A stretch of 62,040 nucleotides of DNA, the filler included, from Platydemus manokwari (taxonomy: Eukaryota): the NCBI GenBank assembly GCA_037951405.1. It is 4 parts of 4 records of this genome, joined end to end, with 100 filler letters (N's around TTAATTAATTAA, not from the genome) between each part and the next. Parts side by side here need not be neighbours in the genome. Positions count along the whole stretch, not along the records: positions 39,654 to 51,366 come from JBBMOY010503331.1; 3 more parts are not named here. One strand, given 5' to 3'. The position numbers were made by a program, and so were the translations under genes. The notes beneath the pieces were generated by a model, which was given only the letters and a program-made list of their open reading frames with translations, made no database searches and was not told where the DNA came from. Below, piece after piece: positions 1 through 62,040 of this stretch; position 1 is the stretch's first letter; every line of letters starts with the position of its first letter.

Positions 1-13589: not shown

Positions 13590-14100
13590 TGAAAAATGTT
13601 TGACAAACATTCTCGGTAATATCACTAATCGACTCTAGTGATTGTCCCGAGTTACTGAACTGAATCCAATTCCATTAAACAGTAAAAAAATCCGTCAATT
13701 GATTCTTTTGAGATATGAAGATAAAAGACAAAACGAGAAATATCGGTATTTGAAAATCTTAACGAAAACCCAAAACGACTAAGCCCGAAATTATAAGTTC
13801 TTGATTGCAAAATTGGTGCAATGAATTGGATATAATATGATTTGCTTTCATCAATCCATACATACAATAACAAACTGGTAAAACGATTCGCATATGAGGA
13901 TGACAATTTTACAACGTAGCACTCCAAAAATCCATATTTTATGATTATCAAAGCAAACAAACGTTATAATGGATTCGACATTCAGTCAAATAAACGACCT
14001 CAGTACGCATTGTATCCGATTGATGTAGCAATTTTTTCCTTTACACAACGATTGGAAAAGACAGAATCGTTAATTGTAATTGATCTTCAAAAAGTGTTTC
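13590..14100 (+). mobile_element. MULE (Mutator-like) transposase remnant
   Basis: LSPKL*VLDCKIGAMN resembles the MULE PxxIxxDFExAxxNA block. Heavily decayed. Confidence 0.4.
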
Positions 14101-14402
14101 AAAACAAAAAATAAAATGCTGGAGCAGACAATTCTGTGGTGATATTTATAGAAATTTCGTTGTCTCGATTGTGAAACAGCGATATTTAATAAATACGTAT
14201 TTTACAACGTATTATTCGATCGAATTAAAATAAAGTGCTAATCGATAATACATTTATTAAGACTCGATTATTACAAAAAACAACGATTAACAATCCTACC
14301 CATTAATCTACTTAGTAAAACAAAAGCTACCTACAGTCGAAAGTAAACACATATATTTCTAAATATAACGAATATTTTATACATAAATAATAAAAAATTA
14401 TA

Positions 14403-14694
14403 CAGGGTGGCAGCGATTTATTTTTACAAAGAATAACTTTAACAGAGTTTCAAAATTGTCGAAGTGACATAAACTCCATTGATGATTTGAAATCGAGCTT
14501 GGGAAGAACCCTTCAAGGTACGCTACACGAGTTTGGATTTCTAGGTTAAGACGCTGCTCTGAAGTGCACTGACAACATTTTGAACACCTAGGAGTGTAAT
14601 TTAACATATGACTTTAAAAAACTTTGGATAAGTTTTTATCTGTTAAAATAAGTAGCAATGTGACAAATTTTCCAGGTTTCTAGCGGCTACTCTG
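14403..14694. mobile_element. Tc1/mariner-type MITE
   Basis: TA|CAGGGTGGCAGC ... GCGGCTACTCTG|TA gives imperfect TIRs with a TA duplication. Confidence 0.65.
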
Positions 14695-14912
14695 TATTAT
14701 GTTATGTATCAGTTTTTTTAATGTCGCATAAATCTGTTGCCATTTAATAAATTAAAATCGAAATTTAATTTTCAAAATATTGTATGTGATCATTTTAAAA
14801 TCAATATTTAAATGATAATTTGAAATAGAAAATATATTGATATTAAAAAAATACAAATTATCGATTTAACTTGTTCGAATATTTTGATAAAATCTACTCT
14901 GATGTTTTAAAA

Positions 14913-15140
14913 CAGGGGTAGCCAGCCAAGCTTACTATGAAACACACGAACATTCTGACAAAATTAAGTGATACACATATTTATGATAAACGCGGTATTT
15001 TTAATGATGTTTCATCGCGTTTTTAGATATGTTCCAGAGAGGCTAATTTGGGTTTTTTGTAAACCTATCATAGTTTTGGCCCTCCAAATTTTAAAAAATC
15101 AGCAATGTGGCCATTTGCTGAAAAAGTTCGGAAACCCCTG
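14913..15140. mobile_element. hAT-type MITE
   Basis: Termini CAGGGGT...ACCCCTG; the 8-bp flanks TTTTAAAA and GTTTAAAA match at 7/8. Confidence 0.7.
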
Positions 15141-16714
15141 GTTTAAAATGCTGAGAAATGATAGCAACTAACATTTTGAATTACTGAACAGCCAAATTAA
15201 TTGGAATTGTGATATTCGGTGCGGTATCAAAAGCAGCGTTTATTCACTGTTCATCACATATTACAAATGGTGTTTAAAGCAACATTTTTAACAATACACC
15301 AATACATCACTCAAATACCATTAAAGCGAAATGGTCGAAAGAAACAGTGAGAAATATGAAGTAAAAAAAGTATTGATTCTTACTCATGAATATATTTAAT
15401 TAGAACTGACCAGCGCTGTTGAGGAATTTAATTCGAGATAAAATGTTAACACAATCATTTTCATTGAATTGTATTTGAGAAATGATACTTTATTATCCCG
15501 ACACTACAAACATAAACCCAATCGATAATAAATAAACGGAATATTTATTAATATGATATTTCATATGATACGTGATATAACGATGATGAAAAATAACATA
15601 GACTTCTAAAGGTTTGAATACTGAGAAGCAAGTTCTTTCTTCAATCATTTATTACAACCTCATGTGATATCTGTCCTTTCGAATATATTCACTGTTTCAG
15701 ATACATATCAGTTTCAGATGCCGTTTCAATTAAAAATATGAATCAAATACAAAAGCATTCTCAGCGATTACTGTCTCTATTTTGCGAGGTAATTTTGTAA
15801 GAGAACAAATAACGAATCAAATTTGAAACAAAATATAATCGTCACAATATCTTGAAGTTAATCAAATCGATGGAATCATTTACACTTGAGTGCAACGAAA
15901 AGATAAAATCCTGAGAATATGTAAAGATTTATTTCTTTCGATTGAGAATATCAAGATTCAGTCTCCTGATAGAAATATCCTGGATATTTATTTTAATCAG
16001 CTATTGATTTTGAAAGGATGGATTGAAAATATATTGAAAAGTCAAAACTCGCGAAAAGTATTTTTAAATTATTTCAAACCAAATTTACATTTATAAAATG
16101 AATTTCCTTCTTTCTTGAAAATTTTTGATTTTCTATTTATTCAGAATAATCACGGCATCGAATCTAGATATTTATCTACATAGAATATCTCTATTTCGTC
16201 TATTCTCTTTAAATATCTTATCCATGTCATATCAATGTCTTCTATATGTCTTTCTCTTCTATAATTCCATACCATAGATTTGCTCAGAATGCATTGTTGT
16301 CATATAAGTCGTTATTAGAACACATTGAAAACAAATTGAAAAATCAAATCATATAAAAGGGCATTTAACAAAATTATTTGAACAAAAATAAAGAATAATT
16401 TATATTTTTATTATAAATTCCGACTACAAGCCTTTTCAATTTTAATGAATTTTAAAATCCTTTCACCTGTTAATTACCTAAAAATAATCCTTCCAGACAT
16501 TGATTACAAGACTGAACGCCGAATATGTTTATCATAAATATAAATATTCAATACATAAGAATTAATCAACTTTTCTTTTACTTCTTATAAGATTTCTTTA
16601 GATTATTCCCCACAAAATCGATTTAATAAAAATGTATTATCGAATTCTCGATTCATAGATAATTTTTATTTTTCTCCCGTTTATCTACTGCTTATTTTAT
16701 AAATACAAATATCG

Positions 16715-17253
16715 TGTTGAGTAGATCATAAACAAGGAAAGAAACTTTAAAAGGGTCGATACACACAGACCTGATAAGCACATGTGCTGTCAGCGAATCA
16801 GATTTGTTCTAATATTTATCCATATTTAGAAGATAAGAATCGACAGGCACATACCTACAGATAGCAACAAGATCAAATATCCACCAATAGCACGGGAGAT
16901 GCGAGTAGGATTGCAATTAGATCAAACTACGGACAGTTGGAAATGGAAAACGAAAATTCGTGACATCAAGCAGATACGCTCGACCGGTGTATACAAGCGT
17001 TTGAGTTCCATGAATAAGTGCGAATTTTTTTATCGGTAATTCGTGTGTTAAGCTTGTATTTGTGTGATTTTTAGTATTCAGTCTTCTTAATTACTTGCTA
17101 TTCTGTTTCTGATTTTCGTGTGCTGATCCCGTCTTGAGTGATTTACCATTGTGAGTTGTAAAAAAATTTACATGTAATTTGATTGAGAATTACGATTGTG
17201 ATATTTCGAGCAATGCAGTTTTCAGATCTAAATTGTTGATTAATATCCCAACC
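16715..17253. mobile_element. Second, diverged solo LTR of the same family as 12610-13167
   Basis: Collinear similarity (e.g. AATCAGATT, CATATTTAGAAGATAAGAAT, GACATCAAGCAGA, AAATTGTTG, ATATCCCAAC). Starts TGTTG; flanks are ATCG and ATAG. Confidence 0.75.
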
Positions 17254-18045
17254 ATAGCTACTATAACTCAAAATTACACGATCAAAATCTATATTAATGC
17301 CTAAATTTGTGGTTCAATTCTTTTTCTTGGAGTCGAAGTTTCTTCCATTCCAATATTCGTGAGTATCTCCGATAACGTTCTATTCATATATGTTTTTAAG
17401 ACATTGACCAGTTGAAAATCGAATCCAAATGTGTCATCACCATTTCAACGACTATGATTTCAGTATATATGAAATTAAAAAAAAATTAAGAAGTTGAATC
17501 ACTTTAATTTAAACAAACTATAAAATGACACTTTTTATCATCGATTGTTTTCACTAGATAAATATTCCATGGCCCCTCGCATTGATATGTTTTGTTACCA
17601 GATATTAATATTGCTTTCACATTATACTACTTTAAAATCCTCTAAAATGTCGATAAAATCACATTTTATCGTATATTTGTTTTAATGAAACAAATCTACC
17701 AGGAGAAAATCCATTAAATGTTGTTTCTCTGAAAATCGATTTGTCGAGAACAGCTTCCTTTCTTTTAAAGGCTTTCCGTCGAAAGTCGTTTGTATAACAT
17801 TTTTTCTAAAAGCTTTTCCTTTACATACCGATATCAATTAAATTGCAAATCGTGATTCAATTAAAACAAAATATTTTCATAAATTAAACATCAAATAAAT
17901 AGACGGGAAAATCATAGTTTTAATTGATGTATTTCAATTTTTAATTTTATTAAAATTTTCTAAATCCTTTCTCATTCCAATTCTTCATCTTCTTTTTTCA
18001 CTCTGATATGATTTTTCGGATATTTTTTGATTGATATTATTGATG

Positions 18046-18144
18046 NNNNNNNNNNNNNNNNNNNNNNNNNNNNNNNNNNNNNNNNNNNNTTAATTAATTA
18101 ANNNNNNNNNNNNNNNNNNNNNNNNNNNNNNNNNNNNNNNNNNN
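18046..18144. other. Artificial contig joint (N-TTAATTAATTAA-N)
   Basis: Six-frame stop linker at 18090-18101 inside an N run. Confidence 0.95.
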
Positions 18145-18342
18145 NTATGCGTGTGTGTGTGTGTGTGGACATATGTGTGAATCTTCTTGTCAAATGAAAT
18201 TTCAGAAATTTTACTCGACAAAACATGAAAATGTTAAAAACTTCTTTATTTAATAATTAGATAATATAATAATTATATTCATTTTTTGATCAGTATGTAA
18301 TACTTGTCTTAATGAATGGCTTAAAATTAAAATAAATCTTAC

Positions 18343-19650
18343 CTTTTTCCAATTAAATAAATTTGGTTTGTAAATTATAGCATAATATCTCAAAGAATAG
18401 ATAGGTTTCTATAAAAACAAAAATAATTTATTACAATGTTTCAAAATTATTAACAAGATTAAGATTTACTATGGAACATAAACATAACTCAAGAAGAGAA
18501 ACAGAATGTCTAATGCCCATATAGCTCTTCTGCAATAAATCCGCTCTTCGGATAAATAGACTAAGACACTACAGCTCGACTGTTGCAAACCACAAAGTTG
18601 AATGTCTTACTAACAACAAAACAGTTGTTTCAGAAGGTACAAAAACCTTCAAGGTTATTTATCTACCAGCTAAAGTAGCCTAAATATGGCAAAATGAAAA
18701 GACTTAATCAAAAATTGCGCTTGCAGCCACTAAGCTTCCAACAAAGCCCAGTGTTAGAAGAATGGTTCTAATTGTTAGCCATAAACAAAAATATTTGATT
18801 TTATTTATAAAGAATTGTTAGATAACCTACCAATATTTATACAATGTAGGAATTATATTTGCAAAGTTGAATTACAGACTCGAAAAAATATGATATATCT
18901 AACTATTTCATACTATTAAGACGTTATTGAATAATGCATACAAAGTACACAACTCAAGCAGAAAAAGAATATTAGTATTTTAGAAAGTAGACATTCTCAT
19001 AAAAATGAAACGAGCAGTGCTATTGTTAGTAAAGACATAAAAATATAGGAAAAATATATAAAGATGAAAGGAAAATGTTTTAACACCTTGAAACTTTTAT
19101 TTTAGCACTTTATGCATTTGTATACCTAAACAACCATACTTAAATAGCAATCAGCCAATTTGAGATTTTTTTAATAGAATATTCCAATTCAAAAAATGAA
19201 CATAACTGCTCAGTATTCCACACATAGGAATTGACCAATCTCCTTCACAAATAAATAAATTCAGTTGGTACTTTGGAAATAAAAAATCAAATCAAATCAT
19301 ACTACACAAATAACAGACAAATCTTATGTATAAATGCTGTTGTAAAGATGCCAAACTGTCATTCGAAAGCTGAATATTATATTGGTTTAATAAGTTTTCG
19401 TTTAATTTGAGAGTTAATTCGTGTTCGTACTGATTAGTACTTTTTAGTGAAATATAAAATGTAATTTTCGATTTTTTGACCCACACCAGAGAGAATATCA
19501 CAAAAGCTTTTATTCGACTGCATAGTCTAGCGACGTACCTTTATATTTGGAGAATGGATGTCAGATATGATTTAATAAGAAAAGCAATTCATAAATGCGA
19601 ACAATAAGTTACCATGCCAACAATAAAAAACTGAGCAAAGTCACCGGTTC
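18343..19650 (-). pseudogene. Decayed multi-exon SLC22/MFS-like transporter gene
   Basis: Exon-like blocks bounded by AG/GT read, in SLC22 order, GTGDFAQFFIVGMVTYCSHL, LFICEGDWSIPMCGILSS, IRTILLTLGFVGSLVAASAIF and LFIRRADLLQKSYMGIRHSVSLLELC. Several in-frame stops. Family assignment is by eye. Confidence 0.4.
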
Positions 19651-22611
19651 CTAAGGTAATTTTGGTGAACAAAACGAATAAATTAATGAAACACATAAAA
19701 ATAAATGAAGATAAAGAAGAAATATCCGTTGATGAAGTTTAAGACTGGCACAAGTTGCACTAAAGGGATGAAAACAAGAATATTACATTCTAAAAACAAA
19801 GAAGAATATTAAGAATAAGACAATTAAAGCTGGGAATAAGGGTTCCTTTCAAACCGCAACAACGACTCAATCTCTGTTAATATTGAATAGTTTTATTATT
19901 TTGAAATAAACAATCTTGTACTAGTAATCCAAAAAGCATTCGATAATTAATGTTTTGTTTTTTTTCATAGAAAATACTTGTTAATTGAGCAAGACGTTTA
20001 GAAAAAATCTAATACAATGTAAGGATCTTTACAAGAACTTAGCACTTATAGCTTGGTATCAAATTGAATGATATAATAAAGCACATTCATACACTTTAAA
20101 TAAGTACAATTCCGATCTTTAATGTTAAAATATTTTTTTCATAATATTATATCAAAAAGCAAAATTTTTATTTCAATTTGATTTTCATTCTTTGCTGTTG
20201 AATTAGCAATGGATTTTTACTCAAATCAACCATTTTAAAACCACTTTCTTTTTGGAAACAATTCTATCTGTTCGAATTACAATGCCTCCTAAATTGAAAT
20301 TGAGTATTTTAAAATGTTAAATAAGTAATTCACTTTGAAATCATGATACCCAGGTACCTAACCTACATAAAAACCTTCTTTGTACAGATAGTATAAGCCC
20401 ACATATTATTGTCAAATGTCAAATCTTAATCAATCATAAATTTTTTTTGATAGAAATAAAATCAGCGCAAAAATAAAATACCATTGCTCATTTTTCTAAC
20501 TTTTCCGATTGTTTACAACAATTTGTTGATCATTTTCAAATTAAACATTTTATTATTTGGTAAATTCAACCCATTTTCAATGATGAAAGTTAAATTTTAT
20601 TTCGACATGTAATGCGATATTATTTAAATACCAGATTTTTTAAACCATTACATTATCATTGCTTTAAAATTTAATGCAACTGCGATTTGTATTCTGTTTT
20701 ATTGAATAATATTATTCGGTTTTTGCTGGAAGTTACTATGTGGTGTGTAAATTTTGTCATATTACATTTTCCATATTACATTTTAGAGAAAAAAATGGAA
20801 TAAAACAATAATGTTGTTGTTTAAACGGTTAATAACCATCACGAGATTTCCAATGATCAAATATTACGATCGTTTGAAAGGTTTAAACTTATTATTCATA
20901 ATTATTTGTTGATTTAAATTCGTAGAGGTTGTATTGCTGTAATACCAAGTAATCGATTACGTAATTTTTTAAAGCAAACAATTGTGCAAAATTGTAACTG
21001 GAACATCAAAATAATGTCTAAAATTATTTTTCGGGATTTCTTAAAGAATGATAAAATGTTTATAAAATCTATAATTATTCATTTGAGATTTGAAGATATA
21101 AAATCTATCGGGGTTCATTAACAGTGACATAAATTATGAGAAAGTTAATCATGCATAAATTATAAAAAAAATCACTTCATCTCCAAACTAATTGTTTTGT
21201 TCATAACAAAATTTTGTTTCTCAGAAGAACTTGAGTTTATAAAATTAGATAAATAATCTTAATTGTTATATGATGTATTATTGTAGCGCATTTCTATTTA
21301 TATTTGACTTGAATTAAACATCCTAAGTAAAGGACAGTGAAATTTCAGAAAGTAATCTAAAATTTAACGAATCTATTTGTTCGTAAAATATGGATGGATT
21401 GAATTTAATACAATTTGGATTTCTAATATTTCCTTCGTGGAATCATTGATTTCTCAAATTTATGAGAAATTTAATTACACTATTTCATAGATAACTTTAA
21501 TATTATTTTGATATACTGACTAAATTTCCAGCCCCCCAAAAAACTACTATTATTAATATTATATCGATTAAAGCAAAGTTTGGAAAAAGATATCACAAAT
21601 GATTGGCTAACTATTGTATAGCAGATAAGTGAAGATCTTAAAGTCTAATAAGATGAAAGAGGCAACAAGGCAACCATACAGTTTTTTATAATCTTTGATT
21701 GGTTTATAAAATATATCGGATGATCACCGGAAAATTGTGAATGATTTTCATCAATTTCATTTGATTGTTCTGTCTTTTAGAAATCTCCTCTTATGAAAAT
21801 TACATTTTACGTATTTTTGCTTTAAAATTTATTATGATATAACTATTGTTAATTGTATTTATATTAATTATCAATAATATATCTGATTTATCTTAAATTA
21901 TTATAAAGTTATTGAAAACAACTTTCTATTTGTATTTTATGTTCAACATTTTTCAATACTCAAAACCGGTAATTGTAGTGTTCAAATCCACAAAGCAGTC
22001 AACATAATTGGATAAGGTGATTGTGTAATTATTCTTATAATTTTTATGTTTTGCGCCATTTTTTACTGTTCATTTCTTGTTATTGTTTGTTCTAAAAGTT
22101 AAATATTTCCGTCATATCCATTTTTTAAACAAAATAATCCACTTATATATGTATGTGTATGTGTGTGTAAGTCAGTTCATAAAATCGTGAATCACTGACA
22201 TTTGAGATAATGACACCCATCTCATCATACGGAGTTATTTTAAAAGGTCTTTATCTTGCCAATAATTGCCAAACTTATGTATGAGTGTCAGAAGTCTTGA
22301 AATTTAAGATGAGCAGTAAATTTCAAATGTGATTTTCAAGAGCACATACATTTAGGTACTAATATTTTCGTTGCACATTTTAACCGTTTGTGTTACGTTT
22401 TACGTTTCTGGGTATGAAAATGGTCCAATGTCAAGAATATTTTTGTTTGTTTGTTTAATATTATCATATAATCAAGAAATAATGGAATAAAAATGGTGCT
22501 AAAAAAGAATATTGAAACATTAACTTGAAAATCGAGGAAACGTGTGTGATTATACAATCAAGTTATTTTATACTTATTTCAAATATCTTGAAAAGTAGTT
22601 AACAATTTGTA

Positions 22612-22740
22612 TATTACTATTATTATTATTTTATTACTATTATTATTCTTATTATTATTTATATTATTATTGTTACCATTGTTATTGATATTGTTATTAT
22701 TATTATTAATATAATTATTCTTGTTATTATTTTTATTATA
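22612..22740. repeat. (TAT)n degenerate microsatellite
   Basis: Direct reading. Confidence 0.85.
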
Positions 22741-25700
22741 ATACAAGAATTATCAAAAGAAGAAAAAATTGCATTTTCATCATGCCACATGTATATCATT
22801 AACAATGTATTATTGCATCTGCTTAACAATTTTTCACAAATCTTTACATTGTAACGATTGTTTTATTTTTGATATCGAATTTTGATTAATAATTGATGGG
22901 GTTTGATTAGATTTACTAATGCTTCAAGCTGTTGAGTTATTGGAATTATTGCTCATAGTTTCCCGAAGGTTTTCGTTCATTATTGACATAATATATGACG
23001 ATATTCAATAAAAGACAACAATGATGTTTAATTCCTTTGTTAAATTAAGGTTTCCTATAATCGATCGTAGATTAATATTTCCATTACCAATTCCGAACTG
23101 TTGTCAATGTATTATATCGAGAAATTGTTTCTGATGATTTTGATTATTTGCAACGAATGACAAAATCTGCAATAACAATAAATGAGGGGGACTCAATCCC
23201 TTTCCGTACAGTTATAAAATATGATACCGTGTCAAAAATTATTTGACATTCCTGGTTTCAGTATGTGAATTCAAAGAATTTATTAATATTCACGCATACA
23301 CACAAACACACGCGCACACACATATAATGCCATTAATGAGTTTAAATCCAATTTTCCGTTTTATTTTAAACAGAGATATCTATTTTCTATTAAAGTCTTA
23401 TGCAAATAAATTAGAAAATTATCTGTTCTTGAAATTTAATCTTTTGCTATTATTAAAATTGAAGTCGAAAAGAAAATGTTTTTTTTTATCGAAAAACATT
23501 CGTTTGATTTCTTCAGTATTTGATCGTCATTAAAATTGTTATTTTTTCAATTACTTATTTTCATTAAATTGTTGTTTCGTGTTCATTATGTTCGTTAATT
23601 GGTGAATTATCAGTAATGCAGTGGGTGATACGGTGCCGATAAATGACTGGTCTGATGGATGAACATTTCTTCTATTTGTATTTGGGCTATAATTTGGATA
23701 TTTTATAATTGTTAAATGATTTCGTTGCTATTTTCAGAGATCACCAAGACAGCGTTTAATATATTAAAACACGTCAATTAATGAACGATATTTATATATT
23801 TATTTATATTCATTTTGATTAAAAACCATGTTATGCGCTGCATGGGTGAAACTGAATGTAATCGAGAATCTTTACTAATCTGCTGCTGCTTCTTGGGGGA
23901 GATAGTCGCGTATAAATATTTGTAGTGTACTGGGTTTGGGTTTTAACCTGTAAAAGATTTCTATTCTTATAAATATCAATCGCAGCAAGCATGCGTAACA
24001 AAACTGAAAGGTTTCATCAGTACTGATGACAATTTTATTCGTCGATCGCGTGTTGAATATAAATATATCGTCGAGAGTTTTCCTATAATTTTTCTCTGTA
24101 ATAAAATAAATATGCTATATGCTATATGTCTACTACTGAAATATCTACTAACCTGAGGAACATTTCAGTTTTCTTTTCGCCAAATATTTGTACAAAATAA
24201 TTCGTGGCAAAGAATATTTATTCTCATCCCAGATGAAAATTAAATTTTTTCTTTTGTTACATTCAGATGTATTTATCAAATCATTTTAATCAATGTACAA
24301 TGTTTTTTATTTCCCGTTGAATCCAATTACATTTTTGAGATATCTTTTTCAATGAATCCAGTACTATCGTTTATATTGGCAATGATATTTCAGTGACATA
24401 GCAATCCATTAGAAATTGATATACTTCAATCGTAGATGTGTCTCGTTGTAGACATGGTTAGACCAGATAAAATACATTTTTGATAAATCGATGAGACCAC
24501 TGATCAAGTATCATATTTGTATATTAAATTGTTTATTCCAATTATATAGGCTTTTTCAATTTTTTTTCATAATATTATTTGATACATTGGTATGGGGTTT
24601 TAGAGGAAAATATTGTGGAGACAATTATTTGTGAGGAAAAGATTATAAAATGCCGGAATAACTCTACGAAATTCAATACGCGCCAATCAATATTGTTCAT
24701 ATCGCTGGTTTATAGCGATGGAAATCACGACGTGTTAACATTTTGTCGATTAGTTTGATGAATATGTTTCCTTGATAATAATGATGAATTCAATGAAATA
24801 ACAATGAAAATTCAATAAAATTTGCAGGGTCTTATTAAGTAATGAGATGTTAGTCCATTCTGTTATCGAAATGGAATAAAGTGAAATATGCTTGGTTATG
24901 TTTTGTAAAAGAAAATGATGGATTGAATTGCTGATGTTGAGTTTCATTTCAATTTAATTAAAATCGAAGGAGTTATTATTATTTATTTATCAAAGCTAGA
25001 AAGACTGTATATTAGATATCTTGTTTTCCAATAACCTAATGAGAATCAACTCTCTGTATCATAGGTTTTTGATTTAACTGATTTATTATTCTTGCTTTTC
25101 TTCAAGATGACCATTAGATCCGATCTACTCTAAATACGCCACATAATGGGTTTTTCTTTACAAGTAATTTTGAGCTTCTACTCATCGAAGTTATTTCATA
25201 AGGTATATGGAGCTTTATCACAATTTTAGCCGAGATTATTCCAGATATATTTGAAATATTCATACAACTTTCTCACGATGAGCTTCGCAAGTCGGCGACT
25301 TTCCGCTAGAAAGAGTACACTCTATAGTTTGTAAATTAAATTAATATCGAAACCTTGAGAGATCGATTGTCAATGAATATGCGGAAAACTAATTATCAAC
25401 ATTCATTCTAGAGATATCAGATAAAAATATTGAATTTTCGAAGTTTTCTTTATTTTTTCTACTCTTTTACTGAATGGTTTCTTTTCTGTCCTAAACATAT
25501 AAAATGGATTTATTTTTGTAGCTTTAATTTTGTTTACAAAATCGCTATATTATCTTCATAAATCGGATTCATTGTAGACCTTTTATTAAGCACGATTGCA
25601 TTGATTATATATAATCTCAAACAATTACTAAATATCGAAGAGTAATTATAATCATTTATCTTTCTCAAATACTACCAAAGATAATCAATCCCAAAACATG

Positions 25701-26259
25701 TCCAGGAATCTTTTCTTCATTATATTAACTTCTGGAGTGATATAATATATTTTTAAATTTTTTTTTCAGTTATTATCGATTTTTTGTTCTTTACTATAAT
25801 ACGACATTTTCATCTATTGTATTTTTATTTTTATCATTTGATGTCTTTATATTTTAATATTTAATATATTATTCAATGATATGGGCTTTTGCGAAATTGA
25901 ATCGTCGGTCAACAAAAGGTTTTCAACTAATTTTTTTATTGATTTAAGTTTGTACTAATATTTTTAATAATACGTTACTTTTCAAATGTGCTTTACACGA
26001 GATTACTACAAACGTTCTGTTATATAATATGATTATATCACAAATAGTTTTGATAAGATAGGAATTAATAGAATTTTTCAGATATTATATTCATTAATAT
26101 GATAATATGAATTTTTGTGTTTCGGATTATATATATATATGAGAACCACGAACTATCTTTAAATATACTTGTAGCAAGGTTAAGAATGATGTAAATATAT
26201 GTATTTACCATCGACTACATCACTACAAATCATTAAACAATATATAAATATAATTTTAG

Positions 26260-29200
26260 AATTTTATGAGGAAGAAGATGAAGGAATGCATGAACAATTC
26301 AGTGAGCCTGAAGATTCAGACCGCGCGGATGACAGTGATTATGATCCAAACGGTGTTGAAGATGTCGAATCAGGTTCTAGACAGAAAAAGATTATGAAAG
26401 CTATGTCGATTGGAGTAAGCTTTCGTTTATTTGGATGTTTAATAAGTTTTGTTGCTTTGCAATTTATTTGAACACGACAGTAATCTTAAAATCCACAGAA
26501 AGTGTTTCCAATCAATACATCAATATTGTTGTTTATTTAGGAATATTTGATTTGGCTATTATATGTTTTAAAAATCTCACTTATTTTTTAGACGTTTTTC
26601 GTATTATAAAATGATATCTCTCATTAAAGAGAAATCTCAATTTTTAATATTGACATTTCTAACTCGTAGTCCACCGATATACCAGTTTTGTAATTCTTTC
26701 AGCAACGGATAGAACATCGGGCTGACGCTTTCGTAACTCGCTCATTGATGGATTCTAATCTCACTCATTGTCATTATCATTTATCACTTCTATCATTGAA
26801 TTTTGCGATCAGCATATCCATTAATGATTTTTTTAACATTATTAAAAGAAATATAATTAAGAAAATTAACATTTTTTTTACTAAAAATAAGGTTCCCGAT
26901 CTCGAAATAGGCTTCCTCATATCTTAGGCTATTTTTTACCTTCGAACATCACGGTTTTTCCTATTTAAATCAGTTATTTCATTAATCTTGATAGTGATAA
27001 CCAAGTTGAGTAATATGACTGTCGGATCGAAGCCACGCAGTCCTATACATTATTGATGAAATTGACTACTAAATCTGTCTACCAATAGACTACCTAATGG
27101 AATTGTCACTGGTTCAATCATTAATCTCTTGTAACTCTTACAATACCAACATAATCTCATATACGAATTGTCTTCCAACAATCTAAACAGAGAAGTGATA
27201 CTTTTAGAAATTTCCAGATGTATTTATCACCATAAAAATGTTGAACGCATTCCAATTAAAATACAATCGGAATTTCATTTTTGTTTTATTTTCCTTATTT
27301 TTATTTTTATATATTTTTTTCTATACATAGAATATATCATTCCCTTACAAATGCTGATAAATCCATCCAAAGCTAAAAATGAGTGTTCCAAAATGTGTAC
27401 TTTAAAAGTATTTCTTATCATTGTCTGTGATATGGATCGTAGAAGTTACCTTATTTTAATTATCTAAATAGTTTTTCAATTTTCTCGCTGAATAAATTAC
27501 GTGCATCGTTTGTGATAAAGTCACGAAAGACAATTTTGTACAATCTATCATTGACGTCATTATTTTATTATTTCGGTTGTAATGTACAATTTTTCTCTAC
27601 AAATATATACACCACCACCACACCATCATCATATGACGTCATGATTTTTTATTCTGGATTTCTATTCGTCGACCTGTGTTTCCATTGTTGTTGGATGGAG
27701 AAAATTTGAATGTATTCACTTTTCATTAATCATGTTCGTTAGCAATGAAACATGAAATGAATTATTTTAATGTTTCATTATTTTCCATTGATGCTATAAC
27801 AATGACAAACAACAGTGTGTCAAAAAAGATAGTTGTGTTGAATAATTCATTTCTTTTGTCCCATCCAAATAGTCGAATCACTTATTTTACTGTGTTTTCT
27901 CCTCCTATACAAAATCAAACTTCAAAGCCACTTTACAATTTCGTTTCCAGTCAATCTTTTTGAGAATTCTCTTGATATTTCGATCTCTGGGATCTGACAA
28001 GAAAAATGAAATCGATAAATATTTATTTTTATTCATTAAAATTTTATATATAAATCATTGGATAAATCAATACGTGTTGACAGTTGATTTCGACAATGAA
28101 ATCCCTTCTTGTCCTGTCTTGTTGGTTTGAATGTGTGAGATATCTGTGAGTCGTCTGATATTGTTCATTCGTTAGTGAGTTGGAAAATAATTGGTTTTTC
28201 TTTGATTCGGGGGTGCACATGTTTTTATTAAAGTTGGTTTTGAAAATAATTTTCTTTTATCAATCTATTAGATGGACACGAGTGTCGAATTTGGAGTGGA
28301 ATATCATTGTTATGTTTTATAATATCTTTATCAGAGAACTCGTATTCGAAACACAACAACGTAAATCTAACTTGTTTAGGTTGATTCATTACAATTATTA
28401 CAAATATATGTTATAATTAGTGATGCAGACAGTTGATGTTTGTTGTTTAATTCAACTCATCAATGACATAAAAATGCTTCAATCAGACTCGTCTTTAATT
28501 CGACCGCCAGAGAATACGTTACTCTTTCGGTTGTCTTTATCGTTTTTCTCTTTTCCATTGAGACCAACTCTCTTCTTTACACCCTACAAATGATCTAGGG
28601 ATTGCAAAGGAATTTTGTAAATAGATCAAATGAGCTTTTTGTCGAAAAAGTTTTTGTAAAAAATGCGGCATTTCATTTACTGAAATTCAATATTTTCCTG
28701 GTATTATTTCTGTTTTTATTTAAAGGCTTGGGATTATTAAAATTTAATATGGTAATATATTCAATGGCAGACATTCATTTATTAGACATAAATTAAAGAT
28801 TTTTCACCATGGAAAATATCAATAATACAAAAATAATAATTCATTGATAGGACTTTCAATCATTATTGAATTTTCTATTATATTTCAATGATTTCCAAAT
28901 TTGAGAACATGTTGTAGACACTCTAAGATTAGAAAATGTCAATAAATTTTATTGCTACTAATCTTAGCATGAAATAGAAATCGTGTTACAATATGACTCG
29001 GATCGGGCGTTACTCATTTCTAGTAGATAATTATTGATATACGTTTCCATGGTGTTGTTAGTTGTGGAATTTTGGTGACAATTGATTTTCTATATTTAAT
29101 AGTGAATCACATTTCCGTTATAGCTTAATTATATAATAAATTGATAAGCACGATCATTTTTTTTCAATAATAAATCTCATTTATTATCTCTAATGTGTGA

Positions 29201-32200
29201 CATTCTTGAATGTATCAATGAGAGAGTTTGCTGTGTTTCACCCTTTTGAAATTGATCGATGATTTTAATACGTATATGTGAGTCGAATACATACATGCTC
29301 ATACACACACACACGCATATAGAGCACATTAATTTAATCCTATGATTCATACGGCTATGAATGATGGGATTTATCAGATTAGAATGACCTAATATGTATT
29401 GATTTCCACCCATTTACTTAAATCTTATATTTATTAAATCATCATTACCGTTTATGATTATATTACCCACCATAACGTTCATCATGAAATGATATTTGGA
29501 AATATTATTATATAAATAGTTTGTCAAATTATATCGCAACTAAAAAGTTTCCTTTCCTCTTTTATTGTTGCTGACAGAACGTAGAAAAGCGAAATCATAA
29601 ATTATGTTTATAAATCATGTTAAAACCATCCAAACAATGGGTGGTTTATTTTCGATTGTTTAGTGGATTAATGGATTTTTTTCCTTTTATTTTCTTATCT
29701 CCGTTCACTTTGATGGTACTTTTGTTGTGGCAGTGTTTTTTATAATGTCTATGGAATATTCGGTGAAGGTGTGGAATTATTTAGGTTTAGCATAAAAAAC
29801 GGAACAGAAAACATTGTTCCCTTGGTAATTGAACCCATTTAATTGAAATAAAACTTATTGTTTGTATATATATGTATTATTTATGGAACGTTCAATTCAG
29901 TGGAGAGAATGACATTTATATTGGTGGTAATCAAATTCGGATTTTTCTATTTTTTCTTATGTTAATTATAAATCGGGAATTGATTATAATATCATATGTT
30001 GCTGGTCTCTTCTATGGACAAATCCGAAAGATTTTTACTATAGAATATATTCGATAAATGTAAACCAGATGTGCAGCCTCATCAAAAATCAACTGATGTG
30101 AGTGTACGTAGAAGATGACTTAAAAAATTAAAACATTATCAGAAGTGTTTTTTCATTTTGTATGCTAAAATATATAAGCATAGTTTATATGTATTAGAGA
30201 ATACTTACGAAACCACTATAAATTACTAAGGTCAATTTTTATATTCTATTTGATATTATTACGATTTGAGAACACATGTACTACTTATGACGTAATTATC
30301 ACCTAAGAATATATCTCACCAGACGATATAAGATACTTTAAAGGTTAAAGTCGATTTGAGGAACGATTTAGAGCAATGGCCTACATTCGCTGAAAGACAT
30401 CAAAAACTTTTCCCTCGAATTGTTGGATTTAATTAATTAATATTTAGTTTTTTGATGGTCTAAATTAAAAAAAAATTGGTAATAGGATGATAAGTTATTT
30501 TTCATTTTATAAATCTAATGATTTATTACAATCAATATATTTTTCCCCTGCGATATTTTCTCTCTCTCATTTTTTTTAGGAAAAAATAAAGTTAATTGTT
30601 TATCTCGATTTGATGTTCATTATAGATAAGTGGTCATCATCGCCATCGACGTTCTTCTTCGCCATCAACTGCATTACCAGAATGGGTAAGCCATTAAATG
30701 TGGTCTAAATTTTTATGTTTTTTTATCACACCTTTTCATTATCATAAGCTGCTGTAAAAAACAATTTAGATTAATAAAATTTTTGTGTTATGCCATCGAT
30801 TATGCATTAATGTGCTATCAGCTTTATTAATAACCGCCATTTATTATCGTTAGATATTGTTTTTTGACTTCAGCAAAAGCAAATCAAACAGAAAATAATG
30901 GGTCTTCTACGAAAAGTCAAATTAATGGAACACAGTGAAGTAAATCTAAATGATAAGAAAATGGCTTTATTAATGATCTCATATTAAAAACATAAAAGGA
31001 ATTAGATCCTAGAGACACTTGCCAACTATGGGATGAAATCGATCAATTAGAAAACGTCAGCGAGGATTCAGATATAGGTGATATGGATACATTATCCATT
31101 CAAAGCACACCTCGACCGACTTTGCGGCCATTTTTTGGCCATTCCGGAATTCCAAACCATACCGGAGCCGAAGGATCGGAAGACACTCTTAGTGCAGTAG
31201 GAAATTTAATGTGTTAAAGGAAAATGATACATTGTTACATTGTTCTGATAAAGGATGCCGGGGCCAAACTATTAAAAAAACTGCATTTAGAAACACTTGG
31301 AACAACTGGTCAAGGTCAGACCAGTATTGGCGGCAGTAATATTACTGACGTTGTTACATCTGCTGGTGATAAAAATCGTGCCAATGATGGATCAGTATGT
31401 GCACAAATGAAATTTTAACAATTTTACTTTTCATAATTTTATAAAGTTAAATTATTTTTTGAAGGGTTCGATAATTTATTTATTATTTTTTATTTTTATT
31501 ATTTTATTATTATTTCGAATATTTCCTTAAAACTGAAGGTTGTGTGTCAAATCATCTATAGTCCGAAAAACAGTTCCACAAAATGTATTATATATTCTTT
31601 CAGTTTTGATTGGTCCATTCTCAATATGTAATTAAGGGAATTGTTTGACCTCTTGTTCACATTATTCATAGTTTATGACTCCTATTTTAATTGCATGAAA
31701 TGATTTACAAAACTTTTTCGCTCAGCAATATATGTGAAATACACAACACATTATTATTATTATTATTATTAATTTGAAGACTTTATCACAATCGGATTGA
31801 CTTTTTCATCCATTTTTAACACTTTAACATTTGTCGCGATTCGATTGTTGAATCACCATCAACTTCAGTTGTCAATAAAACTATTCACAAGAAGACTGCT
31901 TACCCTATTTTATATATGATGGATATATTTTAAATAATTTAATTTTTGGAAATATGGCCTATTTTTGGACGCTTAAGCAAAAATGTGAGAAGATTTTTTT
32001 TAAAAAAATTCTTTAAAAAAATCTTTACTTATTGGTTTAAATAATTGTAATAATAGTTTTTTCACCCTTGCATTCACTTTCAATAACCTTTATTTATATT
32101 ATTTGAAACAGTTTGTTTTCGGTCATTCCATTCGAACTTTAATGTTAGCTTCGGACCACAAGATATTCCGTAATGTCGATTCCATTATTCTATATCTATA

Positions 32201-33265
32201 AATATAATTTATGGTCCCTGAAACACATTATGATGTCAATATAATGAATCTATTGATAAAAATAATTGCAGTTTAATATTATCAAGGTTGTATGCGTTGT
32301 GAAGATTGGATAAATAAACGTAAATAGTTTTAAAGGAAGCATCAAAACTTTATTTTAATGTACCTATCTAATGTAAATACAATTGACGATATAACGACGA
32401 TATTATAAATCCGACTATTGGAGGAAATCATATTCTAGATATAAACTTGTTTTGGGCATTAATCGGCATTATTTTTAGGTTTTCTTTCGAAATTTTTCGT
32501 TGTAATTTTCAATGGAAAATCGTTTAATGATAAAAATAATACTGGTGTATAGATGTTGAATGTATAACCCACATTTATTGACCCTATATTACATGACATA
32601 CTTCTTATTGTATTGCTAAACGTATTCTGTACTGTTGAACTCGAATTTAAATTAATCTTTCATCTGTCTGTCGTAAGTATCAGTATGATTTAAATCGGGA
32701 TGCTATGAAATACTGTACATCCTGTTATTTTTACCATTCAAATACATCGATCATCTTAAACATTAATTTTTATTCCAAGGAAACTACAGAAGACGAGAGT
32801 AAGTCATTCACTCTAGTCAAAAAACATAGTTATTCCCATGAGAAGGAAAATATATCTCAATCTGTAAATTCAAAAAACAAATCCAAATCCAAAAATCCAA
32901 ATTCTTCTACAAATCAAACGAAAAAAGAACAACAAAAGGAACAACAGAAAGAACAACAGAAAGAACAGAAACAAAAAAAGCCAATGAGTAGTATCATGAA
33001 AACCTTCTCTTTATCAACTGCTGCATCAACAGTCTCTTCGTCAGCTGTCGTAGCTACGGCTGTATCAAATAAATTTAGCCAGGGTGAAACCAATTATTGT
33101 CCCGGTTCCAATGATTTACAAGTTTTAACCGGTGTTTCATCTTCCAATTACAGTACGTCTCCTGGCTCATCTTTGATGATATCTAGTGCAATTCTCACTC
33201 CGTTGACATCCGAAACGGTTAATGATAATTTTTCGTCAGATGCCAAGATGTCGATCGATAGTAAT
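26260..33265 (+). CDS. PACS: Phosphofurin acidic cluster sorting protein (PACS1/2 homolog), internal exons 26260-26414, 30626-30685, 30874-30939, 30999-31196, 31254-31394, 32780-33265
   Basis: In-frame GT-AG splicing gives the acidic cluster FYEEEDEG..FSEPEDSD, then QKQIKQKIMGLLRKVK and LWDEIDQLENVSEDSDIGDMDTLSIQSTPRPTLRPFF. These match the PACS middle-region motifs (NIKQKFVALLKRFK; SILSTPKPKLKPFF). N- and C-terminal exons were not located. Confidence 0.88.
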
Positions 33266-34978
33266 GTTAGTTTTCTAGACTGTATTTATACGATTATATC
33301 ATTAAATGAGGCACAACATTTTCATGTTCCCTCACTTTATAATAACAATTTTTTTGATAATCTTTGCGAATTTCCAATATTTTTAGGATACAATAAGTTA
33401 TTAATTCTGATAAAACCTCCCATTGCAAAAACATCTTTGACGTAAATTGTATCTTTGGGTTAAGATAGGAAATAAATAAAAGTATTACATCACTCCCTAA
33501 ACGACCAAAAAATTATTGATGAAATGAAATCTATAACCTGAATTATCTAATCAAACAACATTTTAACCACTGGTCCTGAACTATCTGGTTGCCGAGTGTT
33601 TATTAAAAGACTTTTTCCCATACGAAACATTATCCAATTGGTGTGAACTCTTCAAACAAAGAGAAACGGATTCTTTGCTACCGTATTGTACTTTTAAAGT
33701 TTATATCTGCGAGGGATAATTAAGTGGGTTGTAGCGTAATTTATCGTAACAATCAAATTCTTTTCTCAATCACAATTGCCATTCATTCAATGGAAAACGT
33801 TGTCCTATTTCTATAAGATATTTCTGAGGAATTGAAACAACAGTCAATTTGTTTTTCAAAACGTGTTTTGCATTGTAATGGAAAATTATTTGCCTTTGTT
33901 GTTTCTGTATGGCTTCAAAATAGACTCGTTTTTTTTGTTAAGTATACTTTTTGTTCATAAATATTTGTCAATGTCAATAAAATGTATTTGTTTCAATTAT
34001 TTTTTTTTGGGAAATATTGGAAAAAATTTTCTGTCACCAGTTTTCAAATTGATTTTGAATTAATTTTGGTTGGGTTGTGTGTCTTGTATAATAGCAATAG
34101 GAAATGGAAATAGGTCGACTATATGTGGCCAATTACCTGAAAAATATATTATAGAATTTTATTAGCTGTAATTATTTTATTATAAAACAAATTAAGAAGT
34201 TCAACCACAAAAGTATATCTAATCAAATATTGAAGCAGATTAAATTGGCCATTTATATTTTTTCCTATTTAAAATGTTTATTTAAATATTATTTGACTTT
34301 TTGGCTTTTCTCGTTATTAAGTTTCTTCTTCTCTCTCTCACGAAACACTATATATAAATGTATACATACTCCAAATTTCTACTCTGAATATTTTAGCTTG
34401 TTCTTTATATCTTCTTTCTTTTCTTTATCTTGGATCTCTTATATTTTGTAAAATGTCTAATTTGCTGCTCTAATTCACTGTCCCTAGGTCGAAACCAATA
34501 CTGCAAGTCTATCATTAATTTATCTAATGCTTTGTTGCTGGAATTCTACTGTTTAATATTTTTCTTGTATTAATCTTGCCAGAATTGGATACAAAACACA
34601 TAGTAGCCATGTTATTTGTTTCATTAACGATTCAGAAAAAGACAAAATTATAATGCATTTAAGAATTTCAACCCACAAATTATTTAAACGAATTTAATTG
34701 ATCATTTATGTTTTTAATATGAATATATTTTTATATAAATGATCATTTAAAAATTATTTGACGTTCAAAACATGGTCAATGTTTGGAAAAATCAATGTCA
34801 TATTAAAACAAGGAAATTCGATATTTTATGATGTAAATGTGAATGGTTTGTTTTGTTTGAATGTAATAATTTAATTTTTAATATGTTTACGTAGATAAAG
34901 TAATTTTTAATAAAATGTATGGATTAATAAATAAAATGGATTGGATAAAAACGTTTATGGCCTAGGTTCATAAGTCTG

Positions 34979-35113
34979 TGCTGCGTAATTTTCATCATGG
35001 TGTCTTTAAATTAATTTATTCGGCAATAATGAATGTTCTTTTTATATGTTTCGGATTTAAAATTGAATTCCTTATATATAATTTAAAGACACCATGATGA
35101 AAATTACGCAGCA
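34979..35113. repeat. Perfect 35-bp inverted repeat with a 65-nt spacer
   Basis: TGCTGCGTAATTTTCATCATGGTGTCTTTAAATTA (34979-35013) and its exact reverse complement (35079-35113). Confidence 0.95.
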
Positions 35114-35714
35114 TATATATATTCATAATAACTTGCTTTGAATGGCACGTTGTCCTATTATTGATCATTTCCATCGATCAATTATCGATTTAATTTATCA
35201 AATATTCTTTCCCAAAACCCTTTCAATTAAATCAAATACATTTGGTTATCTTTTAATTTAATCGTCAAAACTGTTCTCCTTGTAAGACAATATGACTTGA
35301 TCATTTGAAGACGACCATTTTGAACTCATCATTAAATTACGAAAACATCATGACATTTCGTCAACCATAACGAAACGAATCAAAGGTTCAAGGCTCATTT
35401 GTAACCAAAATCTAAATTTTCTATCCAATTCAATTATTTCAAGTGGATAATTGTAGCTATACTCAAAATAATGAAATCATAGGGATATTTATCAGTTTTG
35501 GAGCTTGTATTATTGGAAATATAATTGAATTGATAGAATCTTTATATCAGATTTTGGTTATATGTGATGTCTGTGAAAATTATCCAATGGAAAAATATAT
35601 ACAATCTAGTGCATTTATTTTTGTCTGTCCATTAATTCTGGTATTCACTTGTTTTAATTAGTGGGTTATCTCTACTATAAGGAATTCTGTATCTTTATAT
35701 CTGTGAGAATATCA

Positions 35715-35850
35715 AATTGAATTCAATTTGAATTAGTATAGAATTTAATTTATATTGAATTGAGTTTTATATTGAATTTGATTTTGAATTGAATTTAGTT
35801 TTATATTGAATTTAAATTTTTATTGAATTTAATTTGGGATTTAAATTTTC
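35715..35850. repeat. TTGAAT-based low-complexity tandem repeat
   Basis: Direct reading. Confidence 0.75.
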
Positions 35851-37439
35851 TTTATTTGTTTAAATAATTGTCTTTGAAATAGAATTGAATGTTGAGTCTT
35901 TTCAGTTCGTTTTCGATGCGTTTTTTTATAAAATAGTAGCGGCTTACAATATCTTTATTTTCCGTTATTAATTTCTTTAATTAATTGATGATAATATTAA
36001 AGACATCGTAATACAATCTGATATTAAAACAAAATCAAATGATAAAAATAGATTAATCGAAATTGTATTTGTTTGAATACATTCATCAAAAAATGTTAAT
36101 GATGTGCAATAATGAATTCAGGGAAATTGATCTCCTTGATCATCATCTAATGATTCGAACAAAATTGACATATCAAGGGCCGAACGTAATGCTTTGATTG
36201 GGTGTGTGTGTGCATTTTTCAAATTCCAATGTCAACTTCTATCAGGGATAATTTGAATGGAAAATTTTCTGTTGTTTGATTTGAAATATTATATTTTGAC
36301 ATTTTTTTGCTGAAATGATGTTGAATGGATTATTTTACACCAATTGAATGAAAATGAGATCAACAAAATAAAAAACACAGTGTTGAAACAACAGAAAAAA
36401 TCACCCAATGAAAAATGTGTTATATTTAATCAATATTAATATCATTTTATTCCGGGAATAATGTGAAAATAAATTAATACCAATACAAGTAATAAAATGT
36501 TCGGTTGATGAAATATGGTTGTGAATTGTTATCAGGATAATATTTGAGAATTCTACTTGGATTGGCGGCCAAACGCTGACCAGTAGTTGTACGATTCGTC
36601 ATTAAATTTAATAGATAAATACTTTCATGCACTTATAATATCACTTGTATGCTTGATTAAAACCGTTCATGTTCATATTATATAACAATATATTCACCCC
36701 TTTATAATAATTATTATTATTATAATTATTATTATAAAAGTCAATTTCACTATTGAAATTTCAATGCCATTAGTGTGTCATCAATCGTTATAAATCTCAA
36801 AAAATATTTTTAAAATCCTTCATCTTGAAAACACCAAATAATTTTGGTATTTTATGCTTAAAATTTATATTAATAATATTAAAAAATATTATTTTATCAA
36901 AATATTAATTTTATAATATCAATATGTGTTCATCAATATTGTGCGCTAGTATAAATTTCTACTTGGATTATTATGATTAATTTGTTGAATACACAAATAG
37001 AATCATCAAAACCAACTACGAAACCGACAAAGATCCTCGAGCATTTCTTATGCTATATCTATGTATAGACCAATCAAAAATTGTGAAACAAATTCCAAAA
37101 CTAATAATGTCACACTAATAAAATATCTCTCTAAGAGTAAGAATTCAGTGGAGGTGAGTTATTTTGCGGCTTGGTAGCCTAATTTTTTATCTGTAAACTT
37201 GTTTTAATGAGACCTGGTTTTTGTATTTTTATTATTGTTAGCAGTAGTAATTAGTTATGGTGGTGACCAATCCCGAATCAATTTCTAAATTAATTATTTC
37301 ATATTTTTCCGTTATATTTATTTGTTCTGAGAAAAAGAGTTTTTCTCTGGCAAAAAATTCCGTGAATATTTTCGTCATTATAACAATTTTTTTCTCCGAA
37401 AAAATAATCGATCAATGTCAGGAAATGAAATTTTTGATA

Positions 37440-38020
37440 AATTTTGAGTTTGTGCTTTGTAATATTGATATACAATTATATTCAATGATTGGCTTCATTA
37501 TTATGGAATCACATATTTAAAAATAAATTGATGAATATTATTTGAGTTCGACATATTTCCAGCAATCATCGATCAGTCCGGATTTGAGAGTCTTCATTAA
37601 GGTTTGATATTCAATGTATTAAACAAATTCTATTTCGGTGTTTTTATATCGTTTAATTAAAATTGAAAATTTCATTACAAAACAATTCAGTATTATTTAA
37701 ACTTCACCATCTTTTATAAATATAACGGGATATTTTTTCTCGATAAATCAATTTTTCCCGAAGCTCCAATCCATTTGGAATCCTTTGGTTGATAAACGTC
37801 AGCTTGATAACAAAAAATAATTTCACGCTGTTGGTGTGTATTGTATCGACATAATCGTAAAATCATTTGCTGTTTAATAGAGATTACTAGTAATTTATTT
37901 CGTCTAACTTAAATTTGATATTTTCAATGTCATTTTAACAAAATCTGGTTACAATTTGGAAAAAATGAAATTCACACACCAGGATATGAGAACAATTTTC
38001 AGAAACCAATCAACCCATTA
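37440..38020 (-). mobile_element. MULE transposase remnant
   Basis: CEFHFFQ near 37960-37980 matches the MULE CxFHxxQ motif; the rest is decayed. Confidence 0.4.
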
Positions 38021-38036
38021 AATAGCCTTTAACGTT

Positions 38037-38700
38037 GTGGGGTTTTAAAAATTTAAAAATGTCTTATAAACTAAAAGATAATAATTTGTTGAAATAATTG
38101 GAGTAATATCAAGTAAGAATAGGGGCTTACATGGCGATCAATAAGCATCTGGATACGATTCTGAGGTGGGAAAGATACAGAAAAGATGTAGAAAATATAT
38201 AAAGAAAATCAAGAAGATTTAATGAATAGAGAAGGAATAGAGATTTATATTTAGATAAATATATGGAGAGATAATTCATTGCAGAGATAATTAGGAATAT
38301 ATAGAAGAAAGAAGGACGTGGGGATTTAAAAATTTGAATTTAAAAATGTTTTATAAACTTATATCAAAAGATAATAATTTGTTTAAATAATTGGAGTAAT
38401 ATAAAGTAATTATAGTTGCTTACATGGCGACCAAGCATTTGGATAAGATTCTGAGAAGGTCTATATTATAGAAGTATAGAAGAGAAAAAGATGTAGAAAA
38501 TATATAAAGAAAATCAAAAATATTTAAAGAAGAGAGAAGAAATAGAAATTTATATTTATATAAATATATGGAGAATTCATTACAGAGATAATTAGGAATA
38601 TATAGAAGAAAGAGGGACGTGAGGATTTAAAAATTTTAATTGAAAAATGTTTTATAAACTAATATTAAAAGATAATATTTGGTCTAAATAATTGGATTAA
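38037..38700. repeat. Tandem repeat with a ~280-300 bp unit, about 2.3 copies; a related inverted fragment lies at about 16100-16290
   Basis: Units start GTG(G/A)GG(T/A)TTTAAAAATTT at about 38037, 38318 and 38619 and share AAAGATGTAGAAAATATATAAAGAAAATCAA and CAGAGATAATTAGGAATATATA. Confidence 0.9.
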
Positions 38701-39553
38701 AATATAATCCCTTGTCATGGCCTTTCAATTCGTTTACAATGCATGCTGCATAAAGTGACAGCAGCTTACAATCGTTATTGGTATAAAGCAGAAAACTGAA
38801 AAGTATCAGTAATGACATACACTATTGTATATCGGTATTGAAGATTGTTGGTTGTTCTCTATGTTCAATATATTTTCTTCAAAATTAGAATTATTTCATT
38901 AAATATATGATAATTTTCTGATCGTGTGAAACATCTTCGATAACTGTTGATAACATTATCAGATTGATATCTCAGAATTGTAATAAATAATATTGAAGAG
39001 GAGGAGTTAATACGAGCAAATGTGAATCATTTGACCAATAATCATCATCTGTTAATGCCATCGATAAATATTAACGATTTATAACGATTGAACACTCGAT
39101 TGATGATCATTTGAATGAAAAATTTTTTTTTTAATATATAATTATTGATTAATATTTTATTTACTGATTTTTATGATTTCTATTATTCATCTCTAATTAA
39201 TTTGCTAATCTATCTCATGAACATGAATTGTTTTTATTGCCTGCGAATCAATACATAAATGACCGTTTTGATTATATCGATATTCAATCTGTTAAATTGA
39301 TTGTTTTGTTTGTATAATGTTTTAATAAATATTTGATAAATTTCTGATTAAGCTTCATAAAATTATCATTGTGTGTGTGCGTGTGCATGTGTTAAGGATT
39401 TATAATACTCGATATCTATTGGGTAGTCGTTTATTATTATTGGATTTGTCAATGTATGTCGTGAATGACAGTAATTTATGGCTTGTTTTTAAAATAATAT
39501 ATGTTACTCTCCATCATATATTCATACACTAACAAATCCATATGGTTTATATA

Positions 39554-39653
39554 NNNNNNNNNNNNNNNNNNNNNNNNNNNNNNNNNNNNNNNNNNNNTTA
39601 ATTAATTAANNNNNNNNNNNNNNNNNNNNNNNNNNNNNNNNNNNNNNNNNNNN
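39554..39653. other. Artificial contig joint (N-TTAATTAATTAA-N)
   Basis: Linker at 39598-39609. Confidence 0.95.
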
Positions 39654-40227
39654 ATTTGAACAATATTGGTACTGCACGAGAAACAATAATTATTGCCGGA
39701 GGCTCGAATGAATACTGGATGATTTGTTTGTTAACTTGGAGTTGAATCCCTAATGGAATATTTGGACTGAAATCCCGAATGAAATATTTGAGCTGAATTC
39801 CGATCGAAATATTGAGCTGATATCCCGAATGAATTATTTGACTTAATAATGTCGTTGACTTTGTGTGTCGTGAGAAATTGTGGCAAAAATACTGAATTTT
39901 ACTTCAGTATTTATATGGATTTGAAATGTGGACGAATCATTAATTTTGTTCCTGATTTGTGGGTTTCGTTAGTAATATCCACCGTTGTCATGGTATTTGT
40001 ATTTAAATTTGAATTTCTATAGCTATATTTTGGATTGGCATGGCAACGTGGATTAATAATTTGTTGAAAAAATTTTATATCTATTATTAATATCATTCCG
40101 CCCAGACGCCTACATTTTAATTAATGTGGGTTTTCGGTTTTAATTATTATTATTATTATGTAGTTTTAATTATTATTATCATTATGTAGTTTATAGGCTT
40201 GCAGCCTGCATGGGTATCATCCCGACA
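39654..40227 (-). repeat. Putative 3' LTR, truncated by the contig end, containing four ~26-bp tandem repeats at about 39733-39843
   Basis: Starts TG at 40227 directly after the PPT. The internal repeat unit is about GAGCTGAAATCCCGAATGAAATATTT. Confidence 0.68.
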
Positions 40228-40239
40228 TATCTCCCCCCC
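40228..40239 (-). other. Polypurine tract (plus-strand primer)
   Basis: GGGGGGGAGATA immediately 5' of TG. A G7 run is exceptional in this AT-rich DNA. Confidence 0.75.
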
Positions 40240-40490
40240 ACTTTTAGATTTTCGTCCCGAAAATTAGAACAGGAGAAAAAAGGAGGTAGGGTCACAACAA
40301 CTTTTACATAAAATAAATTAATGAATACAGTTTACAATTAAATCGTGAAATTACAGCATACAAGCACAGAATTGATTATCACAAAGATAAAGAGTAAAGA
40401 TAATTGTCAATGATTCACAACAGATTTAATGATAATTGTCAAAAATATGAGTCAAATAACACGAATCACGATAGTTGATAGCCCCGATCC

Positions 40491-42135
40491 TCATTTTCTG
40501 TCATCTGTGAGATCCACTGTGTCCTCGTCCTCCCCTCCTGTTAGGTCCATTAAGACTCTGGTTCCAGATGTTTCCTCCACTGATGTTGCTTTCAGATTTG
40601 GGTTCCTATACTCTAGAAACATAGTTTTCTTTGTTTTCTTGTCAGTGTAGTGGACACCTGTAATGTGCCATTCATAATCGCCTTCCTTAATTACTTTGGC
40701 TATTTTCTCCGGTACTTTTGTTTTCTTGGGATACGGCTTGTTTCGTTTTGGTATCTTTGGTATCGACCAGATGCTTCTTTTTTCAGAAGTAGATTGTAAT
40801 TAGTTGGATGTGCTTGGACCGTATTCTTCAGAGTCTATCTACTTCCATTGGATTAAATTTCTTGCTCTCCTTTTCTGGATGCTTCTTTTTGTGCATACTG
40901 GCTGGGAGAGTGGGTGCCATGATTGGGTCTAATTTTGTTAATACGACTCTGGGCAAAGTGGCCGCATTAATTGTCTGTAGCACTGGTGCTGATGGAACAT
41001 TTTTTTCTGGTTGACTAATAGCTTGATGAGTTTGTTCCTCATCTATGACTAAGTCGCCCATTAATTCGTCTTCTTCTATTTTCATTGGGTGTTCTGTTAC
41101 ATTCTGCACTTGATCTTGCCAGGTTGGTTCCAAATTTAAATAGAGTTGCCTTATGGTCTTTGCATTATTCTCCCTTAAAAGGTCCGAAAGCCTGTCTGGA
41201 ACGTAATTAGGCATAACGGCCTTGCATATCTTTGCCCATTTATATGCTTTGCTAGTGACAAAACCCTTGCTGGCTAAGTTTTGTGCTCTTGCCATATCAC
41301 GGATGCCAATTAGATGATCCGGGTTGATCCCGCATGCTTCTAGTGCATCCGTTATCTTGTATCCGATTATTACCTTTCCTTGAGTAATCTCTCTCAGCTT
41401 ATGTTGACAGAGGATTTCGTTCCACTGTCCTATGATGTTCTTTTCCGTGATGACGTCTGTACCGTCATTTTTCCAATGTCGGACTCGTCGCCGGGGTGCG
41501 ACTCTAGAGTTTATTATTATATTTCCCTGGTAGTTTAGTACCGTGATTGCTACTAGGGAATTTTCGGTTTCCTGCCGTGTCGTCATATTCGCGGTAGCGA
41601 CCATGCGCGCACTTAGGAATAGAATTTTGCTTCGGAGTTCCATTTCCGTCATAGGCATTTTGATAAAAGAATGATACAGGTTCACTTCTTTGAGTGAAAT
41701 TGGTACATTTGGTGTGTGCGTTGTAAAGGGTACATATGGTAGGTACTCATCTCTCTCTTTCGATCACGAGTGTGGTTGTTGGCATTAGAATTTCCACTTG
41801 AGCCTTGGGCAACCTCTGATTACACTCGGTAATTTCCAGGGTTTGGAAGGGGGACATCTCGATGAGCTGATCAAGTGTACCCATCCAGATTGTGATAGGT
41901 TCCCCAGCAGTGTGCAAGTAGCTATGTTGACGTCTCCATGCACCTACTATCCAGTATATTTGCTGGTAGAGCGTCTGAGAGTTGGATGCGGAGGCAAACG
42001 TTTGTGCTTTGTCTCAGAAGACCCTCAATTTGTAAGCTGTGAAATAGAAAATCCCGAGCGTGAATGGTTCTCGCATAATTGATCTATGTCTCCGGTAGTG
42101 TAGATAATATTCAAGAGCGCATCTGATTGTGATCT
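40491..42135 (-). pseudogene. Cargo gene B: unknown N-terminal domain + REX4/ISG20-like exonuclease fold + disordered tail ending in two SIM-like motifs (about 545 codons reconstructed)
   Basis: Track ORF 40828..41685 has ILFLSARMV, AITVLNYQGNIIINSRVAP, QGKVIIGYKITDAL, IGIRDMA and NNAKTIRQLY. It extends 5' across a frameshift in an (AG)n run (LRVF*DK..ASNS..HTAGEPITIW..TTLVIE) and 3' across frameshifts to ...RVLMDLTGGEDEDTVDLTDDRK*. Confidence 0.8.
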
Positions 42136-42699
42136 CCTAATATTTAATGGTTCACCTCCAGTATGAAACCCTTCAGTATCAGATTGTCCATTAAGTTATG
42201 AACATTAGGTAATAAAACAATATATGATAAAAACCATACTTTCCTTGCACTGAATATTTCTTCTATGTAAGATTATATGAAAATTGATCGTCAAATGCAA
42301 AATTAGGTGGTGATTCAAGTATATTATAATCCTCTTAATTTGGTAATACTAGATTTATAGATTAAAAATAGTTTTTTTCAATATTATGGGAAGATTATTA
42401 AATTTGGAATTATGTCGAATTTTAAATTGAAAAGTCTTTGAAACAATTTCATAATAACTAGCTTGAAACTTAGTTTGATTTTGATAAAATACTACTATGA
42501 TTTTACCCTCGGATCACTGTTGTCTTAATCAGTCTCTGGCGAGTTCTAATCAAGCCCAAGGTAATCCTTAAACCTTATATTTATTTATTATTTCACCTCG
42601 CAATCAAATCTACATGAAGATAGAAATGATTGGCAACAATGATCCAAAAGGGGTAATTTAATTCTATCAGTCTCGATTATTTTATAACTTTTTATGCCT

Positions 42700-43150
42700 C
42701 TATTATCGATCTACAACGTAACTCTTCTTTATAGCTAAACTTTTTTTAATATATAAAAGCAAAATTACAGTTTGCAATACTAATATACACCAAAATAAAA
42801 AGTTGGATCAACGGCTAAACCTACAATTCAAATGATTGCAGTTAATACGTCCTTCTCTTGGAGTAAAACCGAATACCAACGATGTTTTTCAGCACAGTTC
42901 TATAATAATATATTAGGCGATACGTACTATAATTTCAATAAGTTTGTTACAAAACAATCTAACTCACTACTTAAAATGATAATATGGTATTGATATGTTC
43001 TGTTGTCGAGCAAATCTTCTACAAAATTCGAGTGATTCGGCTTAATAGTGAAGTTTCCGCACTATGTAATCTAGTGGTTTCAATAATGGGGCGAGTTCTG
43101 ATGTTTCGAACTCCTATTTATATGGTTTTTATTTGTCGCACTTAAATGCT
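42700..43150 (-). pseudogene. Heavily decayed ORF remnant between cargo genes A and B
   Basis: Coding-like frame EFETSELAPLLKPLDYIVRKLHY*AESLEFCRRFARQQNISIPYYHFK*. No family recognised. Confidence 0.25.
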
Positions 43151-43791
43151 TAAAATCGTACATGATATTTTAATTCCTCAAGGATTTTCCAAATATTAAC
43201 TATTATTTTCTTTTAACTATGGAATGTTATTGCCAAGGATATTATTAATAATATTTAAACTCTTTTCTTTAAATATTGTTTCCCTTAAATTTTATTTTAT
43301 TTTATTATAATTTATGTTTTTTGATGCCATTACAAGTAAACTATATATAAAAGTAATCTATATATTTTTATAATATTAATACTTTATTAATATTTTTATA
43401 ATATTAATATGTAATTAATATTTTTCATTAGATATTAATCCTTCATCTGGAATTCATGAACAAAATTGATACAATTGACAACATGACAAATGTATCGAAA
43501 AATGATTAATACATCGCCTCAATATTTGGTCGATGTTACTTAAAATATAATGATACATTTCAATGTATCAAACCTAACTTTTTAGCCGTGACATAATTGT
43601 TTTTTGTTACATATCCTAATTAACGCTATTATTATTATAAAACTTGGTTTTAATTACTTTTATACATTAATATGAATGACTAAATTTATACATCTATAAA
43701 CAGCTTAATCACTTTTATACGTTTATATGAATTATTAGAGATAAGACACAGAAATAAAATTAATAAGAAAAGTATTATTCATACAAAATTG

Positions 43792-45542
43792 CTAAAGTTT
43801 CAATGTTATTTTTCTACTTGGCCCAATCCCCAACACTACTGGGGGACTGATGAAGCATATCCCCATGCTTTTCTTTTTTGAAGACTCATCGGGGCTGTCG
43901 AATCTTTTTCTTTTCCTTCCTTCCGTCTCGGCTGGCTGGCTATTTGTATTTATCCACAACTCTCCTGGGATAAATTCTTTTGCATTGGGATTCAAGTTAG
44001 AATTTTTGACGATGTCCTGATGGATATATTCTTCTGCATCTCGCCATAACTGCTCGAATTCCTCTTCTTTTTCCTTTACTCCCATCTGCTCTTCAATTAT
44101 AGATTCCTACCATAGCTGTTATAAAGATCTTTCCAAAGTAAGCTTATAATCCTCACAGTCTATATCATTATCTGGTTCCATTTCTTTTTCTGGTCGCTGG
44201 ATTTTGTTAAAATGATTAATTACTTGACCTTTTTCGACTCGTTCGTTGTCCTTTAAAATCTTAAATTCTCGGATATTATTTTTCCAGAGTTTATTTCTTT
44301 TGTTTTCAAGCAGCTGCTCTTCTGCTGACTTGAGTTTCCATGTCTGGTTTTTTGCTCTGATAACTGTATTTTCATTTAATAATTCTCTGTCCACCCATTC
44401 GAATATATTGGTGGCCTCGTTTATTATTTCTTGTCCTTCTTGAATTTTCCTTTTCCATCTGGTCTCATCGTTATCATCTCCTTTATCTTGCCAGTTTGAT
44501 TCAATTTTTTGATATATGTTCATCACTTCATCCAGCTCGTCGCTTCAATTTTCGTGTTGTGGCATTTTTCTTCCCACAATAGCCGCATGCATTTCTTTTA
44601 AGTTTTTACTTAGAAAATACCGGCTTTTTTTTCATCTCTTCTTCTACAGCGATTGAGCCTTTTAATTCTCTCACTCCGAGTACTTCTTCAAGGTAGATTG
44701 ATACCGCTTTCAATTTTCTCTTCATGTCGTAGCCAACTAGTATTTTCCCTTTTGTGATTTCTATTACTTTTCTGCTCGCGTGTCCTGCATCTATGGTCCC
44801 CCTGATTACTGTTTCTGCAGTGTGAGACTTGTTTTCCTGATAATGCTTGATCTCCGATCTTGGGGAGCATATTTGATTAAAAATATCCTCTCTCTTGAAA
44901 TTTTTCAGACATATCCACACTGGATATTCCTTGTTGTTGAAGTTAATGGCGTATTTTGCATCAAAATAGACGATCAACTCTATGATTTCTTGTTGGTTCA
45001 TCGGAGTGATGTTTCTCATGAATGACATTTCCTTTTTTGGTTGTAAGAATGGTAGATTCTGGAGGTTAAATATTTGTGGCTCCCTAAACTCCACTGGCTC
45101 TAACTGGTTGGGCTCCACCAGTTCGATCATTATGGTATATGGGATAGACTTTGATTTTATTCTTATTTGGGAATACTCATTCTGGAAATTCGGCCTGCCT
45201 TGCGGTTTTAAATAGATAGAAATTGATGATTGTGACTCCAGATCAATTTTTTCCCAGAATATTCTATGAGGATATCCGATTGTACATTGTGAATTTTTAT
45301 TCTTGTGGGGCGAATTGAAGTGCTGGCAATATTTCTTTGATTTTAAACCCTCCTTGTTCTTGCGAATGGAGAATAATTACAGATCTCTTTGACTGAGACG
45401 CCGTCTTTAGATTATTTGGGATGTGGGTTACATCTGAGAACACTCTTCTTTCTATGCCAAACGGTGTCTTTCTGACTGCCGCACGAATGGCTGTATAGAA
45501 TCTTCTAGGGTAGAATTGAATGATGCTAGTTGCAGGTTCCAT
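43792..45542 (-). pseudogene. Cargo gene A: same N-terminal domain + exonuclease fold + tail with PAM2 motif and basic NLS (about 580 codons reconstructed)
   Basis: Track ORFs 45297..45542, 44606..45130, 44119..44526 and 43792..44085 join through two frameshifts and three stops. Motifs: IVYFDAKYA, IFNQICSP, KGKILVGYD, VLGVREL, SKNLKEMHAAIVG, VMNIYQKIESNWQD, SNLNPNAKEFIPG, RKRKR. Confidence 0.8.
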
Positions 45543-45550
45543 TACTATTA

Positions 45551-45670
45551 CTGAGATGTTAAAATTGATGTTAAAACTAATGGGGAAAACTCTTACCTTT
45601 GACGTTGTTGATCGAGAGTTTTTTCGTAAAAAATTATGACTATTGTCAGCTAGGGGGTCGTTTTTATATA
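45551..45670 (-). promoter_or_regulatory. Candidate internal promoter (TATATAAA at about 45670-45663) and 46-nt 5'-UTR intron (45596-45551) of cargo gene A
   Basis: AAG|GTAAGA...TTTTAACATCTCAG| ends 8 nt before the ATG at 45542. The length equals that of the host RPL23A intron. Confidence 0.5.
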
Positions 45671-46730
45671 TAATTTTAGCGCTCGATTTTGATTGGCTAA
45701 ATTTGTATGGACAATTTTCTCATTGGGTAGGATTTTTGGGGTAATTTTCTTATTGGTTAATTCATTTTCTTTTATTATTTCATCCGTTGGGAATTTTCTA
45801 AAAATATTAATTACATCAAACAAAATACCATGCTTGATTTTATATTTACAAAATTTAAATACTGTATGCATTCCTTGAAATAAAAGATTACTATTATGTT
45901 TACATAAATTGAAACCATTAAATACAATTTATACATCAAATTCTGGTATTTACATAAATTGTTTTCGTTTATTTCCCTCAAGTAACTATTAAATTCAAAA
46001 TCAAGGCTATTTATATACATATTTATTTTTTGTTCACATTGACACATATAAATTGATTAAAATTAAATAATTAGAAATTTTACAGCTAAACCTTTCTATA
46101 TACATATTGATTTTATCCTGCTATAAGTTGACTTCCTATACACGAGGGTTATCCCTATAATATTTTTTATACAGTTTATAACTTATGTACATCATCATTA
46201 TGGTGGTCAAGCTAGAGATTACTGCTCCAATTAGTATTACATTTAGGGTGATTTCATTTTGGGGTTTTTACTACTAATGGGGGTTATACTACTATTAATT
46301 AATGTTCTCATGATTTTTGTCGTTGTTTTACTAATGGGTTTTGTTGTTGTCTTTCTTACAAGGGGTTCTAACGTTATTTGTTCTCGATGAATTATGAACT
46401 TGGGATTGCTTTTTTCATAATACCAGAAATATATATTTACAGGGTTTTTGATGTCAACATTCCGGGTGATCATTCCTTCTGTGGAGTTTATATAATAACG
46501 ATGTTCATTTAAATGCACTTTTACTTTAAAACACTTTAGATCATCCCAAATGATTTTAATTTGATCTAGCATTTTTCGATGAATATTTTTCGGGGTAACT
46601 CGGGGATTTGTACTATCATTGTTGTAACATCATTTCCTTTTCTTATTTCTCGCTGATAGATTCTAGCTGCACATTCCAAAAAGGTAAAGAGCTTGACAAT
46701 GAAATGATATTGTTATTAACGATTAAACAT
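45650..46730 (-). pseudogene. Cargo gene D: candidate type-I membrane protein (possibly env-like), decayed
   Basis: A hydrophobic N-terminal stretch (HFIVKLFTFLECAA), an ectodomain-like ORF 46243..46572 with a Thr/Ser-rich stalk (KTTTKPISKTTTK), then a hydrophobic segment LYLMVSIYVNIIVIFYF and a basic tail, spread over several frames. Confidence 0.35.
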
Positions 46731-46749
46731 GCAAACTTCTGAGGTATCT

Positions 46750-47370
46750 TGCCTTAGTCCAGAAATTCATTCAACTTTGGAGAATCTCTTAGGATCATAT
46801 ATCTTAATTTTTATTTCATTTGATCGTGAATAATTTTGGTTCTCTTATCTCCTTATTTGTTTACGGTTTGTTGCCTTCTGGTAATATTGATTGAGGTTTT
46901 ACAATTTCCTTTCTGGGTACTTGGTGTTTTTTGTATTTGCTTAATATTATTTTTGACTATTTGTTAGGTTTTTGGTTTGATTTCTTCTTTTTCCTCGTCT
47001 ATTGTTTTTTCCTTTACTTTCTATCATCCGAATAATATGTGTTTGTTACACATGCGAGGTGATTATTTTATTCTAGCTCTATTATTTTCTCAGGTTTTAT
47101 GAATTTTCCTCACATGATAAGATGCTAGAGTCTTGATGTTATATATTCCATTACTTCCCCTGTCACTCGCCTCCGTAAATATTAGCGTGATTGATAATTC
47201 TTTCAAGCCACTTAAATATTCTGAAGATTTAACTAATTGACATTTAAGTTCAAAATACCAAATCGCAATTTTTAAAAATTTGATAATATAAGCTTGATAT
47301 TCAAACAAGTCAGAAGGATTTAGAATCTGTTTACTTACCTGGACTCCAACAAATAAAGTTTGTTGCTGCT
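46750..47370 (-). pseudogene. Cargo gene E: 5'-truncated third paralog of the exonuclease-fold family
   Basis: QTLFVGVQ..DLFEYQAYIIKFLK..SEYLSGLKELS..NIKTLASYHVRKIHKT*EN aligns with LGVREL/IGIRDM and NAKTIRQLYLNLEPTWQD, with TGA at the conserved Trp. Confidence 0.55.
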
Positions 47371-47880
47371 ATGTATCACTGCTATATAAAATATAAATAT
47401 TGCAAATATTATATACGCTGGTATTTATTGTAGAAATACAGAGTTAAAACAAAGTAAAACAATACTGTTTATTGAATTAAAACAAATAATTTAAAAGACA
47501 AAATTAATTTATACAGTGTAGCCTAGTGTGTACGCACTTTGGTACCATAAAATATGGCAATACCGTTAACGTACTTTATATAATAATTATAATTGATTAT
47601 AATATAAAAATTATTTTTAATTAATTATCAGATTGAACTACGATCATCCATCATATGCGTAGCTCAATCTGTCATTCATTATGAATTGGATTTTCATTCT
47701 CCAACAGAATTTATCCTGACAGCAATGATAGGTCGAGATTTATTGCTTGTCAGCGCTTTTAAACCCCGTTGGGTTCTGCGTGAATTTTAAGCAACAATAT
47801 AGTAACCTTGGGTTTTGGATCACTTGATGAATTGGTCTCAAAATTATTATATGCACAGATAGTTATTTTCTAGATTTCTT

Positions 47881-48068
47881 TTAGTCCTATCTGTCTCTGG
47901 TTCAGGCACTGATGAGACACATGAAAGGCCGAAATATAAAACTATCTGCATCACAAAACCACCATTATCGTCTTCGCAGCCATCGTTCATAAAGTTTCCG
48001 CCAGATCGTCCTATATATCTCTGAACCGGGATACTGATGAGACCTATGGAGGGCCGAAATAGGACTAA
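47881..48068 (+). ncRNA. Tandem (double) hammerhead ribozyme
   Basis: Two CUGAUGA boxes (47909-47915, 48034-48040), each followed by a 15-nt G...C-closed stem II and GAAA (47931-47934, 48056-48059). NUH sites are AUC at 47889-47891 and AUA at 48013-48017. Stem III pairs TTAGTCCTA with TAGGACTAA, and stem I pairings are available. Confidence 0.85.
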
Positions 48069-49152
48069 TTTTTCAAAAAAGGTAGTTTATTCATTTAGTT
48101 ATTTATTTGTTTATTGTATCTTGACCGCTTAACACAAACAATAACAATTGAAACAAAACAATAAAATGAATATGACTGATTTAAACATGAATTTAGACCA
48201 TGGGCAGATAAATAACAAAACTCCATTATGGACACAAAATAACCTCAATGTAACAATAAAGCGCTTGCTGCCTGGGTGACTGGACAAGCATTTCTACAAA
48301 AAGGAAAGTGGGGGACCAAAAGGGAATTCTTAACAAATTTTAAAAGACCGCGAGGCTAAAAGTAGCCATGAATCTGTAATTAATTACAATGATAATAAGA
48401 AATTAACTCATCTTGGCTTGAAATACTTTCAGAATAATTGTAATAATGAATATCGAAACCGAATAAAATGATCATCAATAATAATTGATTTCAATCAAAA
48501 ATTTTAATAAATTTCTTGAACTAATATTGAATGCCAAATATTGTATTTCATAGCTGCATCGATTACCAAGAGAAATACGATATTGATTTCAATTTATCTG
48601 AGAATTAAATCGATTTTATTAAACTAAATATCTCCGGCAGGTCAATTTACAGCGAATATTTTGCAAGTTTTATAGAATCAAGTTAACAATAATCAATTTT
48701 AAAAGGATTAATGTTCATGGTTCACATGTTAAGCAGGAAGAATTTATAAACAATCACCGACAAGAAATTATTAGAAAACACCAACATAAAATCACAAATA
48801 TTTGAATTGGAATAAAATACATATTTTATTGACTTTTATGTAACATAATCAGAACCAAGAGAACATTGATACCATGCACAATGAGAATGAAAACCTAAAC
48901 ACAACATATACTCTGAAACTAGATTATCATTATCATTATTATTATTTTCATTTAGTTAATAATATTTTATATTTGTCTTTATTGAATTTTAAAATACAGA
49001 TAACCGATAATCAATAAAAAATAGAATAACGATAATAAATATTACAATTACAAATGACATAAATATTTAGTCAAGCTAATATACATTTCGATGTTACCAT
49101 TGTTAATTGCATTCATTTTAAATTCTTGATCGAGTCTGAACACGGAAATTCA

Positions 49153-49668
49153 TTATTTCAATTCTGACAATGCATCAGCACATTCTTCTTGTTTTAATGA
49201 AAGTCTCTTGATAATCTTCGTTAAACTAACTTCGACTTTCGCTGCAGGATTGTTTCGACATTTTTCATTGGATAACTTCCTTATTTTCGCTAAGTACGGT
49301 TTCGAATCACTAATTCTTTTTTCCACAGACTCACGAACTAATGGTGGTAACGTACTAAATTTTAATGAAGACTTGGTTTTCTTCGACGCAATGCTCGGAT
49401 TTCTATGTTTATTAATCAATAATCGTCTAGCCAATTGAATACTGTTAGTCACTTTGTAATCGGTAAATGATCCATCTACTCGTCGAAAATCATCAACACG
49501 TTCCATTTCAGATTCTTGTTTATTGATCAAATTGTAATCTCGAATCTTTGCTGTAATTCGATTGAAATACTTTTCTATTTCCAATTGTTCAAGATTAACA
49601 TATTCTCGAAAGAGTTCGCGATTTCTTTTTGATTTCGATTGTTGTTCTTCTATTAAAATCGATTTCAT
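49153..49668 (-). CDS. Hypothetical basic, coiled-coil-rich protein (about 171 aa), single exon
   Basis: Long uninterrupted ORF with protein-like composition in very AT-rich DNA. An in-frame TAG lies just upstream of the ATG. No recognised domain. Confidence 0.5.
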   Translation of the reverse strand: MKSILIEEQQSKSKRNRELFREYVNLEQLEIEKYFNRITAKIRDYNLINKQESEMERVDDFRRVDGSFTDYKVTNSIQLARRLLINKHRNPSIASKKTKSSLKFSTLPPLVRESVEKRISDSKPYLAKIRKLSNEKCRNNPAAKVEVSLTKIIKRLSLKQEECADALSELK

Positions 49669-51366
49669 CAACTACTTAAAATGATCATATGGCGAATATC
49701 TTAAAAATTGATTATCAGTTTTACTACACAAAATTGTGCCATCTCTCGCCATCGAATCGAGTAACTCAATGAAACTAATCTCAATTCATTAATCAGGTAA
49801 TTTGACTCGTTTGATCGGCATCCATTTTATAAGCGATTTTTTAATGATTTCCGAAATTAGAAATGCTTTCAGAAAATCGGATCGAGAAAAATTGATTTGA
49901 CGAAGGATAAAATTGTTTAATAAACCTATTACAATTGGTAAACTCAATATTTTGGTTCTTAATTGAAAAAACAAGATTACTACTGCGTCTTATTAAATTT
50001 TATATAAAACACAATGATCTTTTGAAAGTGATAAGATCAATAAAATCTAATAATCTTACATAACAAGACCAAACATTAAAGATCTGTTAATCAAAATGAG
50101 GCAGTGATAAATATTTTATTAATTAAAATTTAATAATTCACGAAAATGCGATCGAGTGAGCGATATTAAGATTCTGTTTACTCACCAAAATTCAATCATA
50201 GCGATTGTTATAATTTACAATTAGCCACATCATTAGGAGTAGTTAGTAGAGACTTTAAAGCTTCTAAAATTGAATTTAATATAAAAGAAACTAGAAAATA
50301 TTATGAAAATTTTGATTCGAGGAAATTACAAGTTGTATTGATTTGACTTGGAAACAAAAATTATCGAAAATAATTATGAAGCAACCATTAATAAATTTTG
50401 CTATTTAGTGCAGGATTATTAAAACGTGAGTCATTTGAAGACTCGGCTAATGACGAGCAAGTTAAAAGAAATGTACAGTGAAAACAATTTTTTAAAAATT
50501 TATGTGGGTTGGAATGTACATTCTGAACCTCAATGTCACAGGAATCTAAATTTTATTGTCAGTGTATAGGATTCGGTTTCAAGATAAATAACATTCAGTG
50601 CATAATTTGCATGAATTCCAGATTCAGGATTTATGTTGTGATTGGTTTGAAGTGAAAAAAATAGTCTAGCTGATATTATGCTATAAAGGTATTTCAAAAA
50701 TGTAAGATTACAAATAAAATGAAATTCAGTAAAATAAGAAAATAAATAAAATAAAAAATTAAGTGAAAATAAAGGCGTAGACTTTTAAGAATCAAATGAG
50801 CTTGTGAATAAAAATGACGTGCTAATTTCGAAACAAATAAATTTCAATGTTTTATATTATTAGAAAAAGAAGATTTGATTGATATATACTACCCGTTAAA
50901 GATTCTTCCTATTTGACAGTGTGGGACACGAAAAAATGGTAAACTTTAAAGTAATTTTAATAAATTACAATGTTTAAGGTGGTGTACTCATTGTTCCAGT
51001 AGCAATAGATAAATAGCATAATCACAATAATATCAATAATTAATAGCACAAATAAAAAATAGAGGCAACTTTATTTATAAAAAATATCCAATTTGAAATA
51101 AAAATTCTCTTTTTTTTAATATATACAAGTGAAAATAATTCTAAAAATAGTAACTGGTACAGTTGAGATAGTTTTTGTTCAGTTATCATTGAGGAAATCT
51201 GTGATGCTGTCCTGCAGGCATTTAATCCATCTAATAGCAATAAATAAAAATGAGGTATATTTAGGGAAAAATATAATATAAACGATAATGAACAATAATA
51301 ATTTTAATGATAATCTTAATAATTATTATAAAGTAATAAAAATGAAATTTATAATAATAAAATTTG

Positions 51367-51466
51367 NNNNNNNNNNNNNNNNNNNNNNNNNNNNNNNNNN
51401 NNNNNNNNNNTTAATTAATTAANNNNNNNNNNNNNNNNNNNNNNNNNNNNNNNNNNNNNNNNNNNN
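51367..51466. other. Artificial contig joint (N-TTAATTAATTAA-N)
   Basis: Linker at 51411-51422. Confidence 0.95.
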
Positions 51467-53406
51467 CTAACTCGAATACAATCATATTACATAAAGTAAC
51501 AAGGTCTATCGATAAATTGATTAATATCAAAATCTTAAATATGATATAAGTAAGCATAGTTCTCATACTGTAGCTTTAGCGCAAAGAAGAAGGAACATTG
51601 AAATAACAAATCTTACACCAGGAACGACTAGGCAAGGAACTCAATAACTTGGAAATACAACAATAACCAAAAACCTGATGAAGCCTAAAAGTAACATTAA
51701 TCATAAAATTGGTATAAATAAACCAGCCCTTGCAAAAGAAATCACTCATACGAAATCAACATGTTAACTGGCAGGTAATTGAAGGAAGTCTTTATATTAA
51801 TCCAAATAGTTAATATTAACTGTAACCTTTAAAATTATGAATAAAAAATACAACAACTATTGAAACAGAATCGAAAGATTAAAAACGAAACTAAAGTATT
51901 AAAAGTTGACACATCGAATTGTTAGATTTAAGGCAAAAGAAGTATAGTCGGTCTGGATATAGGTGTGCTAATATATATTTTAAAATTTATAACATTAATT
52001 CACTGCATTTTTAATTAACACACGATCTCGGTGATATTTTTATTCATTCCGATTTTTAAAATCTCGGTGAGAATACATGTGTGGATTATCGTCAATAAAA
52101 AATTGTGTATTAATAGATTGGAAAAAATGAATCTTTGTTAAAAAATTATGTTTGGTGTTATTTTTCTTTTAGAGATTAATTAAGCAATTTAACTTGATTA
52201 ATTAAATTTTAAAAATATTCTACAAATGAAACATTGTCTTTACCGAAGTTTGTGAAATTCGTGTCATATAACTTAAATAAGTATCACCTTTTCCAAAATT
52301 AAACTAATAAAGGCTCTAAAAATACGGCGATTGATTCACCTGTAGAAGTTGGTTAACTGAGCTACTTATATATATATATTCTGCCACAGTAGGTAATTAA
52401 TAATAAGGATGTCAATAATTGCTAAAATTCTTAAATCGATATGGTCATCGACTTGATGTAGTTTTTGTCATCAGCAACTGCATTTTATTGTCAGTAAAAA
52501 TGTTTCTGTAAAAACAAACAATAAATGATCTACACTATACATTATCACATTTGTGAATGTGCTACTTTTTATGCATCTCATCTATTTTCAAGTGCTAATT
52601 TTTTCATTTTCTAATCACAGATATTACTTGTTAATTATCAAATCTTAAATGAATCATTTATTATTATTATTATTATTATGAAATACCTATTGTTATTCAG
52701 TCGTTGTTTTTCGGCAATTTCCCTTTATGCATAAGAATAGATACAGATTTTGAGAATAAAATGAATATTGAAAATAAACATTGGGGGTTAAAAAGAACAA
52801 TTTGAATTTCAATCAGTTTCTGCAAGTATACAATGCTACGGTACAAATCAAAACACATGAATCAATTAATTAAATACATAATGGTCAAAGATATTAGATA
52901 TTGTTTGATAGATAGAGTTGTTAATAAGGTTGGATATTTGATGGTTATACATAAATCTAGATTTAAATTAGATCTTGAGAACAAATTCGTAACTCGACAA
53001 ATATTTATTTCCGGTTTTCTAATCTAAGTATAGTCAAACCGACCATTTTTAGGGTTATTATTTTTCGAGAAAACGATTTTTCTGACGAACTTCTTAAATC
53101 ATTGAGTGAATCACTGTAAACACTTTTGTAATAAATCTAATAGATAAACATGGAAATTAACTATTCAATTAATGTAATATAATAAATTTAAGGTAACTTA
53201 TTGAGAGTACATGTAAATTGAGAATAATTATATTTCTATTTGATAACAATTTAAATAATAATAATTTTCGTCGTTTTTTCCAAATAATAATAAAACATTT
53301 TGATAATGAAGTTTTAATATTTTTTTAATTTAAATAATTATTTAAAAATAAATATAATAAGTTTGTTTAAATATAAGATTTTAATAAAAACGGTATAATT
53401 TAAACT

Positions 53407-53983
53407 ATGGCCGCTAAATCGCATAAGGTTGTTGTTAGAAGAAGACGTCAAGTTAAGGATTCACTTAAAAAGAAGGAAGCTAAAGCTAAGCTCGCAGCAA
53501 AAGCTAAAGTTTCAACTAAAGTTGCTGAACAAGTGAAATCCAAAATTTTAAATGGTGCCCATGTTGGACGAGTTCGTAAAATTCGAGTTTCTCCTAAATT
53601 CAAACGCCCAGTTACATACAAGCCATTGAGAAATCCAAAATACGAAAGATCTTCTTCAACCAGAGAAAATAAGTAAATATATTTTTTGAATACCAATATG
53701 TTTTAATCAGAATTTTAGATTAGATGAATTCCGTATCATCAGACATCCATTGACAACTGAATCTGCAATGAAAATGATTGAAGAAAAGAACACACTTGTT
53801 TTCAACGTAGATCAAAAGGCAAACAAAAACAATATTAAATTGGCCATTAAGAAACTTTACGATATTAAGACTGTTAAAATTAACACTTTAAATTGTATCA
53901 GCAGCAATACTAAAAAAGCATTTGTCAAATTGGCTGCCGATTACGATGCTTTGGATGTTGCTAACAAAATCGGTATCATCTAA
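53407..53983 (+). CDS. RPL23A: 60S ribosomal protein L23a (uL23); exons 53407-53672 and 53719-53983, 176 aa
   Basis: A 46-nt GT-AG intron restores [51 protein letters not shown] at about 53997. Confidence 0.96.
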
Positions 53984-55069
53984 ATATAATGTGTTTAATA
54001 AAATTTGGAGATAGAGATGTCAGTGTTCGTAAATTAATCTGTTTTGTTAAATGCCAATATTTGAATTTATTAAAAATTGTTAACTAAATTATATTGTTTT
54101 ACGTGTAGATTGATAATTAATAATTCATTAATAGTTGTATATTTTAAAATGGTAGGATATCATTAATTAAATTGAGTACATTTAATTCAACAAGGATGTT
54201 ATTTTCATTATAATTAATTTCGCGATATTGAGCGTTTTCATTAGCAATTTTTTTCAAAATACAAATTTTTTCGACTTCGTTAAAGCACTTCAGAAAAGGA
54301 TGTGTAATTATCTAGAAATATTTTAATAAATACTACAAAATTATTGGTCTAACTGATGCTATTAAGTTGAACGTTAGTTTCTTTATATGTCTGGGTAAGT
54401 CTTGTATTTCTTGATTAATAAACCAAACAGAAAATTCACGCCAAACCCTTGGAGGTATAAGGTTTATTGCATAATCGCGTGATCTCAAAATCTAAAGTAT
54501 TAAAAGTTATTTAGCTTATTTTAAATATACTGCTAATAGAAATTGAAGGCAAGATTCATTATAACGCGAAGCATTATCTTCGTTTGTTTCATTTTCGGTT
54601 TGAAGATTTTCATATATTATCCCAACCCAAATACTGCTTACAATCTGTTGTGCTGAAATTGAGAATAAGACAAACTGTCATGATATACTTACAAATTATG
54701 GAACGTGTTTTTTCTGTGTAAGCCAAGCACAGAATTTGACCATATACTTCAATTGCCAGTTGTCTTGATGCACGGCTGGATTTATCAAGTATCAGAGTAT
54801 AAATAATCGAAGTAATCTGAAATAAACCAAATCATGTCACTGAGTATAATCATAATTTTTTCGCAGTCGAAAACGCTCAACATCAACTTTCTATTAAGCT
54901 TTCTATTTGGTTTCAATGGATATACAATTTTGAAAATTTTAATTTAATAGCTACATTTTCAAAGTGTATTAATATAACATTGAAATGTAGATATTAAATG
55001 TTTCATTGTAAAAGTTCCAATCACTAAGAATTATTATTTTCCGTTAACATGCTATTGTGCGTTGCATAT

Positions 55070-55300
55070 TCGACTGCTTATCTTAAATAATTGACATTTA
55101 GTAAGTGTTCAGAGTCCAACAAACATGGCTCATAACTTATTATGAATCCCTGATCACAAAAAACTTTTTGAATAATAATCAAACCACAAATTTCTGTCAG
55201 TGGTGTTTTTGTTTTGCAAGACTGATCGATGCATTGAATCAAGAATGTCCCGGATATCTCTATCTATTAAAATTTGATTTAAAGATAGATTGATTATAAA
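55070..55300 (+). mobile_element. MULE transposase C-terminal remnant
   Basis: QTTNFCQ...LIDALNQECPGYLYLLK resembles the MULE RTTNxxE...HPxIxxxI block. Confidence 0.3.
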
Positions 55301-58300
55301 ATACGATCAACTTTATTTAATTTATTAGGATCAATGTTTGTCGGAATACTTAAAATGAGAACGGCTAATATTGCTAATTTCATATGTTTAATAATGACAC
55401 TGTCTCCTTCACACAAGGATAGCATTGTACTTCCTCTTTCGTCGTCGATAAATGTCGATACAACTAAAAACGTAAAATGTCTAAAAAAATAGGTTGATAA
55501 TTTTCAGAAAATAATACAATCTATTCACCGCATAAGATATTTTTAATTTGTTAGATTCTTCATAAATAAACGTTGACTGTCAATTGTTATGTATTAGATT
55601 CGTGATATTTTATAATAGAAAGGAATTTGCTGTTTTGTATATTAATTAAAAGAAGTATTTATTCAATAAATGGATTGAATTTAAAAGTGAATTTAAAACC
55701 CATAAACTCAAGGAATTTTTAATAAACGCAAACTAATCCTGACCACTCATCTTTTCACTGTAATTTATATTTTAAGTGCTTTATATTTATATTAATCATA
55801 GGGCTCTTATCAAATAACATAGCCTAGCAGTGGACATTCATTACATGAAAGTGAAAATAATTAAAAAGATGAATAAATAAAACACAAAAATTTCGACGAT
55901 ATTCAAGCTTTTTTTTGCTTCTAATTGGGGCTCTGTTTTTCGATCAGAAAATTAATACGATGTAAAACAAGGAAAGATCAATTATAATACATGGTCACAA
56001 AAATTGTCTAAACGAAAATTAGCTCTATCACGAGTTTCATCATACAAAGCAAAAAAATTAGATAAAAGAAGAAACGTAAACTCTACAAATTATTTAATTG
56101 AACCAAGCAACAGAGAAATAATCTTTCGGCACAAAGATGAAAGAGGAATAAAATAAATTGGTTAGAGCACATAGACTTATCGGTGCAAGAGTCCACATTC
56201 TCTAGTGCTAGCATACCGTCATTACCAAGTTTATAATCTGAAGCGTTGTGATTTTTCCATTGGTACCAAATATTAGATGCCGATCAAGAAACCATTTCTA
56301 TTTTCATATGATTAAGTCCTAAACACGTAATATGTTTGCTAAGACAATCAGAATTATCTTTAATAAAACAGCTTTGGTTTTATTTACTACATTAAGTTAA
56401 AATATCTTTCCATATCTCATGTCTCATCTATTTTAATGGGAGCTGGTGATCTTCTATTAAGCAACACCAGTAATAGTTTTTACTGTTGTCTTAAAATATC
56501 AAATATATTATAAAAATTTTTGATATATTTTTTGAAGTATTCGAGGTATTTTCAAGTATTAATGGGTAGAAATTAAAACGAAATCGACATATAAGAAGAT
56601 TATCTGTTGGAATAGTCATAAAACTATCACCAAACCATAACATGACGATATGAAGATATTAATGAAATTTAAATATTCTAATGCAAGAGAATATGGGAGT
56701 AGGAGGCTACGCTAAATAAATTAAAAGATGTGAAGGATATGTTAAAACAGGGTCAACATCCAAGTAGTTAATAATAGTGAAGTCCATTAAAGATGAAGTT
56801 ATCCAAACTAAGCTTAACAAACTATCATAACAGTTTCAAGGTTTTGCATAGATATAAGAATAAATATCTACAATCGCCGCATAATTTAACTTGAATGACT
56901 AAATAAGACTAACATTTCAGTAAAATTATATCGATTTCTATTTTAATTATAACTACTTTATTACTCCTGTTTCCCACATTTTTACAACCAGACAAATTGT
57001 ACCAAAATAATAAATATATTCTTCATTGTAGATCTTTTCAGAATTACTTTTAACAAAGAAATAGCATAGTAATACTTTTTTGCACCAAATCAGTGATCAG
57101 TGCGGTATATGTGTGACAAAATACTAAAAAGTAAATTTCTACAATCCACAGCATTGCAAGACGAAACTGAGTTTCGAAAATTATTTAATTCTTTATAATA
57201 ATATAGACAAAACATGAACTATAATACCTTAATAAATTTGATTAAGTAAATTTATGTTTAAATAATTTTAAGCATAAATAGAAAAATTACGTTGGGATCT
57301 GATATTGCTGCTTGTGTCGTTCAACGCAACCTTTAATATCAATTTGTACATCAATTCTTTTTCGATTTCACAAGTTGATTTATATTTGATATATTCACCT
57401 ACTAGACCAACAAGAAACATAAAATCACGTGATACAAGTTTAATTGATAATTTTTATCAATTAATTATACATTTTTAAAATTTAAATATAAAAAATGAAA
57501 AAAATCTTTAACTCACTGAACGAAGAAATTTTCAATAACGGAACAGCTTCATTGTAAATTTCCGGAAAAATAAAAATTGAATTTAGTAACCGCCAAAGGA
57601 TTATTCTATGATCTGCATGGTTAATTTCAAATGAGTTTTTGATACAAATAATGTCTAACGCTCATCTTGTAGAAATAAATTTGAATCTAGCTTTTCTGGT
57701 ATAGACCAAAGAAGATCAATAAATAGCTTTTGTGAATGCTCAATAAACTGTAAGTTTAGATCTCTCAATTGTGGTTTCTGGAAATTAAATAAAGATAAGC
57801 TAGGCCTATTCTATTAATCTTAATTAACCATAGAATAAGTTCAAAGATAGTGTAATCGAAAATGATCGAATGAAAAATATATCTACTATGCTGAGGATTA
57901 ATAAAAAGAAATTAAAATAGTTTTGAAAAAATCTAATTATTTATGAAATGTGAAGATCATGTTTATAAAAATATGCTACAAATTAGATTTATAACTTCCA
58001 TAACACATTTTGTATTCAAAATCTTTCTAGAATTGTTTATCACAGCAATTACCTTTTATTTTACCAATCCATCTGATTTCAATCTAAGTGTACTTTATCG
58101 TAGTTTCAAAATCATAATTCAAATGTCTCAGAAAAATATTTTATTATGATCTATTTCAAAAGAGAAAAATACAATTATTTTTTTTGACAAGGAAAAAAAT
58201 AATGAAATGTTAGAACCAAAGAGTAATAAACTTTATATTTTGTAAATCGAGCAATAAATTGAGTGAATTAATACAATTTTATAAATATCTATTTCATAAG

Positions 58301-61300
58301 CGCCACATTATCATGAAAAACAAATAAAACATTATTTGCAAACTTGAATTTACAAAATCAAATAAAATAAAAAATTAATGAAAAATAAATAATACATAAT
58401 TAATATAATTATGTTCAAACGTGAACAATAAAATTCAAACTCAATGTAAAATAAATAATGGAGAGGAAATAATAATTTTTCATTTAAAGATTTCTAAAAA
58501 ACAATGCATGCAAACAATAGACATAATGAAGACATGAGAGAAGGAAATAATAAGGAAATATTAATAATAATTGATAATTTCTAATAGAAAAGAAAATTTG
58601 ATAATAAGTTAATAATCGAGGAAGCTAATTTTAATGCAAAATTCAATTATATAAATAATATAAAATTTTAATAATATTCACATAAACAAATTTACAATCA
58701 AAACAAATTATAAATAACTGCATATATTTTTTAAAAGATGTCATTGGAAGTCTAGGGTAGATCACCTTTTAAATAAATAAAAGACTACAAATAAAAAGTT
58801 AGAAAAAAATAAACCAATATCAATACAAAAATAATTACAAATATAAAGTATATAAAAGCAAAAATAAGTTGTAATTATCAAGTCAAAGTTTGAATAGAAT
58901 ACTTGACATCTTTCTAACTTTAATTACTGATCTGCTTTTTCTTCTACAGTTGGGTAGAATTAGTTCCTAACACTGGTTATTCAATATCTTAAGGGCGTAA
59001 TTGCTTAAAATCAAAAATCATGCACAATTTTGTCATTTTTATTTATTATTTTGATTAATATATCTCATGAGATTTCAATTATTTTATTTATCATATATTT
59101 ATCTTGATTATTAGTGCACAATATACAATTTAATCTCTGGTAAGGATCAGGTATTGGTTATGTTCTGCGCCACAACTAAATGATCATTCAAATAATCGAC
59201 AATTTATGGTAGTTAATTTGATTTACTGATATTGACCAATTAATTTCCATCATTACTGAATAATAATCTTAGAATGTATCTCAGTTAAAGAAAATGAAAC
59301 AAAAGGTTTCGATTTGGAAAACCATTTATTTCGTACATAGGAAAGTAAATATCTAGATATATCGAAATAGGCTTTAAGAAAATGTATCATTATCTAAAGT
59401 CAAGAATAATGGGTCATATAATTTATAAATACAATTTTTCAATAGTGATTTCAACTTAGAAAACAAACAGTAAAGAATAATTACAAAATAATTCTACAGT
59501 AAATTCGAGTATTCTGAAAAATAATTTTGATAAAAAAATCAATTTTTTTACTCAAAGATGGTTCTTAAGAAATAACTATGAATTTAGGGCAAATCATCAA
59601 ATTGTTTCATTTTTCAAAACATTACATTTTAAGGTAATAAATCAAAATGTCAATAAAGAAAATAAATAGTAAATATCTTTATTTCTAAGAAAAAAAATTT
59701 CCTTGCAAACTATTATATATTTTTACGTTGTTATTAATAGTAAATTTAGTAACTACAAGCCGCTACTATTATATAAAGTACGCATTGAAAACTAACTGAA
59801 AAGTCACGACACCAAATTATATTTCATTTAAAATTACTCGATAAGTAAATATTTTGTTAAATTTCGGGGTCTTTGGCCTATTTTAATTTATTATTATTGA
59901 ATTTGGTTAATCGATATCTACGACTTTATCAATCTATAAGGTCTGTCTGACTCTCCAGTAGTAATTAGACCTTATTTTAATAGTGTTCTTTCACCTCGAT
60001 GTTCTCAACTTATATGAAGATAAGTGAAACTGTGTAGAAATCTACTAATTTAATTTAAACCTTATTAATGCTCATATTATCGTCTCAACGATGTTATTAA
60101 TTTTACTATCAGTCTCAAATGATTTAATAATGAACAGGTACAACTTCAAAAGGTGATAAATGATATTGAAATATTTTATAATGAACTTATGAATCCTATA
60201 AAAGCTAAATGCTAAATCAATATCAAAACTAATTTTTAACACCAAAGTATGCATTACAATGAAATTTTACAAATACTTTTACACAATTATAATTTTTGAG
60301 CAACTTATATATTCATAAATATTGGAATTAATGTGCAATTCAGGGAAGATGATCGAAGACTAAGAAGACCCTTTGTGATATTTGGTAAGTGTGCTTTTCA
60401 AGAGTGTTTTTGAGCTTACGCTCTATAAATAGGAAGAATATACGATATATATTAATATGTGATTTTAAAAGTGTTGTCTTACTGCTTGTTCTTCCAGTAG
60501 AAAATACTGGGCATGTCCTAACCCTAATCCCGCCAGTGAATGATCTTGAATTCTAATGTAACAATTATGTATGCTATATTCTCTACGAATTTCATTTAAT
60601 ACAGTGCATATATGTTTATTTCACTAGAATTGATTAGGGAAAACAGAAATTCTCTGCAATGAATTCCACTCTAGCAGAAAGAAATTCTCTGAGATTAAAT
60701 GCACGGTGATATATTTTATTTAATGCATGGATATTATTTTATTTTAGATGGATATTTTATTCTCTGTGCTCGATAATTTATTCCGCTTGATTATTTCATC
60801 GATAAATTCACCATGTGTATTGTTTTAATGAGTCAATTGATTATATGCTAATTTTAATGGGTTTGATTTTATTAAATTAATACCGGGTTTTTATTAATTA
60901 TGGGGATTATCAATTGGGGTTTAAATCATATTATATTATATTATGTTATATTATATTAAATTCCTCTCGATGGATTAACATAAAATATTTAACATTAAAA
61001 TTCATGCAATAAATACTTTTATAAATCCAACAAAAATTATACATTGAGGTTCACCATCATTGGCTGATTAAATCGTTAAAGGCCGCAAAACCCAACTTAA
61101 ACTGACCTTTTTAGACAATCGTTCACGGTATATTTTTTCACTTGATCTCCAACATCTAATGCCATTATCGTTATTATATAACAATGTTTAATAACAATAT
61201 AATTTAACATCTCATTATGCTCATGGAATGATGAAAGGAATGCTACTTCCTGATATCATTAAAAAAACATCTATAACACAGTATTAAATTATCACTCAAG

Positions 61301-62040
61301 ACGGGATCACTACCCGAATGTTGAATACAGAACAGAAAACAACCAAAAAGTCTGACTGTTATACAAATCACGTAAAAGTCACAGAACAGAAGAAAAATTA
61401 TCAAACAAAATATCGTGAAATCCAGTTCATTTTATAGGCTTATTGTATGTGTCCATCTGATGTCCAGAAACTTAGCTTTTCATTTTATAAATTTGTTCAC
61501 ACAACGATTTGTTAGTAATTTGTCTTTTATCTCTCGTGCTATTGGCGAATGGCAGTGTTAATTACCATTTGTTAGTGTGTGCTAGTCGATTACTGATTTC
61601 TAAATATGGATTGGTATCGAAGAAATATGACTAACAATTGACAAGTGACCTTATTGAATCTGTGTGTATCAACCATGCGAGGGTTATCTCTATGGTTTCC
61701 GTGAACAGTTTGAATGTTTTTATGACCTACAAAACACAATCATCATAGTATCTAAATAAGAAAAACAATGTCCAAATTTCTTGCATCATAAGAAAAGAGA
61801 TCGGCATTATCTATGGATTATTCCACTTCAATTTTTATGAAATGGTTGCGTGAGTAAACATTTTCGTGAATGTTTATTAAATTTCTGATTGTTCTGTTTG
61901 ATTAATTAGCACCATAAATGGTAAATAATGAATTGTGTTGTAGAAACTGGAATATCATGTAGTTTATAGGGGTAGATTGCCAGAATATACTGAATATCTA
62001 GTTACATTACCAGTGTAGTTTTGAGAATATCATTACTATG

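What the first reader, a model, noticed from the sequence alone, without database searches (positions are those of the whole stretch)
39654..47370. LTR element carrying a tandem family of exonuclease-fold genes with swappable host-binding tails: a candidate anti-silencing toolkit
Seen: upstream of a PPT+TG boundary lie three paralogous (pseudo)genes (A 43792-45542, B 40491-42135, E 46750-47370) and a candidate membrane-protein gene, all on one strand. A and B share a REX4/ISG20-like fold and also an unrecognised N-terminal domain (RVFSD..ASQS / RVF*D..ASNS; TIGYPHRIFW / TAGEPITIWM; PYTIMIE / TTTLVIE). They are very diverged in sequence, implying old duplications kept in frame. Established: typical LTR elements carry gag/pol with or without env, and giant cargo-rich LTR elements (Burro) have been reported from the planarian Schmidtea mediterranea. 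Inference: this is a multigene accessory module that manipulates host RNA turnover and chromatin silencing. I know of no description of such a family but cannot exclude one.
Basis: partly seen in the sequence, partly recalled or inferred. Interest (0 to 1): 0.9.

Follow-up and report, generated by a model that had tools for sequence, protein, structure and literature searches.

The report
Decayed retroelement tail with dead exonuclease genes
The piece holds two broken, catalytically dead copies of an ISG20-like exonuclease gene that, in intact relatives elsewhere, always sits just behind the polymerase gene of a giant virus-like jumping element; the gene family seems undescribed, but this particular locus is a relic.

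Summary
Genes A and B (minus strand) are real paralogues, 25% identical over about 120 residues. Both belong to a family of about 500-residue proteins with three parts: an N-terminal beta domain, a REX4/ISG20-type DEDDh exonuclease domain and a variable tail. A profile of 38 relatives matches ISG20L2 at E=1e-32, and a model of B superposes on ISG20L2 and ISG20 (TM about 0.8).

In all six contigs of 5 kb or more that I fetched, the family gene lies 190-300 nt behind a Ty3/gypsy pol, or behind one small ORF that follows pol. Two of these contigs carry an uninterrupted gag-env-pol polyprotein, the architecture published for planarian Burro elements. A polypurine tract followed by TGT lies downstream of B and is conserved in relatives, so B is the last gene before a 3' LTR.

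- A and B are both broken, not kept in frame.
- Both lack the catalytic residues.
- Paralogue E and the membrane-protein gene are not confirmed.
- The piece contains no pol, no gag and no second LTR.
- The anti-silencing role is untested.

A's tail carries a PAM2 motif above Pfam's threshold. An exonuclease as the third ORF is already known in rotifer elements, but of the DEDDy type, so this is a new variant of a known kind.

The parts
43792..45719 (-). Gene A: a broken copy of the family gene (N-terminal beta domain, ISG20-like exonuclease domain, C-terminal region, PAM2 tail). It has at least 2 frame changes and 1 in-frame stop.
   Evidence: Family HMM hits on four minus-strand pieces cover profile positions 21-83, 128-309 and 341-452 of 506. 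The IPNxLK motif is present.
44663..45004 (-). Core of A's exonuclease-like domain, the part alignable to B. Of the catalytic columns this piece covers, it keeps D at the first and has K at the second and third.
   Evidence: BLASTP to B; hmmalign to the family profile.
43963..44007 (-). PAM2 (PABP-interacting) motif in A's tail.
   Evidence: Pfam PF07145, 26.1 bits against a gathering score of 20, E=5.8e-6. Absent from 136 relatives.
40491..42135 (-). Gene B: a broken copy of the family gene with at least 1 frame change. It contains a 311-residue open piece covering the exonuclease-like domain. The tail ends in an acidic, SUMO-interaction-like stretch (judged by eye only).
   Evidence: Family HMM E=1e-53 (profile 166-386) and E=9e-6 (profile 76-146); break count; tail translation.
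41116..41658 (-). B's ISG20-like exonuclease fold. All five catalytic positions are replaced (S, R, A, L, N).
   Evidence: AlphaFold gives pLDDT above 90 over residues 10-190. Foldseek finds ISG20L2 7yw5 (TM 0.79) and ISG20 1wlj (TM 0.78). Catalytic columns.
40225..40260 (-). Conserved motif before the LTR: TCGGGRCG, then a purine-rich tract, then GGAGRTATGT. This is the polypurine tract plus the first bases of the 3' LTR.
   Evidence: Sequence; alignment with L002, L003 and L006 downstream of their family genes; pattern matches.
39654..40227 (-). Putative 3' LTR. It starts with TGT and is cut by the edge of the piece. It holds two short tandem-repeat arrays of 26-nt period.
   Evidence: Its position follows the conserved polypurine tract. 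Tandem repeats. No second copy in the piece, so its identity as an LTR is inferred.

Best explanation
The piece is the decayed 3' end of a Burro-like Ty3/gypsy LTR retroelement, or of two juxtaposed remnants of such elements.

Shown:
- In intact relatives, one gag-env-PR-RT-RNaseH-IN polyprotein is followed by a separate accessory gene of about 500 residues. A polypurine tract and the 3' LTR come next.
- The accessory protein has a cupin-like N-terminal beta domain, a REX4/ISG20-type DEDDh 3'-5' exonuclease domain and a fast-evolving disordered tail.
- B is the copy that sits in the canonical last-gene position. A is a second, very diverged copy 1.6 kb upstream.
- Both copies are pseudogenes as they stand.
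- Both belong to the part of the family that has lost the catalytic residues.

Inferred:
- In active elements the intact-site versions act as 3'-5' exoribonucleases on element or host RNA 3' ends.
- The dead-site versions remain as intact ORFs beside intact pol in L006 and L007. They probably act as RNA 3'-end or protein-binding adaptors.
- A's PAM2 tail points to docking on poly(A)-binding protein.
For: - Paralogy of A and B.
- The family is large and real: 107 cluster representatives at E<=1e-3 and 51 at E<=1e-10, typically 450-560 residues.
- Homology to the DEDDh clade: ISG20L2 E=1.3e-32, ISG20 3e-21, SDN1 9e-17. Pfam RNase_T matches 27 of 53 members. Fold matches.
- Linkage to pol on the same strand, 190-300 nt upstream, or with one small ORF between in L007: L001, L006, L007, L008, L009, L010. 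L004 has the same small ORF as L007.
- The pols are 43-56% identical to each other, so they form one lineage.
- L008 and L010 carry uninterrupted polyproteins of 2871 and 3108 residues. Both have Monjiviricetes_fusion, protease, RT, RNase H and integrase; L008 also has a weak capsid hit. This matches the in-frame env described for Burro (PMC6431247).
- The polypurine tract plus TGT is conserved between the window and relatives whose proteins are only about 20% identical.
- Catalytic columns: 26 of 38 relatives keep D-E-D/E-H-D and 12 of 38 have lost them. A and B have lost them.
- Break counts.
Against: - The piece itself has no pol, gag or env remnant in 11.1 kb upstream of the LTR start.
- It has no second LTR, and no PBS or target-site duplication could be tested.
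- All six relatives examined carry one copy, not two.
- The nearest database relatives of A and B are only 30-33% identical, so membership of the same element lineage rests on profile homology plus the polypurine-tract motif.
- The source organism is unknown.
- Some frame changes could be assembly indel errors.
- Any function of the protein is untested.
Confidence: 0.75

Rival explanations
1. A and B come from two separate insertions. In this reading A is a leftover of an older element of a different subfamily. B belongs to a younger, 5'-truncated or internally deleted element that ended up next to it. The 'tandem family' would then be a mosaic of the genome's repeat graveyard, not a designed module.
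For: - All six relatives examined have a single copy.
- A and B are not each other's closest relatives. A is nearest P0001; B groups with P0002 and P0011.
- A is more AT-rich (GC 0.34-0.39 against 0.40-0.45 for B) and has more breaks, as expected if it is older.
- The spacer between them is 20-30% GC and non-coding.
Against: - No polypurine tract or LTR start follows A.
- Both copies share strand and order.
- Published Burro elements have about 10 kb of internal sequence beyond the polyprotein, with accessory ORFs (PMC6431247), so a two-gene accessory region is possible.
Confidence: 0.4
2. One reading: a currently working multigene accessory module whose exonuclease proteins and swappable tails manipulate host RNA turnover and chromatin silencing.
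For: - A's tail has a PAM2 motif.
- B's tail has an acidic, SUMO-interaction-like stretch, judged by eye.
- SDN1, which degrades small RNAs, is among the closest structures.
- Dead-site relatives stay intact beside intact pol, which suggests a selected function that does not need catalysis.
Against: - Both copies here are broken and lack the catalytic residues.
- The third paralogue and the membrane-protein gene are not found.
- PAM2 occurs in 0 of 136 relatives.
- There are no expression or interaction data.
Confidence: 0.1
3. A and B are host genes: paralogues of cellular REX4/ISG20L2, possibly with introns. On this reading they are domesticated or never were part of a mobile element.
For: - The domain is homologous to cellular exonucleases.
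- No pol lies in the piece.
Against: - Relatives are uninterrupted ORFs that always lie behind pol.
- The pieces of A and B abut in different frames without the insertions an intron would leave in profile coordinates.
- A conserved polypurine tract plus TGT follows B.
- The N-terminal domain is specific to the family and absent from ISG20-type PDB entries.
Confidence: 0.05

Closest known systems
DEDDy-type exonuclease ORF3 of bdelloid rotifer Juno and Vesta LTR retrotransposons and Athena/Terminon elements (Rodriguez et al. 2017, PMC5408684)
   Same: - A DnaQ-superfamily 3'-5' exonuclease encoded as a separate ORF behind pol in gypsy-like LTR elements.
- No transmembrane or coiled-coil features.
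- The third acidic residue is often E; the paper reports 'DEED', and here 14 of 26 intact members have E.
- Function unknown.
   Different: - The rotifer ORFs are reported as RNase D-like DEDDy. This family has His at the motif III position in 26 of 38 members.
- It matches Pfam RNase_T and the ISG20, ISG20L2 and SDN1 structures.
- It also has an N-terminal beta domain and frequent loss of the active site.
- I could not compare sequences directly.
Burro / GYPSM1 giant gypsy-like LTR retrotransposons of planarians (Arkhipova and Yushenova 2019, PMC6431247)
   Same: - Relatives L008 and L010 have env (mononegavirus-type fusion protein) in frame between gag and pol. The review calls this arrangement the first such case.
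- They carry accessory ORFs.
- The DNA is AT-rich.
- Decaying copies with stops and frameshifts are reported in Dugesia japonica.
   Different: - The review lists many Burro domains (MATH, BIR, BCL2, SUMO-like, dUTPase, midasin) but no exonuclease ORF.
- The polyproteins here are 2871-3108 residues, against 4873-5140 in Burro.
- I had no Burro sequence and did not establish the source organism of the window.
Cellular REX4 / ISG20 / ISG20L2 / SDN1 DEDDh exoribonucleases
   Same: Same fold and clear profile homology. Most family members keep all five catalytic residues.
   Different: - The cellular enzymes lack the N-terminal beta domain.
- They are not linked to pol.
- A and B have lost the catalytic residues.
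Catalytically inactive DEDD derivatives that keep RNA binding (Maelstrom, EXD1; cited in the discussion of PMC5408684)
   Same: An exonuclease fold retained after loss of the active site. This is a plausible model for the dead-site members that remain intact ORFs (P0033, P0022).
   Different: They are host piRNA-pathway proteins of other DEDD subfamilies. No homology beyond the superfamily was tested or found here.
PAM2-bearing regulators of poly(A) RNA (PF07145 family; from general knowledge PAN3, GW182, Paip and Tob proteins)
   Same: A's tail matches PF07145 above the gathering score.
   Different: It is a short linear motif in a broken gene and is not shared by relatives. Binding to the MLLE domain of poly(A)-binding protein is not shown.

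Membership tests
DEDDh 3'-5' exonuclease, REX4/ISG20 clade (Pfam RNase_T PF00929) | RNase H-like exonuclease fold superposable on ISG20-type structures | tested here: met
   Model of B: 7yw5 TM 0.79, 1wlj TM 0.78. Relative P0005: 1wlj TM 0.84, rmsd 2.1.
DEDDh 3'-5' exonuclease, REX4/ISG20 clade (Pfam RNase_T PF00929) | Significant sequence or profile match to the family | tested here: met
   A and B alone give no Pfam hit. The A+B profile gives E=0.008-0.03 to ISG20, SDN1 and ISG20L2. The 38-member profile gives E=1e-32. 27 of 53 members hit RNase_T.
DEDDh 3'-5' exonuclease, REX4/ISG20 clade (Pfam RNase_T PF00929) | Five catalytic residues D, E, D, H, D | tested here: not met
   B has S, R, A, L, N. 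A has D, K, K, and the last two columns fall outside that piece. 26 of 38 relatives keep them. A and B are therefore homologues but not competent enzymes.
Ty3/gypsy LTR retroelement, Burro-like | gag, protease, RT, RNase H and integrase present in the element | tested here: not met
   None in the piece: tblastn with four relatives' pols and Pfam on open frames. Present upstream of the family gene in L001 and L006-L010.
Ty3/gypsy LTR retroelement, Burro-like | Polypurine tract directly before a 3' LTR that starts with TG | tested here: met
   40225-40260 on the minus strand. Conserved in L002, L003 and L006.
Ty3/gypsy LTR retroelement, Burro-like | Paired LTRs, primer-binding site, target-site duplication | not testable with these tools
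   The LTR runs off the piece at 39654. No second copy lies in the piece and no tRNA-related feature was found. The source genome is not available.
Ty3/gypsy LTR retroelement, Burro-like | env-type fusion protein in frame between gag and pol | tested here: inconclusive
   Seen in relatives L008 and L010 through precomputed Pfam PF24664. It cannot be tested for the window's own element.
Rotifer Juno/Vesta DEDDy ORF3 | RNase D-like DEDDy domain (Tyr in motif III, DNA_pol_A_exo1-type) | tested here: not met
   His occupies the motif III column in 26 of 38 members. The best Pfam family is RNase_T; only one member has a weak DNA_pol_A_exo1 hit at E=0.01.
PAM2 motif (PF07145) | Match to the motif profile above the gathering score | tested here: met
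   26.1 bits against 20, E=5.8e-6, in A's tail only.
PAM2 motif (PF07145) | Binding to the MLLE domain of poly(A)-binding protein | not testable with these tools
   No interaction data are available.
Hammerhead ribozyme (side observation) | Rfam covariance-model score at or above gathering | tested here: not met
   RF00008 scores 13.1 bits against 48.5, E=9.8, for the first copy only. The second copy folds into the three-way junction but with z=-0.4.

The most novel reading that the evidence does not exclude
The family is a widespread, so far undescribed accessory gene of env-bearing Burro-like retroelements. Its repeatedly inactivated versions are kept as intact ORFs because they act as non-catalytic binders of RNA 3' ends. 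Lineage-specific tails such as A's PAM2 would dock them on host factors like poly(A)-binding protein. This would shield element RNA from host deadenylation or small-RNA-guided decay.
Probability: 0.15. Interest if true: 0.8.

Novelty: new variant of a known kind. Interest (0 to 1): 0.55.

Why it matters
Extra genes in LTR retroelements show what such elements need beyond copying themselves. One exonuclease type (DEDDy) is known from rotifer elements. This work adds a second, unrelated exonuclease type (ISG20-like DEDDh) with its own N-terminal domain.

The family is tied to a lineage whose polyprotein carries an in-frame viral fusion protein. It is found in over a hundred sequence clusters from sequencing runs and metagenomes. 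About a third of the full-length members scored (12 of 38) have lost the active site, and two of these (P0033, P0022) were seen as open genes beside an open pol. That is a natural data set for asking what an exonuclease fold does for a retroelement.

ISG20 is a host antiviral nuclease, so an element-borne homologue also bears on host-parasite mimicry. The window's own copies add little beyond their PAM2 tail, because they are relics.

Tried and rejected
- The word-indexed protein search found nothing with B, with the 172-residue ORF at 49156-49671, or with the family alignment (only its first member came back).
- Exact look-up of B's ORF found no record.
- Rfam and tRNA scans of the piece were empty.
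- Pfam gave no hits on all open frames of 55 residues or more outside A and B.
- tblastn of four relatives' pols, the pol C-terminal extension and the small ORFs against the piece found nothing.
- Low-stringency blastn of the putative LTR against the rest of the piece found only AT-rich chance matches.
- A search for a second polypurine-tract motif after A found none.
- The N-terminal domain gave nothing in a PDB profile search. Foldseek gave only weak cupin or AlkB-like hits, E about 1e-3 to 3e-4.
- Looking for paired LTRs in L008 and L010 found none within the stretches held.
- A neighbour-joining tree did not settle whether active-site loss happened once or several times.
- A literature search for the run and sample accessions of the relatives gave no paper, so their host taxa remain unknown.
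- The Schmidtea genome paper was not held in the library.
- No splice model was tested.

Full report
**What is in the piece.** The piece (39654-51366) is AT-rich, with GC 0.20-0.45. A and B share a stretch of about 120 residues at 25% identity, E=2e-12. This is the only protein-level repeat in the piece.

**Paralogue E and the membrane-protein gene.** No open frame of 55 residues or more outside A and B matches any Pfam family. The candidate membrane-protein gene is therefore not supported.

**What the genes are.** Neither A nor B hits Pfam RNase_T directly.
- A two-sequence profile of A and B has ISG20, SDN1 and ISG20L2 as its top three PDB hits, at E=0.008-0.03.
- An exhaustive HMMER search with that profile found 107 cluster representatives at E<=1e-3 and 51 at E<=1e-10. 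Most are 450-560 residues long, with the domain at about residues 155-300.
- A profile of 38 full-length relatives matches ISG20L2 at E=1.3e-32, ISG20 at 3e-21, SDN1 at 9e-17 and PAN2 at about 1e-3.
- 27 of 53 members pass or approach Pfam RNase_T.
- The AlphaFold model of B's 285-residue piece is confident over residues 10-190. It superposes on ISG20L2 (TM 0.79) and ISG20 (TM 0.78).

**Domain layout of the family.** A model of the pol-linked relative P0005 shows four parts:
- a confident beta-rich N-terminal domain (residues 20-145);
- the exonuclease domain (175-355; ISG20 TM 0.84);
- a disordered linker (387-474);
- a small C-terminal beta unit.

The N-terminal domain has only weak cupin or AlkB-like fold hits and no PDB sequence match. 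It is conserved across the family, with an invariant IPNxLK-type motif. It is detectable in A at E=7e-8 and in B at E=9e-6.

**Catalytic state.** I mapped the five ISG20 catalytic positions onto the family profile by coordinates.
- 26 of 38 relatives keep D-E-D/E-H-D and 12 of 38 have lost them.
- B reads S, R, A, L, N. A reads D, K, K, and the last two columns fall outside that piece.
- The nearest relatives of A and B are only 30-33% identical to them, and most of these also lack the active site.
- Two dead-site relatives (P0033, P0022) are intact ORFs next to long uninterrupted pol ORFs. Loss of catalysis therefore does not by itself mean decay in this family.

**State of the copies here.** Both copies are broken.
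- Within the profile-supported parts, A has at least two frame changes and one in-frame stop. B has at least one frame change.
- Relatives are uninterrupted ORFs and no tool predicts introns here. I therefore treated these as breaks, tested no splice model and joined no pieces.
- I cannot exclude that some frame changes are assembly indel errors.

**Link to an LTR retroelement.** The piece itself has no pol, gag, env, second LTR or tRNA-related feature. The link comes from relatives.
- In every contig long enough to show it, the family gene lies on the same strand 190-300 nt downstream of a Ty3/gypsy pol, or of one small ORF that follows pol. These are L001, L006, L007, L008, L009 and L010, carrying five different family proteins.
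- L004 shares L007's small ORF.
- The pols are 43-56% identical to one another, whereas the accessory proteins are about 20-25% identical. This is one element lineage with a fast-evolving accessory gene.
- L008 and L010 carry uninterrupted polyproteins of 2871 and 3108 residues. Both have a Monjiviricetes-type fusion protein, protease, RT, RNase H and integrase; L008 also has a weak capsid hit.
- An env in frame between gag and pol is the feature that Arkhipova and Yushenova describe as unique to planarian Burro elements (PMC6431247).
- None of the polyproteins contains a second exonuclease-like domain.

**The LTR boundary.** On the minus strand, about 250 nt after B's last stop, lies a purine-rich tract followed by TGT.
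- The 36-nt stretch at 40225-40260 aligns with the sequence that follows the family gene in L002, L003 and L006. It includes 9 and 13 consecutive identical bases with L002.
- The proteins of these elements are barely alignable. Conservation of this kind is what a polypurine tract plus integrase attachment site would show.
- B is therefore the last gene before a 3' LTR. That LTR starts at 40227 and runs off the piece.

**A and B: one element or two?** This is unresolved.
- For one element: same strand and order, no polypurine tract or LTR start after A, and the large accessory region reported for Burro.
- For two remnants: single copies in all relatives examined, A and B each closer to different database relatives than to each other, and A being more AT-rich and more broken.

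**Tails.**
- A's last open piece matches the PAM2 motif above Pfam's gathering score (26.1 against 20 bits, E=5.8e-6).
- No PAM2-like pattern occurs in 136 relatives, so the motif is lineage-specific.
- B's tail ends in a hydrophobic and acidic stretch that resembles a SUMO-interaction motif. That is my reading by eye, not a test.

**Mechanism.**
- Shown: the homology, the fold, the position in the element, the loss of active-site residues, the breaks and the PAM2 match.
- Inferred: active-site-bearing members are 3'-5' exoribonucleases that serve the element. They might trim or degrade RNA 3' ends, small RNAs or nucleic-acid by-products.
- Inferred: dead-site members work as binders.
- Inferred: the tails dock on host factors.
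It does not apply to these two copies as they stand.

**Known precedents.**
- Rodriguez et al. 2017 (PMC5408684) describe DEDDy, RNase D-like exonuclease ORF3s in rotifer Juno and Vesta elements and in Athena/Terminons. The kind is therefore known. Like 14 of the 26 intact members here, those have E at the third acidic position.
- This family is DEDDh/ISG20-like and has an extra N-terminal domain.
- I found no paper linking Burro or any LTR element to an ISG20-type gene. The Schmidtea genome paper was not held, so a description in its supplement cannot be excluded.

- Look-ups of relatives P0054 and P0036 returned stretches (L008, L010) that turned out to hold nearly whole env-bearing, provirus-like elements of unknown host. 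I used them only for the tool's gene tables, repeat and pattern scans, a translation of one small downstream ORF in each, and pairwise scores of the polyproteins as they stand.
- I did not fetch the recurrent 15-17.6 kb contigs that carry P0025, P0040 and P0046. I could not tell whether they are genomes of a virus of animals.
- In my working I read ORF end coordinates as printed by the ORF listing, and once remarked on the sequence context next to one break. None of that is repeated here.

Noticed in passing
window 47886-47940 and 48008-48066, + strand: Two direct copies, 125 nt apart, of a hammerhead-like motif with CUGAUGA and GAAA cores. The second copy folds into the three-helix junction of a type III hammerhead: helix III 7 bp, helix I 6 bp, helix II only 3 bp. 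Rfam scores only the first copy and far below threshold (13.1 against 48.5 bits). This may be a relic of a ribozyme-bearing repeat on the strand opposite to A and B.
   Followed up: partly
relatives P0025, P0040 and P0046; not fetched: Three catalytically intact family clusters sit on contigs of very uniform length (15.3-17.6 kb) that recur in many ENA and Logan samples. This looks like complete replicons or full-length elements of unknown nature.
   Followed up: no
L001, L006, L007, L008: C-terminal part of pol: In this lineage the pol ORF continues for about 430-550 residues beyond the integrase core. This extension is not conserved between the elements and has no Pfam match, apart from a weak MLV integrase C-terminal hit in L001.
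   Followed up: partly
L007:2980-3552 and L004:569-1207: A small extra ORF (190 and 212 residues, Arg/Glu-rich) lies between pol and the exonuclease-like gene in two related elements. The two are homologous to each other (E=6e-12) and have no detectable counterpart in the window.
   Followed up: partly
window 49156-49671, - strand: The longest open frame outside A and B (172 residues, charged and possibly helical). It has no Pfam hit and no homologue in the word-indexed protein search, so its nature is unknown.
   Followed up: partly
window 39739-39841 and 40137-40192: Two short tandem-repeat arrays of 26-nt period lie inside the putative 3' LTR.
   Followed up: no
   Followed up: no
protein P0001 (UniParc entry, closest relative of A): This gene model fuses the family protein to a biotin carboxylase N-terminal domain. 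It is probably an annotation merger of an element remnant with a host gene in some annotated genome.
   Followed up: no

Follow-up and report, generated by a model that had tools for sequence, protein, structure and literature searches.

The window analysed here is the whole 62,040-nucleotide stretch of Platydemus manokwari DNA (GCA_037951405.1) presented above. It comes from an AT-rich genome and carries on its minus strand the decayed remains of two related genes, A and B. The start of gene B lies further upstream and is decayed, and part of its N-terminal jelly-roll (DSBH) domain occupies a separate frame at 41747–42013 (-), recognised by the family N-terminal profile (E 1.5e-4) and by tblastn of the relatives P0002 and P0004. 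The main ORF, 311 amino acids at 40828–41763 (-), combines an ISG20-type DEDDh pseudo-nuclease (about 41700–41110) with a disordered linker. Downstream of it, a tail frame of 102 amino acids, counted from stop to stop (40491–40799 (-)), contains a basic segment, a beta module and an end with two motifs that resemble SUMO-interacting motifs (SIMs). Gene A lies in pieces at 43792–45719 (-), where a jelly-roll part, a DEDDh-like part, a charged region, a PAM2 motif and a basic cluster were identified. The two genes are 25% identical over 121 amino acids (E 6e-12), in agreement with the original prediction that they are paralogs. A third, heavily decayed exonuclease-like fragment of the family was detected at about 3050–3580 (-) (profile E 3.7e-10), with short direct repeats upstream of it at 3998–4097 and 4272–4428.

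In LTR elements, a polypurine tract and the 3' LTR appear as a purine run followed by a sequence starting with TG, and such an arrangement is present after gene B. A polypurine-tract-like run lies at 40230–40245 (-), 245 nt after the gene B stop, and a candidate 3' LTR opens with TGT at 40227, two bases past the run, and extends over 39654–40227 (-) until it is cut at 39653 by a gap. No second LTR copy was found in the window, the candidate itself being incomplete at that gap; the 15 frames scanned gave no gag or pol match in Pfam, and neither was recognised by eye in the upstream translations within the window. Genes A and B are intronless-looking, multi-copy, decayed and A-rich on the sense strand. 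On the evidence of this window, gene B was probably cargo of an LTR element. Upstream of gene A, a coding region at 46139–47140 (-) is decayed and A-rich, includes a stretch rich in Thr and Ser, and finishes with a transmembrane-like segment (hydropathy 2.17 in the frame 46267–46139). It is possibly a third cargo gene, membrane or env-like, and its 46629–46243 piece had no Pfam match.

The candidate LTR contains a 25–26-nt tandem repeat (39739–39841), and a duplicated unit of 290–300 nt lies across the gap from it at 38037–38704. A hairpin before the purine run was no more stable than shuffles (z -0.25); no Rfam family was detected in 38000–49000, and no tRNA was found. Elsewhere, the window includes an RPL23A gene at 53408–53983 (+) with a 38-nt intron at 53673–53710, a C-terminal exon of an oxysterol-binding protein at 6122–6604 (-) (Pfam E 1.5e-32) and a remnant at 8568–8804 (-) that, from its motifs, we take to be mariner-transposase-like. 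The 100-base gaps at 18046–18145, 39554–39653 and 51367–51466, each with a central 12-base palindromic spacer, are artefacts and not sequence features.

The gene B protein family and its catalytic positions

A profile of the exonuclease-like regions of A and B matched 104 proteins at E values up to 0.001, 53 of them at 1e-10, and the weaker matches extend to ordinary cellular exonucleases and to at least one protein matched through its repeats (P0054). Many of the strong matches are 420–660 amino acids long and run past the nuclease domain into a variable linker, and a subset ends in a beta-rich module of 40 residues. The main ORF of gene B matches the family profile at E 7.7e-49, the profile having been built with relatives that B itself had found. 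Word-indexed protein searches with B returned nothing at 171–545 or 546–2000 amino acids; such an index is insensitive here, since the family alignment retrieved only P0001 and P0010.

P0001 is the closest intact relative, and the relatives retrieved are all distant, 16–32% identical to it. Its model, based on a 40-row alignment (pTM 0.63; pLDDT mostly above 87 over residues 21–380, falling as low as 69 in two blocks), consists of two folded domains, a long disordered linker and then the module. The second domain, modelled on P0001 and not on B, aligns with ISG20 at Z 18.0 and an rmsd of 2.9 over 161 residues; the family profile matches ISG20L2 at E 1e-30, and Pfam RNase_T was detected in 19 of the 47 relatives scanned. 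The N-terminal domain is a double-stranded beta-helix with ALKBH6, P4H and ALKBH7 as its nearest structures (Z 11.0–11.4, rmsd 2.6–4.4, 131–141 aligned), and the ESM Atlas held no usable match for it. Intact family proteins join a jelly-roll to a DEDDh domain of ISG20 type and a disordered linker, and many add the beta module. Homology shows that B, when intact, also ran from a jelly-roll through an ISG20-type fold, here lacking its catalytic residues, and a disordered linker to the small beta module, and finished in an acidic, disordered stretch. Neither this pairing of jelly-roll and DEDDh domain nor the C-terminal module has its own assignment in Pfam, the Atlas or the fold searches. In P0029, the linker is enlarged at about residues 640–970 by many short acidic-hydrophobic repeats ahead of the module, and the linkers of P0039 and P0064 have in common a Lys/Pro-rich alternating hydrophobic-basic word, which we take to recall BET ET-domain ligands.

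The columns of the catalytic D, E, D, H and D residues hold S, R, A, L and N in B, which keeps none of the five. All five positions are retained in 29 of 52 relatives, two or fewer in 21 and three in 2 truncated rows, with Asp or Glu allowed at the third position and with matches dropped if they lacked the N-terminal domain or the module or had more than 70 gaps. An active nuclease was therefore rejected for B, and the exonuclease identity originally assigned to the ORF survives as a fold but not as a working enzyme, a loss that the original prediction had overlooked. Compared with ISG20/ISG20L2 (REXO4-type), the family is alike in fold, in profile match and in these 29 relatives, whereas B itself has lost the site and the N-terminal jelly-roll and C-terminal module are unmatched in ISG20/ISG20L2 entries. 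An active 2OG oxygenase was rejected for the N-terminal domain, as the HxD...H iron triad is absent from a 45-row alignment with one conserved His column (39 of 45 rows) and no second reaching 20%.

Gene A keeps one of its three scorable catalytic positions, with at least two catalytic residues lost. Its PAM2 motif at 43998–43966 (-) scores above the Pfam cut-off (E 6.5e-6), as expected from the PABP-directed role proposed for this paralog; PAM2 was absent from the 33 family tails tested. PAN3 reaches PABP via a PAM2 motif, and Foldseek places the DEDD domain of PAN2 first among the matches to the family model. Gene A differs from the PAN2–PAN3 deadenylase in having a nuclease-like fold and PAM2 in one gene and in its lost catalytic residues. 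By analogy, the combination of PAM2 with a PAN2-like fold suggests mimicry of the PAN2–PAN3 logic.

The tail frame and its beta module

The first Met of the tail frame is residue 60, so that only 43 amino acids are visible to an ATG-based ORF track; the ATG-poor open frame with two terminal motifs, described as hidden from that track, is present at its full 102 amino acids. The basic stretch reported ahead of the motifs was also found, as an NLS-like segment, WSIPKIPKRNKPYPKK, at 40769–40722 (-), which opens with a W-x-I-P-K word. The more general word W-x-[IV]-P-[KR] (40755–40769 in the B tail) also occurs in two of 42 family tails, P0031 and P0038 (2/1000 shuffles). For the motif stretch, the original reading is correct and the start at 40556 is not, the Arg of RVLM beginning one codon earlier, at 40559. 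The most conserved part of the frame had been overlooked: a C-terminal beta-hairpin module of 42 residues, delimited by alignment at residues 29–70 (40590–40715 (-)). Modelled with 16 relatives, the tail forms four short strands at residues 37–63 (pLDDT 73–92, pTM 0.34), and its SIM-like end is coil.

Several lines of evidence indicate that the tail frame is almost certainly the C-terminus of gene B. A profile of the C-termini of 16 relatives, with ends chosen by eye and no window sequence included, ranked it first among the 1385 window frames (E 3.3e-4; next 0.1). Selection bias was removed by rebuilding the seed on tree position alone, from the eight sister proteins of B: whether their last 60, 70, 85 or 100 residues were used, the tail frame again ranked first of 1385 (E 1.3e-4 to 5.4e-3), with a score reached by none of 5000 shuffles, while control profiles of module-less relatives placed it 40th to 109th or missed it. 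The tree comprised 39 rows and did not include A, truncated proteins or two rows with long branches; B falls there in a nine-row group (support 81/86), the other eight being dead-nuclease relatives that all end in the module. In AU tests, a position of B with 12 module-less active relatives was rejected (p 1e-4); one with five module-less dead relatives was not (p 0.10), which tells against the assignment. The assignment of the tail to gene B made in the original prediction is upheld by the profile ranks and by the tree group.

Pfam had no match for the tail, and its model had none at Z >=2 among 48,161 chains or at E 0.001 by Foldseek, which says little, since the module is only a 40-residue hairpin. 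A sequence match to the TAF15 RRM (E 0.003) was discounted, as it spans a single hairpin within a fold of another kind. Predicted as two copies, with the alignment not used, the module scored 0.12 against a mark of 0.32. In the module-less relatives P0005, P0008, P0007, P0011, P0043 and P0044, the C-terminus is made up of short, beta-like stretches of alternating hydrophobic character, which may represent another kind of terminal module.

In the present copy, the stop map shows a broken junction at 40800–40841 (-), with a frame change and an in-frame stop: the exonuclease-like ORF closes at 40830 in a frame other than that of the tail, and stops at 40841 and 40802 close the tail frame. The proposed fusion of the two is therefore discontinuous here; in relatives, the module and the nuclease are carried within one protein. 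The N-terminal domain is broken as well (separate frame 42013–41747 (-)), and this copy of gene B is a pseudogene with at least two breaks ahead of the tail. Translation of this copy cannot run on into the tail. A spliced junction was rejected, since none of the 30 phase-compatible GT-AG pairs is intron-like (T fraction 0.16–0.22, against 0.45 in the host RPL23A intron). The 102 codons have stayed open though the rest of the gene decayed, as they would if the tail were a separate small ORF, or were joined by splicing or programmed frameshifting in a copy that still functions; set against the single-protein relatives, the lack of an intron-like pair and the broken N-terminal domain, such an arrangement is very improbable.

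SIM-like cores and other short motifs

The first core, LMDLT (40539–40553 (-)), is coil in the model and is followed by an acidic spacer (40521–40538 (-)) and by the second core, TVDLT (40506–40520 (-)), which is acidic on both sides and has its Asp 11 residues from that of the first. LMDLT fits the wider type-b pattern [PILVM][ILVM]DLT. Both cores have Asp-Leu-Thr at type-b positions 3–5, and the acidic spacer and acidic end flank them in a disordered region (coil, pLDDT about 50–71). Type-b SIMs are described as strictly requiring D, L and T, with [VIL][VIL]DLT as the strict core (10.1101/2021.06.17.448718), and neither core fits the latter, LMDLT having Met at position 2 and TVDLT Thr at position 1. 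Of the (V/I)DLT consensus with acidic flanks claimed for the pair, the flanks and core 2 (VDLT) hold up and core 1 (MDLT) does not. In the predicted disordered end, the motifs resemble tandem type-b SIMs, and we lean towards the view, from their sequence, that the DLT cores bound SUMO.

The SIM2–SIM3 region of the SUMO-targeted ubiquitin ligase RNF4 similarly has two DLT cores and an acidic spacer in a disordered region, with a spacing of 12 residues (Asp8/Asp20 of the peptide; 10.1101/2021.06.17.448718) against 11 in B. According to PMC3901395, it binds di-SUMO2 at 8.5 uM and mono-SUMO weakly, and acidic flanks raise the affinity. The cores of B are less hydrophobic, and B differs further in having no RING domain, none being detected by Pfam in its frames or in 47 relatives, so B would be able to vie for SUMO chains without ubiquitinating them.

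Two [VILM]DLT words appeared by chance at a rate of 3e-5 in 200,000 shuffles of the whole tail frame and of 7.5e-5 when the last 25 residues alone were shuffled; the word occurs four times in the 1385 window frames (55,262 amino acids), two of these in the tail frame. Aligned in register, the cores share 15 of 33 nt, with synonymous changes between them in the D and L codons, and a recent tandem DNA duplication was therefore rejected as their origin. Across the family, 7 of 42 tails, that of P0030 being trimmed to 110 residues, contain [VI]DL[TSD], with eight occurrences against 1.4 expected (0/1000 shuffles), an enrichment that is post hoc, as the 20 pattern tests were picked after viewing the sequences. 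The strict type-b pattern occurs twice in 33 tails (3/500 block shuffles; 24/1000 shuffles in 42 tails) and a broad hydrophobic-acidic pattern 23 times in 13 of the 33 (1/500 block shuffles), and the SIM-a and SIM-r patterns are not enriched in family tails. Strict SIM-b words are present in the intact relatives P0002 and P0031 and absent from P0001. SIM-like words number 7 in 6790 tail residues versus 2 in 13,923 folded residues, and are commoner in active (5/21) than in dead (1/18) relatives. Only one of the eight sister proteins has such a word, in the linker just after the nuclease domain, and none has one after the module; among these distant relatives, the tandem pair is missing at that position from all eight.

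Basic NLS-like clusters are present in 22 of the 42 family tails (0/1000 shuffles). The linker of B also contains PRVVL (40927–40956 (-); shuffle P 0.014), a PxVxL motif in a disordered region that fits the HP1 chromoshadow ligand pattern and is a predicted ligand; PxVxL occurs in 0 of 42 family tails. A third, SIM-a-like word in the B linker, DLVIDEE (41035–41055 (-)), is weak (shuffle P 0.12). The idea of a nuclear B complementing a PABP-directed A fares well for B, whose basic clusters and PxVxL would fit a nuclear role, and less well for A, since the RKRKR cluster of gene A at 43917–43903 (-) blurs a cytoplasmic-A/nuclear-B split. The picture that the sequences suggest is of a conserved core with fast-changing tails and lineage-specific short motifs, and the motifs appear to be in part a family trait.

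Possible function of gene B and known counterparts

The tail would form the C-terminal quarter of a decayed accessory gene lying just ahead of the polypurine tract and the probable 3' LTR. In an intact B, the dead nuclease fold may still have bound RNA or DNA ends and the basic clusters may have taken the protein into the nucleus, where avidity would let the two DLT cores bind neighbouring SUMO moieties and the one PxVxL would engage HP1 dimers. B would then be drawn to silent chromatin rich in SUMO and HP1, and the element would gain as B vied there with silencing factors of the host that bear SIMs and PxVxL motifs. Since B lacks a RING, it is most simply pictured as a competitor, taking up SUMO chains and HP1 dimers at the loci of its own element. 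We put forward this whole chain, from dead-nuclease scaffold to competition at silent chromatin, tentatively, as the best of the readings considered, and consider it doubtful that counter-silencing was the purpose of B. The protein may have interfered with the host gene-silencing machinery; its close relatives do not keep the motifs.

An HP1-binding motif and SUMO recognition are combined in one protein in the heterochromatin factors SENP7 and CAF-1 p150 (PMC11163940, PMC4161520). Both are host proteins whose binding has been measured, whereas B is a mobile-element pseudogene with one predicted PxVxL. Faster HP1 dissociation has been reported for a single PxVxL module (PMC11163940). In Drosophila, SUMO is described as necessary for piRNA-guided silencing, and SUMO deposited by Su(var)2-10 as recruiting SetDB1/Wde via SIMs (10.1101/533091). 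For B, this pathway is only an analogy. A role of SUMO in Argonaute silencing has reportedly been seen in C. elegans as well.

The cores could be true SIMs with another use, such as targeting SUMO-rich nuclear bodies, promoting the SUMOylation of B itself, steering the nucleic acid or integration complex of the element, or binding a SUMO-like domain of its polyprotein. SIMs serve many roles, the type-B SIM of CAF-1 p150 acting in nucleolar association independently of the HP1 site (PMC4161520), the polyprotein of planarian Burro elements is described as including a SUMO-like domain (PMC6431247), and SIM-like words occur in catalytically intact relatives too. PxVxL and the SIMs jointly point to heterochromatin, however, nothing links this element to Burro, and no polyprotein was recognised in the window, so we regard such uses as unlikely, if serious, contenders. 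It is similarly unlikely that the tail is a real C-terminus whose DLT pair is incidental to a fast-evolving acidic end, the function residing in the beta module and the folded core. The lack of positional conservation in all eight sister proteins would be explained in this way, as would the imperfect cores, and the statistics are post hoc for a motif picked from a 62-kb window; the low rate in local shuffles, the synonymous differences between the cores and the excess of related words in family tails over folded regions argue for more than coincidence.

B may also have favoured silencing or the host, as a Maelstrom- or EXD1-like adaptor with a pseudo-nuclease fold that brings in SUMO/HP1 chromatin, thereby limiting its own element or silencing competitors, or as a member of a host gene family. 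Inactive DEDD derivatives are described as acting in piRNA biogenesis (PMC5408684), the SIM-bearing Wde is a silencing factor (10.1101/533091), and two relatives lie on short contigs of 2117 and 771 nt that are compatible with transcripts. Such a role is rather improbable for genes that, intronless-looking, multi-copy, decayed, A-rich and followed by a polypurine tract, look as expected of mobile cargo, and self-limiting elements are expected to be outcompeted.

Of known retroelement cargo, ORF3 of the bdelloid rotifer LTR retrotransposons Juno and Vesta, as described in PMC5408684, is also an exonuclease gene of the DEDD superfamily that sits 3' as an accessory gene, and exonuclease cargo of bdelloid LTR elements is cited in PMC6338049 too. 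The bdelloid enzymes are RNase D-like DEDDy exonucleases with intact catalytic residues (PMC5408684), whereas the B family is ISG20-type DEDDh, its active relatives having the ExoIII His of DEDDh and not the DEDDy arrangement, and is set apart by its jelly-roll fusion, tandem duplication, often dead nuclease and motif-bearing tails. The Burro giant gypsy elements of planarians are alike in their AT-rich host and in accessory genes aimed at host regulatory pathways (PMC6431247); compared by description only, the domains reported for them (MATH, BIR, BCL2, SUMO-like and env) do not include the architecture of B (PMC6431247, PMC8532177). We found no report of the jelly-roll-plus-DEDDh architecture or of SIM-bearing retrotransposon cargo in the openly available papers searched. 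By its sequence, B would work like a SIM- and PxVxL-bearing chromatin ligand on a pseudo-nuclease scaffold, and it belongs to none of the active ISG20, 2OG oxygenase, STUbL or bdelloid ORF3 classes.

A broader and more speculative proposal, unlikely as a whole, is that some animal LTR retrotransposons carry a counter-defence family built on a jelly-roll and ISG20-like scaffold, in which active nucleases have diverged from dead scaffolds and short motifs that mimic those of the host are exchanged. One element would deploy complementary proteins, A reaching poly(A)-binding protein through PAM2 to affect RNA stability or translation, and B reaching SUMO/HP1 heterochromatin through its tandem SIMs and PxVxL to affect transcriptional silencing, with B antagonising SUMO-dependent silencing. 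Exonuclease cargo genes in LTR elements were already known; to our knowledge, few suppressors of chromatin silencing encoded by transposons have been described in animals. Dozens of natural family members are intact, some active and some dead, and have host-targeting motifs that can be tested, and the B family lets one ask whether a transposon targets the SUMO step on which piRNA silencing depends.

Follow-up and report, generated by a model that had tools for sequence, protein, structure and literature searches.

The window, here the whole 62,040-nt stretch of Platydemus manokwari DNA that was analysed, includes an 11.7-kb piece (JBBMOY010503331.1) carrying the remains of a retroelement accessory gene (gene A) and, at or just beyond the end of that gene, a short peptide of the PAM2 type. 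The locus raises the question of whether an element of this kind encoded a peptide that would dock on the poly(A)-binding protein (PABP) of its host and, if so, whether that peptide belonged to the same protein as the exonuclease-like fold of gene A. PABP is a hub attacked by many viruses and required by retrotransposon RNPs, and the literature searched yielded no account of a retroelement that encodes a PAM2 peptide. The features of the locus are collected in Table 1.

Table 1. Features of the gene A locus and its surroundings (positions are those of the window).
Feature	Position	Strand	Evidence or remarks
Gene A, broken retroelement accessory gene: cupin-like N-domain, DEDDh exonuclease-like fold, tail	43792-45542	minus	Family homology, paralogy with gene B, AF2 and Foldseek
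N-terminal region of gene A, family motif IPNxLK, cupin-like by homology	45026-45542	minus	Matches to N-terminal regions of relatives
Exonuclease-like domain of gene A (ISG20/REX4/PAN2-type DEDDh, RNase_T superfamily)	44485-45025	minus	PDB profile, AF2, Foldseek, catalytic columns
PAM2 open frame, ATG start, 97 codons	43792-44085	minus	C-terminal tail of gene A or small separate ORF after gene A
PAM2 motif SNLNPNAKEFIPG, Paip2 type	43963-44001	minus	Translation, Pfam PF07145, match to 1jgn_B
Basic patch GRKRKR, NLS-like by pattern alone	43903-43920	minus	Translation
Gene B, second, divergent and decayed paralogue of gene A	40494-42013	minus	Open 285-codon core, family similarity
Open frame of 172 codons, coiled-coil-like	49156-49671	minus	No match to Pfam or to related loci
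AT-rich short tandem repeats, periods 25-28	39739-39841, 40137-40192, 43362-43443		Flank genes A and B; no function suggested

A PAM2 Peptide of the Paip2 Type

A sequence-only reading of the locus had placed a canonical PAM2 motif at 43963-44001, and this was borne out on the minus strand. The proposed scoring against Pfam PAM2 (PF07145) gave 26.1 bits for the open frame (E 5.8e-6), above the gathering cut-off of 20. The top match of the frame among PDB chains is the Paip2 PAM2 peptide in complex with the PABP C-terminal domain (1jgn_B, E 0.0022), to which the motif aligns without gaps and is identical at 12 of 13 residues. These include the consensus Leu, Ala, Phe and Pro, which stand in register with the MLLE-bound Paip2 peptide. 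The designed 'superPAM2' (8smo_B) is the second PDB match, again ungapped. In Markov simulations of the same size and dinucleotide composition, the strict PAM2 pattern was expected 0.0003 times per piece, against one occurrence observed. Judged by its residues, the peptide is a genuine canonical PAM2 of the Paip2 (high-affinity) type, and its identity to the Paip2 peptide suggests that it would bind MLLE.

The sequence-only reading had invoked PAM2 motifs of the PAN3/Tob type; the motif is of the Paip2 type instead. The Paip2 PAM2 is one of the two tightest binders among 13 human PAM2 peptides and is 20- to 1000-fold tighter than most of them, the PAM2 motifs of PAN3 and TOB being 100- to 1000-fold weaker (bioRxiv 10.64898/2026.01.10.698208). 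Given its 12/13 identity to the Paip2 PAM2, the peptide would compete strongly at MLLE.

The basic, NLS-like patch that had been noted after the motif is also seen on translation, 14 residues on, a nuclear role being suggested by pattern only. Among the relatives of gene A (described below), basic clusters occur within the last 150 residues in 11 of 43 proteins and within the first 150 residues in 4 of 43.

The frame that carries the motif is open over 104 codons, which at the local composition would happen by chance with a probability of about 4e-4; the 11.7-kb piece has nine open frames of 100 codons or more, compared with 1.2 expected. Its G+C content (0.34) is at the same level as that of gene A and falls to 0.20 just beyond, in a sequence of about 30% G+C. 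The motif lies 56 residues before the end of the frame, while in Paip2 the PAM2 is at the very C-terminus. A word search for relatives of the frame returned none, including no homologue of 57-182 residues. Similarity to any protein is confined to the 13-18 residues of the motif, with nothing outside it. There is no homology to the Paip2 family along its length and no PAM1; the PAM2 alone matches, and it does so in a retroelement-derived gene region.

Gene A Is a Pseudogene

Gene A consists of the PAM2 frame and three more open pieces upstream on the same strand, each piece being searched separately. The damage inside its family-homologous part amounts to two frameshifts and one in-frame stop, and the in-frame stops number three if the PAM2 frame is counted in the same chain. 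This copy of gene A is a pseudogene. The PAM2 frame is also the frame of the last helix of the exonuclease fold. Between the end of the fold and the PAM2 frame are two closely spaced stops, flanked by 141 and 104 stop-free codons, and the ATG of the PAM2 frame is 33 nt past the preceding open frame. The motif had been described as sharing the frame of the fold's end with only two stops intervening; this is correct for the last helix but understates the damage, as the N-terminal domain and the greater part of the fold sit in two frames other than that of the PAM2.

A variant genetic code behind the in-frame stops was ruled out, all three stop codons being represented among them. Nor does an intron account for the change of frame within the exonuclease fold, since similarity to gene B continues across it.

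Gene B lies 2 kb downstream of gene A. Its core shares 25% identity with the exonuclease-like piece of gene A (E 2e-12); the family regions at either terminus are off the frame of the core, indicating at least two frameshifts. The C-terminal piece of gene B resembles the C-terminus of the relative P0001 (z 7.1), and its direct comparison with the tail pieces of gene A gave chance-level scores. A word search with gene B returned no match. The long open pieces of genes A and B indicate that the decay of both is recent.

Word search, scans of viral and metagenome contigs and exact look-ups all failed to turn up a close copy of gene A. The contig scans used the PAM2 frame, the gene A piece and the family alignment, each with no match, and exact look-ups of four ORFs of the window found none on record. 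Rfam and tRNA scans also gave no match.

The Exonuclease-Like Fold and Its Catalytic Residues

A two-sequence profile compared with the PDB matched ISG20, SDN1 and ISG20L2 only (E ~0.01). An AF2 model of gene A's own piece, made with the alignment of relatives as input, has a core pLDDT >90, and Foldseek with this model gave ISG20 as the top match (1wlj, E 2.5e-7), followed by ISG20L2 and SDN1, with PAN2 lower. As modelled, the gene A piece has the RNase H-like DnaQ fold. Pfam RNase_T does not match gene A or gene B; of 38 family members, 16 match it at E <=0.1, and three (P0012, P0043 and P0045) score above the cut-off.

The first three catalytic positions of gene A are D, K and D, with the catalytic Glu changed to Lys, so the earlier description of a DEDD-type fold lacking a catalytic residue stands. 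The nearest relative of gene A (P0007) also reads D, K, D. In gene B the catalytic positions read S, R, K, L and N, and all five residues are lost. Across the 38-row alignment, the full D-E-D-H-D set is present in 23 of 36 relatives, and several residues are lost in 13. Since 23 of 36 relatives are fully catalytic by residues, the 'dead fold' is a trait of a sub-lineage; by the same columns, it applies to gene A, gene B and a minority of the family.

A Family of Cupin-DEDDh Proteins

A HMMER scan of 1.84 billion representatives recovered 115 relatives of gene A, 54 of them at E <=1e-10, mostly 430-610 residues in length. The family is a DEDDh (H-x4-D) exonuclease with a cupin-like domain and a disordered tail. 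These three parts are seen in the AF2 model of an intact relative, P0005 (overall pLDDT 81.8). Residues 1-135 are modelled as a cupin-like beta-barrel (pLDDT >90), and the corresponding IPNxLK N-domain has no Pfam match. The exonuclease domain superimposes on ISG20 (TM 0.84, 1.8 A) and also matches PAN2 (E ~1e-9). The approximately 85 residues past the exonuclease fold are disordered in the model (pLDDT <50), and the PAM2 of gene A may have lain in a tail of this kind. Short linear motifs are usually found in such disordered stretches. The tails of the relatives span 6-240 residues.

For ten relatives the cluster records were consulted; all ten come from metagenomes or SRA assemblies, and none has a descriptive name. 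None of the 54 relatives at E <=1e-10 is named, the protein family appears to be undescribed, and the joining of a cupin to an ISG20-type exonuclease seems not to have been described either. Neither a cupin-DEDDh family nor the combination of PAM2, exonuclease and retroelement was found in the literature searched.

The gene model of P0007 is fused to a biotin carboxylase N-domain and is presumably an element-derived gene merged by annotation with an adjacent host acetyl-CoA carboxylase gene. A tail motif, [FWY][ILV]PP, recurs in P0001, P0003, P0012, P0025, P0044, P0045 and P0059, and is followed by P-x-x-Y-L in four relatives. The PAM2 core of gene A, EFIPG, might be an elaborated version of this tail motif. 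Pfam gave no support for the tail motif as a weak PAM2, and an iterated HMM search for a common C-terminal module gave no signal.

Retroelement Context

In three independent metagenomic elements (those of P0006/P0118, P0004 and P0045), the family gene lies directly 3′ of an env-PR-RT-RNaseH-IN polyprotein, a context seen in relatives with enough flanking DNA. The giant frame of loci L002, L004 and L005 encodes, besides aspartic protease, RT, RNase H and integrase, the domain of a viral fusion glycoprotein (PF24664), L002 and L004 being one element in two samples. In L003 the giant frame upstream of the exonuclease gene has RT-RNaseH-IN only. The exonuclease gene of the related loci is surrounded by ORFs of 50-220 residues, and ORFs of 50-90 residues directly follow it in relatives. 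From its position 3′ of the env-pol polyprotein, the family gene can be placed among the accessory genes that env-bearing Ty3/gypsy-like retroelements carry; the related loci have the layout of such elements. Env-bearing Ty3/gypsy-like ('errantivirus-like') elements are widespread in metazoans (PMC13524379).

The fusion-glycoprotein domain in L002 (1-9036) and L005 (443-9769) is N-terminal to PR-RT-RNaseH-IN within one frame of 3000-3700 residues; an env-before-pol order is unusual for env-bearing Ty3/gypsy elements.

Neither pol nor env nor an LTR could be detected within the 11.7-kb piece. When the pol/env ORFs of relatives and whole loci were compared with the piece by tblastn and tblastx, genes A and B were the only matches, and a search for LTRs and TIRs found just short, chance-level repeats. 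The membership of genes A and B in an element is therefore assigned by homology. The 172-codon open frame (Table 1) could be a further accessory ORF or a host exon.

One Chain or Two

The sequence-only reading had looked to intact copies for conservation of the motif, and this was not borne out. A loose PAM2 pattern is absent from the 115 relatives and from every frame of six related loci. Pfam PAM2 matches none of 38 family members (E <=0.1), nor any of nine more relatives or the C-terminal piece of gene B (E <=10). The motif is known from one broken copy only.

Several features point to a single chain with the exonuclease fold: the frame shared with the last helix of the fold, the continuous composition, the disordered tails of relatives and their C-terminal basic clusters. 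Pointing to a separate ORF are the two close stops followed by an ATG and the small ORFs found after the gene in relatives. Also on this side, the one likeness to the C-terminus of a relative (weak, z 3.6) is at the end of the middle piece of gene A, not in the PAM2 frame. Taken together, these observations leave a PAM2 in one chain with the exonuclease fold at slightly less than an even chance, and a PAM2 on a small separate ORF at somewhat less again.

Comparison with Known Systems

The PAN2-PAN3 and CAF1-Tob deadenylases offer a parallel: in them an RNase_T-type DEDDh fold is brought to PABP-coated poly(A) via a PAM2, as may have been the case with gene A. The differences are considerable. 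The PAM2 of PAN3 and Tob is weak and carried on a separate adaptor, whereas that of gene A is of Paip2 grade. PAN2 has WD40 and UCH-like domains, in contrast to the cupin N-domain of the gene A family. PAN2-PAN3 is an active exonuclease, while gene A is without the catalytic Glu. The likeness is at most one of 'works like'.

ISG20, ISG20L2, REXO4 and SDN1 are the best profile and structural matches, and most relatives retain the D-E-D-H-D residues of this group. Genes A and B, in contrast, fail Pfam RNase_T and have lost catalytic residues, and the gene A family adds a cupin-like N-domain, a long disordered tail and a retroelement setting.

The Juno and Vesta LTR retrotransposons and the Terminons of bdelloid rotifers encode a DEDDy exonuclease as ORF3 (PMC5408684). 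Like the members of the gene A family in related elements, this is a DEDD-superfamily 3′-5′ exonuclease specified by an extra ORF past pol, and some of these elements have a paramyxovirus-F-like env (PMC5408684). The rotifer ORF3 is RNase D-like (DEDDy), whereas the gene A family is DEDDh, and no PAM2 was reported in the paper on the rotifer ORF3s (PMC5408684).

Maelstrom and EXD1, DEDD derivatives that are inactive but still bind RNA (cited in PMC5408684), set a precedent for an RNA-binding role of a dead DEDD fold. By analogy, we propose that such a role may also fall to the 13 of 36 relatives that lack the complete set of catalytic residues. Maelstrom and EXD1 differ in being host piRNA-pathway genes, with no detectable sequence relation to the gene A family.

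Possible Origins and Roles of the PAM2 Peptide

We lean, by a little, towards the view that the locus preserves a lineage-specific PABP-docking peptide of high-affinity, Paip2-like type, encoded in the accessory region of an element. In the live progenitor, the PAM2 would have been either in the disordered tail of the accessory protein or in a small ORF directly after it. The peptide would dock the element protein on the MLLE of the host's cytoplasmic PABP, placing an RNA-binding exonuclease-fold module, or a small Paip2-like protein, on poly(A) RNPs, where it could compete with the far weaker PAM2 motifs of PAN3, Tob and GW182. The motif would have been gained within the lineage, having evolved in place or been captured from a host Paip2-like message, rather than being a family trait. 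Docking might protect, shorten or re-localise poly(A) tails.

An extended form of this lineage-specific docking view appears unlikely: that one lineage fused a Paip2-grade PAM2 and an NLS to a cupin and an ISG20/PAN2-type fold, giving a PABP-tethered (pseudo)deadenylase that would manipulate host poly(A) metabolism. It would also have env-bearing retrovirus-like elements of AT-rich invertebrate-type genomes as the carriers of the accessory family.

It is possible, if still doubtful, that the peptide belonged to a separate protein of 97 residues, with a short acidic stretch, the PAM2 and the basic patch, which would act independently of the fold as a Paip2-like competitor or as a nuclear re-localiser of PABPC. 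The spacing of the ATG, 33 nt past the preceding frame, and two stops only a few codons apart with 141 and 104 stop-free codons on either side would suit such a protein, as would the Paip2-like character of the motif, the 50-90-residue ORFs directly after the exonuclease gene in relatives, and the location of the sole likeness to a relative's C-terminus in the middle piece. Those small ORFs, however, have no similarity to the PAM2 frame and no PAM2, no homologue of 57-182 residues was found, and the frame shared with the end of gene A, together with the C-terminal basic clusters of the family, fits a single chain equally well.

The sequence-only reading had proposed a deadenylase decoy, a dead DEDD fold and a PAM2 in one chain that would shield the poly(A) tails of element mRNA. 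This now looks improbable. It is consistent with the D, K, D residues shared by gene A and P0007, with PAN2 as one of the family's best structural matches, and with a Paip2-grade PAM2 that would outcompete PAN3 and Tob for MLLE. Against it, the two close stops and the ATG stand between the motif and the rest of gene A. As 23 of 36 relatives have the full DEDDh set and none has a PAM2, a dead fold with a PAM2 is not a recurring design. Binding of the host Paip2 type, moreover, represses translation and displaces PABP rather than protecting tails (bioRxiv 10.64898/2026.01.10.698208).

The PAM2 frame is quite unlikely to be a host-derived passenger, that is, an exon or retro-copied piece of a Paip2-like host PAM2 protein that came to lie beside the decayed gene and had no role in the element. 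The 12/13 identity to a cellular Paip2 peptide, the presence of the motif in no family member and possible splice signals near both ends of the frame (by eye, unscored) would be in keeping with such an origin, but protein similarity does not extend beyond the 13-18 residues, the frame is 33 nt from gene A and shares its strand, frame and composition, and no more exon-like open frames occur downstream on the minus strand before gene B. A chance match in AT-rich decayed sequence, to which a single occurrence in a pseudogene might point, can be dismissed, with 0.0003 occurrences expected even for the minimal pattern, 12 of 13 residues matching and a frame open for 104 codons at a probability of about 4e-4.

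PAM2 peptides, viral motif mimicry and retroelement exonuclease ORF3s are each already known singly. The role of the rotifer DEDDy ORF3s was left open in the paper on them (PMC5408684). If the motif is common to live copies, the lineage-specific docking peptide favoured here would be a clean case in which an endogenous retrovirus-like element mimics a short motif, and would give a first functional handle on the DEDD-type exonuclease genes in such elements.

What the first reader, a model, noticed from the sequence alone, without database searches (positions are those of the whole stretch)
47881..48068. Double hammerhead ribozyme whose two cores can share a single helix I
Seen: two complete cores 125 nt apart. 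Each can close a local type-III stem I (TGTCT/AGGCA; TATCTC/GGGATA), but the two loops are complementary (CTGGTTCA vs TGAACCGG). So 47892-47908 can instead pair with 48018-48033 as one ~16-bp helix flanked by both cores. The outer stem III would be TTAGTCCTA/TAGGACTAA (cut after AUC, 47891) and the inner stem III TATAAAACTATCTG/CAGATCGTCCTATA (cut after AUA, 48017). Both stems II carry the same A-C mismatch at the second pair. Established: animal hammerheads in Penelope-like elements and retrozymes are mostly type I and dimerise through stem III. Inference: a helix-I-shared or switchable pair is unusual and would release a ~125-nt RNA that could circularise.
Basis: partly seen in the sequence, partly recalled or inferred. 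Interest (0 to 1): 0.8.

Follow-up and report, generated by a model that had tools for sequence, protein, structure and literature searches.

The report
Tandem hammerhead ribozymes in a repeat
Two real type III hammerhead ribozyme motifs sit 125 bases apart inside a high-copy non-coding repeat; the downstream one is intact and the upstream one is decayed, and their ability to share one long helix I looks like a side effect of being two copies of the same hairpin rather than a designed switch.

Summary
There are two hammerhead cores on the + strand, at 47909-47934 and 48034-48059. The stem I loops are complementary, a perfect 10-bp outer stem III exists, and both stems II share an A-C mismatch.

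A covariance model built only from 18 unrelated metagenomic type III hammerheads scores HH2 (48006-48067) at 62.4 bits, E about 1e-19. HH2 matches as a complete, self-contained ribozyme that cuts after A48015. HH1 (47882-47942) scores 25.3 bits and is degenerate.

Contigs of the only public run that holds this DNA show that about 47410-48120 is a high-copy repeat, roughly 40 to 550 times single-copy depth. The consensus read from other copies has a canonical hammerhead of the same class.

The shared helix I is thermodynamically possible (-17.9 kcal/mol), but it is expected for two homologous hairpins. The family consensus hairpin paired with itself gives about -20 to -21. In simulation, 7-22% of diverged copy pairs reach -17.9. 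The swapped stems III are explained because all four flanks are homologous.

Verdict: this is a tandemly duplicated hammerhead unit in a retrozyme-like repeat. It is a new member of a known kind, and the helix-I-sharing design is unsupported. No RNA data were available.

The parts
47410..48120 (+). Extent (approximate) of the high-copy, non-coding, AT-rich repeat that carries both hammerheads
   Evidence: Contig depth of run X1 rises from about 13-34 to 520-7200 between about 47410 and 48116 and falls back to 14 by 48218. Unique zero-difference contigs end at 47504 and start at 48047. No ORF of 70 aa or more, no tRNA, GC 0.32.
47851..47864 (+). Distal 5' strand of HH1's own stem III; pairs with 47940-47951
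   Evidence: CAGATAGTT (47856-47864) is the exact complement of AACTATCTG (47940-47948). The MFE of 47850-47952 forms this helix, extended by AUGCA/UGCAU.
47860..47881 (+). 22-nt insertion in the 5' flank of site 1 relative to the flank of site 2
   Evidence: Pairwise alignment A2 of the two hammerhead units.
47881..47891 (+). Site 1: stem III 5' strand TTAGTCCTAT and C17; cleavage would fall after C47891
   Evidence: Perfect 10-bp complement of 48059-48068. Only the last three bases pair with HH1's own 3' flank.
47882..47942 (+). HH1: degenerate type III hammerhead. Stem I hairpin 47892-47908, CUGAUGA 47909-47915, stem II and loop 2 47916-47930, GAAA 47931-47934.
   Evidence: Class model R1 gives 25.3 bits, E 7.6e-7, with non-standard pairs in all three helices, one base missing from stem I, loop 1 UGGUUC and loop 2 AUGAA. 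Rfam Hammerhead_3 gives 13.1 bits.
47892..48015 (+). 124-nt segment between the two homologous cleavage sites
   Evidence: Length and sequence. Folded as a circle it is no more stable than shuffles (z +0.96). This part has lower contig depth (about 520) than the flanks.
48006..48067 (+). HH2: complete type III hammerhead. Stem III GTCCTAT 48008-48014 with 48059-48065, cleavage after A48015, stem I hairpin 48016-48033 with loop UGAACC, CUGAUGA 48034-48040, stem II and loop AUGGA 48041-48055, GAAA 48056-48059.
   Evidence: R1 gives 62.4 bits, E 1.5e-19, full length, with the single non-standard pair A48042 x C48054. The MFE of 48002-48070 alone shows the hammerhead's three helices, with stem II partly formed (3 pairs), at -14.1 kcal/mol.
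48059..48068 (+). Stem III 3' strand ATAGGACTAA, able to pair with either site 2 (7 bp) or site 1 (10 bp)
   Evidence: I16. Outer stem III has probability above 0.94 in the ensemble of 47875-48075 but 0.007 in 47850-48100.

Best explanation
This is one copy of a dispersed, non-coding, high-copy repeat of an AT-rich, apparently eukaryotic genome. The repeat carries type III hammerhead ribozymes of a widespread class. That class has stem I closed by a C-G pair, loop 1 U-R-N-N-C-C, stem II GGCCN/NGGCC and loop 2 AUGGA.

In this copy the hammerhead unit is present twice in tandem, with cores 125 nt and cleavage sites 124 nt apart.

Inferred mechanism: when the + strand is transcribed, the downstream ribozyme HH2 folds locally. 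It forms a stem III of 7 bp, a stem I hairpin of 6 bp and a stem II of 5 pairs with one A-C. Its loop 1 and loop 2 carry the class's invariant motifs and presumably dock on each other, as tertiary-stabilised type III hammerheads do (this contact was not tested). It cuts after A48015.

The upstream ribozyme HH1 is a mutationally decayed copy and is probably weak or dead.

Because the two units are homologous, each 5' flank is complementary to each 3' flank. Each stem I strand is also complementary to the partner strand of the other unit, and the quasi-palindromic loop lets that cross helix run through. The shared helix I and the outer and inner stems III are therefore by-products of duplication, not a selected double-ribozyme architecture.

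If site 1 (after C47891) is cut at all in this copy, the likeliest catalyst is core 2. It would act through the 10-bp outer stem III and the long cross helix I, as a slow hammerhead of the minimal type. A 124-nt RNA with 5'-OH and 2',3'-cyclic phosphate ends would then be released.

Shown: the motifs, class membership, repeat status, pairing possibilities and energies. Inferred: transcription, cleavage, decay of HH1, and any release or circularisation.
For: Two cores only, same strand.

A model built without the window's sequences finds HH2 at 62.4 bits (E 1.5e-19) and HH1 at 25.3 bits, with the next hit at 7.7 bits.

The class's local stem I covaries: 5 of 6 pairs change on both sides, 96% of cells are paired, and 0 of 500 shuffles reach the score.

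HH2 stem I differs from the family consensus by a G-C to A-U double change in the local hairpin.

Contigs of run X1 show 1614 records laid on 3 kb and depth up to 7200 against about 13 for single copy. The loose-end consensus after 47899 continues as a canonical hammerhead with a G at stem II position 10.2, where both window copies have A.

Alignment of the two units shows homology of flanks, stem I and core, with a 22-nt insertion.

In the null simulation, the consensus hairpin duplex is -20.4 to -21.0 kcal/mol and 7-22% of diverged pairs are at or below -17.9.

HH2 alone folds into the hammerhead secondary structure as its MFE.
Against: Nearest-neighbour energies favour the shared helix I over the local hairpins in the two-ribozyme RNA, at -23.0 against -16.4 to -18.9 kcal/mol. 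Its ensemble probability is 0.27 against 0.014 or less in one context.

Full loop-to-loop complementarity is uncommon among pooled class and family loops, at 2-3 of 210 pairs, so chance is roughly a few per cent rather than trivial.

The outer stem III is perfect over 10 bp.

Both ribozymes share the same G-to-A change in stem II, which could mark a subfamily with its own rules.

I could not retrieve other genomic copies as sequences, so conservation of the cross pairing within two-hammerhead copies was not tested. No RNA run holds the locus.
Confidence: 0.7

Rival explanations
1. One reading: a functional double hammerhead in which one roughly 15-bp helix I is flanked by both cores. The outer ribozyme is site 1 plus core 2 and the inner ribozyme is a site after A48017 plus core 1. 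The pair either acts as a switch or releases a roughly 125-nt RNA.
For: All pairings exist. The duplex is -17.9 kcal/mol against -5.7 for the two hairpins together, and the whole model is 4-6 kcal/mol better than the local models. Positions 1.1-2.1 and 15.1-16.1 pair in both swapped ribozymes. The outer stem III dominates the ensemble of 47875-48075.
Against: Core 1's stem II is broken at three of five pairs, and position 1.2-2.2 of the inner ribozyme is C-C. The inner cleavage register (48017) is not the homologous one. A long continuous helix I removes the loop 1 to loop 2 contact whose motifs are invariant in the class. The cross helix is expected from homology. The inner stem III has zero ensemble probability, and the shared helix drops to 0.036 with 25 nt more flank. 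In other copies 48002 is mostly G, not C, which would break the terminal inner stem III pair unless 47948 covaries. This is one copy among hundreds.
Confidence: 0.07
2. A working retrozyme-like dimer: both hammerheads act independently in the local type III fold. HH1 would use its distal stem III, 47851-47864 with 47940-47951. Together they would release a 124-nt RNA that host ligases circularise as the transposition or replication intermediate of the repeat family.
For: Two direct hammerheads flank a non-coding unit inside a high-copy repeat. Other copies also carry sequence homologous to the inner unit, as shown by the loose-end consensus before 48003. HH1 has a 9-12-bp distal helix of its own. 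Retrozymes with hammerheads are known in plants and animals (PMC4918200, PMC7229834).
Against: HH1 fails the usual stem criteria (criteria in PMC3088659). 124 nt is far below described retrozyme circles, which are 170-400 nt or 600-1000 nt. The unit as a circle is not structured (z +0.96). Most of the repeat lies outside the two cleavage sites. No RNA evidence exists.
Confidence: 0.2
3. Chance resemblance: the motifs are not hammerheads at all.
For: Rfam gives no hit at gathering score. The fold energy of the 201-nt region is ordinary (z -0.39).
Against: E is 1.5e-19 and 7.6e-7 with an independent class model. The cores are intact, the family consensus is canonical, and Rfam's model also misses clear class members.
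Confidence: 0.01

Closest known systems
Type III hammerhead ribozymes with loop 1 U-R-N-N-C-C and loop 2 AUGGA, as found here in metagenome contigs L001-L020, including circular viroid-like contigs
   Same: The catalytic core is identical. Stem II and loop 2 are nearly the same: the repeat's consensus differs at about one base from L004, L006, L012, L017 and L020. The closing C-G of stem I and the loop 1 motif are shared. HH2's loop UGAACC is identical to that of L015.
   Different: Here the ribozyme is part of an AT-rich high-copy genomic repeat rather than a GC-rich phage-like intergenic site or a 1.5-1.6-kb circular replicon. Both window copies carry A instead of the invariant G at position 10.2.
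[quoted passage not shown]
   Same: Non-coding, multi-copy genomic repeat with two hammerheads in direct orientation around a short unit. Low GC, like the animal elements. Type III ribozyme, like the plant elements.
   Different: The unit between sites is only 124 nt. No LTR, PBS or PPT was recognised. About 470 nt of the repeat lies upstream of the first site. One ribozyme is decayed. Circular RNA has not been shown.
Double hammerheads of ASBVd, newt satellite 2, satRPV and Penelope-like elements (PMC6466107, PMC6765202)
   Same: Two adjacent ribozyme units could exchange strands so that one long helix is flanked by both cores.
   Different: All described cases merge helix III, because helix III is too short to be stable. 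Here helix III is long (7-10 bp), the merged helix would be helix I, and the merge is not needed for HH2.
Discontinuous type III hammerhead of mammalian Clec2 3' UTRs (described in PMC6155905)
   Same: The outer ribozyme (site 1 plus core 2) would be a type III hammerhead whose helix I is interrupted by a large insert, here about 115 nt.
   Different: In Clec2 the split arrangement is the conserved form. Here it is an alternative to a complete local ribozyme in one copy of a repeat.

Membership tests
Hammerhead ribozyme, type III | Conserved core C3 U4 G5 A6 N7 G8 A9, G12 A13 A14, A15.1-U16.1, H17 (criteria of PMC3088659) | tested here: met
   Both cores are intact. H17 is C47891 for HH1 and A48015 for HH2.
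Hammerhead ribozyme, type III | No mispair next to the core (1.1-2.1, 10.1-11.1, 15.1-16.1) | tested here: met
   U-A, G-C and A-U in both units in the local fold.
Hammerhead ribozyme, type III | Three helices without multiple mispairs in short stems; helices I and II closed by loops, helix III open | tested here: inconclusive
   HH2 meets this, with one A-C in stem II. HH1 does not: three of five stem II pairs are broken, stem I has lost one base, and the contiguous stem III is only 3 bp.
Hammerhead ribozyme, type III | Score at or above the Rfam RF00008 gathering threshold | tested here: not met
   13.1 bits against 48.5 for HH1, and no hit for HH2. The same model also stays below gathering on the class members L003, L005, L014 and L018, so this failure says little.
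Hammerhead ribozyme, type III | Match to an independent covariance model of the loop 1 / loop 2 class | tested here: met
   HH2 scores 62.4 bits (E 1.5e-19) and HH1 25.3 bits (E 7.6e-7). The core, stem II and loop 2 part is shared by construction of the search pattern. Stem I, loop 1 and stem III are independent.
Hammerhead ribozyme, type III | Self-cleavage at the predicted site | not testable with these tools
   No RNA run holds the locus; only DNA contigs were available.
Double hammerhead (merged-helix dimer) | Unstable short helix III with a palindromic loop, so that activity needs two units merged through helix III | tested here: not met
   HH2's helix III is 7 bp, or 10 bp with site 1. 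The only merged helix available is helix I.
Double hammerhead (merged-helix dimer) | Cross pairing conserved among copies | not testable with these tools
   Other genomic copies could be seen only as summary tables. The null model shows the cross pairing is expected from homology.
Retrozyme | Non-coding multi-copy element with hammerheads in direct repeat flanking the mobilised unit | tested here: met
Retrozyme | LTRs with PBS and PPT (plant type), or tandem arrays of whole units each with a hammerhead (animal type) | tested here: inconclusive
   No tandem repeat beyond the two ribozyme units, and no LTR-like long direct repeat. Some other copies show a 'goes back 55' joint and joints that skip the inner unit, but the short contigs leave the architecture unclear.
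Retrozyme | Expressed as linear and circular monomer RNA | not testable with these tools
   No RNA holder.

The most novel reading that the evidence does not exclude
In this repeat family, adjacent type III hammerheads exchange stem I strands through their quasi-palindromic loops. The consensus hairpin duplex is already -20 kcal/mol. The dimer would then switch between two local ribozymes and a helix-I-merged double hammerhead. This would gate cleavage of the upstream site and release of a 124-nt RNA, making it the first double hammerhead built on helix I and the smallest hammerhead-bounded genomic unit.
Probability: 0.07. Interest if true: 0.65.

Novelty: new member of a known kind. Interest (0 to 1): 0.3.

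Why it matters
Hammerheads tied to eukaryotic repeats are overwhelmingly type I (PMC3088659, PMC7229834), and type III ones are known mainly from plant retrozymes. A type III family present at hundreds of copies in an AT-rich genome therefore adds a data point on how these ribozymes move between replicons and genomes. Its loops match those of viroid-like circular RNAs and phage-like contigs from metagenomes.

The case is also a caution. Strand-swapped alternative folds of tandem ribozymes arise automatically from homology. They need covariation or cleavage data before they are read as design.

Tried and rejected
Rfam. The whole piece and the 271-nt region gave only a sub-threshold Hammerhead_3 hit.

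Collection scans with the core pattern. Viral contigs gave 0 hits. Prokaryote genomes gave 0 hits with two patterns. Metagenomes gave 20 loci of the same ribozyme class but none of the same repeat, so no orthologous or paralogous copies were obtained as sequences.

Organism identification failed. The run and organism are coded. The 285-aa ORF has no word-search relatives and is not on record as a called gene. The Atlas only suggests an RNase T-like exonuclease of eukaryotes. Alternative genetic codes gave nothing decisive.

A viroid-like rod for the 124-nt unit is rejected: as a circle, z is +0.96.

A tRNA-derived SINE origin, promoters and terminators are rejected.

Terminal inverted repeats or LTRs of the repeat were not seen convincingly.

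I first read the joints 47898 to 48033 as proof of single-hammerhead copies. I withdrew that, because the shorter aligned side is only about 32 nt and the two cores are 86% alike, so those contigs could equally be upstream units laid on core 2.

A literature search for the core sequence string returned only engineered ribozymes.

Full report
**1. What is in the sequence**

The pattern CTGATGA, 6-30 bases, GAAA occurs exactly twice in the window. Both matches are on the + strand, at 47909-47934 and 48034-48059, 125 nt apart (0.28 expected by chance). The two cores and their first flanking bases form a 29-nt direct repeat of 86% identity (D14).

- The local stem I hairpins are 47892-47908 and 48016-48033.
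- The cross helix between 47892-47908 and 48018-48033 has 15 pairs (4 of them G-U), one C-C mismatch and one bulged C.
- The outer stem III, 47881-47890 with 48059-48068, has 10 perfect pairs.
- The inner stem III has 12 pairs out of 15 positions.
- Both stems II have an A-C mismatch at 10.2-11.2.

Small corrections are given in the observation check. The important one concerns the cleavage site. The homologous site of the second ribozyme is after A48015.

**2. Are they hammerheads?**

Rfam does not say so. Hammerhead_3 gives 13.1 bits on the first core against a gathering score of 48.5, and nothing on the second.

A scan of metagenome contigs with a loose core pattern returned 20 loci, containing 18 distinct type III hammerheads. 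In alignment A1 they share several features that the pattern did not impose:
- a 6-bp stem I closed by an invariant C-G pair;
- a loop 1 of the form U-R-N(1-4)-C-C;
- a G at 10.2.

Stem I and stem III covary strongly. Nine of eleven pairs change on both sides, 97% of cells are paired, and no shuffle reaches the score.

I built a covariance model from these 18 sequences alone. On the 11.7-kb piece it finds 48006-48067 at 62.4 bits (E 1.5e-19) as a full-length match in the local fold, with one non-standard pair. It finds 47882-47942 at 25.3 bits (E 7.6e-7) with non-standard pairs in all helices. The next hit is at 7.7 bits.

HH2 is therefore a complete type III hammerhead that needs nothing from HH1. 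Its 69-nt region folds into the three hammerhead helices as the MFE, with stem II partly formed. HH1 has lost the closing G of stem I. Its loop 1 is UGGUUC rather than ending in CC, its loop 2 is AUGAA rather than AUGGA, and three of five stem II pairs are broken. Only 3 contiguous stem III pairs remain.

The Rfam model also stays below gathering on four clear members of the class, so its silence is not informative.

**3. Context**

The only public run that holds this DNA is a set of DNA contigs of a coded organism. No RNA run holds it.

I laid those contigs on 46400-49400 at 80% likeness. About 47410-48120 proves to be a high-copy repeat. Summed depth there is 520-7200, against about 13 for the flanking single-copy sequence, and 1614 contigs were laid.

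The consensus of the parts of other copies that leave the alignment at 47899-47901 continues as a canonical hammerhead. Stem I is TGTCTC/GAGGCA, loop 1 is TGATCC or TGGTCC, and stem II has G at 10.2. The window's A-C mismatch is therefore a departure from the family consensus.

Relative to that consensus, HH2's stem I (TATCTC/GGGATA) has a G-C to A-U double change in the local hairpin.

Other copies also carry sequence homologous to the inner unit, shown by the loose-end consensus before 48003. That part has lower depth, about 520. Contigs are too short to tell how many copies have one, two or more ribozyme units.

The repeat is non-coding, has no tRNA-like part, and shows no convincing terminal repeats.

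The piece is 31.5% GC. It carries ORFs that look eukaryotic, namely a PAM2 motif and RNase T-like exonuclease features. I could not identify the organism.

**4. Why the swapped pairings exist**

Alignment of the two units shows they are homologous from the 5' flank through stem I and the core to the first bases after GAAA. The flank of site 1 equals the flank of site 2 plus a 22-nt insertion.

Upstream of that insertion, 47856-47864 is the exact complement of 47940-47948. HH1 thus has its own distal stem III. The two 3' flanks look like differently decayed versions of one complement of the 5' flank. HH2 keeps the part next to the core, and HH1 keeps the distal part.

Every 5' flank therefore pairs to some extent with every 3' flank. 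This produces the outer and inner stems III without any design.

The same holds for helix I. The 5' strand of one copy of a hairpin is complementary to the 3' strand of another copy. The class loop, G-N-N-C-C after the U, is also quasi-palindromic.

I tested this with a null model. The family's consensus hairpin paired with itself or with its variant gives -20.4 to -21.0 kcal/mol. After independent divergence of 10-20% per copy, 22-7% of pairs still reach the observed -17.9.

Counting loops only, 2-3 of 210 pairs of class and family loops are fully complementary. Three of 21 loops would complement HH1's loop. The loop match is thus somewhat lucky, at a few per cent, but not remarkable for one copy among hundreds that was picked out because it looked interesting.

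**5. Thermodynamics**

Nearest-neighbour energies do favour the shared helix in the two-unit RNA.

In the ensemble of 47875-48075 the shared helix has probability 0.27 and the local stems 0.014 or less. With 25 more bases on each side the shared helix falls to 0.036 and the outer stem III to 0.007. The inner stem III is never populated.

None of the hammerhead folds is the MFE of the region, which is -42.4 kcal/mol with z -0.39.

These calculations ignore the loop 1 to loop 2 tertiary contact and co-transcriptional folding. Both favour local hairpins. A continuous helix I would abolish that contact.

**6. Most likely mechanism**

HH2 cleaves after A48015 in the local type III fold (inferred from class membership). 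HH1 is a decayed duplicate.

If site 1 is cut in this copy, core 2 acting through the outer stem III and the cross helix is the more plausible catalyst. This resembles a discontinuous or minimal hammerhead, and cleavage would be slow. It would be an accident of this copy.

Release of a 124-nt RNA and its circularisation are possible but unsupported. As a circle the unit is not structured (z +0.96).

**7. Comparison with known systems**

All described double hammerheads merge helix III, because that helix is too short to be stable (PMC6466107, PMC6765202). Here helix III is long.

Retrozymes are the nearest kind of element (PMC4918200, PMC7229834). However, the unit here is much shorter than any described retrozyme unit, most of the repeat lies outside the cleavage sites, and no RNA evidence exists.

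Repeat-associated eukaryotic hammerheads are mostly type I (PMC3088659). A type III family of this abundance is therefore a modestly interesting new member.

**8. Verdict**

The special architecture is not supported.

I rate this a new member of a known kind, with interest 0.3.

Noticed in passing
L003 (1757 nt), L005 (1749 nt), L014 (1596 nt): These three metagenome contigs have identical 123-nt ends, so they are probably circular molecules of about 1.47-1.63 kb. L003 and L005 carry the type III hammerhead of this class on one strand and a Hairpin-meta1 ribozyme (56-58 bits, above gathering) on the other. L014 carries class hammerheads on both strands (73.2 and 41.5 bits). They look like viroid-like circular replicons.
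   Followed up: partly
L003, L005, L014, L018 and window 48006-48067: Rfam Hammerhead_3 does not reach its gathering score on any of these clear type III hammerheads, so this loop class seems under-represented in the Rfam model.
   Followed up: partly
metagenome loci L001, L002, L007, L008, L010, L011, L013, L016, L019: GC-rich contigs in which the hammerhead sits just after a GC-rich terminator-like hairpin and just before an AGGAG-like ribosome-binding site, a phage-like intergenic context. Yet the same core pattern has no exact match in 185,579 prokaryote species genomes or in the viral contig collection.
   Followed up: no
window 46400-46700: A second high-copy repeat, with contig depth 620-1640 against about 13 for single copy. 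It partly overlaps the minus-strand ORF 46243-46572. No hammerhead motif was found there.
   Followed up: no
window 40828-41685 (-) and 44606-45130 (-): Two ORFs with similar C-terminal stretches, plus a 34-nt direct repeat 41109-41142 / 44481-44514. The first looks like an RNase T-type exonuclease by protein language-model features (Atlas), but has no Pfam hit and no word-search relatives. They are possibly lineage-specific paralogues.
   Followed up: partly
window 43792-44085 (-): ORF with a PAM2 (PABP-binding) motif (E 5.8e-6). It probably forms one gene with the neighbouring minus-strand ORFs 44119-44526 and 44606-45130, which are separated by short gaps that look like small introns.
   Followed up: no
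window 48011-48065, in other genomic copies: Two contigs show a joint that goes back from 48065 to 48011 with one extra base. Some copies of the repeat therefore seem to carry complete hammerheads head to tail at about 55-nt spacing.
   Followed up: no
window 47603-47858: Joints skipping 190 nt (47603 to 47794) and 165 nt (47692 to 47858) in other copies indicate shorter variants of the repeat's left arm.
   Followed up: no
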